From positions 12,779 to 76,778 of IMG/VR virus record IMGVR_UViG_3300021168_000355: a stretch of DNA of 64,000 nt; one strand, 5' to 3'. Of this stretch, positions 1 through 64,000 are shown in pieces. Numbering within the stretch: position 1 is the stretch's first letter; each line of letters starts with the position of its first letter. The notes under the pieces were generated by a model, which saw nothing but the letters and a program-made list of their open reading frames with translations, searched no databases and had not been told where the DNA came from. A program made the position numbers and the translations under genes. The stretch comes from a virus.

Positions 1-1223
1 TAAATTTGATTGGAAGGTGTTACTGTTGGTGCTGCCCGCATTGTTGTGGGAAATGTATATGAGGTATAAATCATACCACCTGCAATATTATAACCAGCCG
101 TTAAAAACGCAAAGGTGGGTTGTTGATAGTATCGCTGGCAATCAAGCAAACTTTCGGCTAATGATTTCCGGTTAAAAGGTGTGGCGACGGAGCCAATTTC
201 CAATTTGACGCCTGTTATAAAGAAGGCTGAACTAGCAACGGAGACGATGCTATACGCACCCGTTGCACCAAGAAAATTGCCATTTTGCCATTGTCCTGGT
301 ATACCGCGCCAATTTGTACCACAGCCAAGGTCAAATGATAAAGATAATCCGCCACCGTTGCCACTCATTATCCACGTTCCAGAAGCATCTGGTGGAATAG
401 GAATAGTAATTTTAGTCCACGTGCTGGCCCCTGGGAGTGCAAAGGTAAACGGATATGATCGTGTTGGTGTACTGGCTGATGTATTACGAATTGATCCACT
501 ATATGTTCCAGCATTGATTGACGCCGCCCAAAACGACAAAGTGGCTGGTTGTGCGTTGGCTGTTCCCCAACAAAAGTCGCTGACCATGTCAGCTTCAATC
601 ACTTGGTAAACGTAGAAAAAATCCGTTGCTAGAGAGGTATATGGTGTAGTTGGGCATAACCACGATGTATAATTAGGAAATCCAATAGCCACCGAACCCG
701 GACCACTTCCTTGACCCCAATTAATTTTAGCGGCTTGTGCTGCGCCAAAACCAATACGATCAACGGTATAACCTGAGGCGGATCCACTAGCGACTCCTCG
801 TTGGTTGATCCGCATGTCGCCATTGATGATACGGTTGGAACCAATCATTGGATATTGATTGAAATACCTCAGAGTAACAGGATTGAATATGTTGACAGGA
901 TCACCATTGAGGACAAGTGGACCGGTTAAATTGCCACCAGACAGGGGCAGATAAGCTCCGCCTTGTTGATTGGTGGCTGGCACCCACTGGGACGAATTAC
1001 CGTCATAAAACCAAATATACATTTGACCTTTGACACTATCCCACCACATTGATCCTATTGCAGGGGATGAGGGTGGAGTATCGCCGATGGATATTGATGC
1101 GCCGCCACCGCCGCCTCCCCCAGAGCCGGGTGTGAGGGTCCACTTGACGCCATCCCACGTCCAGGTGATTCCGCCCGACGTGAAAGTTTGACCATTTGTT
1201 GGATTGGCGGGGAAGTCAATCAT
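1..1223 (-). CDS. Tail fibre / receptor-binding protein, 3' end beyond the window edge (missing from ORF track)
   Basis: Manual translation from ATG at 1223: MIDFPANPTNGQTFTSGGITWTWDGVKW...SIGDTPPSSPAIGSMWWDSVKGQMYIWFYDGNSSQW...SNRIINGDMRINQRG...GVKLEIGSVATPFNRKSLAESLLDCQRYYQ; open to position 1; paralogous to the two fibre genes at 1226-3804. Confidence 0.85.
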   Translation of the reverse strand, partial: MIDFPANPTNGQTFTSGGITWTWDGVKWTLTPGSGGGGGGGASISIGDTPPSSPAIGSMWWDSVKGQMYIWFYDGNSSQWVPATNQQGGAYLPLSGGNLTGPLVLNGDPVNIFNPVTLRYFNQYPMIGSNRIINGDMRINQRGVASGSASGYTVDRIGFGAAQAAKINWGQGSGPGSVAIGFPNYTSWLCPTTPYTSLATDFFYVYQVIEADMVSDFCWGTANAQPATLSFWAASINAGTYSGSIRNTSASTPTRSYPFTFALPGASTWTKITIPIPPDASGTWIMSGNGGGLSLSFDLGCGTNWRGIPGQWQNGNFLGATGAYSIVSVASSAFFITGVKLEIGSVATPFNRKSLAESLLDCQRYYQQPTFAFLTAGYNIAGGMIYTSYTFPTTMRAAPTVTPSNQI

Positions 1224-1225
1224 GG

Positions 1226-2296
1226 TCAAATCTCCGAATTAAACGTTGCTGTGGATGATGACCATCCACCACCCGTCGCTGTTATAGTGGCTTGTACGGT
1301 AATAGAATTAGGTTGTGCATTGTTAAGGGAAATTGCCCCCATATTGCTTACACTTGAATTGGTAAATGCTACAGTGGGTGCAACTCTCATTTGAACTGGG
1401 AAATAATAACTAGACCACATTACTCCGGGCGCCACATTATAACCTCCAATAAATGTGTTGGCTGTCTGATAATACCGCTGGCAATCTCGCAGAACTTTTC
1501 CTGGCGTCTCACGATTGAATGGTGTTGGAACATTTCCAATTTCCAGTTTGACACCAGAAAGTTGAAAGATTGCACCATTGGTGGCAACAATACCCGCTGC
1601 TCCCGCTACACCGTTTACATTGCCATTTTGCCATTGATTTGGTACAGCAGATCGGACACTAGATCCAGAGCCAAGATCAAAGGTAACATAGACCGATCCA
1701 CCACTACCAGAGTTGACCCATGTGCCACCAACATCACCTGGAATAGTTACAACAACCTTCGACCAACCAGCTGAAACAGAAAAGGTGAATGGATAGCATC
1801 GATTAACTGGTGGACCATAGTTACTGATACAACCGGAATATGTTCCTTGAGCACTGACATTAACCCAGAAAGATAATGTAACAGGTTGAGCGCCAGGTGT
1901 GCCCCACGCGAAGTCATTGACCATGTTGGCTTCGATGGGCTGGAAATAGCAAAAACTATCTGCCGCTGCTGCTGTATAGGCAGATAATGAAGTAATGGAC
2001 ATGCAACGTGGAAAACCATTTGGAGTTCCAGCAACGCTGTTCGATGTAGCCCAATTCATTTTACCGGCCACAGACATACCAAGTTTCCACCGGTCTGCTG
2101 TTATACCTGTCAGTGTTCCACTTGATCCATATTGATTGACTAAAAAATCACCATTGATAATACGGTTGGATCCTGTTGACAATGGGGGCTGAACAGCGGT
2201 GCCAGTAGCCAGCCACTTCTTTCCATCCCAAGTCCAGGATTGTGGACCCGAAGTGAAAGCTTGACCAACGGTGGGCGAGTCAGGGAAATTAATCAT
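1226..2296 (-). CDS. Tail fibre / carbohydrate-binding tail protein (NRIINGDF...CQRYY type)
   Basis: NRIINGDF and GVKLEIGNVPTPF...CQRYY motifs typical of phage fibre modules; position in the tail fibre cluster. Confidence 0.75.
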   Translation of the reverse strand: MINFPDSPTVGQAFTSGPQSWTWDGKKWLATGTAVQPPLSTGSNRIINGDFLVNQYGSSGTLTGITADRWKLGMSVAGKMNWATSNSVAGTPNGFPRCMSITSLSAYTAAAADSFCYFQPIEANMVNDFAWGTPGAQPVTLSFWVNVSAQGTYSGCISNYGPPVNRCYPFTFSVSAGWSKVVVTIPGDVGGTWVNSGSGGSVYVTFDLGSGSSVRSAVPNQWQNGNVNGVAGAAGIVATNGAIFQLSGVKLEIGNVPTPFNRETPGKVLRDCQRYYQTANTFIGGYNVAPGVMWSSYYFPVQMRVAPTVAFTNSSVSNMGAISLNNAQPNSITVQATITATGGGWSSSTATFNSEI

Positions 2297-3804
2297 TGTG
2301 CTGCCTCCAGTTGGGCAACTCTAACCCTGAGTGCCTTAATCTCTTGAAGTAGGAGTGGCACAAATTTGGAATAATCGACACCCCACGAGTCGTCTGGTTC
2401 ATGGTGATAGACAGCATCGGGGAATACTTCATTCACCTCTTGTGCCATAACCCCATAAGCGCGAGTACCGCTCTCAATCCACTCAAAATCATAAACCATG
2501 ATTGCGTCAAGGATTGGTCCAGCATCGAAGCTTTGTTCATTGGTCTTGGAACGCGCGTCCGATCCTGTGTTAAAGGACACTACGCCCCCAGCTGCTTGGC
2601 TGATCGATCCGCCTGCACCACCCCCGTAATAAAAACTTATTGCCTGTCCGGCGGCGGAGCGATTGGTCGAAATGGAGTTAAAAGCAGCAGTGCCAGTTTC
2701 AACAACCAAACCATTGCTAGGAGCCCAACTAACACCATTTCCAGAACCCAGAGCAGCAGCGCCTCTCGCTCCACCAAGGATAATAGTGCCGTCTTGGCGC
2801 TGTAGTTTAAATGGCGTGTCTATGTATGCACCTGTATCACTGTAGCGGCTGAAGGTGCAATTTGACCCAACGCTTCCACCGCTTTCAGTAGAGGTGTCAC
2901 CAAGTTGAATATTCCATCGTATGGTTGTCCCTCCCGGTGTTCCAGTATAACCAAGAATTTGATTGGCAAAGGCGCCGGGGGCTTTTGCCATAGTTAAATT
3001 TGAGCCAGTTGCAGCTGGAGCTAATAAGTAAACAGTCCCTCCATTGCTCTGGAGGAATTGTGCGCCAAGGCTACCACTCAACGTCCCACCAGTCAGGGGC
3101 AAATTTAGGGCATCACCTGCCTGCATCTGGGCTAAGGTAACTGCGCCAAAGGAAGCGGTCGCATTACCACTTAAAGTCAACAGACCAGTCATTGTTCCCC
3201 CAGTCAGGGGGAGGTAGCCGCCTCCAAATTGATTGGTCGTTGGCGCCCATTGACTTGAGGTGCCATCATTATACCAAATATATAATTGACCTGCCGTACT
3301 ATCCCACCATAATGAGCCAACAGTGGGATTAGTGGGCGCAGTATCACCTACCGAAACTGTTGTTCCACCTCCACCGCCTCCAGAACTACCAGGTGGAATG
3401 TTGACTGCGATCACCCACTGGGATGAATTACCGTCGTTGTAGAAAACGTAAAGCTGACCACCAACACTATCGAACCACAACTGCCCATTCTGGGGGTTGG
3501 TTGGCGGTGTGTCCGAGACAGTAACCGATCCACCAATAGGCGACCAATTTGCTGAAACAAAGGCTCCTGCATTCGAGGGCGCCAAAGCCCGATACATAAT
3601 ACCCTGATAAATGGCATGATCGCCAACAAAATAATTTGCCGTCGTTGAGAAATACCGAACTGCGATAAGGTCTAGGGCTGCATTGGCTGGGTTAATAACG
3701 CCGAGTTGATTATCGGCGTAATTAACATAAAGTTCTCCTGGCAATCGACCAGTTGGTCGATTTTGCGTTGTGGAGCTACGAAGTGCTTGGACTTGATTTG
3801 GCAT
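2293..3804 (-). CDS. Tail fibre with C-terminal intramolecular chaperone (peptidase S74-like)
   Basis: C-terminal SDARSKTN...YGVMAQEV..VFPDAV...VDYSKFVPLLLQEIKAL coiled coil; duplicated TPPTNPxxGxLWxDS module; LPLTGGT repeats. Confidence 0.85.
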   Translation of the reverse strand: MPNQVQALRSSTTQNRPTGRLPGELYVNYADNQLGVINPANAALDLIAVRYFSTTANYFVGDHAIYQGIMYRALAPSNAGAFVSANWSPIGGSVTVSDTPPTNPQNGQLWFDSVGGQLYVFYNDGNSSQWVIAVNIPPGSSGGGGGGTTVSVGDTAPTNPTVGSLWWDSTAGQLYIWYNDGTSSQWAPTTNQFGGGYLPLTGGTMTGLLTLSGNATASFGAVTLAQMQAGDALNLPLTGGTLSGSLGAQFLQSNGGTVYLLAPAATGSNLTMAKAPGAFANQILGYTGTPGGTTIRWNIQLGDTSTESGGSVGSNCTFSRYSDTGAYIDTPFKLQRQDGTIILGGARGAAALGSGNGVSWAPSNGLVVETGTAAFNSISTNRSAAGQAISFYYGGGAGGSISQAAGGVVSFNTGSDARSKTNEQSFDAGPILDAIMVYDFEWIESGTRAYGVMAQEVNEVFPDAVYHHEPDDSWGVDYSKFVPLLLQEIKALRVRVAQLEAAQ

Positions 3805-3842
3805 GGCTATATAGCCTCTCGCTTAACCCTATATAGGGCGAG

Positions 3843-4481
3843 TTAATAAGTTCCGCAGTCGATTATACCAGACCAGAACCCACCTTTACGACCATAAGTT
3901 ACTCCGTCTGTTGGAGCATCAGAGATACCAATGCCAGGAGCTCCTTGAGCACCTGCTGGACCAGTCGGACCAGGAATGCCTTGAGTACCCTGTATACCCT
4001 GAGGACCAGGTGGTCCCTGAATAAGACCACCATCGATCCATCCCGCTGCATTGACAGTCGTTCCAACATAGACCCACACATGACCGGTGACGGTATAAAT
4101 CAATCCCTGTCCAGAAGTCGCTTGAACAGGAGCCGGGGGATTACCGGTACTATCCCAATCCTCTGGAATTAACCCTGATGGGGGAAGGTTCGCAGGGGTA
4201 TTGGTTGAGAAATCACCGATGAGTGTTCCAACTTCACCAGCTGGACCCTGAGGTCCTGCTGTGCCTTGAGGACCCGCAGGACCTTGAGGTCCTGGCGCTC
4301 CAGTCGGGCCAGGCGATCCTGGACCCCCAGCGATGCCTTGAGGGCCGAGTGGACCCGGCGGACCTTGGGGACCAGCAGGCCCAGTGATGCCTTGAGGACC
4401 CGAGGGTCCTAGAGGTCCGGGCCCTCCAACTACTCCGTCACTACTTAGCCCAAATAGCGATGGCTTGAGAGGTGCGTTCAT
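3843..4481 (-). CDS. Collagen-like (Gly-X-Y) tail fibre protein
   Basis: Two long GPx/GxQ triplet tracts; C-terminal [12 protein letters not shown] motif. Confidence 0.8.
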
Positions 4482-4484
4482 GAG

Positions 4485-4769
4485 TTATGGCCATTGGACA
4501 GAGACAAAGTTGTGGTTTGGAAAGTCACTCGCCACAGATATGGGAAGCGTTGACTGCGGGATTACATAGTAGGGTTGACCTGGTGGCAATGCAATCGTTG
4601 TCCCATTCGCAACATTAGATGCAGGGCCTGTGGGATCAACATACAAAGGGCCAGGAGCGTTGAAGGGGTTAGACACATAGCCCCCTGACATATTAGCGCC
4701 TATGGCATTGATTGGTTGTCCAGCAGTATCTGGAGTCTGCCAAGCAAGACCTGGAACTGGAGTTGCCAT
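4485..4769 (-). CDS. Hypothetical virion protein, paralog of the N-terminus of 6013..7149
   Basis: 94-aa ORF in operon; GGYVSNP..LYVDPTGPA..HNFVSV shared with the baseplate protein. Confidence 0.6.
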   Translation of the reverse strand: MATPVPGLAWQTPDTAGQPINAIGANMSGGYVSNPFNAPGPLYVDPTGPASNVANGTTIALPPGQPYYVIPQSTLPISVASDFPNHNFVSVQWP

Positions 4770-5032
4770 TATCTTGTCTCCTCAGCAATGGAGTCTATGA
4801 GTTGAGGTTCAGGCTCAGGCACATATTCTCCAATGGGACCATAGGCCCCTTCAATTGCTTTGGCGTAGATCATTCGCCCATATTCCATGCCGTCAGTTGG
4901 ACTAGCATAGAACGAAAGTGGCATATTATGAAACACGCCATCAAAAAGTATTGCTCCTGTATGCTCAGGATTAATGTAACGGGGATTGTGGAGAGTCTTT
5001 AAATATATCTCCACCTGACCTGCTGTCAACAT
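4769..5032 (-). CDS. Tail fibre assembly-like protein
   Basis: NPRY...FYASPTDGMEYGRMIY...GAYGPIGEY resembles the N-terminus of Tfa-type chaperones; directly follows a fibre gene. Confidence 0.55.
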   Translation of the reverse strand: MLTAGQVEIYLKTLHNPRYINPEHTGAILFDGVFHNMPLSFYASPTDGMEYGRMIYAKAIEGAYGPIGEYVPEPEPQLIDSIAEETR

Positions 5033-6006
5033 TATGCAACCCTCTGATACATGTTAATCCACTCAACGCTTCCGTTGACATTGGATATAGCTGCATAGGA
5101 TAAGATTTGTAGCCAAGAGCCACCATAGTCGCTCATTTGGGTTCCTGTAAAGTTGACGGTACCCATAGTGAGTTGAGGCCACCCAGAAGTGTTTCGTACC
5201 ACATAGATTGAGCCTGGTTGCCCATAAGCACTGAACACGCCATGAGGACCCTGAGCGCCTTGTGGGCCTTGTGGACCACCGGGGCCACCCGGTCCTTGAG
5301 GTCCTTGTGGTCCTGCAGGACCTGTTAAACCCTGAGCGCCTTGATTACCTGTGGCACCTGTCGGACCAGGGGGACCCGAGACAGATTGAACGGGGTGAAC
5401 TGGTATCACGAAATTGTTATTGTTGTAATGGAATTGCATCTCAATTCCAGCAATCAACTCATTGGCAGTTAATGACGTGCCATCAAGATTGATAACAGGA
5501 TAACGAGCTAATCCATCAAAGGCTGCGGTCGTGGGTCCGGTGTTATTGTGCTGGATATAAATGTCATACTGGGCACCCTGCACATACGAGGTCGATGGGG
5601 GAAACGTATTGGATGTAACTACATTGGGAGTGCCTGTATCAACACCGCAATGGATAAGAGACCCGTCCCCTAGTTCAGCGAATTGGACCATTGCATTCAT
5701 GGCGCCCGCAGTATGCAAATGGGCGAAAATATCTCCCGCTGTCCATGCCTGCGCCTGTGTGTTCTCTTGGGCACGAACAATGGTTGCAGTATTACCGTCA
5801 CTCGATATATTGGTGACATGGACAATCTCTCGTTGGGTCCCTGTCGCTTGATCAATGAAGGTGGCAATGAATGCCTGTCCTGCCTGAGGCTGGGGGAACT
5901 GCGCCCCCGACCCCGCAGCTAGATTGACCGAGGTACTCGTTGGAGTAATCGATCCTGAAATCGTGGTGGAGTCATTATTGCCGAAGATGAGGATTGTGCC
6001 GGCCAT
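5032..6006 (-). CDS. Baseplate-attached tail fibre with collagen segment
   Basis: N-terminal REIVHVT...TIVRAQENT anchor motif; GPQ repeats; follows the baseplate wedge genes. Confidence 0.7.
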
Positions 6007-6012
6007 TGTCTT

Positions 6013-7149
6013 TTATCCTATAACTACATCATAGGTAAACTGGAACGGTAGCTCAAGTACACCAGATGCAACTGCCTCTGCGAATGTGGTCATATTAGGT
6101 AAGTTCTCGTAGGCAAAATAAGTTGAATCCAATTCATTGTAGGTTACCGAATTATAGGTAAAATCATTCTGGTTATACATAGCTCCGCCAGTTATAGTCC
6201 TAATACCTAAAACAAATCGGATCGTTACTTCGGAGTTAGGTCCAAAGGTAACGCTGATTTGATAGGTCTGATCAATGTTGGGATTTTTACCGTTATCCCC
6301 AATCAAGAACTTCATCACCCGCTTTTTAAGCCATTGGATGCTGAAATTCTTGCCAGATCCTTTAGAAAAATGCCATGTTAAGATACGGCGAAAAATATCG
6401 TCGTTGGTCGCTACGATTTGGTCAGGGAATAATTTTTCGTAACCATTATAAACTAAGGTATTGTATTCCGCAGTATTGTAGGGACCCAATGTCTTAAAAA
6501 TACCTGATGATAAACTGGGTCTGATCATTCCATAAAGTCCAGCCGCTACCCAATCAAGTAGCAATCCGGAAATTGGATATTGAGTATAGTTGGGAAGATT
6601 AAGTCCGTTGAACGTATCCACAATATCATTTTGCATGGAGTTTTGCGAGGCAACGAATGCCTGCAAATCATCATCCATTGAATATTCTTGGTAAAGATAT
6701 GAGGGGATTGTTGTTAGGCGCCCCGTTGGTCCCCCAGGTGGAAAGGCGCCTTGTTGGTAATTGGGTAGCGGTGTATTCTCCCCGTCTATCGTGGCTTGTG
6801 TCTTTACCAGGACAGCAGAGAACTTATGTCCATTCGACGCGGAGTTAACCCAAATACCTTGAGGAGCGGCAGGAAGGTTATAAAAGCCTCCCGGTTCCAA
6901 AAGAGTGGTTGTATTGGTTTGGTACGTTGCAGCAGGACCTGTTGGGTCCACGAAAAGATTGGATAGGGTCGATATACCCTGATCCTTTGTCGTCACTGGA
7001 TTGACAATATAGCCACCAGCAATATCTTTGGTGGCAACGAGAACAGATTGTCCAGCAATAAGAACTTGGGACGCCAATGCTCGTACAGGAACCAAAGCAT
7101 TGGCGTTATAAGGCGTTGGTACAGGCGTCGATTTAACTAGGGCGTTCAT
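6013..7149 (-). CDS. Baseplate wedge protein
   Basis: LLDWVAAGLYG and DDIFRRILTW motifs; follows the baseplate J-like gene. Confidence 0.6.
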   Translation of the reverse strand: MNALVKSTPVPTPYNANALVPVRALASQVLIAGQSVLVATKDIAGGYIVNPVTTKDQGISTLSNLFVDPTGPAATYQTNTTTLLEPGGFYNLPAAPQGIWVNSASNGHKFSAVLVKTQATIDGENTPLPNYQQGAFPPGGPTGRLTTIPSYLYQEYSMDDDLQAFVASQNSMQNDIVDTFNGLNLPNYTQYPISGLLLDWVAAGLYGMIRPSLSSGIFKTLGPYNTAEYNTLVYNGYEKLFPDQIVATNDDIFRRILTWHFSKGSGKNFSIQWLKKRVMKFLIGDNGKNPNIDQTYQISVTFGPNSEVTIRFVLGIRTITGGAMYNQNDFTYNSVTYNELDSTYFAYENLPNMTTFAEAVASGVLELPFQFTYDVVIG

Positions 7150-8621
7150 CCCGTTATTGTACCCTGTTGGACTATGGATATATTGTCTACTGTGGTATAG
7201 AAATAACTATTGGGATCGCCGTATATAACTCCTGTGCCTGGCGTTGGAAGATGACCTGATCCATCGAAATCAACGGAGAACTGTAGGACGGTTACATTCT
7301 CTGCTGGAAGAACATTGACAGTGGCATTAATAAATACAGCCTCCATATTGTATATGTTAAGGGGTGCTACACCCACATAAAGGCTATTGATGTAATCCGC
7401 AAGAGCGGGAGCGGCAGCCTGCTGCACAGCATCCGGCGACACATAGTTTGGAGAGTCAGTATTCCATGTAACAACCATTGTTACTAGTTGTTGTGGAGGA
7501 ATGATAAATGGAATAACATAATTGTCGGGGTAGCTGTTAAGGTTAACCTTTTGTAAAATAGGATTAGGGCTCATAAAGCCGCCACTAATATATTGTGGGA
7601 AAGTTGTCGTGTTCGTGGTGTCCAATGGAGTAGCAAATAATGAATCCAAAAACAATGTTGCCGTTTTAGGGCCGGTAACATTGACATAAAATCCTTGACC
7701 ATTTAATGGACCCATACCTTGTAAGCCATTAAACTTCTCCAACATTCCAGTAGACAAATTATGATTATTGGTCGTTGTTACCAATGCAGGATTTGAATTG
7801 GTGATATTAGCGACTTGAATTTCTGGACTATCTAGGGTCTGGATATCAAACAGGGCATAATAAATTGCCCATGCAACTTGGTAGGGATCACCACCACCAA
7901 CCAATACTATCCATCGACCTGAGGTAATGTTCTGGCGAACAGAAACAAGCCTTTGCACAACACCGGGAATATTCCAAAGCAATGTCTTAAGGAATCGATC
8001 CATTCCAGTTGCTGATGCTAGACCAGCAACGAGCGTCCGAGTTCGGAATGAGGTCTCATCTTCCGATGCAATCGAGGGAATACCATTAGCAGTATTAACC
8101 ACTGTTAAAGTAATGTCTTGAGGCACAGAAGTAACCAATTGTGTTACAGTCCCTGCAGGTACTGCCCAAGTTCCTGCTACCGTTGCTATAGCATGAATTG
8201 GCAAGGACTCACGATTAGTGCCAACCACTCCACCATCGGTACAAATATATTGATAAGTTCCATCTCCAACAACAAAGCCTGGAATAATAACGAAACCGGG
8301 ATCACCAATGAATATCACATCCACTGCGGTATTGGTAGCTTGAGCAGGTTGAATACCATAAACGTCAATGCCTAAATAATTCAATAGAAAGGCATTCGCT
8401 CCATATGGAGTTACTGAATTAAGTAGGTCAAGAAAGAATTGGTTGGAAACAATAAGTGCGCCAACGTCGGTTGAGGATACGTCCTCAATTAGAGAGGAGG
8501 GAAGATTTGCCGTATATCCTGGATTCGTCGCCGATACTAAGGTAAGCAACTGCTGCCTCAGCGTAGCTGGGGGCGTCGCTATTGGTCCCGAGGGACCCAT
8601 TACAATTGGCAACTGAGCCAT
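7146..8621 (-). CDS. Baseplate J-like protein
   Basis: NPGYTANLPSSLIEDVSSTD, A..AGTWAVPAGTVTQLVTSVP and ETSFRTR motifs; synteny. Confidence 0.75.
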   Translation of the reverse strand: MAQLPIVMGPSGPIATPPATLRQQLLTLVSATNPGYTANLPSSLIEDVSSTDVGALIVSNQFFLDLLNSVTPYGANAFLLNYLGIDVYGIQPAQATNTAVDVIFIGDPGFVIIPGFVVGDGTYQYICTDGGVVGTNRESLPIHAIATVAGTWAVPAGTVTQLVTSVPQDITLTVVNTANGIPSIASEDETSFRTRTLVAGLASATGMDRFLKTLLWNIPGVVQRLVSVRQNITSGRWIVLVGGGDPYQVAWAIYYALFDIQTLDSPEIQVANITNSNPALVTTTNNHNLSTGMLEKFNGLQGMGPLNGQGFYVNVTGPKTATLFLDSLFATPLDTTNTTTFPQYISGGFMSPNPILQKVNLNSYPDNYVIPFIIPPQQLVTMVVTWNTDSPNYVSPDAVQQAAAPALADYINSLYVGVAPLNIYNMEAVFINATVNVLPAENVTVLQFSVDFDGSGHLPTPGTGVIYGDPNSYFYTTVDNISIVQQGTITG

Positions 8622-8642
8622 TTATCTATCCTTGAAGACCGT

Positions 8643-8671
8643 ATTCTAGCACGAACACAAAATTGACGCAA
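8643..8671 (-). promoter_or_regulatory. Internal sigma70-like promoter upstream of baseplate J gene
   Basis: TTGCGT-N17-TAGAAT on minus strand with TGC before the -10, in one of the few gaps of the operon. Confidence 0.45.
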
Positions 8672-8675
8672 ACGA

Positions 8676-9050
8676 TTAATAGGGAACTTGGGCCGAGAGA
8701 AACGCTCCATACTTGGTTATGACCGTTACTAAATAACAAGGTGAAGGTATGCCCCGTTCATCCAAAGCATCAGGTTGCCTCGATATAATCAGGGACAAAA
8801 AATACTGGGAAAACTGCTGCTGGATTCGTGACAAATAGGAATCCGGAGCAATTTGCGACATTACCGATGCATGAGCAGGTATTCCAAAGTTCGCATAGAA
8901 GGGACTCTCTCCCAAATTAAGTTTAATGGTCTGAACGACAGTGGTTAGCCAGACCATGTCATCAAATCCATTTGCATCTGTTTCCACCATAACCCATATC
9001 TTTTCGTCGGGGAAAAGAGGGTCAGGAACTATGCGACCATATGTTCTCAT
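8676..9050 (-). CDS. Baseplate protein (gp25/W-like position)
   Basis: MRTYGR...LNLGESPFYANFGIPA; lies between spike and baseplate J. Confidence 0.6.
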   Translation of the reverse strand: MRTYGRIVPDPLFPDEKIWVMVETDANGFDDMVWLTTVVQTIKLNLGESPFYANFGIPAHASVMSQIAPDSYLSRIQQQFSQYFLSLIISRQPDALDERGIPSPCYLVTVITKYGAFLSAQVPY

Positions 9051-9955
9051 GCCGTTGTATGATCCACTATTAGACCCATTGTCACAAGGGCAGCCAACAA
9101 CGAAGCAAGCGCCGTATTACCACCCTTCGCTCCAGTTATGGTTGCGGGAAGGGTGCCTTGTATTGGAGCACCAGGAGGTCCTTGAGGCCCTTGCGGTCCC
9201 GCTGATCCCCCAGGTCCGACAGATCCTGTCGGTGTCGTTATCATTCCAGTTGCGTGCAAATCTCCAATAATTTGAACCACAGTCTTTTCAACTGGAGTTG
9301 GAATTGTTGGAATTGTGGGTGGACTTACAGTATCATCCATCGTCGTGACGGTGCTTGGAGCACCGAAAGCGAAGTTCTGGGCAACGTGGTTAATCGTGCT
9401 GGCAGCATTAGTTAAAGTTTGTCCAGCAATATGAGCAAGTGCCTGTGTTGCCTGATGGATGATATTAGCGGAAGATGTATGAAGGATATTGTTTAAGGCA
9501 TCTATGATCTGGGTAGTCTTGCCATCCGCAGATTGAGTGGTATGACCTGAAGGACCTCCAGTCACAAGGAACATGTTGGGGTCGCGCTTTGGCCACTTTG
9601 TATTGCTGATGGGTTGGAATATTGCATTTGTCAGATTGCCTCTAATATGTAAAGAGGCAGTTCCACCAGGATTTGCACTGGGTCCAGCCAGCGAGAAATC
9701 ACCCATAAGAACGAAGCCTGGATCACCAATTTGAGTGGGTTCCCGATGATACTTGGAAAAGCTTTGAGGAACAACAATCTTGGGTAGAGTGTATGGACCT
9801 GTTACATCGAAGGTCAGTTCAATGAGGTCATTTTCCTTAATTGCCGAGACATGGCAGGGAAGTCTCTTGGGCTGAACCTGATGACCATTCTGCACCTGCG
9901 TCTTGACGTAGGCGTGGATATTCCTAGTAAATGAAACCTTCTGGACGTCATCCAT
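9047..9955 (-). CDS. Baseplate central spike protein
   Basis: LPCHV...P.Q.GD.G OB-fold-like N-terminus, beta-helix-like middle, short collagen tract at the C-terminus. Confidence 0.6.
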   Translation of the reverse strand: MDDVQKVSFTRNIHAYVKTQVQNGHQVQPKRLPCHVSAIKENDLIELTFDVTGPYTLPKIVVPQSFSKYHREPTQIGDPGFVLMGDFSLAGPSANPGGTASLHIRGNLTNAIFQPISNTKWPKRDPNMFLVTGGPSGHTTQSADGKTTQIIDALNNILHTSSANIIHQATQALAHIAGQTLTNAASTINHVAQNFAFGAPSTVTTMDDTVSPPTIPTIPTPVEKTVVQIIGDLHATGMITTPTGSVGPGGSAGPQGPQGPPGAPIQGTLPATITGAKGGNTALASLLAALVTMGLIVDHTTA

Positions 9956-10443
9956 TAGGGAGACACCTCAAACGTCTGATTCCTATATACTAAAGTGGAT
10001 TTGAAATAGGGAGCAACCATATTGATAAGGTAATCAACGACACCCATAACTGTCACTTCACCTGGATCAACTGAAACTGGATAACACATCTCGGTCTTAC
10101 TAAGAGGCAATACAAATCCTGACCCATTATAACCATTCGGACTCATACTGCTAATGGTTACTTTTACCGGAGCACCAATGATAAAAGGATGCGGAGCATT
10201 TGTCGTTATCACAGCCCTCATATTTTGTGGGTCCCAAAACGCACCTGATATAGGCATAGAGGTAGGACTCTCGATCAAAGGAACCGCAGCAATTAATATG
10301 CCTCCCATTGTAACCACATTAACATAATACCGTCTAGCGGATATATTCCAAGTGATGGTGACATTATATTGATTTCCATCCAAAGTGGGAGTAAATACTG
10401 GAGCACTAACTCTGGATGGAATGAATTGATAATAGGTTGTCAT
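9955..10443 (-). CDS. Baseplate/tail protein
   Basis: LDGNQYNVTITWN...RYYVN motif; synteny. Confidence 0.55.
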   Translation of the reverse strand: MTTYYQFIPSRVSAPVFTPTLDGNQYNVTITWNISARRYYVNVVTMGGILIAAVPLIESPTSMPISGAFWDPQNMRAVITTNAPHPFIIGAPVKVTISSMSPNGYNGSGFVLPLSKTEMCYPVSVDPGEVTVMGVVDYLINMVAPYFKSTLVYRNQTFEVSP

Positions 10444-11216
10444 GAGAAGGGACTTGTGACCACAGTGGGTTGACCAGTGAAAGGATTGAAAGTAGCAGTG
10501 GAAGAAGTTGTATTATTAAACGGTGTTTGACTGATTGTGGGTGCAGAAGCCGCTGCTCCTGGTCCTGTGTTAACAACGCTAGGTGGATTACCTCCAGCTG
10601 TTCCTGCTCCAGATGGATCGCCTGATGATGGGACTCCTGAATTGATCTGGTTCATAAGGTTGCTTAATGCTCCTGATGCATCTTCCAATGAGACCAAAGG
10701 TCGTGTAAAATCCCATTTCCATGCATTCTGCGGAATGGGAGATTGAGGCATAGAGCAATCGGACAAATTAAGCATAAGCATATTGGTATAGGTATATGCA
10801 GGGGTGTAAACCGTATATGTTCCCCCTGCATTGTTGTGGGAGTCTAGGGTAGCTTTGAGCGCCTGCATTGTCTGGAGTTTAACTGACCACGCCGATTGTT
10901 GTTTCATTGGCGTAATCATAATCAGGGAGACATTGATTGGGTTCCTGATAATAGCATTGGCAGCTACAGTCAAATTGGCAAAGGGATATTCAGCAGGTTG
11001 CTGTTCAATCAAACTTCCACCTGCTGCGGGTGAAAATATAGCAAAGGCATCTTCCAATTGAAAGTCTGGATCACCTGTTAACAGATTTTGAGAAAAGGCA
11101 TTTGGATTCGTCAATGCTACAAGGGGTAGCATTCCACCCGTAATATTGGTTGCGATTCCACCTGTCAATACGATAGGCGAAATCTGGAAGTTGAGTTGTT
11201 GTTGGCTAAGGCTCAT
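10440..11216 (-). CDS. Tail tube initiator / distal tail-like protein
   Basis: YPFAN..VAANAII..P and HNNAGGTYTVYTPAY motifs; synteny. Confidence 0.55.
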   Translation of the reverse strand: MSLSQQQLNFQISPIVLTGGIATNITGGMLPLVALTNPNAFSQNLLTGDPDFQLEDAFAIFSPAAGGSLIEQQPAEYPFANLTVAANAIIRNPINVSLIMITPMKQQSAWSVKLQTMQALKATLDSHNNAGGTYTVYTPAYTYTNMLMLNLSDCSMPQSPIPQNAWKWDFTRPLVSLEDASGALSNLMNQINSGVPSSGDPSGAGTAGGNPPSVVNTGPGAAASAPTISQTPFNNTTSSTATFNPFTGQPTVVTSPFS

Positions 11217-12685
11217 GTTGAACTACCTGTACCACTTCCTTCACCTGTTTGACTAAAAGGTAATTTACCACCTTCTGCCGTTGGACCCGTTGGAGCATCG
11301 GTAGCGGTATTTGTACCACCTCCTCCAGATCCACCTGTAACAGCCTCAATGATCGTAACCCAAGAATCCATAGATGGAGACCGAAACTTTCCTATATGAC
11401 GAACACTTGTAACAGTCCACGATCCCTGGAATGCTAGGACATTGTTATTTTGACCGATCTTAGCTTGATCGGGACTACTCACCGTTGCCAATGTATTTGC
11501 TGGAAGTGTTATATCTACTGTGTTACCTGAGGTAGGACTTATATCTCCTCTCAACAGACATTTAATGGAAATCTTATTAGCACCAATCCATGTGGGTTGA
11601 CCAACGAAATCTGTGTATTGGAGAGCAATAGGTCCACCACTCGATTGAGTGTCATCCTTAACCGTTATATCATTCCCTTGAGAATGAATCCGTACTCCTT
11701 GATATCCTGACGTTTGCGGAGTTCCCAACAGATCATGGCTCAGGGATTTAAGATAAGTGGAATACTGTTCTATGGATTGGTAAAATCCATGATCATCGTA
11801 TGCCAATTTGATCTTATCGGATATATTGACAATAACATTGGCTTGTGGGAATGCTGTCTGGAGCGTGTTCTTAATGGCTTGAGAGAAAGGCTGGTTTGCT
11901 GGAACATTGTGGACAATGTTCTTGGGATTGGTCGGTCCACCCACTCCCCCAGGTGAGCCTGGGGTGACGAAGAACTCTAAGGATAGGTCATTATACACCC
12001 AATTCCCGAGAGCAGGCCAGATATTGCCATCCAGTATCAACCCCTGATGGGGGACCTGTAGATTGGCTAAAGGTAATCCATTTGTGTAGCCTGCCCACAT
12101 TTGCAATCGGCAGTTGTTAAATTTGGAAGATTGAGTAACCATGCTAAATGGAATACCGCGTATCTTTATCCACGCAGAGTTTGGAGCTCCAGAGTCGCCT
12201 ACTGGAGTTTCTATGTTAAATTCAATATCCAGGGCTCCAGGATCATTCTGGCCATTCACCACTGAAATGAATTGAGCGCCTTGAGGTCCTCCCCCTGATC
12301 CACCCGATCCAGACCCTTGCTGTATACCTGATCCACCAATCGGTGCTGTTTTAACAGGTTGAACAGATGCGGGTGGAGTAGGTAGGGAGAAATCGACATT
12401 GTAATGGGTGATATCGGGGTTGAGGGCTGTATCCCAAGGCTGAGTAGCATTGGGAGACATGGTAACAGAACCACCTAATACGTCATCGTCTCCAGGAGCG
12501 GTAACGGTTAGGAGTTCTGCACTTCGGAATCCTAATTGCCTAGCATTTCTGGAAGCGGCTAATTGAGCTAAAACTGTACTTGCTACCGTACCATTTGAAG
12601 CCACAGGGGATCCTGCCGATCCGCTGGTGTTTCCAGCGTTCGCAGGGGACTCTCCCGCTGCTATTTTAATGGCGTAATATCTCAT
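11213..12685 (-). CDS. Baseplate hub protein
   Basis: MRYY.IKI, PGALDIEF, GQPTWI and VRHIGKFR motifs; follows the tape measure gene. Confidence 0.6.
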   Translation of the reverse strand: MRYYAIKIAAGESPANAGNTSGSAGSPVASNGTVASTVLAQLAASRNARQLGFRSAELLTVTAPGDDDVLGGSVTMSPNATQPWDTALNPDITHYNVDFSLPTPPASVQPVKTAPIGGSGIQQGSGSGGSGGGPQGAQFISVVNGQNDPGALDIEFNIETPVGDSGAPNSAWIKIRGIPFSMVTQSSKFNNCRLQMWAGYTNGLPLANLQVPHQGLILDGNIWPALGNWVYNDLSLEFFVTPGSPGGVGGPTNPKNIVHNVPANQPFSQAIKNTLQTAFPQANVIVNISDKIKLAYDDHGFYQSIEQYSTYLKSLSHDLLGTPQTSGYQGVRIHSQGNDITVKDDTQSSGGPIALQYTDFVGQPTWIGANKISIKCLLRGDISPTSGNTVDITLPANTLATVSSPDQAKIGQNNNVLAFQGSWTVTSVRHIGKFRSPSMDSWVTIIEAVTGGSGGGGTNTATDAPTGPTAEGGKLPFSQTGEGSGTGSST

Positions 12686-12876
12686 TGACCAATCTTGACT
12701 TGAGCCTGTATAACAGTGGGTTGAAGACCGCTATTTGGTACCGGGATAGTTACTCTAGCGGACATAATCCGTCCATGAACGCTAGGACCTAAGCCACCTT
12801 GAACACCTGGGGGAAGATGAAGAGGACCAGGTCTCAATTGGTTCAGGATCATTCGTTGTCGTGTCGTAGGTAACAT
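12682..12876 (-). CDS. Small hypothetical tail protein
   Basis: 64-aa ORF with GGAG RBS, coupled to the next gene by an ATGA overlap. Confidence 0.45.
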   Translation of the reverse strand: MLPTTRQRMILNQLRPGPLHLPPGVQGGLGPSVHGRIMSARVTIPVPNSGLQPTVIQAQVKIGQ

Positions 12877-12884
12877 GATATCTC

Positions 12885-14891
12885 CTATGCAACTTGGAAT
12901 TGACCAGAGCCAGCACCAAGCATACCACCTTGGACTATGACATTGGCTCCAGCTTGGTTATTCACATTCAACTTGACGAAGTGAGCAGGATGGGCACCCT
13001 GGAAATTACCCAAATCATTCATTGAGGTTTTCTCAGAAGTCTTTTTTGGCGGTGCAGGAGTTTCGGATGTTTTAGGTGTCGTTGTTCGACCCTTCTCACC
13101 TTCTAGTGCTTTCCTGAAGGTAGCTCCTGTTTCTTCACTCCATACACCATGCCAAGTGGGACCAAGAATGCCCCTTAAGATCGAGGGATTCTTTTGTGCT
13201 TCTTCCCACCGATTACCGATTAGTTTTTTGGCTAGGTGTAATGCCACTTTATCTTGATTTTCAGGTGAAAGGTTCTTTGGATCTAAGCCAAGTTCCCGAG
13301 CATTTGAGGCCCAAGTAGCTCCCAAGAATTGATATCTATTACCCTGAAAAGCTGCGCCTCGATCAGGATCTCCACTTAAATAAGACTTGGCTCCAGACTC
13401 ATGCAAAGCCAGAATATCCAACAAGGCTCGATCTTCTGGTGCCATATTCGTACTGGCTGCAAACGTCATTCCGCCAGTTCCAGGGCTTCCGCCCCCAGTT
13501 GTGTTCGCTCCGTAAGTTCCGCCAGACCCTCGCATCCTTATACCGAGTGGCACATGAGTACCGCCAAATCCTGCTCCACCACCACCAACCACACTATCTG
13601 TGGAAATATCGGCAGCTTTGAGGAGGTCGATGAGCGTCTTGTCCTGAACAATGAGTGGACTTCCAGAAGTACCCGCAGGAAGTTCACCCGCATGAGCAGA
13701 ACTGATAGGGGAAAATTCACCAGGAATTGCATCCTTGAACTTCTTCCACCAGTCTCCCCAAGGGATCGGCGTCGCTTCTCCTGGATGATCCTTATCTGGT
13801 TCCTTAGGCATTCCAGGAATAATATCAAAGAAATGGGTTACACTAGATTTCCATCCCTCAATAGCTTTAATGAGGTTTTCTATCGCGGTAATCACACCCG
13901 TAAGTTTGGGCAGCATCTCCGCAGTCCATCGTTGCATTTCGGTAATGAAGGTCGCCTCGAGGCTCTGCATTGCATGGATAAGTGCTTCTTCCTTCTCAAT
14001 CTGATCCTTAGTTAATTCGTATTGGCTTTTCCTGCTCTCTGCTTCCTTGATATAAGCTGCCAATTGTTTCTCATCAGCATTCCGAAGCTTAATCAACTCC
14101 TCATCTGAAAATAAGCTACCGAGCCCTCTCGCATGGGCGATTGATAGGGCCGTGCGATCGGAACCCTGATGCATCTGGGCGGCGGCTCTTTGGATCATTT
14201 CCCTTGATAGCGCGCCAGTTTCTCGACCCTCAAAACTACCCTTCATTCCAAGCCCAGCACGCATTGCGACATACTGGGGTGACGTGATATCGTATCGACC
14301 CTGAGCCGCATTTGCCATAGCAGCGTCAGGATTAACCCAACGATCTAGCCATGTTTCATTGGCGGTCATTGATCCAATAGAGGCACCAAAGCCCGCTGCG
14401 CGTCGTCCTCTACCTGCTCCCTCTTTAGCTAAGGCATAAAGACCTGTCGCAGCAGCAACGGCGGCAGTTGCTAGTCCAACAATTGCTAATCCAGCAACAC
14501 CAAATGCCTTAGCAGCAGTTCCAGCTGCCATAGCTAGAGCGCCAACTTCTTCTCCAGCCACCATCGATCCGCCGGTCTTGATAAGAGCGGAAGATCCAGA
14601 CTTCACTAATCGTTGGAGATTATTCCATTGACCACCAATAGAGGTCAAGTTTTTGGCGACATTCTCAAGTTCTCCAGCCCACCCTTTAGTGGATTTAGAT
14701 AATTTGGACACAGAAGATTCCATCCGGCTCATACCGCCGGACATGTTTTTCCAAATATCCATTTTTGCGCGCCAGATACCCTCTGTCGCTTTTAATTGTT
14801 CGGCATATTGATTGAAGGACTCCGCAAATTCATCAAAGGAGATTTTAACTTCCTTGAAAACTTGAGCGGCGCCATCACCCTCAGCCATCAT
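12885..14891 (-). CDS. Tape measure protein with C-terminal lysozyme-like (lambda R-type) domain
   Basis: Ala/Gly-rich helical body; ALLDILALHESG...RYQFL..TW...LSPENQDKVAL motif. Confidence 0.75.
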   Translation of the reverse strand: MMAEGDGAAQVFKEVKISFDEFAESFNQYAEQLKATEGIWRAKMDIWKNMSGGMSRMESSVSKLSKSTKGWAGELENVAKNLTSIGGQWNNLQRLVKSGSSALIKTGGSMVAGEEVGALAMAAGTAAKAFGVAGLAIVGLATAAVAAATGLYALAKEGAGRGRRAAGFGASIGSMTANETWLDRWVNPDAAMANAAQGRYDITSPQYVAMRAGLGMKGSFEGRETGALSREMIQRAAAQMHQGSDRTALSIAHARGLGSLFSDEELIKLRNADEKQLAAYIKEAESRKSQYELTKDQIEKEEALIHAMQSLEATFITEMQRWTAEMLPKLTGVITAIENLIKAIEGWKSSVTHFFDIIPGMPKEPDKDHPGEATPIPWGDWWKKFKDAIPGEFSPISSAHAGELPAGTSGSPLIVQDKTLIDLLKAADISTDSVVGGGGAGFGGTHVPLGIRMRGSGGTYGANTTGGGSPGTGGMTFAASTNMAPEDRALLDILALHESGAKSYLSGDPDRGAAFQGNRYQFLGATWASNARELGLDPKNLSPENQDKVALHLAKKLIGNRWEEAQKNPSILRGILGPTWHGVWSEETGATFRKALEGEKGRTTTPKTSETPAPPKKTSEKTSMNDLGNFQGAHPAHFVKLNVNNQAGANVIVQGGMLGAGSGQFQVA

Positions 14892-15157
14892 GTTCTCCAG
14901 AGATTAATTATGTGGCGCTGGCGCCATTCCAGTGCGGACTCAAACCTTCTATTACCTATCTGAGCGTAGAACTGTGCGAAGCCTTCTCCTGTTGCCCAAT
15001 CTAAGATGGTACCGACGATGCTCTCTGAACCGGGGGCTTGGGTGTCTCCGGAACCTTCTCTCCAGTATTCCCTTCCCCAGTCGAGGTCGTTAAAGAATTG
15101 CTGAACACCGTAACATTGGATGACATAATTTGCGCATTCCAGATTGACTTCAAACCC
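14888..15157 (-). CDS. Putative -1 frameshifted C-terminal extension of the tail assembly chaperone (gpGT-like)
   Basis: -1 frame open from about 15250 to TGA at 14888-14890; slippery G GGT TTG at 15151-15157. Confidence 0.6.
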   Translation of the reverse strand, partial: GFEVNLECANYVIQCYGVQQFFNDLDWGREYWREGSGDTQAPGSESIVGTILDWATGEGFAQFYAQIGNRRFESALEWRQRHIINLWRT

Positions 15158-15606
15158 TGATACGCCATCGGCAGTTCCTTCTTTATATGGACCGCCGAGG
15201 CAACAATAAAATAGACGATGGCATTTTCCGCCTCCGCCAAAGACTCCTCGTCAACCATCTTCTTCATCTTCACCTCACCAAACGGCACCGTTTCCCAACC
15301 CCCAGAGGGCTTGGGCATCAGAACGTTGGTGAGACGATAAATCTCTTGGAATAAATTATTTTGTACCGTTTCCTCAATCTCCATTTCTTTAGCGGTATCT
15401 CTTAGTAACATAGCGGAGACACGTGGAGCCATTGCAGGTCCAAGACCATTTGAGTAAATGGCCGATAGAGTTCGGGTCAGGACCAGATAATTGGATTCAA
15501 ACACCTCTCTCGATAAAGGCACAGAATGAACCCAAATTTTACCCATGTCAGTATCCAGAGGTACCGCCAGATTAAGTTTCTTGTTTATGGACACAACATT
15601 AGCCAT
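15001..15606 (-). CDS. Tail assembly chaperone
   Basis: Lies between tail tube and tape measure; WVHSVPLSREVFE motif. Confidence 0.7.
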   Translation of the reverse strand: MANVVSINKKLNLAVPLDTDMGKIWVHSVPLSREVFESNYLVLTRTLSAIYSNGLGPAMAPRVSAMLLRDTAKEMEIEETVQNNLFQEIYRLTNVLMPKPSGGWETVPFGEVKMKKMVDEESLAEAENAIVYFIVASAVHIKKELPMAYQGLKSIWNAQIMSSNVTVFSNSLTTSTGEGNTGEKVPETPKPPVQRASSVPS

Positions 15607-15628
15607 GTATCACCTCCCAGTGATATCC

Positions 15629-16069
15629 TCAAGTATTGAATAGGAACGCATTGACGAGGTAGTAACCTTTTGCCGTCACGACCCAAGAGGGATCCTCACC
15701 GGCGAACGACATTTCCCTGACACTTTCAAGGACCATGTTGTTCAGGCTATAGAGCCCAAGCGTCGTGGAGTCAGGACGAACGGTGGCGGCGCCAACGACA
15801 CAATTACTCTCAAATTGTGCCTTATATACGGCAGCCAGTGGCTGTGACTTGACGAGCGCCATCGTCAAGGTCACGATTTGATAGGGTGCAGGAGATGGAA
15901 CTGCGCCTGTCATTGTTGGAAGGTAATCAGAGGCATTGCCTTCCAGTGCGAGCCTCAACCCCTCTTTCGCGAGATAAGAGGAGACGAGATTAAGTTGAGG
16001 GTTATCAGGCCACACCACACTCGCACGAATGCGGTTCAATTGGCCTTGGTCTACGAGTGGGGTCGCCAT
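15629..16069 (-). CDS. Tail tube protein
   Basis: 146 aa, directly after the sheath gene; QGQLNRIRASV...GAVPSPAPY. Confidence 0.7.
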   Translation of the reverse strand: MATPLVDQGQLNRIRASVVWPDNPQLNLVSSYLAKEGLRLALEGNASDYLPTMTGAVPSPAPYQIVTLTMALVKSQPLAAVYKAQFESNCVVGAATVRPDSTTLGLYSLNNMVLESVREMSFAGEDPSWVVTAKGYYLVNAFLFNT

Positions 16070-16093
16070 TGTTGAGGCTCCTTAAGTTTCCGA

Positions 16094-17548
16094 TTAAAGG
16101 GTCACAATGTCGGTGGCTACAACAACCACGAGAATGTGAACGAAACCTCGGGCAGGAATGAAAATGGTCGATAGCCCATCGTATTCCCCGATCCCATAGT
16201 GAGTGGGGTTAGCCTGGGAATAGGGGATAAACGGAACCGCGTTCACATTGCATTGACCTGTAAACGTACCACTGTTAATGGCAGTTGACAAATCAGCCGA
16301 GTTGTATTCGGTCTGGACAACTTGGCCGTTGACAAGACCAAATTGTCCACCTCGCGTCATCGTGCCAGCAAGCACGGACTCCAGATAGTTGATACCTGGT
16401 TGATCGTAATACAGAGGAGCCAACGGATTGTTGCTACCATTGATGATAGCATTGGTCAGGTCCACATTGACACTGAGTTGGACCCAATCGATAGTCCACC
16501 ACCAGTTGAAGTAATCCTTTCCATCTGCCGTGACGCCCTGATAAACGTTGGTGAACGCGATACCGCCTTCTGCCCCTGTCTGGATGTAATTGACAAAATT
16601 GTTCTTGAAGGAGACAAGGCGTGGCCCATTGCCCTGCGAGGGGTAGGGCGTGACACCATAGACGTATTTGAAGCACATAGGCGAGATGCGGGTGACTGAG
16701 GTCGCCTTGTACTGCATTGCCCAGAAGAACATGGAGGCCAGAGTGAACTCGGAATAGTTCCCTGGAAGCGTGGCATTTCTCGCCGCCTGAACGCCAGGAG
16801 CCTCAATCATCTGGATGACGCATTTAACGGTGGGCGGAATCAATCCAACCGCCGCCAGTTCAATCGTCGTCCAGAAATAGGTCATTGCTTCTGGATCAGT
16901 GAACTGCTGGTAAAGGGCAAGAGCAGCAGGGATATTTGCAGCAGTGCCCCAATAGTCGGGCAATAAATATCCGTAGTAAGATAGAGGATTGAGATTGAGC
17001 CAATCTTCCATAGCTGAAATCTCAGCCGAGAACAGAGGCTGATAACCCAACTCCAAAACAAGACAAGTGGTTCCAGTTCCTTGCCTAAAGAATGTGGAAG
17101 CCATTGAATTAAGTTGGGAGACAGAGTACAGCTGGAATTGGCCACCGCCTGCTGATCCCCCAGGACCACCTGGATCAGTGGTCAGTGGATAAGTGAACTC
17201 GTTGGCACCCGTGACAGTGCAGGTGAACGCTCCGTTGTATCCTGGAGGAATGATCCCAGTGATCACCATCTGGACAACAGAACCTGTCGTCACGTTGGCA
17301 GGTAGGGGATCAGTGGTCGTGCAAGTTGCAACCCCGGTCAACCAAGTGATACCCTCAATAGCGCCTGAGGGTTGAAGCAAAGGCTTCAAATCGTTGAACT
17401 GGGTTAACAACGACACACTGTTGGGGGTGATTGTCGTACCACCAAACGACACCAGCACCCCAGACTGTTGATAGTTCTGAGGAGCAGGCGCTAGGATAGT
17501 TGTGACTTGTACCGTAACGATGGCATTTGGATCTTGGTAGACGCTCAT
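16094..17548 (-). CDS. Tail sheath protein (DUF3383-like)
   Basis: GAEGGI...WWWTIDWVQ...INGSNNPLAPLYYDQPGINYL C-terminal sheath motifs. Confidence 0.8.
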   Translation of the reverse strand: MSVYQDPNAIVTVQVTTILAPAPQNYQQSGVLVSFGGTTITPNSVSLLTQFNDLKPLLQPSGAIEGITWLTGVATCTTTDPLPANVTTGSVVQMVITGIIPPGYNGAFTCTVTGANEFTYPLTTDPGGPGGSAGGGQFQLYSVSQLNSMASTFFRQGTGTTCLVLELGYQPLFSAEISAMEDWLNLNPLSYYGYLLPDYWGTAANIPAALALYQQFTDPEAMTYFWTTIELAAVGLIPPTVKCVIQMIEAPGVQAARNATLPGNYSEFTLASMFFWAMQYKATSVTRISPMCFKYVYGVTPYPSQGNGPRLVSFKNNFVNYIQTGAEGGIAFTNVYQGVTADGKDYFNWWWTIDWVQLSVNVDLTNAIINGSNNPLAPLYYDQPGINYLESVLAGTMTRGGQFGLVNGQVVQTEYNSADLSTAINSGTFTGQCNVNAVPFIPYSQANPTHYGIGEYDGLSTIFIPARGFVHILVVVVATDIVTL

Positions 17549-18591
17549 GTTCCTGCTCCTACAGTTGCGCGGGTTCGGGCTGAGATATGGCCACTAATTC
17601 CTGGAGGCTCGATCTTAGCCTCGTTCTGCACCACACAATGTTTAATAAACTGGCGTGCGACATTTCGGACGCTCTTTTGGAGATAGGCAATCTTAAACTC
17701 GATGGTTTTCTTCTGGGCAAGAACACCGAGTTCGGGGCTGGTTCTCTTTTCATCCATGATGATTGGCATATTCATCATTCCGATGTAATTCCAATCATAT
17801 GAATATTGGATAACGAAATTAAGGAAAGTGATTATGGTATCGTTATTCACACCATATGTTGTCACCCGAACAGTTTCGGCAGCCAATTGTTGACTGGTCA
17901 ACGTTGGGCCCAAGAAAGCTGTTTCCACGAGTGAACGGGTATCCTCAATATGGACAGCTCCATAAGGAGGTTGTAAATTATCAGGTACGAGGAACGATGG
18001 GTATAAATCAATTGGACATGTAAACCCAGGATATGGTGGAACATAGGATCTCATCGCCAACCAAATCGGAAGGGAGTTGGATACAATTGGTTCCAGAGCG
18101 TCGAGTTCTGCCTGAGTATCAATAACCTGGGTTTCGTCAATCGCCGATACGGCAGTGCCCATATAATGATACAAGTTGGCTTGTTCGTAAAATTTACCTC
18201 GACTACTAAAAGAAAACCGAATTCCTTCAAAATTCGCCAAATACATAGTTTGGGGATTAATGTCCTTAAATGTATCAACTTCCGAAAGGGCGGTAAAGAC
18301 AATGGTGTTATAAGCGATGGTAGCATCTTCATGTTGCCCAACATCAGTGGAATAGTGAAGTGATCCTTTGATGCTTAGGGTACCAGGCAGCGTGGGGTCA
18401 ATACCGCCACTAGCCAAATCCCATTTAACCCAAAATACAAATCCATCGACTGGAAGAATGACTTTCTTATATAGGGTAAAATTAACTCTTTGGTTATAGG
18501 ATATGTTTTCAACACCTGCCGCAAGACTTGCAGCAAGTGGTGTTTTGGCAGAGGCGGCTGCTTCGTTAATTCTTACCATTAATCTACCCAC
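17545..18591 (-). CDS. Head-tail connector / tail completion protein
   Basis: Synteny between neck genes and sheath; VILPVDGFVFWV and YPSFLVPDNL motifs. Confidence 0.55.
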   Translation of the reverse strand: MGRLMVRINEAAASAKTPLAASLAAGVENISYNQRVNFTLYKKVILPVDGFVFWVKWDLASGGIDPTLPGTLSIKGSLHYSTDVGQHEDATIAYNTIVFTALSEVDTFKDINPQTMYLANFEGIRFSFSSRGKFYEQANLYHYMGTAVSAIDETQVIDTQAELDALEPIVSNSLPIWLAMRSYVPPYPGFTCPIDLYPSFLVPDNLQPPYGAVHIEDTRSLVETAFLGPTLTSQQLAAETVRVTTYGVNNDTIITFLNFVIQYSYDWNYIGMMNMPIIMDEKRTSPELGVLAQKKTIEFKIAYLQKSVRNVARQFIKHCVVQNEAKIEPPGISGHISARTRATVGAGT

Positions 18592-19085
18592 GCCCTAAAG
18601 GAAGCTCGATAGATACCTGTGTCGATAAACGAGGGCCGTTGCGTACCTTGCATTGTCTTGGAACCTCGCCCATGTCTTACTCCAGCAAGAGCAGCTTTTG
18701 TTGGGACTCCAGGAACCCGACCATTCATTTCCTCTGTATCTAGGAATTTCTTAAACAACGCCTCTATTTCTTTGGTAGCAGGTTTGAGCAAGGCTCCCAG
18801 ATTAGTTGCGCGACGACCACCTGTCATCACGTCACCTGCTACCTTTTCAAATTGACTAAGTATGGAGAGTTGGATATCCGCCGCATGTAATTTGGTAAAT
18901 TCATCGACAATTTGGTATTTGGCTTCAAGGATTGCAGCCACATCCTCTGCTGTCATGGTCTTAGAAAAACTGCGGCGACGCGGGCGTCGAGATTCCGCTC
19001 TTGCGGCAGTGACTGGACGAGCAATCGATTCCGCAGTGTAAGGGGTATTGATAAAGCCCATTTTCAGGGAAATGGAATCAGCCAT
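18579..19085 (-). CDS. Neck / tail-completion protein
   Basis: GVPTKAAL.GV...RPSFIDTGIYRASF motif; start at 19085 chosen from the TAATG overlap. Confidence 0.6.
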   Translation of the reverse strand: MADSISLKMGFINTPYTAESIARPVTAARAESRRPRRRSFSKTMTAEDVAAILEAKYQIVDEFTKLHAADIQLSILSQFEKVAGDVMTGGRRATNLGALLKPATKEIEALFKKFLDTEEMNGRVPGVPTKAALAGVRHGRGSKTMQGTQRPSFIDTGIYRASFRAWVD

Positions 19086-19561
19086 TATGATATCCCCCAA
19101 AGCGTGCCGATGTTCTGTGCAATGGAGAGATACATTCGGCCCCAAGGCGTTTTCAAGTTTTGGAGATCGCCTAAGGTCATATTCTTTAAGAAATCCGAAA
19201 CCGCAATACCTTGCGACGTGCTTTGGTCAGAGGAGAAGTTAATCACTCCACCCACAAAATTGTTAATGTTAAAGGAGTCCCGTAGATCCGACCAATAGGT
19301 CGGATCACTGGATCCTGGTATATCAGGTGCGTAATTGATGAGCGTATCCGCACCCAGACTATAGACAGCGGTCGCATATACACTGGGTGATGTTATCTGT
19401 GATGGAACAGCCAGCAACCACCAATAGGTCATATTCAGGGAGAAATCGTAAGAGAATTGGACAGCATTTGGATCCACATCCGTAGGCATCTGATCCGCGG
19501 GAACGCCCACGATATTAGTCAGGAACGCCTGATAGCCTACGAATGTTGGATCGTCAGTCAC
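19085..19561 (-). CDS. Head-tail adaptor (DUF4054-like)
   Basis: SSDQSTS...LQNLKTPWGRMYL motif. Confidence 0.65.
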   Translation of the reverse strand: MTDDPTFVGYQAFLTNIVGVPADQMPTDVDPNAVQFSYDFSLNMTYWWLLAVPSQITSPSVYATAVYSLGADTLINYAPDIPGSSDPTYWSDLRDSFNINNFVGGVINFSSDQSTSQGIAVSDFLKNMTLGDLQNLKTPWGRMYLSIAQNIGTLWGIS

Positions 19562-20100
19562 TACCGACTCCTCAACCCTCTGACATTCGAGCCCTCAGAT
19601 GGGGGAACACGCAGGACCTGAATGCCCTCTGAGAACAGGTCTGGATGCCCCTCTTTAGAACCCTCTTTGGGAGGATCCTCTTCAACGGACATTTCAAGAT
19701 TGGTGAGCTTCATGGCATTGTTATCTGGGCCAATAATCTCATTCTCGATGGTGCTGGAAGCAGCGACGGCGCTCTCCTTCCGAATAACTTTACCCATTTC
19801 ATCCTTTAGTTCTTGGTATTTAAGAATGGCCTTTTTCAATACATTCTCGGAGATAGGGGCACCGAGAGAATACATAATCCCACCAAACCTTGGCGAGTCA
19901 TACCTACCAACTTCCATAAACCCATAGGGTTCATGCTGGAGTATGATGCCTTGAATATCATCAGGTGTTGGGCTACCGGCTATTTTAACCTGAGTCCCAA
20001 TCGGAATCTCTTGAGCAGTTGGACTAGAACGTCCTGACGCTCGATATAGGAACGTGTAGTGTTGTTTGGTTGCGTTTGCCACATACATATCGGTCATCAT
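19561..20100 (-). CDS. Hypothetical head-associated protein
   Basis: ORF after the major capsid gene, with GGGAG RBS. Confidence 0.6.
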   Translation of the reverse strand: MMTDMYVANATKQHYTFLYRASGRSSPTAQEIPIGTQVKIAGSPTPDDIQGIILQHEPYGFMEVGRYDSPRFGGIMYSLGAPISENVLKKAILKYQELKDEMGKVIRKESAVAASSTIENEIIGPDNNAMKLTNLEMSVEEDPPKEGSKEGHPDLFSEGIQVLRVPPSEGSNVRGLRSR

Positions 20101-20120
20101 AATTCTCCCTTTTATGATGC

Positions 20121-20177
20121 GGGCAGTCTGACATGGCTAAAGATGGGAGGTAATCCTTAACCTATGTCAAACTGCCC
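20121..20177 (-). other. Stem-loop downstream of major capsid gene (mRNA processing or stabilising site)
   Basis: GGGCAGTTTGACAT / ATGTCAGACTGCCC 14-bp stem with one G-U pair on the minus strand. Confidence 0.5.
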
Positions 20178-20211
20178 TATCCGCCCAAGCTTGAGGAGGC
20201 CCCGTGCGGAA

Positions 20212-21234
20212 TTACGAGTTCTGGACGCTCAGGATCGTAATGGCTTCGGGACGAATGCCCCAGCCAGGTGAGATCCTGAACTCCGACAAAATGTCAGTTG
20301 CACCACCCGGAAGCGGAGTTGGAATCTCAGTCGGCGCCGCTTTGTCACAATACATGGCGGTGCAGGCTTCGAGGCCAGGGGCAATCTTTGCCCATTCGTT
20401 GGTGTTCCACTTCGTGCCAGTGGGCTTCTCGACCTCTGTCATAACAAAGACAATGGCGTCAGTGCCGCCCTGTCCCTTGCCGATCAGGGTGTCATCATAG
20501 CCCCAATCAATGGTGTCGCCGTTCATTTCCATGACCGACTTCACCATTTGAGCAGAGGTTGCAGAACCAGCGCCGGCGCGTTGGAACTGAACCAACTGGA
20601 CGATGTTCACCATCTCCATCATGCCCAGATCACGCTGCGGGCCAATGATGGTGAACTTCCGACCAATACCGAACTGATATGTCCGGGTCTTGATCGCCGC
20701 CATAATCGTCAGGAAGAACAACGCGAGTTCACCATTGTCATAGGTGACCATCGTATCGTTTCCATTGGAATCAGGCGGTAGTGTCGTCGCCGTCGCGCCA
20801 TTCGTATTGAGCAACCCCTCACCATTCTGGGGGTTGAAGCCATAAAGCAACCCGTTACGAGCGAGTTGGAAATGGCCCTGACGCATACCAAGGCGTTGAG
20901 CCTCCATCATCGGCATCCCCCAGCGTGCGAGGGCGGCGGTGTCGTGGTGATCAAATTCACCGCGTACTCGGAGCAAATAAGTCGGCACCGAGATTTGCGA
21001 CATGACGATGGTGACTGAGGGCAACTGGTTGTAAGCGGATTGACCCGCCGCAACCTTCGTGCGAATATCGGCCCTCTTTGCATAAACCCACAGATCACCC
21101 TCGCCAAGCTTCGGCATCGGACCACCCGACGGAAGCAGGTCGAAGGCGTTGGACGCCTGTGAATACTGGAGGATAACACCAGGCTCGACAAATGACGGAT
21201 GAGCCTGAATAAAGGCCGGTGCAATAACTGGCAT
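20212..21234 (-). CDS. Major capsid protein (DUF2184 / HK97 fold)
   Basis: 340 aa; LLYG.....GEGLLN motif; follows protease/scaffold and decoration genes; biased codon usage. Confidence 0.85.
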   Translation of the reverse strand: MPVIAPAFIQAHPSFVEPGVILQYSQASNAFDLLPSGGPMPKLGEGDLWVYAKRADIRTKVAAGQSAYNQLPSVTIVMSQISVPTYLLRVRGEFDHHDTAALARWGMPMMEAQRLGMRQGHFQLARNGLLYGFNPQNGEGLLNTNGATATTLPPDSNGNDTMVTYDNGELALFFLTIMAAIKTRTYQFGIGRKFTIIGPQRDLGMMEMVNIVQLVQFQRAGAGSATSAQMVKSVMEMNGDTIDWGYDDTLIGKGQGGTDAIVFVMTEVEKPTGTKWNTNEWAKIAPGLEACTAMYCDKAAPTEIPTPLPGGATDILSEFRISPGWGIRPEAITILSVQNS

Positions 21235-21293
21235 TGAAGTTCTCCTTTACATGGCCGGTTATGCCGGCGTGTTCCTGAGTTTGGGTCCTTGTT

Positions 21294-21890
21294 TTAGATT
21301 TTAACGACGGCGACACTTCCCGCGCGATTCCAGGTTAACGCGCCGGTTGTCGCGTTGTAAACTGGAACCATGCTGTTCCCGATGTTGAAGGATAGGATTT
21401 CGACACCGAGGCCAGTACCCGCAATCAGCATGTTGTTGGTAAAATCCCAAGCAACAGCCGAATTGATTGGAGTCCCAACGAGGCTCGCGAGAGCAGGATC
21501 GCAGGGTAGAACGATGCGGGCTCTACTGCCGATAAGATAGTAGGCAACCATCATACCCGGCGCTGCCTGAGGCGCAGGAGACGAGGTCGAACTGATCATG
21601 GAGTGGTCTTGATTGAAGACCGACCATCCCAAGATTGTTGCGTTGGACGTCGCCCGAGTGATGATATTACCCAGCGAATCCTGGCTGTCAGGCGAGGGCG
21701 GCGGGATAGACACCATCACCGGAATACCACCCCACATGGGAAGCGTCTCGGCTGGACCCAGTGGACCCCCACGCAATTCGTTGCGAATGTGGGGGTCGTC
21801 GAGGGCAAAGCCTGCAACATACCCATTCGACTGGGCATTGAAACCACCCGCAGCGTTGGTGACAACGTTGGGGTTAAACGGAATAGTCAT
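21294..21890 (-). CDS. Capsid decoration / minor head protein
   Basis: Between scaffold and MCP; LPMWGGIP and VAWDFTN motifs. Confidence 0.65.
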   Translation of the reverse strand: MTIPFNPNVVTNAAGGFNAQSNGYVAGFALDDPHIRNELRGGPLGPAETLPMWGGIPVMVSIPPPSPDSQDSLGNIITRATSNATILGWSVFNQDHSMISSTSSPAPQAAPGMMVAYYLIGSRARIVLPCDPALASLVGTPINSAVAWDFTNNMLIAGTGLGVEILSFNIGNSMVPVYNATTGALTWNRAGSVAVVKI

Positions 21891-21932
21891 GGCTCATCCT
21901 TTCTTTTAGGTTATCCCGTTCAATGAACGAGA

Positions 21933-23819
21933 TTAATGGGACCGTCGGTCAGGCAATCCCATTCGACTCACAATCTGGCGGGGACGAGCCATCTGGTGGA
22001 TGAACGTCTTTTTGCCATGGTAGGTGGTGATGTTTCGACCCGCTTCATCCCGCTTGGAGGTGGCGCGGATTTCGTTGTCCTCCAAATCAGTTGGATTCAG
22101 AGAGGCTTCGATGGCATCGGCATAAACCCGACGTTCAATGCTGTCGAAGAAGGCGCCCTCGGGAATGATGGAGAGGTCAGCGTCCTTGTTGTCGGCGCTG
22201 AACTCCTTCAACCCATTGGCAAGGCGGCGGCGATAATTCATCTTGGTTTCGCCGTCAAGCGGACGTGGAGCCTTCTTGTTGAAGCCCTGATAGACAGAAT
22301 CCGCTTTGGATTGGATATCTGCCATCGCATTGAAGTCCTCGTCGGACAACTGCTTTGGAATCATCGCCCTGATTTCAGGCAATGCAGCTTCCAATTCCGC
22401 AAGCTTCTTCTTGGTCGCTGCGAGTTCGACCGCAGTTGCATCGGCGCGGGCGTCGGCAGCCGCATCCTTCTTATGAAGGAGGTGAAGGTCGCCGTCGTCC
22501 TTCTTGGCGTCGGGCTTGGAGGCATCGCCCTTTGCAGCGTCGGCAGCCGCAGCAGCGTCGGCAGCAGCTTTGTCAGCCTTCTCTTTCGCATCAGCGGCGG
22601 CATCGGCATCAGCCTTCGCGGCATCCTCCTTCTTCTTTTTCTCCTCCTCCTTCTCGTTGTCCCAAGCGTCCATTCGGCTCTTGAGGGAGTCACAAGACTT
22701 GGAAACCTCTTTCAAGGCGTCCATAATCTTTTCGGAGTCGGAACGAGTATCTGCCTTCGCAGCATCGCCCTTTGCAGTCGCGTCCTCTTTCTTGTCCTTG
22801 TCCTCGGCCATATCTGTAACTCCTTTTGAGGTTGACACTCCTGTGGGAATATGCTCTTGTGTTCCCTCAGGCTCTTTTACAATTGAATCCGCTCGAACCA
22901 TATCTGCTCGGATTCCTTCTGCTGGTCCGCCTTTATCCCAAACACCTGTTTTACAGATCGCTAAATGATCCACATACGTGGGCTTACCTTCAATCAATAA
23001 AGTGGATCCGTCCGAAAGCTTTAGAGTTGTGTTTTCGGTCGGGTCTCCGAACACCACAGTGGGTGACGTAGATAAGGTATGATCGGCCAAACGTTGATTT
23101 GCCTCATCATCATAAATCCGTGCTACCACATTGATTTGATCATCCTCAATCCATGAATAGCCAGTGGTACCTACCACTCGCTTGCGATGCTCCTCACTAT
23201 CTAAAGTGGCTCCAGGCGGGTGCCACCAGATCACAGGTATTCCGGACATTCTCTCCATCAGACCAGGAGTCAACCAAATCTGAGGATCGCGGTAGACATA
23301 TTCATCCAATGAGGGACGATGCGAGAACCCTGTCCCAGTTGCCCTCATCACATAAAAGGTTGCATTCTCAACCCTTTGGGGAGAACTTAATCCTTCGTGC
23401 GCCATCGCACGCGAAATCTCCATTTCGTCCATTTTCGGTCGCCGGAGCGCCAACTCAACACCTGGATGAAGGTTGAGCGACTGGGCTTCATCGGCTGTGA
23501 ACCATCCATAAGCGGTGTGTTCGTCATCAAGCTTGCATCGGAATTGGTCATCGACCTTTTTGACGAATGTGGTAAAGTCCACACCGTTAAAGAGGTAGCG
23601 GCATAGCTCACCGTCCATTGGTCCAGGGTTGAACCCTGTTTCCTCAATAGCCTCTCGTATAGCTGTAATTTCAGCGGTTTCATTATTCTCTGTCTTACCA
23701 CCAGGGATACCCCAATAGCCTCCCATATCTCCTTTATTGGAGCGAAGCATAAAGAGGAATTTATCCTTTGGAGCTATAAAAAGGATACCTGCCGCTTTTA
23801 TGATATCATCCGGTGGCAA
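21933..23819 (-). CDS. NUDIX hydrolase - prohead protease (DUF2213-like) - scaffold fusion
   Basis: Nudix box GKTENNETAEITAIREAIEETGF; PVIWWHP...STSP...DHLAIC..GVWD protease; Ala/Asp/Lys-rich coiled-coil C-terminus. Confidence 0.8.
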   Translation of the reverse strand: MPPDDIIKAAGILFIAPKDKFLFMLRSNKGDMGGYWGIPGGKTENNETAEITAIREAIEETGFNPGPMDGELCRYLFNGVDFTTFVKKVDDQFRCKLDDEHTAYGWFTADEAQSLNLHPGVELALRRPKMDEMEISRAMAHEGLSSPQRVENATFYVMRATGTGFSHRPSLDEYVYRDPQIWLTPGLMERMSGIPVIWWHPPGATLDSEEHRKRVVGTTGYSWIEDDQINVVARIYDDEANQRLADHTLSTSPTVVFGDPTENTTLKLSDGSTLLIEGKPTYVDHLAICKTGVWDKGGPAEGIRADMVRADSIVKEPEGTQEHIPTGVSTSKGVTDMAEDKDKKEDATAKGDAAKADTRSDSEKIMDALKEVSKSCDSLKSRMDAWDNEKEEEKKKKEDAAKADADAAADAKEKADKAAADAAAAADAAKGDASKPDAKKDDGDLHLLHKKDAAADARADATAVELAATKKKLAELEAALPEIRAMIPKQLSDEDFNAMADIQSKADSVYQGFNKKAPRPLDGETKMNYRRRLANGLKEFSADNKDADLSIIPEGAFFDSIERRVYADAIEASLNPTDLEDNEIRATSKRDEAGRNITTYHGKKTFIHQMARPRQIVSRMGLPDRRSH

Positions 23820-25436
23820 TCACTCTCTCCTTAATGCCACAATGTTTTCAAACAATTCCAACGCATCTGCGGTGGATAGTTTCACCTTTGCTCGTCCAGG
23901 GGTTCCTTGGGGTCCTTTCTCAACTCCTGGGGGAAGTCCATCAGGTCCTTTGAGGGCAGGAGGGCTAGGTTTACCAGCAGTCTTACCGCCGACTTGTGCG
24001 CCTCCCTTCGTTCCCTCTCCCTGTTCCACACCCTGTTGACCCGCCAACACAGCCATTGCTTCTGGCGGTATATAGTCCTTAAGTGTTTCCCAATTAAACT
24101 TGATTCCGTTGGAAAACATCTTGGTATCTTCGGTAATCGCATCGACACCCCATTTGATAAGCTCCATGCGATTTTCGGGGTCGATGACTGGCAACAAGAC
24201 CTGCATAATGGCAATAATAGCCTTTAGCTTTGTGTCCGATATCTTAATCTTCTCGGATTCTGGCTCAACGAGAAGTGAGGGCCACGTGGCAACAAAGCTA
24301 TTTTTCCAATCATAGAAAGCCTTAGTATAGGTCACGTTCTTGTAGGCTTCGGGATATTTCTTGCGTTGAGCCTCAAAGAACTCAGGGGTCCATGCCCGAT
24401 ACATACAGACCCGATCCATAAACTCATAGAGAGGATTCATATCCTTTCGGACACCATCCACATACTTGGCAATGGCTTTAGCATCCTCTTTACCCTCAGC
24501 GAAGCCCCCAGCGAAGGGTAGGGAGTTGAGCAACTTGGAGGGCATATCTGCCGCAGAAGCAATGTTCTCCAGAATATGGTTCCGAGCCATTTCGGCTGGA
24601 CCTTCCAAATTCTGGAGATTAAGGCTTTCTATGGACTCATCCACAGTTATAGATATGACGTTATCGGTAGAAGCCTCCCGAAGCAGGACACGCTTCATGC
24701 TGGCCATTACAGCCATTGCATTGTTGACAATTGGACCAATTATCTTGAGCTTGGCAACAATGACGCCTGCTTTACGGGCAATCATCGCATCCATCTTCAA
24801 GGTGTCAATATAACTCTTGAGCGGGTAGAGCGACCTCTGATAGCAAGAACGACCCACATAGCCAAAAGCTGAGGTCGTCCAAGCAATATAAATGGGCTGT
24901 TCGTTTAAGGTAATAACTGTCCGCGAGGGATGATATTGTGTCCCTGCAACCCGAACAACGTCATCAATGGGTTTCTGGAACCGCATTGAATTGGGGTCTT
25001 GTTCCATCGACAAGGACCCCGACGTATTCAGTGGATCAAATACGTTAAAGCCGATTTTCAGGTCTTTGATGGTCTTATAATCGATTGGGCGATTGGGAGG
25101 AACACCCTGAGCAAGTAATCCCAAAGTCGATATGCCATAAACGCGCGATATGGTTTTAGCCGCATGAATGATCTTGTCCGCATTCAATGCTTCCCATTCC
25201 GATATGAATTGGTCCGCAACGTCATCGGTCTGACAAGAGCGAACCTTAATCTCTCGGGGCTGGGATTGAGCCAATGTAATGGGGTTCTCAGCTACCCTAG
25301 CACCTAAAGGGTGATAAAGGTATATGAGTTTGCACATTTCATAGGACGACTCATCTCCGGGTTGAATGTCCTCGGAGTTGATAATTCGTCCTAAAAAATT
25401 GCCCGTTGTTGGGGCGTTGACAACAATATCAGCCAA
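23820..25436 (-). CDS. Portal protein (DUF1073-like)
   Basis: SRVYG, YHPSR and ENIASAADMPSKLL...GF.EG.ED motifs; upstream of the protease gene. Confidence 0.8.
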   Translation of the reverse strand: MADIVVNAPTTGNFLGRIINSEDIQPGDESSYEMCKLIYLYHPLGARVAENPITLAQSQPREIKVRSCQTDDVADQFISEWEALNADKIIHAAKTISRVYGISTLGLLAQGVPPNRPIDYKTIKDLKIGFNVFDPLNTSGSLSMEQDPNSMRFQKPIDDVVRVAGTQYHPSRTVITLNEQPIYIAWTTSAFGYVGRSCYQRSLYPLKSYIDTLKMDAMIARKAGVIVAKLKIIGPIVNNAMAVMASMKRVLLREASTDNVISITVDESIESLNLQNLEGPAEMARNHILENIASAADMPSKLLNSLPFAGGFAEGKEDAKAIAKYVDGVRKDMNPLYEFMDRVCMYRAWTPEFFEAQRKKYPEAYKNVTYTKAFYDWKNSFVATWPSLLVEPESEKIKISDTKLKAIIAIMQVLLPVIDPENRMELIKWGVDAITEDTKMFSNGIKFNWETLKDYIPPEAMAVLAGQQGVEQGEGTKGGAQVGGKTAGKPSPPALKGPDGLPPGVEKGPQGTPGRAKVKLSTADALELFENIVALRRE

Positions 25437-25764
25437 CTAAGTTCCCCTCTCCATCAATGGCGGGTGGCTGACCCTGGGGTTGAACATTTGGGAATATAGG
25501 TGGTATGTTACCACCTGTACGAATTATCTCCACTTGCCCCAGAAGCGGATCCTGTTCGACAGTGGGTAGATCAGGATCGATAGGGGGATCCAAATCAATC
25601 GCGATGGGATCAGGATCAGGCGTTATCTCGATTTGAGGCGGATCAACGGTAAGTTGTTGATACGCGAGTTTGGCTTGTGTTCCAAAAGGCAATGTGTTAT
25701 CGATCACAAAGCCATAGAAACTTTTGGCATATTCAGGAGTAATGATTTTTACATTCTGGGGCAT
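25429..25764 (-). CDS. Hypothetical Pro/Asp-rich protein
   Basis: ORF with AAGGAGG RBS inside the operon. Confidence 0.55.
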   Translation of the reverse strand: MPQNVKIITPEYAKSFYGFVIDNTLPFGTQAKLAYQQLTVDPPQIEITPDPDPIAIDLDPPIDPDLPTVEQDPLLGQVEIIRTGGNIPPIFPNVQPQGQPPAIDGEGNLVG

Positions 25765-25774
25765 TCATTCCTCC

Positions 25775-26140
25775 TTACGGAACAGCATAACCATTTGCTG
25801 ATGACGCGGTGGCTGAGCCTGTGACATTTGTGGCTGTAACATCACAGGTGAGAGTAGTTCCCAAATCAGCGGAAGCGATGATATAGGGATTGGCTGCTCC
25901 ATTTGCACCAGTTATATTGGTACCATTGCGTTGCCACCGATAAGCATAGGAGTCAGGGACACCATGCCAATTCCCAACAGTGCTCTCGACCGCATCGCCA
26001 GGAACCCCTGTTCCCCCAGTCTCAAGCATCACAACAGGGGGATCAAAATTAACAGGCACCTCAGGTGTTGGATCAACGACCTCAACGCCCCAAAACTTCT
26101 TGGCCCAACCTGCACCTACTACCATTGGATACTGGGGCAT
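25775..26140 (-). CDS. Single Ig-like domain protein
   Basis: G.W....SYAYRWQRNG..I.GA....Y....AD.G..LTC.VTATN motif. Confidence 0.7.
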   Translation of the reverse strand: MPQYPMVVGAGWAKKFWGVEVVDPTPEVPVNFDPPVVMLETGGTGVPGDAVESTVGNWHGVPDSYAYRWQRNGTNITGANGAANPYIIASADLGTTLTCDVTATNVTGSATASSANGYAVP

Positions 26141-26150
26141 CTAAAAGCTC

Positions 26151-27254
26151 CTATGTCACGTTGATGGTGCAGGTGCTTGGAACACCTATACCTATATCAT
26201 TCTGTGCGTAAAGGGTATAAGTATAGGTACCAGCTATTATGGCTGCGGCATTTGCTACCGTAACCACACCTGAACTATCTATGGTAAACATTCCTGAAGG
26301 AGTACCACCAGTTTCGACAAGGGCCCAAGCATTTGGATTATTTGTTGCGACACATGTACCAATAATTTGACCCTGCGTTACTGGGAGAGAAACATCAAAA
26401 TTAGCTGGGGTAATGGCTGGCTCTGGAGGATTTACAGAAACCTGATTAGATGTGGAAACAGCAATGCCGCCACCCACAGCATTCGAGGCTTGAGCGACTC
26501 CAGAAATTACTCCATTGGCATCAGCCTCTGTGGTTGTATATTGGTTTGTATTAGCACCAGAAATAGACGAACCATTTCGTTGCCAACCATAAAAATAGTT
26601 AGTTGGATTATTAGTCCAAGCTCCAGTGCTCATCGATAATGTTGTACCAAAATCAACAGGTCCAACAGGATTAATTGATGGTGCAACGACATTGACAGGG
26701 GGTCCAGCGATAGCCACAACATTGCTAGATGGCTCAGGTAAACTCTTGCCCCCTTCATTGTCCGCAGCTACAGTCAAACCAATATTATTATTTCGGTCCA
26801 CTATGGTAGTCGTATAGGTACTGGCATTTTGTCCAGCAATTGGAGTACCATTTCTAGTCCATTGATAATCGAACCCAATTGGAGTATTCGTCCAAATACC
26901 TGGATTCGCTGTTAAAAGTGTACCTGAGGTAACTGTACCTGTCGGCGTGATGGATGGTGGAGTTGTATTTACAGGTATTGGCGGCGGAGCGGGGGCTACA
27001 TCCCATACCGGCATCGCATCTCCTGCACCTGAGATATAAACTGGAATAGCGTTATTTGGGTTCCCTTGATCACTCCCAATCGGAGGCGCTCCCGGTCCCC
27101 CAGTCACGTAGACTGGGATAGGCCCAGACGCAGGGGATCCTGCTCCCGCTATGAAATTGACTGGAATTGCACCACCTCCAGGACCCGCAACAACGTACAC
27201 TGGAATTGCTCCAGCTGCGTTGGTGCGATCATTTGGGTACATAATGGCGTTCAT
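26151..27254 (-). CDS. Virion surface protein with IPVY repeats, two Ig-like repeats and a cadherin-like C-terminus
   Basis: Repeated IPVYV; two G.WTN.P..(Y)..W.RNG..I.G.N...YTTT units; FTIDSSGVVTVA. Confidence 0.7.
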   Translation of the reverse strand: MNAIMYPNDRTNAAGAIPVYVVAGPGGGAIPVNFIAGAGSPASGPIPVYVTGGPGAPPIGSDQGNPNNAIPVYISGAGDAMPVWDVAPAPPPIPVNTTPPSITPTGTVTSGTLLTANPGIWTNTPIGFDYQWTRNGTPIAGQNASTYTTTIVDRNNNIGLTVAADNEGGKSLPEPSSNVVAIAGPPVNVVAPSINPVGPVDFGTTLSMSTGAWTNNPTNYFYGWQRNGSSISGANTNQYTTTEADANGVISGVAQASNAVGGGIAVSTSNQVSVNPPEPAITPANFDVSLPVTQGQIIGTCVATNNPNAWALVETGGTPSGMFTIDSSGVVTVANAAAIIAGTYTYTLYAQNDIGIGVPSTCTINVT

Positions 27255-27445
27255 AGGTAAGCTAAATTACCTCCACCAAACAATAGCCAGATGACAATGA
27301 TGATCAGGAGAATACCAACTAGACCGATGCCAGTATGACCATAACCATAGCCGTAGCGCCAATTAGGATTAATATTAGGTCCAGCTACCCCTCCAAGCAA
27401 AACGATAATGAGGATAACGACGAGGATTATACTAAGTGGTCTCAT
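27251..27445 (-). CDS. DUF3309-like small membrane protein
   Basis: Two hydrophobic helices flanking a WRYGYGYG loop. Confidence 0.65.
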   Translation of the reverse strand: MRPLSIILVVILIIVLLGGVAGPNINPNWRYGYGYGHTGIGLVGILLIIIVIWLLFGGGNLAYL

Positions 27446-27711
27446 TTTATCGCCGCTCCAAATTCGCCATGATACCGAACACGTTGGCGCTTCTCGATGG
27501 CTTCTTCCTTCATAAAGATAACACCATAAGTGATCGCTAGGGCTACTGCATGGGGTAAGTTAACCGCATCAAGCTTATACCTCGCTTGATCAAGGTACGT
27601 TTTAACTGATCCGTATGATACACCTGTAAGCATACTAATTTCCCGATAGGTCTTCCCTTGAGCGGCCCATGATAAACATTCAGTTTCCCTACTCGAAAGG
27701 GGTGTACGCAT
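27442..27711 (-). CDS. LuxR-family HTH protein (DNA-binding domain only)
   Basis: LSSRETECLSWAAQGKTYREIS...SVKTYL..ARYKLDAVN..HAVA signature. Confidence 0.85.
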   Translation of the reverse strand: MRTPLSSRETECLSWAAQGKTYREISMLTGVSYGSVKTYLDQARYKLDAVNLPHAVALAITYGVIFMKEEAIEKRQRVRYHGEFGAAIK

Positions 27712-27721
27712 CGCGAACCAC

Positions 27722-29008
27722 TTAGAACCCCTCCATGTTGCCGCATCCAATGCTAACCCCATAGGTGAACGTGTCTAAAAGGTCATCGGCGCGGTCTTTT
27801 GCGTCCTTGTCACCTACGCGGAACCCTGTGACTTGATGGATGAAATGATTCTGGAGTTGATCCTTAAAGTCCGTCTCCTTGTAGAAAGCCTCTTCGCTCA
27901 TCTTGACCTTGTGAGACCACACATACCCCGAAACATTCATTGCCCTCTCATCTTTACCAATCGATGTCAACTTACCCTCGATTGGTTGAGCGGGCAATCC
28001 ATTGTTCTGTGCTTGCTGAATAAGCACCGTTCCTGAACCTTTATCCTCAATGAAGGCGGCAACCTTGCGGTTCATCGCTCCACATTTTTTGGACAATTCT
28101 TCCAGTCTCGCAAAAACAGAAGGAAGCCAACCTTCCAACATAGCTCCATCAATCGAGAGGATATCCCAATCAAGAATAACAAGAGGATGACCCACTCCAA
28201 GCTGCCATGAAGAAGCGTAGTAGGTGACAGCGGTACCGTCATGCTCTTTGCCTGACTTCATCCCGGTGTCTATAACCGCATAGACGAAATCACATAGGAA
28301 GGGATAGGGAACAGGTTTTCCGTTGACAAGGAAGTTGTCGATGGAAAAGAAGGCGACACCACGCCAGTCAATGAACTCGGCTTCAATCTCCTGACGAAAG
28401 AACAAAGGATGAAGGCTTTTCCTCAGCTTCTCTATTTCGTCGGCGGGAATATAGGGGTTCTTCCAAGTGGGAGCATGAAAGGTGTTAAACTCGAATTTTG
28501 GATCGTTACAAATACGCCAGAAGAAATTGTCAGTGTCTACTCCGTTTGGGGTCGAAAAGACCCACGCATTGCCTCGATAGTCTAGGAGTGTGGGACGAAT
28601 AGCTCCCTCCCACGTTTTCAGCATATAATCGGGAGTGAATGCCGCCTCATCGATAATGACGGTATGATACTTCCTCGACCGACCTGCTGCCTTATTCTCT
28701 AAGCTCCAGAAGTCTGCCCGTCCCCCAGTGATCAGGCGAATGACTCCAGATGTTTGATTTGATACCTCAATCAGAGGGTGTAAGACATGGCGAACGGAAA
28801 CGAATACTTCGGATAAGAGCTTATAGGACGGAGCGAAATATCCAACCGCCTTGCCCCGTATTGTCCCATCTTCGATGATTGTTTGGGCAAATTCTGTCTT
28901 ACCGAAACGCCGACCACACCTTCCCGCCCGGAACCTGCCTGGCATTTTGAAAGCTTCTACCTGCCCCGCATGAAGCTCTGGCATATGTATTTGGAACGGC
29001 GCGTTCAT
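27722..29008 (-). CDS. terL: Terminase large subunit
   Basis: Walker A GRRFGKT, Walker B IIDEAA, STPNG coupling motif, nuclease DDLLD. Confidence 0.92.
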   Translation of the reverse strand: MNAPFQIHMPELHAGQVEAFKMPGRFRAGRCGRRFGKTEFAQTIIEDGTIRGKAVGYFAPSYKLLSEVFVSVRHVLHPLIEVSNQTSGVIRLITGGRADFWSLENKAAGRSRKYHTVIIDEAAFTPDYMLKTWEGAIRPTLLDYRGNAWVFSTPNGVDTDNFFWRICNDPKFEFNTFHAPTWKNPYIPADEIEKLRKSLHPLFFRQEIEAEFIDWRGVAFFSIDNFLVNGKPVPYPFLCDFVYAVIDTGMKSGKEHDGTAVTYYASSWQLGVGHPLVILDWDILSIDGAMLEGWLPSVFARLEELSKKCGAMNRKVAAFIEDKGSGTVLIQQAQNNGLPAQPIEGKLTSIGKDERAMNVSGYVWSHKVKMSEEAFYKETDFKDQLQNHFIHQVTGFRVGDKDAKDRADDLLDTFTYGVSIGCGNMEGF

Positions 29009-29057
29009 GGTATGTTTTTAGGTTGTCACCGTGCGTTCTACTTTTGTTCACGTAGAT

Positions 29058-29127
29058 AACAGGGATGCCCCTTTTAGCACTACTAAAAAAGGACATCCCT
29101 GAACTGTAAGTTTTTAGTATACTAAAA
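29058..29127. promoter_or_regulatory. Operator-like palindromes TTTTAGCACTACTAAAA / TTTTAGTATACTAAAA with AGGGATG..CATCCCT arms
   Basis: Perfect 16-bp palindrome at 29112-29127; same motif at 41250 and 50645-50723. Confidence 0.6.
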
Positions 29128-29137
29128 TGCGATCGGA

Positions 29138-29869
29138 CTAACGCTTGGGCTGTGCCGTCGGTGGTGTTCCGCCTGGCGCGATGGGCTGAGTCGGAGTACC
29201 TGGCGCTGCACCACCCGGTAGACCCTGATCAGGCGCCGGCGGCTTCTCGGACGGTGGCTTGTTCGGGGGAAGTCCCTGATCGGGATGCGGGGGAACCGTA
29301 ATCACCGCATAACGATAGCCGACGCCTGAGATTGCCACAAGAACAATGGCCTTGCCTTCCGGAACGCTTGGGGGAAGCGGAGGCCAAATCGTGCCCGGCG
29401 GCGGGTTGGTCGGGGGCAAGGGCTGGCCGGGAACCGGCGGAAGACCCTGATCGGGACCAATCGGCCAAACCGGAATATGACCTTCATCGACGCCGTAGTC
29501 AGGATCGGTGGGACGACCCGGACGAGGGGGACGATTACCGACGTGAGGCGGACGACCGCCGCCAGGAAGTCCCTGATCGGGTCCTGCACCTTCATCGACG
29601 CCCCAATCGGGATCCGTTGGGCGCCCACCAAACGAGGGAAGATGACCAGGACGCGGAGGACGACCGCCGCCAGGAAGACCTTGATCGGGATGACCCGGCC
29701 AACCGCCCGGAAGTCCCTGATCGGGACGCGGGGGACGACCGCCCGGACGACCGCCCGGAAGTTCATGATCGGGATGACCGCCTTCATCGACGCCATAGTC
29801 AGGGTCGATGGGTCGCCCCGAACTGTCAAAACGCACCGGAGTAACCCACATCAATTGTCCTCTAGGCAT
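29138..29869 (-). CDS. Pro/Gly-rich repeat protein (PDQGLP and DPDYGVDEG repeats)
   Basis: RBS GGAAGGA; five PDQGLP and three DPD(Y/W)GVDEG repeats. Confidence 0.7.
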   Translation of the reverse strand: MPRGQLMWVTPVRFDSSGRPIDPDYGVDEGGHPDHELPGGRPGGRPPRPDQGLPGGWPGHPDQGLPGGGRPPRPGHLPSFGGRPTDPDWGVDEGAGPDQGLPGGGRPPHVGNRPPRPGRPTDPDYGVDEGHIPVWPIGPDQGLPPVPGQPLPPTNPPPGTIWPPLPPSVPEGKAIVLVAISGVGYRYAVITVPPHPDQGLPPNKPPSEKPPAPDQGLPGGAAPGTPTQPIAPGGTPPTAQPKR

Positions 29870-29948
29870 ATGCTTTCCTTCCGTTGTAGAACCGTGTTAC
29901 TTGGGTAATGCTCTTTAAATGCCTTGCATCCATTACCTAAAAGCGAGG

Positions 29949-30182
29949 CTACTCAGGCGCCCTCTCGGGCGGATACTCCTGATCCGCTTGGGGCGGATTA
30001 TCAATAGAGCCCGCATGAGGAGCCCCTGGATTGGGATCATTCTTCGGACGACCATGATCCGAGTAGCCAGGGTTGTAAATAAGTTCCTGATCAGGAGTGG
30101 GAGTCGTAAGATCCTCTCCTTCACCAGGTCCCTGAGGGCCAGGGGGACGAATTTTGGTCTCTCGCGGTGGTTCTTTAGGCAT
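29949..30182 (-). CDS. Small Pro-rich hypothetical protein
   Basis: AAAGGA RBS; between terS and terL. Confidence 0.5.
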   Translation of the reverse strand: MPKEPPRETKIRPPGPQGPGEGEDLTTPTPDQELIYNPGYSDHGRPKNDPNPGAPHAGSIDNPPQADQEYPPERAPE

Positions 30183-30197
30183 GATGCTTCCTTTACG

Positions 30198-30524
30198 TTA
30201 CCCCGCCCCTTGCTCATCCTGGGGTAGGCCCCCAGTGATACTGATTCTGATACCTTGCTCATCGGTAAGGGAGGCAGGGGCTAAACGGACATTTCGATAG
30301 GGCATTGCTGCCTTTGCTGCGTCCATACGTCGATCCATCGGCTGATTTGGATCGCGCATGACCGCCATAAGAAAGTCCAAAGGTTCCGCGTCCGGCTCAA
30401 TCTGAGGCGGGGGAGGGCGTCCATTACCGTAGTGAGTGTTTTGCGGGAAAGGTAGAATGGCACCCGGAAGCGGAAACCTCGAGGGTGGTCCATAATTCCC
30501 CGGCCCGTTATATCCAGCCGACAT
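30198..30524 (-). CDS. Terminase small subunit (putative)
   Basis: PLDFLMAVMRD....MDRRMDAAKAAMPY motif; first gene of the packaging operon, behind a promoter. Confidence 0.65.
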   Translation of the reverse strand: MSAGYNGPGNYGPPSRFPLPGAILPFPQNTHYGNGRPPPPQIEPDAEPLDFLMAVMRDPNQPMDRRMDAAKAAMPYRNVRLAPASLTDEQGIRISITGGLPQDEQGAG

Positions 30525-30548
30525 AGCGTACCCTTTTGCCCCGCAAAC

Positions 30549-30637
30549 ATCATGCGCGCAAGGGAATAGCTTGTCAAGAGGGTTTTTGTCCACAAACACA
30601 TTTTTTTGTTGTGTGGAATAAAAAAATGTGCTAGATA
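30549..30637. promoter_or_regulatory. Divergent promoters between the virion operon and the helicase
   Basis: Minus strand TTGACA(30577-30572)-N17-CATGAT; plus strand TTGTGT(30609)-N17-TAGATA. Confidence 0.55.
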
Positions 30638-30655
30638 TAGTAGTGAGGATGAGAA

Positions 30656-32401
30656 ATGACCGAGAATAACCAACCAGAGGCACGTCGTGGACAAGTCACC
30701 GTCAAACATGCCTCTCCGCAATTATTTCGGTTCCTATCTAGTCTGCCGTCATACCACAAGTTTCTTGATGATGGTGGCGCCATATTCGAGGCGACTCGCC
30801 ACTCAATAGATGCCTACGAGGCTGCATTCCCCGACGCTCCCATCCACGACGCTGATGGAACTATAGCTCGGGTCAAAATAAAGGTAGCTGAGGTCGAACA
30901 CCACGAACGACTCGCTCCTCAAGACCCCGACAAAAAGCAACCCTTCAATCATCAGGAATCAGCCATCGATATAGGGTTATCTCGACCCTATTATGCCTTC
31001 TTCGATGATATGGGGACAGCAAAATCCGCAACTATATGCCTTTTGATCGCCGAGCTTTTCGCCCGTAAGATCATTGATCGGGCATTAGTTATTACCACAA
31101 AACGGGGTCGCCCCCAGTTCATGAATGAGCAGCTTCCCCAATGGATGCCACCTTCCATCAAATACCTTAAGGGTGAATTGCCTGCTACTGCTAAGAAGCG
31201 GGTGATGAAATATCCTGATGAAAAGGTAATGATTGGCTTCTCTACTCCTGGAGCCTTCCAATCAAAGCGTCAGGTCGTTGACATATTGGAGTTTGTAACA
31301 GGGGGACAGAGACAGGGACGAACAGCCCTCTTCATTGACGAAAGCCAAAACTTCAAGGGCTGGGACAATGAACGAGATAGGAATATGACTAATCTCCTGA
31401 AACAAGCAGGAGAATGTATCGTCAAGAAATTCCTCTTCTCCGGCGAACCTCAACCCAAAGGTTATGAGGATTTACTAGCCCAATTCTCTATCATGGACCC
31501 CAATATCATCGGGCATAGCACGATGCAATCCTTCACCAATCAATATTGCGTGCTGGGTGGATACCAGATCAAAGAGATCGTGGATTACAAGAACATTGGT
31601 GAGTTGACCGCCCGTATCGCTCCTCACTGTCGGTACATCAAAATCACCGACGTTATGGATATGCCGCCTCAAATCTGGGAAGAACGGAAGTTTGAGCCCA
31701 ATGATCTCCAGCGTGACCAATACGCGCGAGTGAAAAGAGAGTTGGTCGCCGAACTCCAGATCGCCCTAGAATCAGGTGATTATGAGACTGTTCGCCGTAC
31801 ATGTGCCAACGCTGCCAGCAAGTTTACCGTTCTAGCCCAGATATCAAACGGGTTCTTCTACACCGATTTGATGCCCGGAGCAGAAGAGGGTTCACCACGA
31901 AACATCCAACGCCTGTCTATGGAGCGTCCAGAATATGTTCTGGAAGAACTCGTAAGTCGCCACCAGAAAACCATCATCTATTGCCGTTTCCATGAGGATC
32001 TCCAGATGCTTAAGGAGACTATGGAAAAGATGAAGTTGAATGGAGTTGAGTTTTCAGGGCGGCTATCGGATAAGCAGTGCGAGGTCAATAAGCTCGCTTT
32101 CCAAAGCGCCGATGCCTCTAGCCCCTCTATCCTCTATGCAACAACAGGTTCTGGGGGAGAAGCCTTAAATCTCCAAATTGCCAATCGAACCATATATTAC
32201 TCCAATTCATACAATTATGGGCATCGAGTGCAATCCACTCGCCGTACATGGAGAGCGGGTCAACATGAAACCTGTTATTACTTCGATATCTTCGGATTCC
32301 CAATTGACCGATTGATATGGAGAAACCTGATCGATAAACGCGATTTATCCGCACAGTTGAAACTGGCTACTGAAATGGCAAAGCTAGTGGATCAAATATA
32401 G
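30656..32401 (+). CDS. SNF2-family helicase
   Basis: PFNHQ, DDMGTAKS, IDESQ, SGEP, GGEALNLQ.A, QSTRRTWRAGQ motifs. Confidence 0.88.
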   Translation: MTENNQPEARRGQVTVKHASPQLFRFLSSLPSYHKFLDDGGAIFEATRHSIDAYEAAFPDAPIHDADGTIARVKIKVAEVEHHERLAPQDPDKKQPFNHQESAIDIGLSRPYYAFFDDMGTAKSATICLLIAELFARKIIDRALVITTKRGRPQFMNEQLPQWMPPSIKYLKGELPATAKKRVMKYPDEKVMIGFSTPGAFQSKRQVVDILEFVTGGQRQGRTALFIDESQNFKGWDNERDRNMTNLLKQAGECIVKKFLFSGEPQPKGYEDLLAQFSIMDPNIIGHSTMQSFTNQYCVLGGYQIKEIVDYKNIGELTARIAPHCRYIKITDVMDMPPQIWEERKFEPNDLQRDQYARVKRELVAELQIALESGDYETVRRTCANAASKFTVLAQISNGFFYTDLMPGAEEGSPRNIQRLSMERPEYVLEELVSRHQKTIIYCRFHEDLQMLKETMEKMKLNGVEFSGRLSDKQCEVNKLAFQSADASSPSILYATTGSGGEALNLQIANRTIYYSNSYNYGHRVQSTRRTWRAGQHETCYYFDIFGFPIDRLIWRNLIDKRDLSAQLKLATEMAKLVDQI

Positions 32402-32407
32402 AGGAAT

Positions 32408-32436
32408 TTGACAAGGAACCTCAACTGTGCTAACAT
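32408..32436 (+). promoter_or_regulatory. sigma70-type promoter
   Basis: TTGACA-N17-TAACAT. Confidence 0.65.
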
Positions 32437-32456
32437 AAACCCATGTACGGGAGAAA

Positions 32457-32963
32457 GTGAAGCACATGCCAGGAATCACCTACAAATCCTATAACTTCGT
32501 CACTAAGGATCCAATAATCGATCAAATACGGACAGTTATACAGGATAGTGGTGTCACCTTTAAATGGATTGAAGAAAGGTCAGGTGTAACATCACAGACA
32601 TTGGCTAAATGGATTTATGGCGATACCAAGAAACCACAAGCTGCCACAATCAATGCGGTATTGCGTGTCTTAGGCAAAAAACTAATTATCGCCGATATTA
32701 ATGCCTTTGAGGATGTTGCCGCAACACCTTGGCGCGCTCCCCCAGTGCATGAGAGGACGCCTACTAATAAGGTGGCGAAATACCGCGCTCCGAAAATGCA
32801 ATATGATCCCAACGATGAATCCACTTGGAGCAGAGTAGGTGGCGCACCAATAGTTGGTAGACCCACTCGTACATTGCCACCTGAGCCTGAGACCTTCAAA
32901 GATAAAGGGAAAGTCGTTTCCCGCAGCTTCAATGCCATTCCATCTATCGAGACCAAGAAATGA
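32457..32963 (+). CDS. XRE-family HTH regulator
   Basis: IEERSGVTSQTLAKW..G.TKKPQ.ATI.AVL. Confidence 0.7.
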   Translation: MKHMPGITYKSYNFVTKDPIIDQIRTVIQDSGVTFKWIEERSGVTSQTLAKWIYGDTKKPQAATINAVLRVLGKKLIIADINAFEDVAATPWRAPPVHERTPTNKVAKYRAPKMQYDPNDESTWSRVGGAPIVGRPTRTLPPEPETFKDKGKVVSRSFNAIPSIETKK

Positions 32964-33214
32964 CCTTTAAGGTCATGTCGCGGCGGTGTGCGACCTGCAT
33001 ATACCGCAAAGATTTGCAATGGGACCTAAAAAAGTTCGAGGATCAGGTACGCGACGAACATATGGGGTACAAAAGCTACCGAGCTTGTCACCACCAAAAA
33101 CGGAATAAAAGCGCGTGTTGTCGAGGATTCTGGGACCATCATAAGGATGAATTTCAACTAGGACAGCTTGCCCAAAGACTAAACATGGTCGAATATGTGG
33201 AGCCAGATCCATGA
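32960..33214 (+). CDS. Cys/His-rich hypothetical protein
   Basis: CxxC...CH...CCRGF; ATGA overlap with the upstream gene. Confidence 0.55.
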   Translation: MTFKVMSRRCATCIYRKDLQWDLKKFEDQVRDEHMGYKSYRACHHQKRNKSACCRGFWDHHKDEFQLGQLAQRLNMVEYVEPDP

Positions 33215-33244
33215 CCAATTTTTCTCAATGTCGTCATCCCTGTT

Positions 33245-33844
33245 GTGCGTTTGATGGGAAATGCTGCGGGTGTTGTTATAGGAGACCAGGCTATGGGAAC
33301 ACAAGAACTGAATCGGGCTTATCCTCGCCTCAAAAGGGATTGGAGTGCTGTGGGCGGCTATATTTTGAGGCTAACGAATCCAAATCTCAAGGGTGTCCCA
33401 GACTTCCTAATATCTCACCCCAGCGTGGGGTCAGGACTTGCGGAAGTGAAATGCGTCGATGATCCCAGAGATATCATCGGTTTAGAGGAACATCAAGCCA
33501 AAACCCTTGATGAAGCCTCTCTTGGTGGAGCAAAGGGTAGAGTTTTAGTTTATTGCCTGATGAAAGAGGAATGGGGATTGTTCTTTGGTGGAACGCTCCG
33601 CCAGCATTATCGGGTTCTAAGGTATCAGATGGCACCTCTCTTTTCTCCTAAAGTCACTCCAGAATGGGCTCTAGGGACTGGATCAAGTGTTGAAATGGGT
33701 TTAATAACGGCTGCTGAGGAGCAACGTATTAAAGCCATGCAAACACATGTAGAGGAAGTGGAGCGTAAACGATGGGTTAAGGACCTCGTTATCAGCCACG
33801 ATGACGAAATGGGCGCAAAAATGAGCCAAATTCGGGGCGACTGA
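33245..33844 (+). CDS. PD-(D/E)xK nuclease (VRR-NUC / resolvase-like); true start probably near 33293
   Basis: GVPDFL.......LAEVK...HQ motif. Confidence 0.65.
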   Translation: MRLMGNAAGVVIGDQAMGTQELNRAYPRLKRDWSAVGGYILRLTNPNLKGVPDFLISHPSVGSGLAEVKCVDDPRDIIGLEEHQAKTLDEASLGGAKGRVLVYCLMKEEWGLFFGGTLRQHYRVLRYQMAPLFSPKVTPEWALGTGSSVEMGLITAAEEQRIKAMQTHVEEVERKRWVKDLVISHDDEMGAKMSQIRGD

Positions 33845-33846
33845 AT

Positions 33847-33875
33847 TTGACAGGATAAACTGTGTGTGCTATAAT
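33847..33875 (+). promoter_or_regulatory. Consensus sigma70 promoter
   Basis: TTGACA-N17-TATAAT. Confidence 0.8.
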
Positions 33876-33901
33876 ATCCGTTAGTTAAACGGAGTTATGT
33901 T

Positions 33902-34420
33902 ATGCCTAAATCACTCACATTCCTCGGTAATGAGGACAGAGGACCACGGTGGGAAGTTCCAACTTTCACCGTTACAATTAACGTGCTAAATAGTTCGGTA
34001 CTCCAAGAGGTCCTAAAATTCCCTGGAGTCGAACTGGTAGACCTGAATAAGTTCCCACCTCGTCCCCCAGTGATCGAGGATGAGATGCCTACAATGGCGG
34101 AGCGAATGAGAAAGGCTAAGAAAGAGGAGAAAAGGGCAAAGCCTAAAGGCAATGTGACTCCGTATCACGATCGATTCCAACATCCCTCCGGCAAGCCTGC
34201 TCATTGGTTCCTGACCGAGTATCTGGCGAAAAATGGGGGACAAGCTGGACTCGCCGAGTTGAAACGTCATCTTAAGGTCCAGGGGTTCTCGACTGGGACC
34301 GCTATGGGGGCCATGACTAAGATGGTCGCCAGGGGAGAGGCTATCAGCAAAAAGCCTCACGGCTACGTCCTAACAGACTCGGGAAAAGCAAAGGCAGAGA
34401 AGGAATTGGCAAGCGGATAA
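33902..34420 (+). CDS. Winged-helix DNA-binding protein (putative)
   Basis: C-terminal ...AMTKMVARGEAI...GYVLTDSGK wing motif. Confidence 0.55.
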   Translation: MPKSLTFLGNEDRGPRWEVPTFTVTINVLNSSVLQEVLKFPGVELVDLNKFPPRPPVIEDEMPTMAERMRKAKKEEKRAKPKGNVTPYHDRFQHPSGKPAHWFLTEYLAKNGGQAGLAELKRHLKVQGFSTGTAMGAMTKMVARGEAISKKPHGYVLTDSGKAKAEKELASG

Positions 34421-34439
34421 TTATGACGAAATTATGTTC

Positions 34440-34468
34440 TTGACTGGAACATTAAATTATGTTAATGT
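34440..34468 (+). promoter_or_regulatory. sigma70-type promoter for the PEP-CTERM gene
   Basis: TTGACT-N17-TAATGT. Confidence 0.5.
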
Positions 34469-34519
34469 TTTGTTGATGGGGGTGGTTATGTCTACTCCTT
34501 CAGCGGCGAAAGGTCTACT

Positions 34520-35107
34520 ATGAATAAGGTCGTCACTACTCTACTTGCTGCAACGGCGCTTATTGGGGTCGCGAGTTCCGCTCGCGCAGTAACCCTGATT
34601 AGCGTCGAGAATATTGGGTCGATCCTCAACGAGAGCCTCGCGCTCCCCGCCGAGGACACCCCCGGCTCCAGTATCGGGTTCCAGCAGTTCTTCGAGTTCT
34701 CCTTGCCCGTGCGTGAGGTCGTCACCTTGTCGGTGTCTGACAGCGGGTTCGGCAGCGAGAAGATTATTGGGGGAACGTTCTCGGTCAACAACCACGAAAC
34801 GACTGGCGGTGGACCGTTGTTCATCCCCGCCGGCTCGACCATTGAAAGCGTTGGTCTCTCCGATTTCGTCGGCGGCCAGAGCGCGGAACTGGGTCCCAAT
34901 ACTCTCAGCGCAGGGAACTACTTTGCGTTGGTGGAGGGCACCAGCGGCGCGTCCCCTATTCACCTTGCAATCGACGGAACGGTGACTGCGACGGCGGCAG
35001 TTCCTGAGCCCTCGACTTGGGCGATGATGGGTCTTGGCTTTGGTCTTCTCACGTTCTTCGGCGCCAAGCGTCGGCGTAATACCGATCGCTTGGCGATGAT
35101 TGCGTAA
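34520..35107 (+). CDS. Secreted PEP-CTERM (PEPxxWA-CTERM) protein
   Basis: Signal peptide ending ASSARA; C-terminus VPEPSTWAMMGLGFGLLTFFGAKRRR. Confidence 0.9.
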   Translation: MNKVVTTLLAATALIGVASSARAVTLISVENIGSILNESLALPAEDTPGSSIGFQQFFEFSLPVREVVTLSVSDSGFGSEKIIGGTFSVNNHETTGGGPLFIPAGSTIESVGLSDFVGGQSAELGPNTLSAGNYFALVEGTSGASPIHLAIDGTVTATAAVPEPSTWAMMGLGFGLLTFFGAKRRRNTDRLAMIA

Positions 35108-35451
35108 ATTCGGTTAAGGTGCAGTCATCGGTTCGCCCGACACGGCACCTTACCGATATCACGTCCCTAATTGTTAGGAGTTCCCCCTCTTAGCACCGCA
35201 CATGGGATGTGATTGGGGTCGAGGTCATGCGCCCCCCGTAAAACCTCGACCCCTCCCTTTCCGGGGAAATTCCATGTTTGAGAGACCTGGCGTTTCCCAG
35301 CTAGTTCTGGGGTTGTTTGTACTATGTTTGGCTTACATTATGTGGGAGATTACTGGTAATTCATGGGCATATGAGGTTCTTTACATACCTGCCGGAGTCA
35401 TGATTTTTTATGGTATTTATATAGCTTGGCGAGACGGTTAAGGGAGGGGAC

Positions 35452-35814
35452 GTGAAGGACTTAACCACAATTGATAATTATCGGATGAAAACACGCGAGG
35501 TCATCGAGCAATTTGGCTCTTATGGTGACTCTGGCTGTGGTGCTTTCCTCGTTCCCTATCCCCGAACTGGCGTTACACTCAAATGTGTCGCCAGCTCCGG
35601 CATGGGGTGGGATCACGTCTCGGTGTCATTGATGAATAGGTGTCCCAACTGGTTTGAAATGGATTTTATCAAACGGATGTTCTTTAAGCCCGATGAAGTG
35701 GCAATGCAGTTGCATGTTGGTGAGAAGGATCACATCAACATTCACCCCTATGTTCTCCATATCTGGCGTCCTCATCTTGGAATGATACCGCTCCCACCAA
35801 AGGAGTTTGTATGA
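35452..35814 (+). CDS. Conserved phage hypothetical protein (WDHVSVS...HINIHPYVLHIW)
   Basis: His-rich motif family common in phages. Confidence 0.7.
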   Translation: MKDLTTIDNYRMKTREVIEQFGSYGDSGCGAFLVPYPRTGVTLKCVASSGMGWDHVSVSLMNRCPNWFEMDFIKRMFFKPDEVAMQLHVGEKDHINIHPYVLHIWRPHLGMIPLPPKEFV

Positions 35815-36122
35815 CACACCGCCTTTACGATGAAACGTGCCTAGAGCGATGGCAGAGGATCAAGAGACGCGAGGAAGCTGAGGCAGTAATCAGACGGCGG
35901 CGGAGGGAACATGAGGAGTCCTCACGGAGACCAAATAAACAACGATCCGATCGTAACGAGGATAAGACGGATACTCCTCGTCGCGATGATGACCCAATTG
36001 TTGGCATGTCTAATCCTTTCTCTCAATGGGATCCAGCCCCTTCAACAGTCGATCCTACTCCTAGCACTATCGATCCAGGCGGGGGTTCTTCTGGGGGCGG
36101 CGGTGCAACAGGGGACTATTAG
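35811..36122 (+). CDS. Hypothetical protein with GGGSSGGGGATGDY tail
   Basis: ATGA overlap; Gly-rich C-terminus. Confidence 0.5.
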   Translation: MTHRLYDETCLERWQRIKRREEAEAVIRRRRREHEESSRRPNKQRSDRNEDKTDTPRRDDDPIVGMSNPFSQWDPAPSTVDPTPSTIDPGGGSSGGGGATGDY

Positions 36123-36145
36123 AATGCAACAGGGGACTATTAGAA
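36104..36145. repeat. Perfect 21-bp tandem duplication TGCAACAGGGGACTATTAGAA x2
   Basis: 36104-36124 identical to 36125-36145. Confidence 0.9.
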
Positions 36146-36156
36146 GGCTCATTGCA

Positions 36157-36597
36157 ATGGCTAAATCAAAAGTGGTCACCAAGAAAAAGTTCAAGGCGGC
36201 TATGGGGCGTGATCCCATTCAAGATGAACTGGAGCGGTGCAATTGCGCTCTGGGCGGGAGTACAGGTCATTGGGGGTGTGGATGGTGCGAAGAATGCAAC
36301 AAACCACGCTATGTTTGCTCCCATCTGCCCCGTCCCCCATTGCGAGATATCGTGACGGTCAATTTGACTGTGGCTCCAGTGCGAATGGGTGCTGATGCTC
36401 CCAGGGGTCCGGAGGGTCCCAAAGTTGTGCGCCCTATGACTGAGGTCGAGAAGGAGATTGCCAGAGCAGATATGGCCTTTCTGATTGCAAAGGAGAAGGA
36501 GTCTGGGGACTGGGATAAGTGGCAGGAGAGCCAGAAGCATTGGACTGGTGCTGGAGTGCAACGTGATCTTAGGACGGGGAGATTCCGAGCGCGATGA
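36157..36597 (+). CDS. Cys-rich hypothetical protein
   Basis: ERCNC...GH.GCGWC..C..P...C.H motif. Confidence 0.6.
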   Translation: MAKSKVVTKKKFKAAMGRDPIQDELERCNCALGGSTGHWGCGWCEECNKPRYVCSHLPRPPLRDIVTVNLTVAPVRMGADAPRGPEGPKVVRPMTEVEKEIARADMAFLIAKEKESGDWDKWQESQKHWTGAGVQRDLRTGRFRAR

Positions 36598-38009
36598 CCC
36601 ATGTCGTTGGATGTATGAGGATCACCAAGCATGACCCCAAAGTCAAGTCGCGGTTGGATTGGTGCGCCAAATGCAAATTTCCGATCGCTGTTGCCCTGAG
36701 CACTCCAGTCTTTGATGATGCGGTCTATATGTGCATGTCTTGCATTCCGTGGGACGAGGTAAATGAGATTAGTCCAATAACGCTTGAACAAATCGCCGAT
36801 ATCAAGCAGGTACTGGAGAGGGAGAATGGCAACTAAGGTTAGATATGCTCCCTGTTCAGAAAAGGATTGGTATAAGTTGCCTTTAAAGCTCCGACAACGG
36901 TGGTGGGATGAAACGAACTATAGCCGGAATAAACCCAGTCCTGAATTAAGGAAGGCAATAAAGGAGGCTTTAAATGGCAACCGTCACTAAGAAGGAATTA
37001 AGTGAGGCGGGTTGTGGAACTCCCGGCTGCACCCACGACCATTCGGTTATTTATCTAACACAGGGCTGTCATCCAGGTAAAGGACTTGAGGTTCGGTACG
37101 ACAAGCAAAAGGAACAATTGCTTGTCACCTGCTTTGCCTGCGATGCGGACGTGACAACCATTCAACTCTAATGGGGGCATCTTTGGATCCAAAGGAATTT
37201 GATTGCGAGGATTGTGGGTGCCACGTTTATTCATGGGCCGATGACGATGCCGTAACCTGTCTTGTCTGCACATGGATTCGCTCTATGCCAGATTTGACAG
37301 AGGCCGAGATTGCCGAGATTCGGATGATGACAGCTACACCCGTCAAAGTTAAATGGAGAGGAGGAGACGATGGCGAAGCAAATGGCCTATGACAGCGAGT
37401 GTTGGAATCTCGCCGAACACTTTCTGACAGGCGAACCCATTCCCCCAGAGCGTGAGCGGGAGATAACGGAGTTGCTCGCACAGGAGATCCAGGACTGTGT
37501 GGAATCGTTCTGTACGTCCTCACTGCCCCATTTGCTTGCACCAAAACCTGCGATTCCAGATGATGGGGGTATTCGTTAGTGGCTTGTACCCCGCAGCTTG
37601 TGTTGTTGGTCCGTCAAGCTATTGCGGCGGCGGTGGACAACGACTACGATGTCACCACATATTCGGATGAGGATCTGGCCGGAGACCTCGCAGCCTATGA
37701 GTACACGGTCGAAACCGAGGCATATGAAGATATCCTCGAGGCGGTGAAGATTGTGCGGGGGAGGACTGTAACATGAAAGCACCAACAAACGCCGAGGTAT
37801 CACGGAAAAGTGAACTGGTTCGGGTCAAGTATGGCAATATGACCTTTACGGATGCGAACCTCGAGTTCGCCTACGAATTACAGGGGTTCATCAAAGCAAT
37901 GGTCGTTGACCATCACCAAGATATGAACAATGCACTGGCGAAGGTCGGCGAACTCCTGTTTATGATCGATGAGGCTCAAAAGCCAGGCAAGGTTAATAGG
38001 TGGAAATGA
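36594..38009 (+). CDS. Run of about seven small coupled hypothetical genes (36594-36836, 36974-37171, 37171-37392, 37370-37579, 37579-37776, 37773-38009), several with CxxC pairs
   Basis: Overlapping start/stop codons and RBSs; typical phage early cassette. Confidence 0.55.
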
Positions 38010-38013
38010 TCGC

Positions 38014-38042
38014 TTGACAGGGATGACTCCTTCTGCTATAGT
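38014..38042 (+). promoter_or_regulatory. sigma70-type promoter
   Basis: TTGACA-N17-TATAGT. Confidence 0.7.
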
Positions 38043-38078
38043 GTAACCATTAACGAGCCAGAGAGGAGGCAAAATGCT

Positions 38079-38243
38079 ATGTCAAAGCGATACCTCCGGG
38101 CGGTCTGGATCGCGATGTTCCATGTTGTGATCCTGACGGCAGCCCACAACGTCGCCGAGGTGTTGGCAGATGTTGGCAAGGAACTGGCGGTACTGGTCAG
38201 GGACGAGTTGGCACTTGATGCAGTGGTGGCAGTGACTAAGTAG
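38079..38243 (+). CDS. 54-aa hydrophobic peptide (not in ORF track)
   Basis: GAGGAGG RBS; MSKRYLRAVWIAMFHVVILTAAH...; own promoter and terminator. Confidence 0.55.
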   Translation: MSKRYLRAVWIAMFHVVILTAAHNVAEVLADVGKELAVLVRDELALDAVVAVTK

Positions 38244-38245
38244 GA

Positions 38246-38276
38246 AGTAGGGCTCGGGGACGAGCCCTACTTTTTT
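38246..38276 (+). terminator. Rho-independent terminator
   Basis: AGTAGGGCTC-GGGGAC-GAGCCCTACT followed by a T run. Confidence 0.8.
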
Positions 38277-38293
38277 GGAGAGGGAGGCTGAGC

Positions 38294-38506
38294 ATGGGTA
38301 AAGGTAAAGACAAGAAAAAAGCGAAGAAAAAGGCAGAGAAGCGGATGCAAAAGGAAGCCCGAGCCTCGTTCCACCGCGCCCACCAGATTGTAGCTACCGT
38401 AATTCTGGCTAAGGAGCTTGGCTCCATCATGCGCCGCGAACGGGACAAGCCATCGCCTGTGCAAACGGACGCTCATAAGTCCCCCGACCCTTCCCCGGCC
38501 AAATGA
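38294..38506 (+). CDS. Small basic protein
   Basis: GGAGG RBS; Lys-rich N-terminus. Confidence 0.5.
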   Translation: MGKGKDKKKAKKKAEKRMQKEARASFHRAHQIVATVILAKELGSIMRRERDKPSPVQTDAHKSPDPSPAK

Positions 38507-39060
38507 TAATAATCCCCCAGCTTAGACTTGCGTGAGCAAAGGCATGATGGCAATAGTGGGTATATGGGAGTTTATGAGGTCTGGTTGGAGTTGGTTGTAT
38601 GATCTGGGCTGGGGTGGTTTATTGGGGTTGGTGGCTGTTGTGTGCGTGTTGTTGCCTTGTAAGTGGGACCCAGCTATAAGGCTGAAGGAATGGTTCGAGG
38701 GTTGGGATAGGGAGGGGCCGGATGATCATGAGGAGGAATTGGAAGCAGACGATCATTGACGGCGGGGTGAATTATACATAAATAAGGGGTGGTTATTATT
38801 TTTTCTGGTGGGGTTGGGAGGGGTGCAGGCCCCCCCTTCGGCAAAACCACGGCAATCGTAAACTTTTTCGGGGTATCCCAAGGCCCACCGTGAACGCACC
38901 ATGAACACCACATAGCAATCCGCCAAAGAAAAGCCCTGCGCTCAACTGGTGAGGCAGGGCTGGTCAATGGGAGGCGACGGTGCTATCCTACACCCAGCCC
39001 CTCATTAGAGCGGTGGTGAGAAGGACAACCGCGATGGTGTTGGCAATGACCGGGCCCATT

Positions 39061-39438
39061 TTATTCGCCCGACAATGCATGGTCAGTGCCTCGCGTAGAG
39101 GCGGCGGCGAACAGGCGGGCCTGGCGTGCCCGTATGCTCCCGTCAAGGCATGTCCTCTGGCCCACATGCTGATGGAGGTGTCCAGCGCATACCAGGGCCT
39201 GGCAGCGTGGGCACTCTGCCACCACACGGCGATTAGGGCGACCGTCCTTCCCCTTGAGACGCTGGGGAAGGACCAGGACCAGGACCTCGCCGATGCGATG
39301 GACGCTAACGTGGTCGGGGGGAATGGCGACCCCAGGCCTCAAGCCCAGCGCGGTGAGCAGGTCGCGGCTGTCCATTGGATAGCCATGCTGGTCCTTGAGG
39401 TAAGTGGTGCGGACCATGTTGCGGTAGGTAATACGCAT
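39061..39438 (-). CDS. Hypothetical protein with CxxC...H..H zinc-finger-like motif
   Basis: AAGGAGG RBS; CPRCQALVCAGHLHQH. Confidence 0.55.
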   Translation of the reverse strand: MRITYRNMVRTTYLKDQHGYPMDSRDLLTALGLRPGVAIPPDHVSVHRIGEVLVLVLPQRLKGKDGRPNRRVVAECPRCQALVCAGHLHQHVGQRTCLDGSIRARQARLFAAASTRGTDHALSGE

Positions 39439-39448
39439 TGGAGCCTCC

Positions 39449-39709
39449 TTAGTGGCAAGAGCAGTGGTGAACGCGATGGGCGTGGACGACAGGCGCAGGC
39501 ACTGTGACCACGTGGACCTCAACTACCACCCGTTGCACGGGAGGCAGGGGAGGCGACGCAATGCCTGCCTGAGCGGTGTCGGTGGGCAGGTAGGCGTAGG
39601 CAAGGCAGCCAAGGACAAAGGCGATGATTAGGGCGAGGACAAGGCGGGGATCAAGGCGGCGATCGGTGGCGGCGGTGGCGGGAGCAGACTTGGCAGTGGA
39701 CTTGGTCAT
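39449..39709 (-). CDS. Small membrane protein
   Basis: One TM helix; His-rich C-terminus; GGAG RBS. Confidence 0.55.
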   Translation of the reverse strand: MTKSTAKSAPATAATDRRLDPRLVLALIIAFVLGCLAYAYLPTDTAQAGIASPPLPPVQRVVVEVHVVTVPAPVVHAHRVHHCSCH

Positions 39710-39734
39710 GAGAGGGACTCCAGTTTGGGGATTG

Positions 39735-39762
39735 AAAAAAGGGGCGCCTGAGAGGCGCCCCT
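39735..39762 (-). terminator. Rho-independent terminator
   Basis: GGGGCGCC-TCTCA-GGCGCCCC followed by a T run on the minus strand. Confidence 0.75.
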
Positions 39763-39773
39763 CGTTGCGTGAA

Positions 39774-40244
39774 TTACGCCTTCACCTCCTGCGCGACTGG
39801 CGCGACGGGCGCCAGCTTGTATCGCTTGAGGTCGCCCTTGTCGCAACGGACAAGCTTGCGCTGGGTGATCTTGGCGATATCATGCAGGTCGGTGTGGATC
39901 GAGGACAGCTGGCGCAATTTGCCCCCTCGCTCCTGCGTTGCGGCACTCGCCTCTTGCAAGCTTACGCCCTCCTCACGCTGAAGGAGGGGATAAAGCACGA
40001 AGCGATTGGTGCCCTCGCGGAAGGCGCCAGTTTTGGCGAATGAAGCTTGCGCCTTCTTCATTGTGTCCTCCCACTTCACCTTCTCAGGCGCAGCGGCAGG
40101 AGCAGGCGTCTCGGCGACAGGCGCCGGAGCAGGCGTCTCAACAATCGGCGCCGGAGCAGGCGTCTCGATTGCAGGCGTTTCGGCGACGTTCGAGGTCTTC
40201 GAGGACTTGCGAGCGGCGGCGCGTTGGGCTTTAGTCAAGGACAT
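39774..40244 (-). CDS. DUF3489-like winged-helix protein with ETPAPAP repeats
   Basis: FREGTNR..L..LL.REEG.SL.E; paralogous to 63078..63869. Confidence 0.6.
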   Translation of the reverse strand: MSLTKAQRAAARKSSKTSNVAETPAIETPAPAPIVETPAPAPVAETPAPAAAPEKVKWEDTMKKAQASFAKTGAFREGTNRFVLYPLLQREEGVSLQEASAATQERGGKLRQLSSIHTDLHDIAKITQRKLVRCDKGDLKRYKLAPVAPVAQEVKA

Positions 40245-41539
40245 TGTAGTATCTCACAGTTTGAGGTGGCGGCAGAGGCACTCAGGCTTGCCGGAGTCGA
40301 TCAATCGACCCAACGCAAACAATAGACCCGATCGGATTCCAGTGCAACAAAAAACCAAGCAGGAGTGGATATTAAATTTAGTTGGCCGTCATCTAAAAAA
40401 CAGTTGGCTCGCGTATAACACTAACCAGCGTGCGGTCCAATGGCGGAACCATCACTTTTGGTGATATGCGTTTAAATCGGCACAGAGGCTCGCTGACGGC
40501 GTTCCTTTTCGCCTCCAGCGTGCTATGGGGGCACCGCCGACTTTGCCGTGTACGAGGAAATTCCGAAAAACCAAAACCGAAAGGCCCTCTTTCGGTTCTA
40601 ATTTCCAGAACCCAACTGCCAGAGTTCTGGCGAAACCTGCGACGATTGGCACAGAGGCGGTCTACACTGGCGATAGGAAATTCCAGGTATTACTTAGTCC
40701 CTGGAAAAAAATTCCTGCCGTCAGCGGTGGGTCTGAGGCGGTTTTAATAGGCTAAAACAAGGTTTGCCAATACTTAGCCTTTACTTGGTTCAGGACAGCC
40801 TATACTTGACTATACTTGCGTTGGACAAAGTATTGTGTTAGTCTAGTAAATCGATAGAGGTTCTGAGGTAACGGATTCGGATTCTGGGAATGTGGGAATG
40901 AGGCATTGGGATAGGCAGAAGGTTCTGGAATCGGGAAACTGGCAACAGGGAGGCCCGCTTTCCAGAAGCTTTGGGATTTCCAGAAGGCGGGATCAGGACT
41001 TGGGATTTCCAACAGGAGGTCACAGTGTGTCCCCAGCGCCACAGTGACAGGGAAAGCACACCGTTGCTCCTATGTCACACCTTCGGAATTCCAGAAGTTG
41101 ACAGGTGTCAACATTCGGGATTCCAGTAGGAGGATAGGACAAGGCATTGGCACGCCTCTCGCCGCCAATTGAGGCGTGCTAATAGCCCATCGTATTAACG
41201 ATTGGGTATAGGCTCGGGGACGACCCACATTGTCCTCGAGCCTTTTTTATTTTAGTATACTAAACAGGCTAAGCGATGTGTAGCCACAATTCTGGTATTC
41301 CGAAAGAGGCAGAGCAACGCTCTGCCTCTACCTGTGCTGTGAACATGCTAATAGGTGCGGTATTCCGTGTCCCCCAGCGCCGAAGGCGCTGCCGAGCAGA
41401 GCGAGGCAATTCATTGTTCTCCCTTCATTATTCAGGTACCAGGGGTGGGTTTTTTCTGAGGGGTGGGGTGGTTTTTCCTGTAAAGTTTTCCGGCTTTTTG
41501 GTGCAGAGTTTTCCGCTTTCCTTCCCCCAGCGAGAGCAA

Positions 41540-41830
41540 AAGTGTATCGATGGTGTATCCAAGTACCGTATCTCTTGTAAGTTATTGATATCATTGAGCT
41601 TTTTAAATGAGGAAATACACTAATACACTAAATACACTGGAATCTAACAAAGTTCCGTGTAACCATGATTGTGGGAAAAAATCCCTGTTCCGCAATCTAC
41701 CACACACTTAACCTGTAACTACTCACAGTTGTAAGGTATGACATACACAACTTTAACGACCATTTATTTATTTATTTAGTCCCATATAGAAATTTGTAAA
41801 CCCCTTGTGTCTAGTGTATCGTGTGTATTC
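41540..41830. other. Putative replication origin (AATACACT iterons, AT-rich)
   Basis: AATACACT x3 at 41614-41638; inverted GTGTAT copies near 41542, 41553 and 41814-41829; upstream of the primase-helicase. Confidence 0.45.
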
Positions 41831-41869
41831 GCCTGTAAAAATAAATCATTTTTGTGGATATATACGGTA

Positions 41870-41898
41870 TTGACAAGGACAAGCTTCCATGCTACTAT
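41870..41898 (+). promoter_or_regulatory. sigma70-type promoter
   Basis: TTGACA-N17-TACTAT. Confidence 0.7.
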
Positions 41899-41927
41899 AC
41901 ATAATAAAGGAAAACAGGAAAATCCTG

Positions 41928-42161
41928 ATGAACGACGTATCCTTCCTCAAAGAAACCTTTATGACCAGAGCAGAAACAACTGCCTATATTCGCTCAAAAG
42001 GTCATCACATTAGTTCTTTTTCCTTATCATATCTTGCCACACAAAAGCAAGGTCCTCCTTATAAAATATTCGGCGTTAGTGCCATTTATTCAATTACCGA
42101 TGTTGATGCTTGGATAGCATCTTACTTCCGAAAATCCGAAAAACTATCCGCTACCGCTTAA
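41928..42161 (+). CDS. Excisionase/AlpA-like HTH protein
   Basis: MTRAETTAY.....L..LA....GPPY...G....Y...DVDAWI. Confidence 0.7.
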   Translation: MNDVSFLKETFMTRAETTAYIRSKGHHISSFSLSYLATQKQGPPYKIFGVSAIYSITDVDAWIASYFRKSEKLSATA

Positions 42162-42202
42162 AGCGCCATATCGCGTTATAACCATAGTCATGGATTATAT
42201 CA

Positions 42203-44869
42203 ATGTCCGCCTATAAGCAAGAAATGACGCGGCATAGAGGAAGACCAAGGAAACAACAACCACCAAGAGTAATACCTCATGCAATAATGAGATTATACCA
42301 TCCTGATGGCACTCCTCATGTTGAGGCATCACCGGGTGAAGAGGCACGTAGATTTGCTAATAGCCTACGCTTGAATTCTGGACCTGCCATTAAAGCGTTA
42401 GGCACACTCCTCAACCCTGAACCTCCATTCAAGTTTGAACGTATTGATGCCGTAACTGAATTAACCTACAAAGACGGCTCAATTCCGTTTCTTGAAGTTC
42501 GTATCCTAAAGCAAAATTCGACGGGATTTGTTTCAACCTCTAATCCTAATCTATTGTCATTCCCAGAATCTCCTAATAAAACAAATAAGGAATATAAACA
42601 CATATACTTCGGAGATAAAATATGGCCAACAGATCCAGAAACAGGCAACGAGCGGACTGATCGCAACACCTTTTGCAATACCACCAGTGCCCTCTTTCAA
42701 ACAGGACTATTTATTCCTTCTAATGCTCCGGCGGCGGTGGAATTATTAAAACGCTATCGAAGTGATCTGGATGAATACAATCGACGCCTCACAGCGTTTA
42801 AAGCCTCACAATCACCAGATTATCAGGGATCAGACACGCCCCCAACATTTCCAGAGCAACAACCTCCAACACCAGTCTTTATATGGACTGAGGGAGATAA
42901 ATCACGACGAGGTGTAGAATCATATATAAATCCAGATGATCCAGCAATCCTCAGCCTTCTTGAAGAATACAATGTGGACATTGTTACTCTAGGCGTATTA
43001 GCGGGAGCGCCGGGAGCCGCTAATACCAATTACACACTACGACCATACTCCAATGACTTCATTGTCAAAGGAGTAAATGATGAATTTCTGGAATTACCGC
43101 TCGCCTTACACATATACGCCCGCGATAACGATGATGACGGGAGAACAGAAGCAAATATAACCGCACAAGCCCTCGTCAAGCTGGGGGTGCCTGTGGAGCA
43201 GGTGCGAATAGCGAATCCACCTATTAGTGCGCCTTTGAAATGGGATGATGGGGATCAATTACCTCCTGGCATATCTGCATATGACCGCTTGAAACAAATC
43301 CTTGATGCACCAGCAACAATTGGTCAATATGTTTTTCGTGCGAAAGGCAAGGAACAGGAAGTAGATCCAACTAACCGCAACAATAAGCGATTGGCTATTC
43401 AACGTATATCCACAGCCATTTTTGATGAGACCTCAACTGGTGAACGCCACTTTGTAATCTCTAAAACAGGAGAAACATTATCAGCATCCGATTATATGTA
43501 TATGGCAGAATTGTGTCTTGAGGAGATGGGCCATCAACCCACAGATAACCTCCTTCGTGAAGGGGATTGGAAGCCTGTATTCGTTAGTCGATTTCCACAT
43601 CAAATTGAAACCCGCAATTTTATCTATGAAGAGGTAATGCAAACCATTGAGAGAGGGCAATTCGAGCTTGCCTCTGCACCAAATAAAGAGATATACAATC
43701 CAGAAACATATCTCCTTGATGGATTTGGATTGCCTGACACAATTCGCAATCGCCTTATATCCAGAGTTATCATCCGAGACTTTGTTGCGGTTACATTACG
43801 CGCACATTTGGACAAAGGTCCTGTAATACCTCAAATGTTGCCAATCCTACATGCTGATGAAGGAGTAGGCAAATCGGAGTTCTGTAAAGTTCTAGCTGGG
43901 GGAACACCTGGTCCTGAATCCTTTCATTCACGATACTCCAATAACATTGATATTGGTGATCTTAAATCCTTAGCTGATAGGGGTCAGGCAGCATTTGCTA
44001 ATAAAGCCAAATGTAAAACCATATTAGAATTCCAAGATAAAGCACTCGGCGATACCATAACAATAGCCCAGAATGGATTATTGAATGATATGGCAAACAT
44101 GTCTCAGGTACAGTTTCGTGAACCTTATAAAGTATATACCTCATTCCCTCGCCAATTCATAATCATCTTTACCACTAATCGTGAGGACTTGATTGGTCAT
44201 AATATGGGACGGCGGCGGTGGATCATTGTTGACCTAAACCAATCAATGAAGGGATTTGCTAAACGAGCGGCAGAATTACGAAAGAGGAAATTAGATCCAA
44301 ATTCAGAGCCTCTAACATTGGAAGAGGAACTCATTGCTCAGGGACATAATCCTGGAATCCTTAAGAACTTCCAAAAGAGAGCAGCAACATTAGCCTATAT
44401 GTATAATTCTGGAGAGTGGAGAGGAACATTGATAGTTCCCCCAGAGCTAACATCAGATATGGAAGAGGAAAGAGATAAATTCTCCCCAACACAAAATTGG
44501 GAATTGGTATTACAGGAAGAATTATTGAGAGAACCCCATGATGAAGAAGAGGGAACATTGGCGACAGAGACTAGAATGGTATTATCAACCTCATTATATG
44601 CCGCTGTCAAAGAGAGAACAGGTCGTGAGCCTCCTGATGCGAACTTTGGGAAATTAATGAAAAGCTTAGGATACAAGAACTACAAAATCCACAAGAAGAA
44701 TGCTCGAGGTTGGTCAAAGGCTAAAACTGTTGAGGATATCAAAGAGTTCTCCAGATTTAAGCCAGCAGCACATGGGTCAGCAGGTCATTGGTATTTCTGT
44801 ATTGATCCTCTTGATGTATCAGGAGCACGGCCACCCCGTCGTCATGTTGACCCAGATGTATTCCAATAG
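42203..44869 (+). CDS. Primase-helicase (TOPRIM-like plus VapE/VirE P-loop NTPase)
   Basis: WTEGDKS and DNDDDG TOPRIM motifs; EGVGKS Walker A; FREPY...FPRQF...FTTN...GRRRW VapE motifs. Confidence 0.8.
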   Translation: MSAYKQEMTRHRGRPRKQQPPRVIPHAIMRLYHPDGTPHVEASPGEEARRFANSLRLNSGPAIKALGTLLNPEPPFKFERIDAVTELTYKDGSIPFLEVRILKQNSTGFVSTSNPNLLSFPESPNKTNKEYKHIYFGDKIWPTDPETGNERTDRNTFCNTTSALFQTGLFIPSNAPAAVELLKRYRSDLDEYNRRLTAFKASQSPDYQGSDTPPTFPEQQPPTPVFIWTEGDKSRRGVESYINPDDPAILSLLEEYNVDIVTLGVLAGAPGAANTNYTLRPYSNDFIVKGVNDEFLELPLALHIYARDNDDDGRTEANITAQALVKLGVPVEQVRIANPPISAPLKWDDGDQLPPGISAYDRLKQILDAPATIGQYVFRAKGKEQEVDPTNRNNKRLAIQRISTAIFDETSTGERHFVISKTGETLSASDYMYMAELCLEEMGHQPTDNLLREGDWKPVFVSRFPHQIETRNFIYEEVMQTIERGQFELASAPNKEIYNPETYLLDGFGLPDTIRNRLISRVIIRDFVAVTLRAHLDKGPVIPQMLPILHADEGVGKSEFCKVLAGGTPGPESFHSRYSNNIDIGDLKSLADRGQAAFANKAKCKTILEFQDKALGDTITIAQNGLLNDMANMSQVQFREPYKVYTSFPRQFIIIFTTNREDLIGHNMGRRRWIIVDLNQSMKGFAKRAAELRKRKLDPNSEPLTLEEELIAQGHNPGILKNFQKRAATLAYMYNSGEWRGTLIVPPELTSDMEEERDKFSPTQNWELVLQEELLREPHDEEEGTLATETRMVLSTSLYAAVKERTGREPPDANFGKLMKSLGYKNYKIHKKNARGWSKAKTVEDIKEFSRFKPAAHGSAGHWYFCIDPLDVSGARPPRRHVDPDVFQ

Positions 44870-44879
44870 GGAGATAGAC

Positions 44880-45197
44880 ATGAGAGCACCTATACCTGTA
44901 GCCTATGTCACATCTGCTCCATCTAATTGGTATAAACTTACTTTTGATGGATCAGGATACAATAAAGAACCAATATTAGCTTTTGCCATTACTGCTGAGG
45001 GGTATGCAGCACCTATAGTACCTTTTCAAACTGGTATACTAGATGATGATTATACCTTATTATATCCTGACGGGAGAGTTGATGATAGTTTTCGGATATA
45101 TGATAATGTGGATGAATGGTTCGCAACAATGGTAATATCGCGTGAGGCAGAAATCCATTCTATCGCAACCAATATGGTAAAACATTCCAATGAATGA
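44880..45197 (+). CDS. Hypothetical protein
   Basis: GGGAG RBS before ATG 44880. Confidence 0.5.
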   Translation: MRAPIPVAYVTSAPSNWYKLTFDGSGYNKEPILAFAITAEGYAAPIVPFQTGILDDDYTLLYPDGRVDDSFRIYDNVDEWFATMVISREAEIHSIATNMVKHSNE

Positions 45198-45379
45198 TAA
45201 ATCCCGTCTGCCACACATACAACTTCAGCGTGCGTATTGGGAAATTCGGAAAAACAGGACAACACACAGGCATGTGCTGATGGGTTGTACTTCCAAATTC
45301 TCCTCTATCAAAAGAATAGGACCATGGCGTCCAGCTGAGATAAATGAATGGTTTGGCGATACAAAGAAACCGGTGTGAC

Positions 45380-45754
45380 ATGGCTGAGATCCTTCCATTA
45401 TCAAATGGCAATTTAGCTAAAGCCACTCTCGCAGCACAGGAATGGCTAACTGAGACCTTTGCTGTGTTTCGTCCACCACCATCTCCTGATTACCCTGATC
45501 CTATGCCTTTGCAACTTGGCATATACGAACTCATCCTCTCTGTTGCGCCAGAAAATATATCCCCTGCTGGGGTGAAGAACTTCCTTATCCAATATACGAC
45601 TAGGCCTGAATATTATCAAATGGTACTGGAATCGTCACGACGATTTGACCTCAACGCATTGCCTTTAATGCTTATCACAGATGAGGAACGAGAATATGCG
45701 AGACGATGCCTATATCCTAATGAATTTCAGGAAATACCAGACGATCAAGCTTGA
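45380..45754 (+). CDS. ProQ/FinO-family RNA chaperone
   Basis: F.VF...PLQLGI...FL..YT.RPEY.......RRFDLNA.P...IT.EE..YA matches the ProQ/FinO consensus. Confidence 0.8.
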   Translation: MAEILPLSNGNLAKATLAAQEWLTETFAVFRPPPSPDYPDPMPLQLGIYELILSVAPENISPAGVKNFLIQYTTRPEYYQMVLESSRRFDLNALPLMLITDEEREYARRCLYPNEFQEIPDDQA

Positions 45755-45779
45755 CAGGAATCTCAATCTATGCTAGAGT
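45751..45779 (+). promoter_or_regulatory. sigma70-type promoter (leaderless transcript)
   Basis: TTGACA-N17-TAGAGT; ATG 7 nt downstream. Confidence 0.65.
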
Positions 45780-45786
45780 ACCTCAC

Positions 45787-46521
45787 ATGAATAACAAAAT
45801 CCAGATCACCTCAGGGAAATACAATGCTGCAACTGGACTCTACGAGAAGAACCCTTTTGCCGAAGCACCACCAGAGGCTGATGCTTTTGTTCCTGATTAC
45901 CAATCGGAACGAGAACCTACAGTGGATCCAAGCGTGTTCGAGGAGGTGGCACCGCCAAGCGACCCGCCTCCTGAGACAGATAACAAAACCCCAATCGACC
46001 TCAAATATGTCCAAGACAAGGCTAAACGATTGGTTGCAATCGAAGACCGATTAGAGGAAATCGCTGCTGAGGAGAAAGTCCTCAAGGAAGAACAAAGGCA
46101 GATACGCATCTTCCAGCTTCCAGAAGCCATGTTTGAATTGGATATTAAGCCACCCGTCATTGGTGTTGGCAATCGATTAGTGGAGGTTGTGCCGCTTGTG
46201 ACTGCTTCACTTCCAGCTAAGGAAGATCCAGATAAGCGTCAGAAAGCCATCAATGCGGTCATCGATCTGGGACTGGGTGGCAATGTTCGGCGCGCCTTAG
46301 AGATAGACTTTCCCAACGATGCAATAGTGGAACACAAAATCTTGGATGCGATTAGTGCTATTGACAAAGACCTCAAGCCTCGCATCAGTGCCACTATTCA
46401 CCACGCGACCTATACCTCGATGATTAGCAAGTTAATAGCCGCGGGAAAGGCCATCGACCGCGACCTGCTGGGGGTATGGGTTGGCAACATCGCAAGAGTT
46501 AAAAAGGTTAAGAATGATTAA
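45787..46521 (+). CDS. Conserved phage replication-region protein (coiled coil, LPEAM...IHHATY)
   Basis: Motifs typical of the protein that precedes SSB-like genes in phages. Confidence 0.6.
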   Translation: MNNKIQITSGKYNAATGLYEKNPFAEAPPEADAFVPDYQSEREPTVDPSVFEEVAPPSDPPPETDNKTPIDLKYVQDKAKRLVAIEDRLEEIAAEEKVLKEEQRQIRIFQLPEAMFELDIKPPVIGVGNRLVEVVPLVTASLPAKEDPDKRQKAINAVIDLGLGGNVRRALEIDFPNDAIVEHKILDAISAIDKDLKPRISATIHHATYTSMISKLIAAGKAIDRDLLGVWVGNIARVKKVKND

Positions 46522-47030
46522 CTGGCGCGATCCAGCACAGAGACTGGGTACAATGGTCTTTCCTAGCAGGCTAATACTTAAGGAGTGGGCATGGGACACT
46601 CCCGGGAGCGCGCCATCTAACAAGAGGAGGAGAGATAATGGCAAATCTTGATTTGGGCAATGATAATGTGTTTGAGGAAGCTTTAACCGTTGACGAAATC
46701 CGAGACGAGGACCCGGAGAAAATGGATGCTCTCACGATCAAACTCCACGAATGGTTGGACAATGCTCAGGCTCCTGTGTTCACTGGTGATCACCGCGTTA
46801 CCTACTTGGTTATTGAGATCACCAAGTGAGGTCGCAGAGGGCTGGTTTATATATCGACGTGGACGTTGGCGCCTACAAAGAATCATGCGCGATCAGGTGC
46901 GATGGGACAAAGCGCATCATATTCCCGTTTATAAATGGTCAGTCACATTTACGAATGGGGCAGATGTCCGATCTGGAATGAGTAAATGGCTTTGGCTCGC
47001 AATATGGCGAGCACGTTGGGGAATAACCAG

Positions 47031-47597
47031 ATGAAGCGTGAGTGTGGTGAGTGCCAATTGTGCTGCAAACTATTACCTGTTGTCTCGCTCAATAAGGTAG
47101 CAAACCAGAAATGTGAATTCCAAAAGTTTCATAAAGGATGTACGGTATATCGTACCAAGAAAATGCCAATCGAATGTCATGTGTGGTCGTGTCGCTGGAT
47201 TACAAGCCAGTTACCCGACAACATGGCTCGACCTGATCGTGTCCATTTCGTTGTGGATACTATGCCCGACAACATCGTTATCCAAGACCATGAAGCCGAT
47301 ACATCACATGCAATGGAATGCATTGTTGTTTGGTGTGATCCAAAGCATCCCCTCGCCTATCGTAATCCAGACTTATACAATTGGGTTGCCGAACAAAACA
47401 AAGTCCTAATGGTACGAATGAACTCGCGGGATTCCATCATCGTGTTTCCCCCAGCACTCAATTCGACGCATGAATGGGCGGAGGTTACTACCGAAGCCTC
47501 AGAACGTGATGTGGTAACAAAGGCAGTTGAGGATGCAATCAGAGAGGGATACGAACAAAGAAACGGGCCCGTCCAATTCAACCTTGCAGCACGATGA
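47031..47597 (+). CDS. YkgJ-like cysteine-cluster protein
   Basis: CGECQLCCK...C......GC.VY...P..C..WSC.W. Confidence 0.7.
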   Translation: MKRECGECQLCCKLLPVVSLNKVANQKCEFQKFHKGCTVYRTKKMPIECHVWSCRWITSQLPDNMARPDRVHFVVDTMPDNIVIQDHEADTSHAMECIVVWCDPKHPLAYRNPDLYNWVAEQNKVLMVRMNSRDSIIVFPPALNSTHEWAEVTTEASERDVVTKAVEDAIREGYEQRNGPVQFNLAAR

Positions 47598-47818
47598 CCA
47601 CATATGGCTGACTGTTGGGGGACGAGCGTGGGCTATCTATGCCAAAGATGGTGACCTCATAACTCTATGGCGGGGATACTATCCTTGGCTTGAATGGTCT
47701 TTCTTAGATATATCCAATGTTAATTGGGAATCATATCACGAAAAGGCATTGGCACTTCTATATCCTCCTTTGGAGGCATTAAAGCAACCGTCGCCTCAGG
47801 TTACGCAAGGAGTTAACA

Positions 47819-48790
47819 ATGACTGATACCCAGACTTCGCCTGCTGCCGCGCCTACAAACTCTCCTGTCGTTGAAATGCCATCCACTGAAACAGCGGGAG
47901 CTATGTCCGTTGTCGATGACCTCGACTTGAGAGGAGATGCTGGTTCTGGTTTCGAGGATGTTCGGTCTACTGATTTGGTGCTTCCCTTTTGGAAGCTCCT
48001 TCAGAGTGCGGGAAACGAAACCAAAAAGAGCGAACCGGAATACATCAAGGGAGCCACGGAAGGGATGTGGCTTGACACTGTTACTAAGCGCCTGTACCGT
48101 GATATCATTGTTGTTCCTTGTAAGATGGTGACCCACTATATCGAATGGCGTAAGCGTAACGAAGGCGGCGGTCTGATCAAGAACCACGGCACCGATCGAG
48201 CTATTCTCGACCAAACCCATCGTGACGAAAAGACAGGTAAGGATACGTTGCCAAACGGCCATGAGGTCATCACAACCGCTACATGGTTTTGTCTTGTGAT
48301 TGGAGGAAAGGAGATCAACACCGCGGTAACCGATGATCCCGGCACCGAGATTGAATTGCTGACCAGAGCAGTAATCACATTCCAATCAACCGCTTTGAAA
48401 GCGTCTCGGGGATGGGTATCGTTGGCCCAAGCGTTGAAGTTACGGGATCCAAAAACCAATCAACAGTACCAACCGCCGATGTTCGCCATGACGTACATGC
48501 TGGGGGTCGTGGGTACCCGCAACGATGCTGGCAGCTGGGTTTTGCCAGTTGTCAAGCAAGCTGGATGGACGACTGACTATCCCAATGCCCAAGCATTGAT
48601 TAAGGAGGCTCGCGAATATACCAAACTTGCCAATGAACTGCACCTGATGGTCATCACGCCTCAAGGCAGCGGTGATGAGGATCGCCCCCAGCGGGATGCG
48701 AAGGCGGGTCGGTATGAGGATGATCGGCGTCGTCAGCCTCAGCCTGCAGGTGGTCGGAATCCAGGAGAGGATGACGATATTCCTTTCTGA
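47819..48790 (+). CDS. Single-stranded DNA-binding-like protein
   Basis: DL.LP..KLLQ...YIEW..R..GGG core; acidic C-terminus EDDDIPF. Confidence 0.7.
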   Translation: MTDTQTSPAAAPTNSPVVEMPSTETAGAMSVVDDLDLRGDAGSGFEDVRSTDLVLPFWKLLQSAGNETKKSEPEYIKGATEGMWLDTVTKRLYRDIIVVPCKMVTHYIEWRKRNEGGGLIKNHGTDRAILDQTHRDEKTGKDTLPNGHEVITTATWFCLVIGGKEINTAVTDDPGTEIELLTRAVITFQSTALKASRGWVSLAQALKLRDPKTNQQYQPPMFAMTYMLGVVGTRNDAGSWVLPVVKQAGWTTDYPNAQALIKEAREYTKLANELHLMVITPQGSGDEDRPQRDAKAGRYEDDRRRQPQPAGGRNPGEDDDIPF

Positions 48791-48799
48791 AATCCCAAC

Positions 48800-48828
48800 T
48801 TGACAGGCTAGGTTCCTTATGCTATGAT
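48800..48828 (+). promoter_or_regulatory. sigma70-type promoter
   Basis: TTGACA-N17-TATGAT. Confidence 0.75.
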
Positions 48829-48834
48829 GTAAAT

Positions 48835-48922
48835 ACTCCAGCCTCATCATTTCTTGCCCCCAAGCCCTGGTGGGGCTGGAGCTATCGCGAGACTGCCGGA
48901 GTTTATATAGCTCCGGCCTTTT
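48835..48922 (+). ncRNA. Candidate sRNA or structured leader with alternative folds
   Basis: 14-bp hairpin 48836-48881; terminator-like hairpin 48895-48917 followed by CTTTT; competing 12-bp helix 48874-85/48907-18. Confidence 0.45.
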
Positions 48923-48939
48923 GCCTGAGGAGGCCCAAC

Positions 48940-49155
48940 ATGTATGATGAAGCAGTGGCGAGTGCGGGTGGCGTTGCGGTTGATCCTATTGTTGAGAAGC
49001 CCAAATCAAGGGCGGAGAAGGTCCAGGCCTGGAAAGATGCGAACCACGCCACATATGAAGTGGCGCGTCAGGCCTGCTGCACCTGCACGCCGACTCGTGC
49101 CCAGATGCTGCTAGTCCAGCAGTATGAGGGGGACGTGTCTCCTCCAGTTGATTGA
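48940..49155 (+). CDS. Small hypothetical protein (ACCTC motif)
   Basis: GAGGAGG RBS; followed by a terminator. Confidence 0.6.
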   Translation: MYDEAVASAGGVAVDPIVEKPKSRAEKVQAWKDANHATYEVARQACCTCTPTRAQMLLVQQYEGDVSPPVD

Positions 49156-49160
49156 TTAAA

Positions 49161-49190
49161 GGTGGGCGAGAGCAATCTCGCCCATTTTTT
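49161..49190 (+). terminator. Rho-independent terminator
   Basis: TGGGCGAGA-GCAA-TCTCGCCCA followed by TTTTT. Confidence 0.8.
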
Positions 49191-49202
49191 ATGGAGTGTG
49201 AT

Positions 49203-49448
49203 ATGCCTAAAAATACTGGACCATTTGGACCAACCGGCGACTATCCACATGGTAAGCTCGATAAGACGGATGAGGGTGGGCTTGTGATGGGCGTTACTGC
49301 CCACCAAGATAATGTCCGAGTTGACTTTGGTAAACCGGTAGCATGGTTCGCTGTCCCACCAGAACAGGCTCTGGCTCTTGCATCCTTGATCGTTAAACAC
49401 GCGATGGCGATTAAGGCAAAGCAGAATAGGAATTTCGAGGACTCTTAA
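49203..49448 (+). CDS. Hypothetical phage protein
   Basis: GPTGDYPHGKL...DEGGL...VDFGKPV.W motif. Confidence 0.6.
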   Translation: MPKNTGPFGPTGDYPHGKLDKTDEGGLVMGVTAHQDNVRVDFGKPVAWFAVPPEQALALASLIVKHAMAIKAKQNRNFEDS

Positions 49449-49459
49449 GGAGAAGTAAA

Positions 49460-49888
49460 ATGGTAAATGATCGATGGGATAGGTTGCTTGCTTTGGCTGA
49501 ACGTCATTCAGCCATGATAGAAATGTTGGTTCAGGAGTTAAAGAAACCTGAGGAAATAGCCCCAAATTTCGGTATAGGTGTTGCTGAACATAATGAGTCC
49601 TTATCTTATCGGCTCTTAGATAGGATAGAAGCCAATACATTTATCCAAAATAAATGTATGCAAGCAGGATATGAAGATTTAGGTGAAAATTTCCTAGCAC
49701 GCATGGCTTCTCGAAAAATAGGTCCTCCATTTGAAAAGCATGGAGGAAAGACTTGGTATGATCCTTATAAAATAGAGGAATGGATAAGTAGTCCTGAAGG
49801 AAAGAGAGATATATTGGTGAGAGGGAGAAGGAAACTCTTAACACGAGTTAATTCCACAATGTCTAAGTCACTTAGGATTGTTGAATAA
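49460..49888 (+). CDS. HTH (excisionase-like) protein, paralogous domain to 41928..42161
   Basis: LARMAS..IGPPF.K.G....Y....IEEWI. Confidence 0.6.
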   Translation: MVNDRWDRLLALAERHSAMIEMLVQELKKPEEIAPNFGIGVAEHNESLSYRLLDRIEANTFIQNKCMQAGYEDLGENFLARMASRKIGPPFEKHGGKTWYDPYKIEEWISSPEGKRDILVRGRRKLLTRVNSTMSKSLRIVE

Positions 49889-49897
49889 CTTTTTAGG

Positions 49898-49939
49898 AAT
49901 GTATGTATTTCCGTAGTCAACTACGGAAATACATACATT
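49898..49939. repeat. Perfect 19-bp inverted repeat
   Basis: AATGTATGTATTTCCGTAG-TCAA-CTACGGAAATACATACATT. Confidence 0.9.
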
Positions 49940-49955
49940 GTGGTAAGGTGAAATA

Positions 49956-50636
49956 ATGAATGAACAAGAAATAGTACGCACCGATGAACAATGGAGAACA
50001 TATATCCATGAAGCCTCTATAATGGAACTTGATGCCATCATAGAGAAAGGAAGAAGAATTTCGGAGTTCCATGATAATTATCGCCGAAGAAAAGCCAAGT
50101 ATGGAGGACAAGGTAAAACATGGGATGATGAATGTAATAGGGTTATTGGTATAAATGAAAAAATGTGTGGTCAATATGAAAATATTTACCAGGGTTTTCA
50201 CTCTAAATTACCTAGTGAATTACGGGATCAATTGCCTATTAATATTTATTCCTTAAACTTTATTGCCCGAACACATGAACTAAACCCAGATTTTTTATTA
50301 AAAGCTCCTGTAAAAAATTTTATTTCGCCTGATATGAAGGAAGAAACAGCTAAGGAACTTTACCAACAGGCTAAGGTATTTGTTGTCGAAAATGTTACGG
50401 AAATGGTTAAGGAGGAATGGACAAACGAGCAAATACAAAAGGAATTTCCTATTATAAAATCAGAGGAAATAGAGGAGATACGAAATCCTGTAGAGATAAT
50501 GACACCTTTTGATATTATTAGGAATGATATTGATGAACTGGAATTAAAGAAAGAGGTATTGGAAATAATGGTAAAATGGCATAAGGAATTCGGAGCAACC
50601 AAGATGATGGATGCAATAAAACGACTCCTTAAATAG
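49956..50636 (+). CDS. Hypothetical protein (DUF3102-like), AT-rich paralog A
   Basis: AIIEKG..I.EFHD...QYE.I...LP...Y.L..(I/L)AR shared with the next gene. Confidence 0.55.
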   Translation: MNEQEIVRTDEQWRTYIHEASIMELDAIIEKGRRISEFHDNYRRRKAKYGGQGKTWDDECNRVIGINEKMCGQYENIYQGFHSKLPSELRDQLPINIYSLNFIARTHELNPDFLLKAPVKNFISPDMKEETAKELYQQAKVFVVENVTEMVKEEWTNEQIQKEFPIIKSEEIEEIRNPVEIMTPFDIIRNDIDELELKKEVLEIMVKWHKEFGATKMMDAIKRLLK

Positions 50637-50644
50637 GAATTAGA

Positions 50645-50723
50645 TTTTAGTGCTACTAAAACAGGGATTTTAGTATACTAACATATAGCCATAATCCCTG
50701 TTTTGCATTTTAGTATACTAAAA
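50645..50723. promoter_or_regulatory. Triple operator array (TTTTAG-TGCT/TAT-ACTAA) with ACAGGGATT..AATCCCTGT arms
   Basis: Copies at 50645, 50668 and 50708 (perfect palindrome), just upstream of the -35 at 50731. Confidence 0.65.
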
Positions 50724-50764
50724 ACCTTGCTTGAACAGGGAGGTTTTTCACGCTATCGTACTAC

Positions 50765-51454
50765 ATGACCGACCTCATCCCCTATCCCGATAGATCGCCA
50801 GATGACTGGCGTAAAATATTCACGGAATTGCGGCATCGAAGGATCGCCCATGCTATCATCATGGGAGGCGAGATTCGCCAATTCCACGACACCTTCAACG
50901 GGAACCCCCAGCTGTGGGGGACGAACTGGAGAGCGGTGTGCCGAGAGATTATCGGCATGGACCACTCTGCTGCATCCCAATACGAAACGATCTGGCGAGT
51001 CCTTGGTGGCGATCTTGATCCTGTAGTCAGGAACGCACTGCCAGAACGTCCCTACACCTTATATCTTCTCGCGCGTGCGGTTGATACAGATCGCGAGCGA
51101 GTTGAAAAGGCGATCATTGAGGGCACCATCCACACTGCCATGAGTCAAAAGGAAGCGAAACACTTTCTTGACGAGACGCTGGACATTGAGGCAGAGGAAG
51201 AGGAAGTGCGAGAAGTTAAGGAAGTCAAGGAACCTTTAAAGGTTAAAGGTTATCTCGATCACCAGATCCGCAAGACAGTGGAAGTCGATATCGCCTTAAT
51301 GACACGATTATATGGTGAGGACTTTGTGAAGCTCCTTCGTATGAGGCGCGATCACGGCGAACTGTTTGGTGTGTTCCAGAAATGGGATTCCACTTTCGAG
51401 TCTAAAGACGTGACTGTCCTGCTCAAAATGCTCCTCCACGAGGATGAGCCATGA
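50765..51454 (+). CDS. Hypothetical protein (DUF3102-like), paralog B
   Basis: AIIMGG.I.QFHD...QYETIW...LPERPYTLYLLAR. Confidence 0.55.
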   Translation: MTDLIPYPDRSPDDWRKIFTELRHRRIAHAIIMGGEIRQFHDTFNGNPQLWGTNWRAVCREIIGMDHSAASQYETIWRVLGGDLDPVVRNALPERPYTLYLLARAVDTDRERVEKAIIEGTIHTAMSQKEAKHFLDETLDIEAEEEEVREVKEVKEPLKVKGYLDHQIRKTVEVDIALMTRLYGEDFVKLLRMRRDHGELFGVFQKWDSTFESKDVTVLLKMLLHEDEP

Positions 51455-51816
51455 ACGCTCATGGACAGCAAGGTCAATGGTGGGCTACATTGCCTTATGA
51501 CACGACACATTATCCCACTGTTGGAGCTTTGCGGGTTGATGATCGCGGTCATTATGAACAGGTGTATGGAAGAAGCGGAAGAAGCGGATTGAAATACAAT
51601 GGTTTGATAGAAGCCCTCCAACGTATGAAAGTGGTTATTATTGCCTTTGAGGACAGAAAGCCAGATGGAGTCTATAAGCGTCAGGTCAAGCAATATATTG
51701 GGATGTTTGAAGTCCTTAACTTCCAGATCGAATACTTTGGAATATTACGCCGAGTCGAGTTTGATGTGGGGGAATGTGTCGTCCCACTCCTTCGATTTGG
51801 AGATCAACACTGGTGA
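51451..51816 (+). CDS. Hypothetical protein
   Basis: ATGA overlap with the upstream gene. Confidence 0.55.
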   Translation: MNAHGQQGQWWATLPYDTTHYPTVGALRVDDRGHYEQVYGRSGRSGLKYNGLIEALQRMKVVIIAFEDRKPDGVYKRQVKQYIGMFEVLNFQIEYFGILRRVEFDVGECVVPLLRFGDQHW

Positions 51817-51837
51817 TATAACGCCATAAAAAAGTTC

Positions 51838-51866
51838 TTGACAAGGAGTAACTTTTCGCACATAAT
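51838..51866 (+). promoter_or_regulatory. sigma70-type promoter
   Basis: TTGACA-N17-CATAAT. Confidence 0.7.
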
Positions 51867-51897
51867 GATGGATCGTCACGTAAATCCTCTATAGGTA

Positions 51898-52497
51898 GTG
51901 GCGACTGTCAAGGAGGAATGTATGGCGTACAAGTTGCCGGAATGGATCGAGTTTGCCAAGCAACTCGACCGCTTCACCATCATCGAGATACCTGTCACAG
52001 CAACTGCCTTGAAAAAGGCAGTTCCGGGCAGCAAGGGCTATTGCACTATAGCCAATGCTACTTCGGAATATACTGGTATGGACGCAAGTCTGTATCAGAT
52101 CGAGGTCGATGCCCAGTATATCAAGTTCGTGATCGATGGGTGGCGCTACTTCCTTATCATGGAGGTTGTCGGTCAGGAGCATATCAAAAAGTTGGATACC
52201 CTGGCTTTTCACGAAAATGGCCAAGTCAACTTGGAAGATTTCGAGCCTTTTGACCTCAAAGTTAAGCTCCACGACAAGAAGGAAGTTCATCTTCGCCCTG
52301 CAACAGCGCGCCCGAAGATTGTAGTTTCGGCGCAATCCCCGAGCGAGAATGGGGGCGTTCAGGTGCAAACGCCTAAGAATAATAAGAAGAATAAGGATAA
52401 GCAGGAGGAAGCGATTCCGTCGGCTCCTGTGATTGCTGCCGTTCGTCGCCAGCGTTCGGATGCAGGCCAGCAGAAGAAATCCCGCTGGTCCATCTAA
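51898..52497 (+). CDS. Hypothetical protein (probable start MAYKL)
   Basis: AAGGAGG RBS; own promoter and terminator. Confidence 0.6.
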   Translation: MATVKEECMAYKLPEWIEFAKQLDRFTIIEIPVTATALKKAVPGSKGYCTIANATSEYTGMDASLYQIEVDAQYIKFVIDGWRYFLIMEVVGQEHIKKLDTLAFHENGQVNLEDFEPFDLKVKLHDKKEVHLRPATARPKIVVSAQSPSENGGVQVQTPKNNKKNKDKQEEAIPSAPVIAAVRRQRSDAGQQKKSRWSI

Positions 52498-52512
52498 TGT
52501 AGCGTACCCTTA

Positions 52513-52545
52513 GGGGCGTGCCTCAAGGGGCACGCCCCTTTTTTA
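52513..52545 (+). terminator. Rho-independent terminator
   Basis: GGGGCGTGCC...GGCACGCCCC followed by a T run. Confidence 0.8.
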
Positions 52546-52562
52546 TTCAGAAAGACAGTCCA

Positions 52563-53270
52563 ATGGAAAATGCCACAATACTACCTTTCGAGCCTAAGCC
52601 TGAGCGTAGCAAGTTACAATGCACCTCTTGCTTGGCGACAACTGATGCTCCCTGTGAATGTGGTGCACCTTTTAGGATTCTAAAGCCGCGAGAACGAGCT
52701 AGAGTTGTTTTGGAACAAAATCCAAATCTCTCAAATAGGGCTGCTGCGGAATTGGCACAAACCAGTGCTACAACGGTACGTCAAGTGCGCGAAAACGCGC
52801 AGTTGGTGGGAGAAGAAAGAATAGGTTTAAATGGTAAACGCTATCCTGAACCAATATGGAATGACGAAAGAGACGCCGAAATGGAACGATTGTTAAGGGA
52901 GGGATACTCCTACGCTGATGTAGGCGTACAAATGGGTACCACTGCTGGTGCAATATCTGGACGGTGGGCCCGTATTCAGGACAAAAAACTACGTCCAGTT
53001 GCTAGGGGATTACCTGAAATAATGCCTGATGATGTTTTAGCCCAGGCAGACGAATATTTCAGGAGAATTAATATCCCTATGCATGACCTCGAGTCCTTGA
53101 CAATGTACGCCGATCAAATGCATGAGGATGCGAAACACGCTATCGCCGAATATTTAAAGATTATCGGTGACCTCAGCAAAAGCGGCATCAAGCGACTTAT
53201 AGGTGATCCACGAGACATTAAACCACCTCAGTGTGGTGTCCGCATTCGCATTCGTAAGGACGAAGAATAA
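52563..53270 (+). CDS. HTH protein with zinc ribbon and GcrA-like N-domain motif
   Basis: CxxC...CxC; NPNLSNRA.A...TS.TTV HTH; WNDERDAEM..L..EG.S...VG..MG.T.GAI.GRW.R. Confidence 0.65.
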   Translation: MENATILPFEPKPERSKLQCTSCLATTDAPCECGAPFRILKPRERARVVLEQNPNLSNRAAAELAQTSATTVRQVRENAQLVGEERIGLNGKRYPEPIWNDERDAEMERLLREGYSYADVGVQMGTTAGAISGRWARIQDKKLRPVARGLPEIMPDDVLAQADEYFRRINIPMHDLESLTMYADQMHEDAKHAIAEYLKIIGDLSKSGIKRLIGDPRDIKPPQCGVRIRIRKDEE

Positions 53271-53277
53271 TCTAGGT

Positions 53278-53314
53278 CCCAGAGTTATTACGCCTACATA
53301 ACTCTGGGTCTTTT
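53278..53314 (+). terminator. Rho-independent terminator
   Basis: CCCAGAGTTAT...ATAACTCTGGG followed by TCTTTT. Confidence 0.7.
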
Positions 53315-53315
53315 C

Positions 53316-54342
53316 ATGGAGAGACATATGAACAGGATGAAACGTGCGGCGATGGTACGTCAAATGGCCTCTCACGAATATGATGAGGAATACGCAGCCA
53401 TATTAGAAAAAATCCATATCTATGAGGAACACCTGCACGCCTTGAGCGATGCCGAGTTTAATAAGGCAATAGTCGCTTACGCCGAAAAACTTATCGAGGA
53501 AACAAAGAATGGCTGAGGGAGCAGGGAAATATGACGACGAGGCGACGATGGTTAGATTATCTACCAAAGCTGTAGGAGTTATGGTGATCGTATTTGGCGG
53601 TGATCGTGGTCATGGCTTTTCTATGCAATCTGATAACCCTAAATTCCTAAAAGCGGTTCCTGATATACTACGATCAATGGCAGACCAAATTGAACAGGAC
53701 ATGAAAAATATGTCTTGAACTGGAAGTATTTTTGTGTTATCGTATCCGTATCGTTTAACTCTGACCTGTGAGAACCAACATGCCCACCAAGGAAGAAAAC
53801 GAGGAACTGGATCGCCAGTACGACCTCGCCAACCCCGAGTTCGATCGGGAGGAACTCAAGAAGGACATTAAGACCTGGGAGGAAGAAGATGCTCCCCCAG
53901 CTGAACGATGGCGCGCCTGTGTGGGCGACTACGACCTCGATGCGACAGTTGGCACTGGGGAATGTGCCGAGGATGCTATCGAAGACCTGCTCGACCAATT
54001 GAAAGACGAGTGGGACAACAGCCCCGACAATCCAATGGCTCGCCTTCGCGTCCTTTCGGAAAAGGATGATTGATCGTGGCTAATGACCTTATCGAGCGGA
54101 TAGACGCAGATCGAACCAATTTGCTATCAATCCTAATTCAAGAAATGGCACACCGACATTCCCACATGAATGGCAATGAGGATGTCCTCCACGATATCCT
54201 CTACTATGACGATGCCATTCGGTCTGAGGTCCGATCCCTATATGAGGCGATCTACCACACGGATCCCGATGATGATGCCATGAGCGACATGATTGGTGAC
54301 CTCGTTGACGCCATCATAGCAAGGCGTCCCAAGCATGGCTAA
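53316..54342 (+). CDS. Small hypothetical genes (53316-53516, 53509-53718, 53780-54073, 54070-54342)
   Basis: Coupled ORFs; promoter TTGAAC-N17-TATCGT at 53715-53743. Confidence 0.55.
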
Positions 54343-54631
54343 GAAAGACACCTACTCCATTCATTATCAGAGGCAAAAGCTTCTGGATCAATTTCGTGGT
54401 GACCGTATATTCGGTGACGAATATGCCGTCATCAAATACGACCAGCTGGGGGTTGAGGGCGGTATCTACCATGTCGTCTGCTCAACGTTGGGGGACATGT
54501 GCGATTGTCCTGCAGGACAGCGAGAAACCTGTCGCCATCGTGAAATGGTCTATATCTTCAAAGACGCTGGCATGATGGACAAGGAGACTGCTCGGTATAA
54601 CTATGATGCCAAACAATGGACAAGCCAATGA
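54335..54631 (+). CDS. SWIM zinc-finger protein
   Basis: Y.V......CDCP.....CRH. Confidence 0.7.
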   Translation: MAKKDTYSIHYQRQKLLDQFRGDRIFGDEYAVIKYDQLGVEGGIYHVVCSTLGDMCDCPAGQRETCRHREMVYIFKDAGMMDKETARYNYDAKQWTSQ

Positions 54632-55053
54632 GCAACATTTATACCTTTGTCGGGGATAATGGGGTAACTACGCATATCAACTCAGAGGGATTGAGGCTGT
54701 GGTGTGTGGCTAACAAACCCGAAATATTCCTAATGCCAATGAACGATGCTGTGGCGAAGCAAATGATACCAGATAACGTGGTATCAATTGAGCGAGTCCG
54801 GCAACTAAGCATCCGTAAAGACTTAGCCCCAATCATCATGGTTAAGGACGGGACGATCGGAAAGAATGGCCATCCTAACGCAATGATGGTTGATGGTCAT
54901 CACCGCTACTTTCTAGCCTTCCTGAGACAGCAAGCCTTTATCGAGGGGCATTTCTTAGAGGAATCCCAATGGAGACCTTTCCAGATCCATTGGTTGCGTG
55001 GTATGAGTAAGGATGAGTTAAGGCGTAGACCAGTTACCAAAAGGGACTACTAA
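54616..55053 (+). CDS. ParB/Srx N-terminal-like protein
   Basis: PIIMV.......MMVDGHHRY. Confidence 0.6.
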   Translation: MDKPMSNIYTFVGDNGVTTHINSEGLRLWCVANKPEIFLMPMNDAVAKQMIPDNVVSIERVRQLSIRKDLAPIIMVKDGTIGKNGHPNAMMVDGHHRYFLAFLRQQAFIEGHFLEESQWRPFQIHWLRGMSKDELRRRPVTKRDY

Positions 55054-55055
55054 CC

Positions 55056-55340
55056 ATGAATGCTGAACGCCGTAAGGAAATTGATAAGGCCATTAAAATC
55101 CTTGACCAAGCAAAGGCTGACGTTGATACTGCGGTAGAGAAGGCTACCGAAAAGCTGGAAGAAGCAAAAGGCATAATCGAGAGTGCCAAAGAGGGTGAGG
55201 AGGAGTCACTGGAGGCTCTGCCTGAGAATATGCAGTCAGGCGAAAAGGGTGAAAAGATGCAGTCCGCTATTGATGCGTTGGATGAAGCTGCCAACGATAT
55301 CGATGAGGCTATTGGTAATCTAGAAACAGCTAAGGAATAA
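55056..55340 (+). CDS. Acidic coiled-coil phage protein
   Basis: MNAERRK...LPENMQ.GEKG..M..AI..L motif. Confidence 0.65.
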   Translation: MNAERRKEIDKAIKILDQAKADVDTAVEKATEKLEEAKGIIESAKEGEEESLEALPENMQSGEKGEKMQSAIDALDEAANDIDEAIGNLETAKE

Positions 55341-55362
55341 CCACAACGCTGAGGGGCATCCT

Positions 55363-56701
55363 ATGGACAAGGATCAGGTAAAACAACATATTTTACATGT
55401 CCTACATATCCTCATTGGTCTTGCTGACCGATTTGATTTAAAGGATATATCTATGGAATTAACATCCTGTACGGAGCGTATTCAACCCGAACTCCTTATC
55501 GCCCGAGTTATGAGAGCGGAAATAATCCATTATCACACACAAGAGGGAGGTGAATAAACTCTTGTAGTGGAAGAAAATTTGCGCTATACTCTGAATTGTA
55601 ACCACGAAAGGAGTATAGTATGGTAGGACATAACCCTAACCATGACGAGGATCCAATAACCCAAGCCATGGTTAGGGTAATGAAGGATTTGAAAGAGGAT
55701 CATCCTCTTGTCCAAGCAATAATATCCAACTACGCCGAACTCTGCCGATTGGTCACACTTGACCCTGACGCGGATCCCCATGACGAGATAGGGCGATATG
55801 AATATGTCCTGTCTCGTTGGAAACCTAACTGAGGAGATATCAATGGCTACCTATACTGAAATCAAACCCGACGTTCCAGAGGGCGTGACCTTTCATTCCG
55901 GTGGAACGGCAGACGTGTTTAAACGATCCACTCTATCCGGCAAATTCCATGTTGCCCAAATGCCTATTTCCAAAGAGCAATGGGATGCATGGAAGGTGTC
56001 GGGTCGATTGATCCAAGATGCGCTCCCCTATCTATCGAAGGAGGAGCGTGAGTTCCTGATGACGGGTTCGACTCCCACTGAATGGGATGCGATGTTCAAG
56101 GAGGACGAGTAATGTTTTTCGTCCTATCCGTTCCTTTCTGGTTATTCGTACTCTTATGGATTTTTGGTGGTCCAGGGCGTAAACGAGCTAGACAACAGGC
56201 TGCTCATCTGCAGGAATTGCAGACTGTGGCAGCAATGACAGAGGCTATGAAAGAGGAGTATTGGGCTCGGAAACGTTTCGAGGCCCAAGCTGCTGAACGA
56301 GCCTTAATTTCTAATGGCAAAGCTGCCAGTAGGATGGCGTGGGCTTTCTTCCTCATCATGGCTGCGGTTATAGTCATTGGAATCATGACTGGAGGAAACC
56401 AATGAACTGGATTAAGATGAAACCCTGTGATCTGGGATTCTTGCCGGAATTGTTGAGCGAGTATGACCTGCGGCCTGCCGCCAGTCAACTCGCCGACAAC
56501 TATCGACATGGGGGAGGATGGAATCCCCAAAAGGGATTTGTGTTCGGAAAGGAGAACTACTCCTTAAAATATCCCGGTGATCCTGTCATGTATCCATTGG
56601 CACGGTCCATGCTTCGGGATGAACTGCTCCTGTTCTATCCCTATGCGTACCTCTGTATCGTTCAACCCGATCAAACCTTCGAGGTCGCTCGGGTCGATTG
56701 A
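55363..56701 (+). CDS. Small hypothetical genes (55363-55557, 55620-55832, 55843-56112, 56112-56405 membrane, 56402-56701)
   Basis: RBSs and overlaps; promoter TTGTAG-N17-TATACT at 55562-55590. Confidence 0.55.
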
Positions 56702-56770
56702 CCAAACAAACTTACGGTATCCACTCATTTTGTTCTTGAGTGGATATCTTTTTTGCGCTAGTGTACTCAT

Positions 56771-57490
56771 ATGAAGCGCGCCGATGTGGTCGCGCCAACT
56801 TGTGAGTATCTTCCAATGTCCGCCCCGTTTGATCCAAACTCCATCAACGTCCCCCAGGTGGCCCAGACGTTGCGCGATAATCTCGCCAACCTCGTTGTCC
56901 GCGACCAATCGTTCGCCTCATCTTTGCTGGGGCAACTGGATCGTAAGGGACTGAGCAATTCCCAACTTTACTGGCTCAACAAGCTTTCGGAGAAAGCTGT
57001 TGGCGCTCCTGAGCAGGAGCGAGAAAAGACGAAGGTCGGTGACCTTAAAGGCATCATGTCCTTGTTCGACAAGGCGAAGGAACACCTTAAGTTCCCCGCC
57101 ATCGTCCTCGCAGTCAAACAGCCCGATGATTTTGGCGTTACGGGCGTCTATAACGAGTATCGCCTGAGCGTTGCAGGCGATCGGGCTCGCATTCCTGGTT
57201 CAATCAACGTGACGGGATATAGCGTAGCGACAGGGGCTGATAAAGCCTGGTTTGGTCGCATTCTCGCTACAGGCGAGTTCGAGGCGTCGCCGCGTGAAGA
57301 AACGCCGAAAAATCTGATCCCCGGCCTCGCTCGTTTCGCCGCTGATCCCGTGAACGTCGCCAAAGAGTCGGGGATGCTCACTGGGAAGTGCTGCTTCTGC
57401 AACATCGGTCTCAAGGACGAGCGGTCAACGGCCGTGGGTTATGGCCCGATCTGCGCCAAGCATTACGATCTGCCATGGGGGAAGGCATGA
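56771..57490 (+). CDS. DUF6011-like zinc-finger protein
   Basis: C-terminal CCFC...L.DERS...GYGPICA. Confidence 0.75.
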   Translation: MKRADVVAPTCEYLPMSAPFDPNSINVPQVAQTLRDNLANLVVRDQSFASSLLGQLDRKGLSNSQLYWLNKLSEKAVGAPEQEREKTKVGDLKGIMSLFDKAKEHLKFPAIVLAVKQPDDFGVTGVYNEYRLSVAGDRARIPGSINVTGYSVATGADKAWFGRILATGEFEASPREETPKNLIPGLARFAADPVNVAKESGMLTGKCCFCNIGLKDERSTAVGYGPICAKHYDLPWGKA

Positions 57491-58924
57491 CCTACCCCAA
57501 CTACGAGCCCAATTTTGGCTTCTATGACCTCGACATAGAGGATGAAATGGAGTTCTTTTGCCATGTCAAAGCGAACTCCGTTCCTAAAAAGTGCGTGCGA
57601 TGCAAGGAGAAGGTTCGCCTTCTCCCCGATCGTGAAATGTGTAGCCGATGCGCCGAGGCGCTGGAATTTGCAGGAGAGTAGAATGCGCTATGTGGAACAG
57701 AATCCGAAGGCAACGGTCCAAACTTGCCATGAACAAGAGCCTGGTCATTGGGTGACCGAGGCTGCTGAACTCGGTCTCCCTGTTGGTCGCTTTCCAGTCA
57801 AGATCGCGACTGATCTGGGCGATAACTCTGATTTCTTTTTCTCGGGGTACGACATGAACGGCGAGGAGATTGCTGGCGCTCGATACGTGCAGGGCAACAG
57901 CAAGAAACCCACCGCTCGCCTCCTAGTTATCAACGACTAGGAGGTCGCCATGACTGGATGGAACCTACCCCCAGGTGTGACGAACAAGATGATCGATGAC
58001 CACTTTGGTGGCGGTGAGGAGGAAGAAATGGGTATCTTGGAGGAGAAGGCACAGGAAGACCTCGAGAAGGTCAAAGGGCTAGGGTTGACCTGGCGCCAGT
58101 TACGTGAGATAGCCAATCAAATCGGCGAGGAGTATCTGGATACCAAAATCCTGATGGTTATTCGGCAGCATGACGAGGACGAGATATCGTCCGAAATCTA
58201 TATGCTCACCGAAGCGGATCTGGTTGCAGGATTGGTCGGCATGTACTTTGCCGAGGATCCAGGACGCGGTGGCTATCCCCTGAGAGACGTTATGGACGAC
58301 AACGGTAACGTTCATTCCGTTATCGTGTCTGATCCACTGCTGGGGGATTAGGATGGCTGTTATCGAACATAACCTCGACCATGTCGGGGTCCTTGAATTG
58401 ATAAGTGGCTATAGGAAATTGGTGAGGGCGTGTCCTCCTGGACAACGCCCTCGACCTGTTCAAGATGCCATCGACACGATTGCTGCCGAACTATCGGGAA
58501 GGAATTATATCCTGTGTGACTGTGAAAGCGGCAATCGTCGTGGTGAATCCTATGATGATCACCACAATTTCATCTTCTGGGCTTGTGACAAATGCAGCCA
58601 CGACAAGTGGCAAAAGTGGATAGAAGGAAAGCTATGAATCCACTCACAGGTAATCGGTTAGCCATCCAAGAATCCCTTCTACAGGGATTTATTTGGATGG
58701 CTATGAGCAACGGACGGTGGTGGAGACTCCATAAGAATGGTCCCACCACCTGGTATAAAAATTCTCCAGAATTCTCCATCCCTGTCATCGCTGGGGCGCG
58801 TTCACGGACTAGGTTAACCCATCTAAGCAAAATCCTTTATGTTGAGGATAAATATGCTTATACCGCACCGTTTCTATGGTGTGAGGAGAATCCTCTCATT
58901 TGGGTTGGAAAAGCGAGACCTTAA
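57487..58924 (+). CDS. Small hypothetical genes (57487-57681, 57683-57940, 57950-58351, 58353-58637, 58634-58924)
   Basis: Coupled ORFs, several with CxxC motifs. Confidence 0.55.
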
Positions 58925-58932
58925 CAAAGTGC

Positions 58933-58961
58933 TTGACTGGAATTATTTTTTGCGCTATTCT
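58933..58961 (+). promoter_or_regulatory. sigma70-type promoter
   Basis: TTGACT-N17-TATTCT. Confidence 0.65.
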
Positions 58962-58999
58962 ACTTCCATGCTCAAACGAGCCCCAACAGGAGATCCACA

Positions 59000-59887
59000 A
59001 TGACTGCCCACGCCCACTTCAACAACGGTCGAATCCTCAGCGAAGAGGAATTATTTAAGTTCGCGCCATCTATTTTCGGCGACACGGCGAGTCCTGAGCG
59101 ATCGGATAAGTTCAAAGCAATTCCCACCATCGAGGTTCTACGGGGACTATCGAAGGAGGGTTTTCATCCCGTCTCTGTTCAGGAGCAGGGCGTCCGTGCT
59201 GCGAACCCCCAGCGTCGTCCCTGGACGAAGCATATGCTCCGACTTCGCCGCTTCGATGATCAGGTCGAACGTCTCAAGGTCGGTGACACGATTGCTGAGG
59301 TCATCCTCAAGAACGCCAACGACGGTACAAGCGCCTACGCATTAATGGCGGGTCTATTCCGAATTGCGTGCTTGAACGGAATGGTCGCCAATACAGCAGA
59401 CCTGGGGGAACTGAAAGTTCGCCACACTCTCAATGACCCCAACCCACGTGCAATCGTTGAGAAGGTGATCGAGGGATCGTATCGGATTGTTCGGCACGCC
59501 GATGACGTTCTTGAGGCGCCGCGTCTGTGGTCGCAGCGGAAGCTTTCGTCGTCTGAGGCCTATTCTCTCGCCGCGCAAGCCCATCACCTGACGTTCACCG
59601 ACCCGGACGGCATAGCTCGGACCCCCATCAAGGTCGAGCAACTCCTGACCCGTCGGCGTCAAGTCGATGCTGGGACGGATCTGTGGACGACATTCAACGT
59701 CATCCAAGAGAACGTCCTGAAGGGCGGGCTCGAGGCTGAAAGTGTCACCCACAGCGAGCGTTGGGGCACGGTTCGCACTCGCACCAGAACTCATGCGATC
59801 GGGGCAATCGACCGCTCCACCAAGCTGAACAAGGACCTGTTCACTTTGGCTCGGGATGTGTTCAATCGGCTGGAGATGGCGGCGTGA
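59000..59887 (+). CDS. DUF932/DUF945 protein
   Basis: APSIF...RSDKF..IPT..VL..L..EGF.P; KHMLRLR; NANDGTSAY.L.AGLFR.ACLNG; DLWTTFNVIQEN. Confidence 0.88.
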   Translation: MTAHAHFNNGRILSEEELFKFAPSIFGDTASPERSDKFKAIPTIEVLRGLSKEGFHPVSVQEQGVRAANPQRRPWTKHMLRLRRFDDQVERLKVGDTIAEVILKNANDGTSAYALMAGLFRIACLNGMVANTADLGELKVRHTLNDPNPRAIVEKVIEGSYRIVRHADDVLEAPRLWSQRKLSSSEAYSLAAQAHHLTFTDPDGIARTPIKVEQLLTRRRQVDAGTDLWTTFNVIQENVLKGGLEAESVTHSERWGTVRTRTRTHAIGAIDRSTKLNKDLFTLARDVFNRLEMAA

Positions 59888-60099
59888 TCATTCGTAAGAA
59901 CCCAGTTGACCATTGTTTCCTCGTATCAATGGAACGACGCGCACGTTGCGTTGGTGAGTGTGGAAGGTGGCTTGTACCTGGCGAATTGGCATGGTCTTAT
60001 ATGGCAGCGCCAGTTGACGGGAACTACGTCGAATGCGGCCAGTGCCGCTATGGAGAGGAACCAGAGGTCGAACCAAAACCACAGATCGCGACAACGTAA
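59884..60099 (+). CDS. Small zinc-ribbon protein
   Basis: GTGA overlap with DUF932 stop; C..EC...C..C. Confidence 0.5.
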   Translation: MIIRKNPVDHCFLVSMERRARCVGECGRWLVPGELAWSYMAAPVDGNYVECGQCRYGEEPEVEPKPQIATT

Positions 60100-60170
60100 G
60101 GTCGAAAGCTAAGGGTCCGATCCCCTTAGCTCGCGGTGTAAGGCACCGCCTGACGAGACCGTCAGTCCTT
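60100..60170 (+). ncRNA. Hammerhead ribozyme, type II
   Basis: GGUC-GAAA-GCUAAGGG/CCCUUAGC-UC-GCGGUG/CACCGC-CUGACGA-GACC: full catalytic core, three paired stems, and a loop I (UAAGG) / 3' CCUU pseudoknot. Confidence 0.9.
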
Positions 60171-60182
60171 GAGGAGGCCCAA

Positions 60183-60317
60183 ATGGGTGATGAAAGAGAA
60201 GAGGAATTGAATACTCCCCCGCCTGTAAAAGCGGACGAACAGCCCAAAGAGGAAACCGTTGTAGCGTCGCCACCCGAGGAAAAGTCTGAGGAGAAAACAG
60301 ACGATTCCGCCGCGTAA
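60183..60317 (+). CDS. 44-aa acidic Pro/Glu-rich peptide downstream of the ribozyme
   Basis: GAGGAGG RBS at 60171; MGDEREEELNTPPPV... Confidence 0.6.
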   Translation: MGDEREEELNTPPPVKADEQPKEETVVASPPEEKSEEKTDDSAA

Positions 60318-60419
60318 AGCGTAAGCCTGTTCACCTGGGCAAAGGGAGGGGTTGCGGTTCGGTAGAAGTCCGATTGAAGGCCCTGCATTGAGCCCCGCCG
60401 CGACATTTTTGAGGATAGT

Positions 60420-61523
60420 ATGACCACGACGCTTGCAGACCGAGTGATTGAGGCCTGTGCAGATCGCCGTACAGACCGACCCACTCTTGAATTACTGTCG
60501 CCTGTTGCTAGGGACATCCACACGGCACAGCGGTTTGTCATAACTGAGGATGTCAGGGATGCAGTGCGAGACTTATTAACCTCTCGCCCATCCTCCCTGT
60601 ATTCAGCCCTCTCCTACGCGCGTCCCCCATTCGAGCGTTGCTGGATTGAGTGGCCCACTCCCAATCAACCCGAACCCATTCACGCTGTCCGCGCCCGAAC
60701 TAAGCGAGTAGGGGCTATGATCATGGCGGAACCGGGATCGTTCTGCCACGCATTCAAATTCTATACTGTGTGGAGTTATGATATTGGTGATAGCTATGCT
60801 CGATGGTTAGAGGTAACAAAAGACCCTGACATTTCATCTAGGATTGCTGCCCATCATAAAGTTGGTATCGGTGTCAGCGTCTTGCAGGTCGGATTCGATT
60901 TTACCAGTATAGAGGACGAGACACCCAAGTATTTCAAAGACTGGCATAGGCCACCGGGATCAAAGAATTGGACTGATGATCATTTGCGGAGAATCCGTAA
61001 TGACGAAGAAAATGCCATTCGCCATGTCCTTGCTGATCCCGCTGAACGTGTAGCTTTGGACAAGATCGAGGGGCTTATTCGTTGGGGCATTCGTCGTGGT
61101 CAAGTACCCACTGAACATTTAGCAGCTTCCGCATCCTTTGGTAAGGCTGGAATCGAGGCAGCTTTGGATGATGTTCGGGATGAAATCGGCCCCCTGATAT
61201 CGCTCCTAATCCTGATGAACTCCAAGAACTGTGTGGATGTGGAAAAGCAAACCATAGCCCCGAAACATAATAGGGCGCGTGTCAAGAGCGGCAAGCCCGA
61301 ATTTCTGGGACACTCAACGGTTCATATCAGACTTGGGAAAACATATGCCAATGTTGCGGCTGCACACGGGATGACGAAAGAGGAAGCTCGACGGCATCTT
61401 GTGCGAGGCCATTTCAAAATCCGCAAATACGGTGTCTATTGGTGGACACCCCATCTGAGGGGCAGTTCTCTCCGAGGCCATGTCAACCGAGAGGCATATA
61501 TAGTTGACCCAGCGCAGAAATGA
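60420..61523 (+). CDS. Conserved phage hypothetical protein
   Basis: PPFERCWIEW; C-terminal RRHLVRGHFK....WW.PH.RG. Confidence 0.7.
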   Translation: MTTTLADRVIEACADRRTDRPTLELLSPVARDIHTAQRFVITEDVRDAVRDLLTSRPSSLYSALSYARPPFERCWIEWPTPNQPEPIHAVRARTKRVGAMIMAEPGSFCHAFKFYTVWSYDIGDSYARWLEVTKDPDISSRIAAHHKVGIGVSVLQVGFDFTSIEDETPKYFKDWHRPPGSKNWTDDHLRRIRNDEENAIRHVLADPAERVALDKIEGLIRWGIRRGQVPTEHLAASASFGKAGIEAALDDVRDEIGPLISLLILMNSKNCVDVEKQTIAPKHNRARVKSGKPEFLGHSTVHIRLGKTYANVAAAHGMTKEEARRHLVRGHFKIRKYGVYWWTPHLRGSSLRGHVNREAYIVDPAQK

Positions 61524-61531
61524 GCTATAAT
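61504..61531 (+). promoter_or_regulatory. sigma70-type promoter for queC
   Basis: TTGACC-N16-TATAAT. Confidence 0.55.
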
Positions 61532-61630
61532 GCGTCGATTCCTCATGCGTTTAGAAGCTCACAGAAGCTCGCTGAGACGCATGGAACAAGTCAGCTATAG
61601 CTCTACACGTCGCACAAGGAACGCTAGTCT

Positions 61631-62419
61631 ATGACGATTTATGAGGATCCCGCTAAACTTGAGGAGAAAAGCCGGATGAATCCATCTTCTGTGTTGGTTG
61701 TCTTGTCGGGAGGACAGGACTCGACAACCTGTTTGTTCCATGCGATCCATTCCCCCACTGTGTTCAATCGAGTGGGCGCCCTATCATTTGACTATGGGCA
61801 GCGACACTCCCGAGAATTGGAGAGTGCCGCTTTCGTCTATGAATTGGCGCAGCATTATGTTGAGCAGGGTATCCATATGGAGCCTTACCGTCATATAAAG
61901 AAAATGGGAAACATCTTTGAGGGCAACTCGCCTTTGACGACTGATCACCCATTAGAGGAATATGCCGACGTAACGGAAATGAACGCGAAACTCCAAGATC
62001 GAGTGGAGTTGACGTTTGTGCCGGGACGCAATGCCGTTTTTCTCGCCCTCGCCTACAGCTACGCCACAGCCTGGGGGTTCGATTCCATCATGACTGGAGT
62101 CAATGCTGCGGATGCGGGCAATTATCCAGATTGTACACCAGAGTTCGTTGCGTCAATGGCAGAGACAATGGCATTGGCAACTCGCCAACGTATCAAGATA
62201 TACACTCCACTACAAGGGAAAAGCAAGAAGGAGATTGTTGAACTTGGGAATGGGCTCAACGGATGTATGAGAGCAATGGCTTTTACTACCACAGACTATG
62301 CAGGCGCCTATCCCCCACTTAACAATCATGCTTCGGTCTTACGTGCGAGTGGATTCACCGAAGCTAATACTCCAGACCCACTGATGGAACGGGCGAGGTT
62401 TGAGGGATTGGTCAAGTAG
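61631..62419 (+). CDS. queC: 7-cyano-7-deazaguanine synthase (QueC-like)
   Basis: SGGQDSTT PP-loop, FDYGQRH..E, TFVPGRN..FL, YPDC, TPL...K motifs. Confidence 0.92.
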   Translation: MTIYEDPAKLEEKSRMNPSSVLVVLSGGQDSTTCLFHAIHSPTVFNRVGALSFDYGQRHSRELESAAFVYELAQHYVEQGIHMEPYRHIKKMGNIFEGNSPLTTDHPLEEYADVTEMNAKLQDRVELTFVPGRNAVFLALAYSYATAWGFDSIMTGVNAADAGNYPDCTPEFVASMAETMALATRQRIKIYTPLQGKSKKEIVELGNGLNGCMRAMAFTTTDYAGAYPPLNNHASVLRASGFTEANTPDPLMERARFEGLVK

Positions 62420-62754
62420 TGTTTGAACGGCATAACCATTTCTTTTGGATTGATGCGGACCATGTCGTCCATCCTGCAAGGGATATGGACGAGTGGTCCG
62501 CTCATTACGACGATGACCATAGAATCGTTGCCCAAACGGGTAACGACAATATTTGGGTGTCCACTGTATTCTTAGGAATTAACCACAATTTTGGATTCAG
62601 TGATGATACCAGACCCATTTTATTTGAGACCATGATCTTTGGTGGAAGAATGGATGACTATCAACATAGATATTGTACCTATGAAGAGGCTTTAGCTGGT
62701 CATCATATGGTGTGTGAAGAACTCTTTGGGATAGTCAAGCATGATAGCTCCTAA
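62419..62754 (+). CDS. Conserved phage hypothetical protein
   Basis: VSTVFLG.NHNF.....P.LFETMIFGG.....Q.RY.T..EA.AGH. Confidence 0.7.
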   Translation: MFERHNHFFWIDADHVVHPARDMDEWSAHYDDDHRIVAQTGNDNIWVSTVFLGINHNFGFSDDTRPILFETMIFGGRMDDYQHRYCTYEEALAGHHMVCEELFGIVKHDSS

Positions 62755-63015
62755 TCGCCATGATCGCGGCTGGCCAAAGGTGGCATTAATAACCTATACC
62801 GTAGAAATGGGACAGAGTTGGCGATTCTGCATCGAACCTATGGGTAGGCGTGATGCTGTTTGGGAACGTAGTGGATATGTGGAGTTGATCGTATGGAAAA
62901 AACAGACGGACCCTAAATGGTGCGTCAAATGACGAGGCCACTCGCATCATTTGACGAGGGGTAAAGGCCTCACGAATAATTGTGTGACTCCTCGAAATAA
63001 ATGTCTGGGACCCCC

Positions 63016-63044
63016 TTGACAAGGTCGATGTTCTGTGCTTATGT
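63016..63044 (+). promoter_or_regulatory. sigma70-type promoter
   Basis: TTGACA-N17-TTATGT with TGC before the -10. Confidence 0.5.
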
Positions 63045-63077
63045 GATCCTGACGGGGCATACCCGTGAGGAGGAAAT

Positions 63078-63869
63078 ATGCAAACCTATATGTTGAGACA
63101 CCATGCTGATAACAACCTCAAGAAATTGCGGGACGAGAACCCGGCCATTTCATTTGAGTTGGTTGAAATCAATGGTGGTTTCATCATTCAGGCAAAGAGG
63201 CCTGAACACGTCCAATGGTCGGGTGAAATTGTTTCATCCCTTAACCAACTAGGAGTTGATATCGTGGTCGATCATACGCACACCGAAGCTACCGCGCCCG
63301 AAGCTACCGCGGCACCCGAGACTGCGGCACCTGCTGCTGAGGCTGCACCTGCCGTCGAGAAGCCCAAGAAAGAACCAAAGCCCAAGGTTCAGTGGAGCGT
63401 CATGTGGAAGACCGCTCCCGACAAAGTCGCCGCTCGCGTGGCAAAGGGCGAACCCCCGTTCAAGCCTGGCTCCAAGCGCGATATCACCAAGCAGTTGCTT
63501 GAGCAGGAGAACGGCTGCACCATCGAAGAGGCGATGAATGCTCTGGCATGGGACAAGGCGACCGTCCTGTCCAGCTTCACTGAAATCGCAACCCTGTTGG
63601 ACCGGCGTAAGGTCATCACTACGAAGGGCGCCGAAGGTCAGCCCAATCGGTATACGATGGGGCCTCCCATGACAACGGAGCAGGTTGAACAGGAACGCAA
63701 GGAGCGCACGGAGCGCCGAGCCAGTCTCGCTGAGGAGAAGCAGAAGAAGGCTGTTGAACGCGAGGCGAAGAAGAAGGCTACCGAGGAAGCTGCTGCCGCA
63801 GCTACCGCTGCCCAGGCTGCTGCTGCCGGCCACCAGGCTCCCCCAGCTGAACAACACGCTGCCCAGTAA
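63078..63869 (+). CDS. DUF3489-domain protein with Ala/Pro linker and coiled-coil tail
   Basis: KPGSKR....QLL...NG.TIEE...AL.W...TV motif. Confidence 0.7.
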   Translation: MQTYMLRHHADNNLKKLRDENPAISFELVEINGGFIIQAKRPEHVQWSGEIVSSLNQLGVDIVVDHTHTEATAPEATAAPETAAPAAEAAPAVEKPKKEPKPKVQWSVMWKTAPDKVAARVAKGEPPFKPGSKRDITKQLLEQENGCTIEEAMNALAWDKATVLSSFTEIATLLDRRKVITTKGAEGQPNRYTMGPPMTTEQVEQERKERTERRASLAEEKQKKAVEREAKKKATEEAAAAATAAQAAAAGHQAPPAEQHAAQ

Positions 63870-63877
63870 CGCACTTT

Positions 63878-63913
63878 TAGGGTCGGGTGTAACAAACCCG
63901 ACCCTATTTTTTT
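63878..63913 (+). terminator. Rho-independent terminator
   Basis: TAGGGTCGGGT...ACCCGACCCTA followed by a T run. Confidence 0.8.
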
Positions 63914-63927
63914 GGAAGGAAACGCTT

Positions 63928-64000
63928 GTGACATACCTCACCGTAAAGACCTTTCCTCCTATCTCCTGCTGCTATCGCAATTGGAAAGCTGCATCCCACT
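63928..64000 (+). CDS. QueD-like 6-carboxytetrahydropterin synthase, N-terminus only (truncated by window)
   Basis: GTG start after AAGGA: MTYLTVKTFPPISCCYRNWKAASH, resembling the phage QueD N-terminal S.C.R.W.A.SH(C) motif; 1.5 kb from queC. Confidence 0.6.
   Translation, partial: MTYLTVKTFPPISCCYRNWKAASH

Follow-up and report, generated by a model that had tools for sequence, protein, structure and literature searches.

An intact type II hammerhead ribozyme lies on the + strand of this DNA from an uncultivated phage, between the stop codon of one non-structural gene and the Shine-Dalgarno (SD) sequence of the next open reading frame (ORF). It is found in the 64-kb stretch that was analysed as a whole and that is called the window below. 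The motif, its placement and its membership in a family of phage ribozymes are established, as are the conservation and the covariation of a pairing in which the RNA at the 3' side of the ribozyme masks part of the catalytic core. Judging from the sequence, it is probable that the hammerhead is functional and that polycistronic phage RNA cleaves itself after C60132.

Architecture of the ribozyme

Since stem II is an open helix, with stems I and III both closed by loops, the topology is that of type II. Stems II, III and I measure 4, 9 and 7 bp, which gives 20 pairs without a mismatch, and all invariant positions are kept (Table 1). The initial annotation had called an intact type II hammerhead at this place, and every element that it listed was found at exactly the coordinates given. 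In stem III, GCUAAGGG (60108-15) pairs with CCCUUAGC (60123-30) around a 7-nt loop, UCCGAUC, while the strands of stem I are GCGGUG(U) at 60133-39 and (G)CACCGC at 60143-49. The pairs that adjoin the core are intact as well, namely G60157-C60103 (10.1-11.1), G60133-C60149 (1.1-2.1) and A60107-U60131 (15.1-16.1).

At H17, a position that is not G in hammerheads, the window copy has C60132, as do 190 of the 206 phage type II copies among the matches listed. The 15.2-16.2 pair is G-C here, a combination present in 3 of these 206 copies; C-G is found in 197 of them (again among the matches listed). Because of this rare pair the cleavage triplet is CUC, and the rate of cleavage may be lowered. On the other side, A60099, the final base of the upstream TAA, occupies position -1 with respect to stem II, where A is found in 98 of the 106 members of the subclass described below, among the matches listed.

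A descriptor that demanded the core, H17, the A15.1-U16.1 pair and minimal stem lengths gave this site as its sole type II match, not only in the window but also in the entire 76.8-kb virus record, and it is the only credible site there. Descriptor scans for type I and type III hammerheads gave none in the window or in the 76.8-kb record.

Table 1. Position of the ribozyme, its parts and the flanking features in the window
Feature	Position	Strand	Basis or remark
DUF932 gene, leading cistron on the 5' fragment	59000..59887	+	Pfam PF06067, E 3e-29; phrog_12094
Small conserved zinc-ribbon-like gene (CxxxC...CxxC)	59884..60099	+	five homologs, 66-80% identity
Type II hammerhead ribozyme (stem II open; I and III loop-closed)	60100..60160	+	sequence, descriptor scan, covariance model R1
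Stem II 3' strand GGUC (11.4-11.1)	60100..60103	+	partner GACC 60157-60160
Core G12 A13 A14	60104..60106	+	invariant across alignment A1
Stem III hairpin, A15.1-U16.1 and 8 more pairs (9 bp)	60107..60131	+	A15.1-U16.1 is A60107-U60131
C17, predicted scissile bond C60132/G60133	60132	+	hammerhead numbering; cleavage predicted
Stem I hairpin GCGGUGU-AAG-GCACCGC	60133..60149	+	6 Watson-Crick pairs and U-G, triloop AAG
Core C3 U4 G5 A6 C7 G8 A9 (CUGACGA)	60150..60156	+	
Competing masking hairpin, CUGACG (60150-55) with CGUCAG (60160-65), loop AGAC	60150..60165	+	MFE fold
Stem II 5' strand GACC (10.1-10.4)	60157..60160	+	
CCUUG, earlier suggested as pseudoknot partner of loop I UAAGG (60139-43)	60167..60171	+	6 nt after stem II
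SD GAGGAGG (60171-77), 5-nt spacer, ATG 60183	60171..60185	+	
Putative 44-codon ORF, acidic and rich in Pro, leading cistron on the 3' fragment	60183..60317	+	no family match

A subclass with a short loop I

A search with the Rfam Hammerhead_II model, which had been suggested as a check, came out negative. With Rfam 15 no hammerhead was matched at the gathering cut-off in the window, nor at E<=10 on 501 nt or 101 nt, and RF02276 gave no match across the whole virus record. Viral contigs were scanned with a sequence-only pattern, GTCGAAA...TC...CTGANGAGAC. This returned at least 120 loci, at least 100 of them with all three stems, frequently several per contig and each shortly before an SD and a start codon.

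The phage type II hammerheads at these loci split into two subclasses, one with a long and one with a short loop I. In the long-loop subclass, a loop I of about 10 nt pairs with a tail directly after stem II, which is the classic pseudoknot, and such copies are detected by RF02276. The short-loop subclass is marked by a stem I hairpin of 17 nt whose tip reads GU-NNN-GC, by a 4-bp stem II of the GGUC/GACC type and by an A before stem II. The window copy fits this second subclass, with GCGGUG-U-AAG-G-CACCGC, GGUC/GACC and A60099.

At gathering, RF02276 recovered none of the 18 short-loop copies in the loci tested. On contig L112, where nine such copies occur, it gave scores of 24-36 bits (cut-off 37) to seven and left two unlisted. 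Because these positive controls from the subclass are missed too, the silence of Rfam reflects a limit of the model and its seed and does not speak against the motif. The G15.2-C16.2 pair probably costs the window copy its remaining RF02276 bits. Since a whole, common type II subclass sits under the Rfam cut-off, standard annotation undercounts phage ribozymes, and the window copy has gone unreported. The nine copies of L112 are crowded into 3 kb (L112:2145-5089), each followed within a few nucleotides by GGAGAA and a start codon, and all of them under that cut-off.

An alignment of 50 short-loop hammerheads from unrelated viral contigs (A1), from which the window was excluded, was the basis of a three-stem covariance model, R1. 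In the 64-kb window R1 gave one match only, at 60095-60172 on the + strand, over its full length (1-74), with 49 bits and a rough E of about 4e-14. The stems of A1 are 99% paired, with many double changes, a figure that is partly circular because the descriptor had chosen the sequences for pairing; no such circularity affects what the pattern scan yielded.

A pseudoknot between loop I and the tail 3' of stem II has been described in "a majority" of type II hammerheads (PMC3088659). The initial annotation had assigned one to the window copy and regarded it as characteristic. The complementarity is indeed there (UAAGG with CCUUG), but as a characteristic feature it does not stand, being at chance level in the short-loop subclass: among the matches listed, a loop I/tail helix of at least 4 bp occurs in 38% of short-loop copies versus 40% with swapped tails, and in 98% of long-loop copies versus 70% with swapped tails. 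Because the short-loop frequency does not exceed that of the swapped-tail control, the pseudoknot is not supported as a conserved feature here. Nor was any conserved tertiary contact identified for the short-loop subclass.

A tail that can mask the core

A pairing between the GUCAG of the tail and the CUGAC of the core had been overlooked. The window copy reads CUGACGA-GACC-GUCAG, that is, it has an NUCAG tail right after stem II, and C7 is paired with G60161. The resulting hairpin sequesters C3 to G8 as well as C10.4, and it is mutually exclusive with the active fold. It is this hairpin, and not the hammerhead, that RNAfold predicts in the MFE structure. In a 106-nt context, and with nearest-neighbour energies that hold no tertiary term, the masked fold has -42.0 kcal/mol and the best fold with the hammerhead stems -36.5 kcal/mol, so that the mask is favoured by 5.5 kcal/mol. 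The pair probability is 0.93-1.0 for the mask versus 0.0003 for stem II, and the hairpin, which is conserved, is predicted to dominate at equilibrium. Because the masked fold is favoured and the mask is complete just 5 nt past the ribozyme, the RNA could be mostly uncut.

The tail is repeated in relatives, as CUGACGA-GACC-GUCAG and as CUGAUGA-GACC-AUCAG. When counted over all 50 sequences of A1, the masking helix is 53.6% paired, the same as in shuffles. There is no signal across A1 because only a subset has the mask, hence the use of a targeted pattern test. In the first, unbiased scan a helix of at least 5 bp from C3 was present in 14 of 58 short-loop copies, compared with 5% when the tails were shuffled, and in none of 101 copies of the long-loop subclass (in both cases among the matches listed). 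A second scan, for CTGANGAGACCNTCAG, gave at least 36 distinct matches that lie downstream of a full hammerhead. In 36 CTGANGAGACCNTCAG matches with a hammerhead, among those listed, N7 pairs with its partner as U-A in 29, as C-G in six and as U-G in one, without a single mismatch. The Fisher p for this covariation is 3.6e-6, and 1.2e-5 once copies with a common stem I are collapsed. Matches without a hammerhead have mixed combinations of N7 and partner (among those listed). N7 is free in the active structure, and its covariation therefore points to selection that acts for the competing hairpin.

Among the papers listed by a literature search on alternative conformations of hammerheads, in phage or polycistronic contexts, none dealt with a conserved natural self-masking tail. 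It may tentatively be proposed that the GUCAG tail makes for a bistable ribozyme, here and in about a quarter of the subclass, either by gating or tuning self-cleavage or by acting as a product trap that makes cleavage irreversible. Such a gate might be responsive to translation, temperature or Mg2+. The tail-core pairing with its N7 covariation offers a cheap and concrete test of whether phage hammerheads are regulated or constitutive.

Gene neighbourhood and conservation

From about 30.6 kb to the end of the window the + strand carries non-structural genes, while the structural genes are on the - strand. The hammerhead is placed in sense orientation within this run, with a stop codon immediately upstream of it and a strong SD and the 44-codon ORF immediately downstream, as the initial annotation had it. 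Its description of an "early operon" was an inference, and the promoter that it set at 58933 is a 9/12 match to the consensus. Between DUF932 and the ribozyme no terminator-like site was found on the + strand.

The genes are closely packed: the GTG start of the zinc-ribbon gene overlaps the DUF932 stop (GTGA), and its own TAA abuts stem II. The five homologs of the zinc-ribbon protein have 8-27 additional residues at the C-terminus; in the window copy the frame stops exactly at the start of the ribozyme. The SD begins 10 nt beyond the ribozyme and 6 nt beyond the mask, and the layout of hammerhead, SD and start codon is common to most related copies. Because the site lies between the stop codon and the SD with its ORF, cleavage after C60132 would split the transcript as had been described. 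However, the gene immediately upstream of the cut is the zinc-ribbon gene (59884-60099) and not DUF932, which had been named as the message to be separated.

The 44-codon ORF is followed by a gene for a 367-aa protein, for which no relatives were found among viral contigs, and then by a QueC-like gene (61631-62419; Pfam PF06508, E 1e-45), two genes downstream. The latter points to 7-deazaguanine DNA modification in the phage.

A DNA similarity search against phage records gave one short, unrelated match only, and among viral contigs the zinc-ribbon gene has no relatives. Seven relatives of this gene occur in metagenome contigs. The ribozyme accompanies only the near-identical one, on contig L301, and the more distant relatives (53-69% identity) are without a hammerhead. 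L301 is 96.5% identical over 5.3 kb. In it the 78-nt element is unchanged, four SNPs (at 60069-60092) fall within the 31 nt that precede the element, the spacer at 60325-60418 is rearranged, and the 44-codon ORF has a single difference, which is non-synonymous. This sole syntenic copy is identical to the window element, and no covariation is seen among orthologous copies; stem covariation is abundant across the subclass, but in sequences pre-selected for pairing.

The two strains are 3.5% divergent overall, and about 870 nt of the window (59200-60068) are identical to L301 between SNP-rich flanks. This suggests recent recombination across the block of DUF932 and the zinc-ribbon gene. A second structured RNA was considered at 60318-60419, where a spacer separates the 44-codon ORF from the gene of the 367-aa protein, and was rejected: its folding z-score is +1.96, no better than shuffles, and L301 has a 52-nt deletion and many changes there.

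With the strict descriptor, no hammerhead was found in 59 loci of DUF932 relatives. R1 recovered variant copies that the descriptor had missed, namely two that bracket the DUF932 gene of contig L013 and three upstream on contig L014. The association of hammerheads with the DUF932 neighbourhood recurs, and by comparison of these sequences the element is apparently gained or lost between relatives. The two L013 copies (L013:2884-2959 and L013:3847-3922; R1 55 and 49 bits) form a near-identical type II pair that flanks the DUF932 gene of a related phage. They have C for the near-invariant U4 (CCGAUGA) and a compensatory change in stem II (GGCC/GGCC versus GACC/GGUC). Their tails, CUCAUC and CUCGUC, pair with G5 to G10.1 (GAUGAG), which amounts to a shifted masking register. 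Another viral contig, L137, bears two masked hammerheads and also a 66-nt Rfam tmRNA match (L137:6081-6146, - strand; 53.6 bits). This match covers both ends of the model only, and thus represents a tRNA-like domain without the tag region.

Proposed course of cleavage and alternative explanations

Given transcription through the site, a + strand message spanning DUF932 and the zinc-ribbon gene would contain the ribozyme. This RNA would cut itself between C60132 and G60133 in the infected cell. The 5' product, with the DUF932 and zinc-ribbon message, would terminate in the 9-bp hairpin of stem III and carry a 2',3'-cyclic phosphate. The 3' product would start with a 5'-OH flush on the 7-bp stem I hairpin, followed by the CUGACG/CGUCAG hairpin, the SD (60171-77) and ATG 60183. 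Two hairpin-capped messages would thereby arise from a single polycistronic RNA, with no need for a host nuclease. Both ends would probably be poor substrates for the end-dependent RNases of bacterial mRNA decay, and the products may be stabilised in this way. The mask would have a different role on either side of the event. Before cleavage, it could serve as a brake, in competition with the active fold, that determines which fraction is cut; after cleavage, it could serve as a product trap in which the core is locked once the 5' piece leaves, so that religation is prevented. Circular or spliced RNA products were also considered and were rejected, since the genome has a single ribozyme.

It could be imagined that the ribozyme is regulated and not a constitutive processing site, with the masked state (CUGACG/CGUCAG) as its default and with a cut only once the mask has been opened. 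A 30S subunit on the SD 6 nt downstream would be a candidate for opening it, by unwinding the 3' arm, while a ribosome that terminates at the abutting TAA would cover stem II and prevent the cut; cleavage would then report the translation of the flanking cistrons. The predicted dominance of the mask at equilibrium is in line with this, as are its conservation, with N7 covarying, in about one in four members of the subclass, the masking of the core in another register in both L013 copies (CUCAUC with GAUGAG), and the position of a stop codon against stem II and of an SD 6 nt past the mask. Nevertheless, we consider such a default-masked switch unlikely. The spacing between mask and SD differs widely among relatives, and coupling to the SD therefore cannot hold in general; the mask is missing from about three quarters of the subclass; a plain role as product trap accounts for the same conservation; and no trigger was identified.

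It is very unlikely that the element is a decaying or inactive relic, that is, a family member by descent whose rate of cleavage has ceased to be useful through the rare G15.2-C16.2 pair, the lack of a tertiary contact and the dominant masked fold, and which persists only on account of its youth or of an mRNA-stabilising effect of its hairpins. It is, admittedly, the sole copy in the genome, more distant relatives of the adjacent gene do not have it, its CUC triplet is rare, and the masked fold is favoured. Yet a relic would not be expected to retain, as this copy does, each invariant position and 20 intact base pairs. Moreover, the element is identical in a strain that is 3.5% divergent, masked copies of other phages retain perfect cores, and CUC sites are cleaved efficiently by engineered hammerheads (PMC11875169).

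A mere chance resemblance, in which ordinary intergenic hairpins happen to bear GAAA and CUGACGA, is effectively refuted by the shuffles and the covariance model: although 6 of 300 dinucleotide shuffles of the 64-kb window (about 2%) contain a descriptor match at minimal stem lengths, and although Rfam is silent on the site, none of the 300 reaches stems of II>=4, III>=6 and I>=6, the independent model R1 recovers the site at the E given above, and the site shares with the subclass details that form no part of the descriptor (A at -1, the GU-NNN-GC tip, the GUCAG tail and the position between stop codon and SD), so that chance as its origin is negligible.

Comparison with known hammerheads

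Self-cleavage of a polycistronic phage RNA, as preferred here, has precedents. Type II hammerheads were described by Perreault et al. in 2011 and are frequent in prophages, with copies that flank genes (PMC3088659). Prophage hammerheads cleaved polycistronic constructs of about 2 kb in vitro, and the cutting of long phage RNAs into gene-length messages was proposed for them in the same work (PMC3088659). Cleavage in vivo has been reported for type II hammerheads in Desulfovibrio vulgaris (PMC8782182). The phage-encoded, host-independent mRNA processing put forward in the initial annotation is thus not a novel idea, since it had been proposed together with in vitro cleavage in 2011 (PMC3088659). 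The window element adds another phage to the many with intercistronic hammerheads, known since 2011, for which the biological purpose is at the stage of proposals.

With the bacterial and prophage type II ribozymes (PMC3088659, RF02276) the window copy has in common the core, the permutation, the intergenic placement upstream of a start codon and the proposed role. In contrast to typical type II members (RF02276), it is without the typical loop I/tail pseudoknot and has a 3-nt loop I and a G15.2-C16.2 pair; its tail has the core, and not loop I, as pairing partner, and it falls below the RF02276 cut-off. The same intercistronic placement, among genes of non-structural or anti-restriction type, is seen in the prophage clusters of Agrobacterium tumefaciens (ardA), Clostridium scindens and Azorhizobium caulinodans (PMC3088659). 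However, the window phage has a single copy in its 76.8-kb genome and no array, and the neighbour is DUF932. In the haloviruses HF1/HF2 a 5' end was mapped within 3 nt of the HHphage cleavage site, and a halovirus hammerhead copy sits 13 nt before a start codon (PMC3088659). HHphage is a structural variant of archaeal viruses that needs high Mg2+ (PMC3088659), whereas the window copy has a canonical core.
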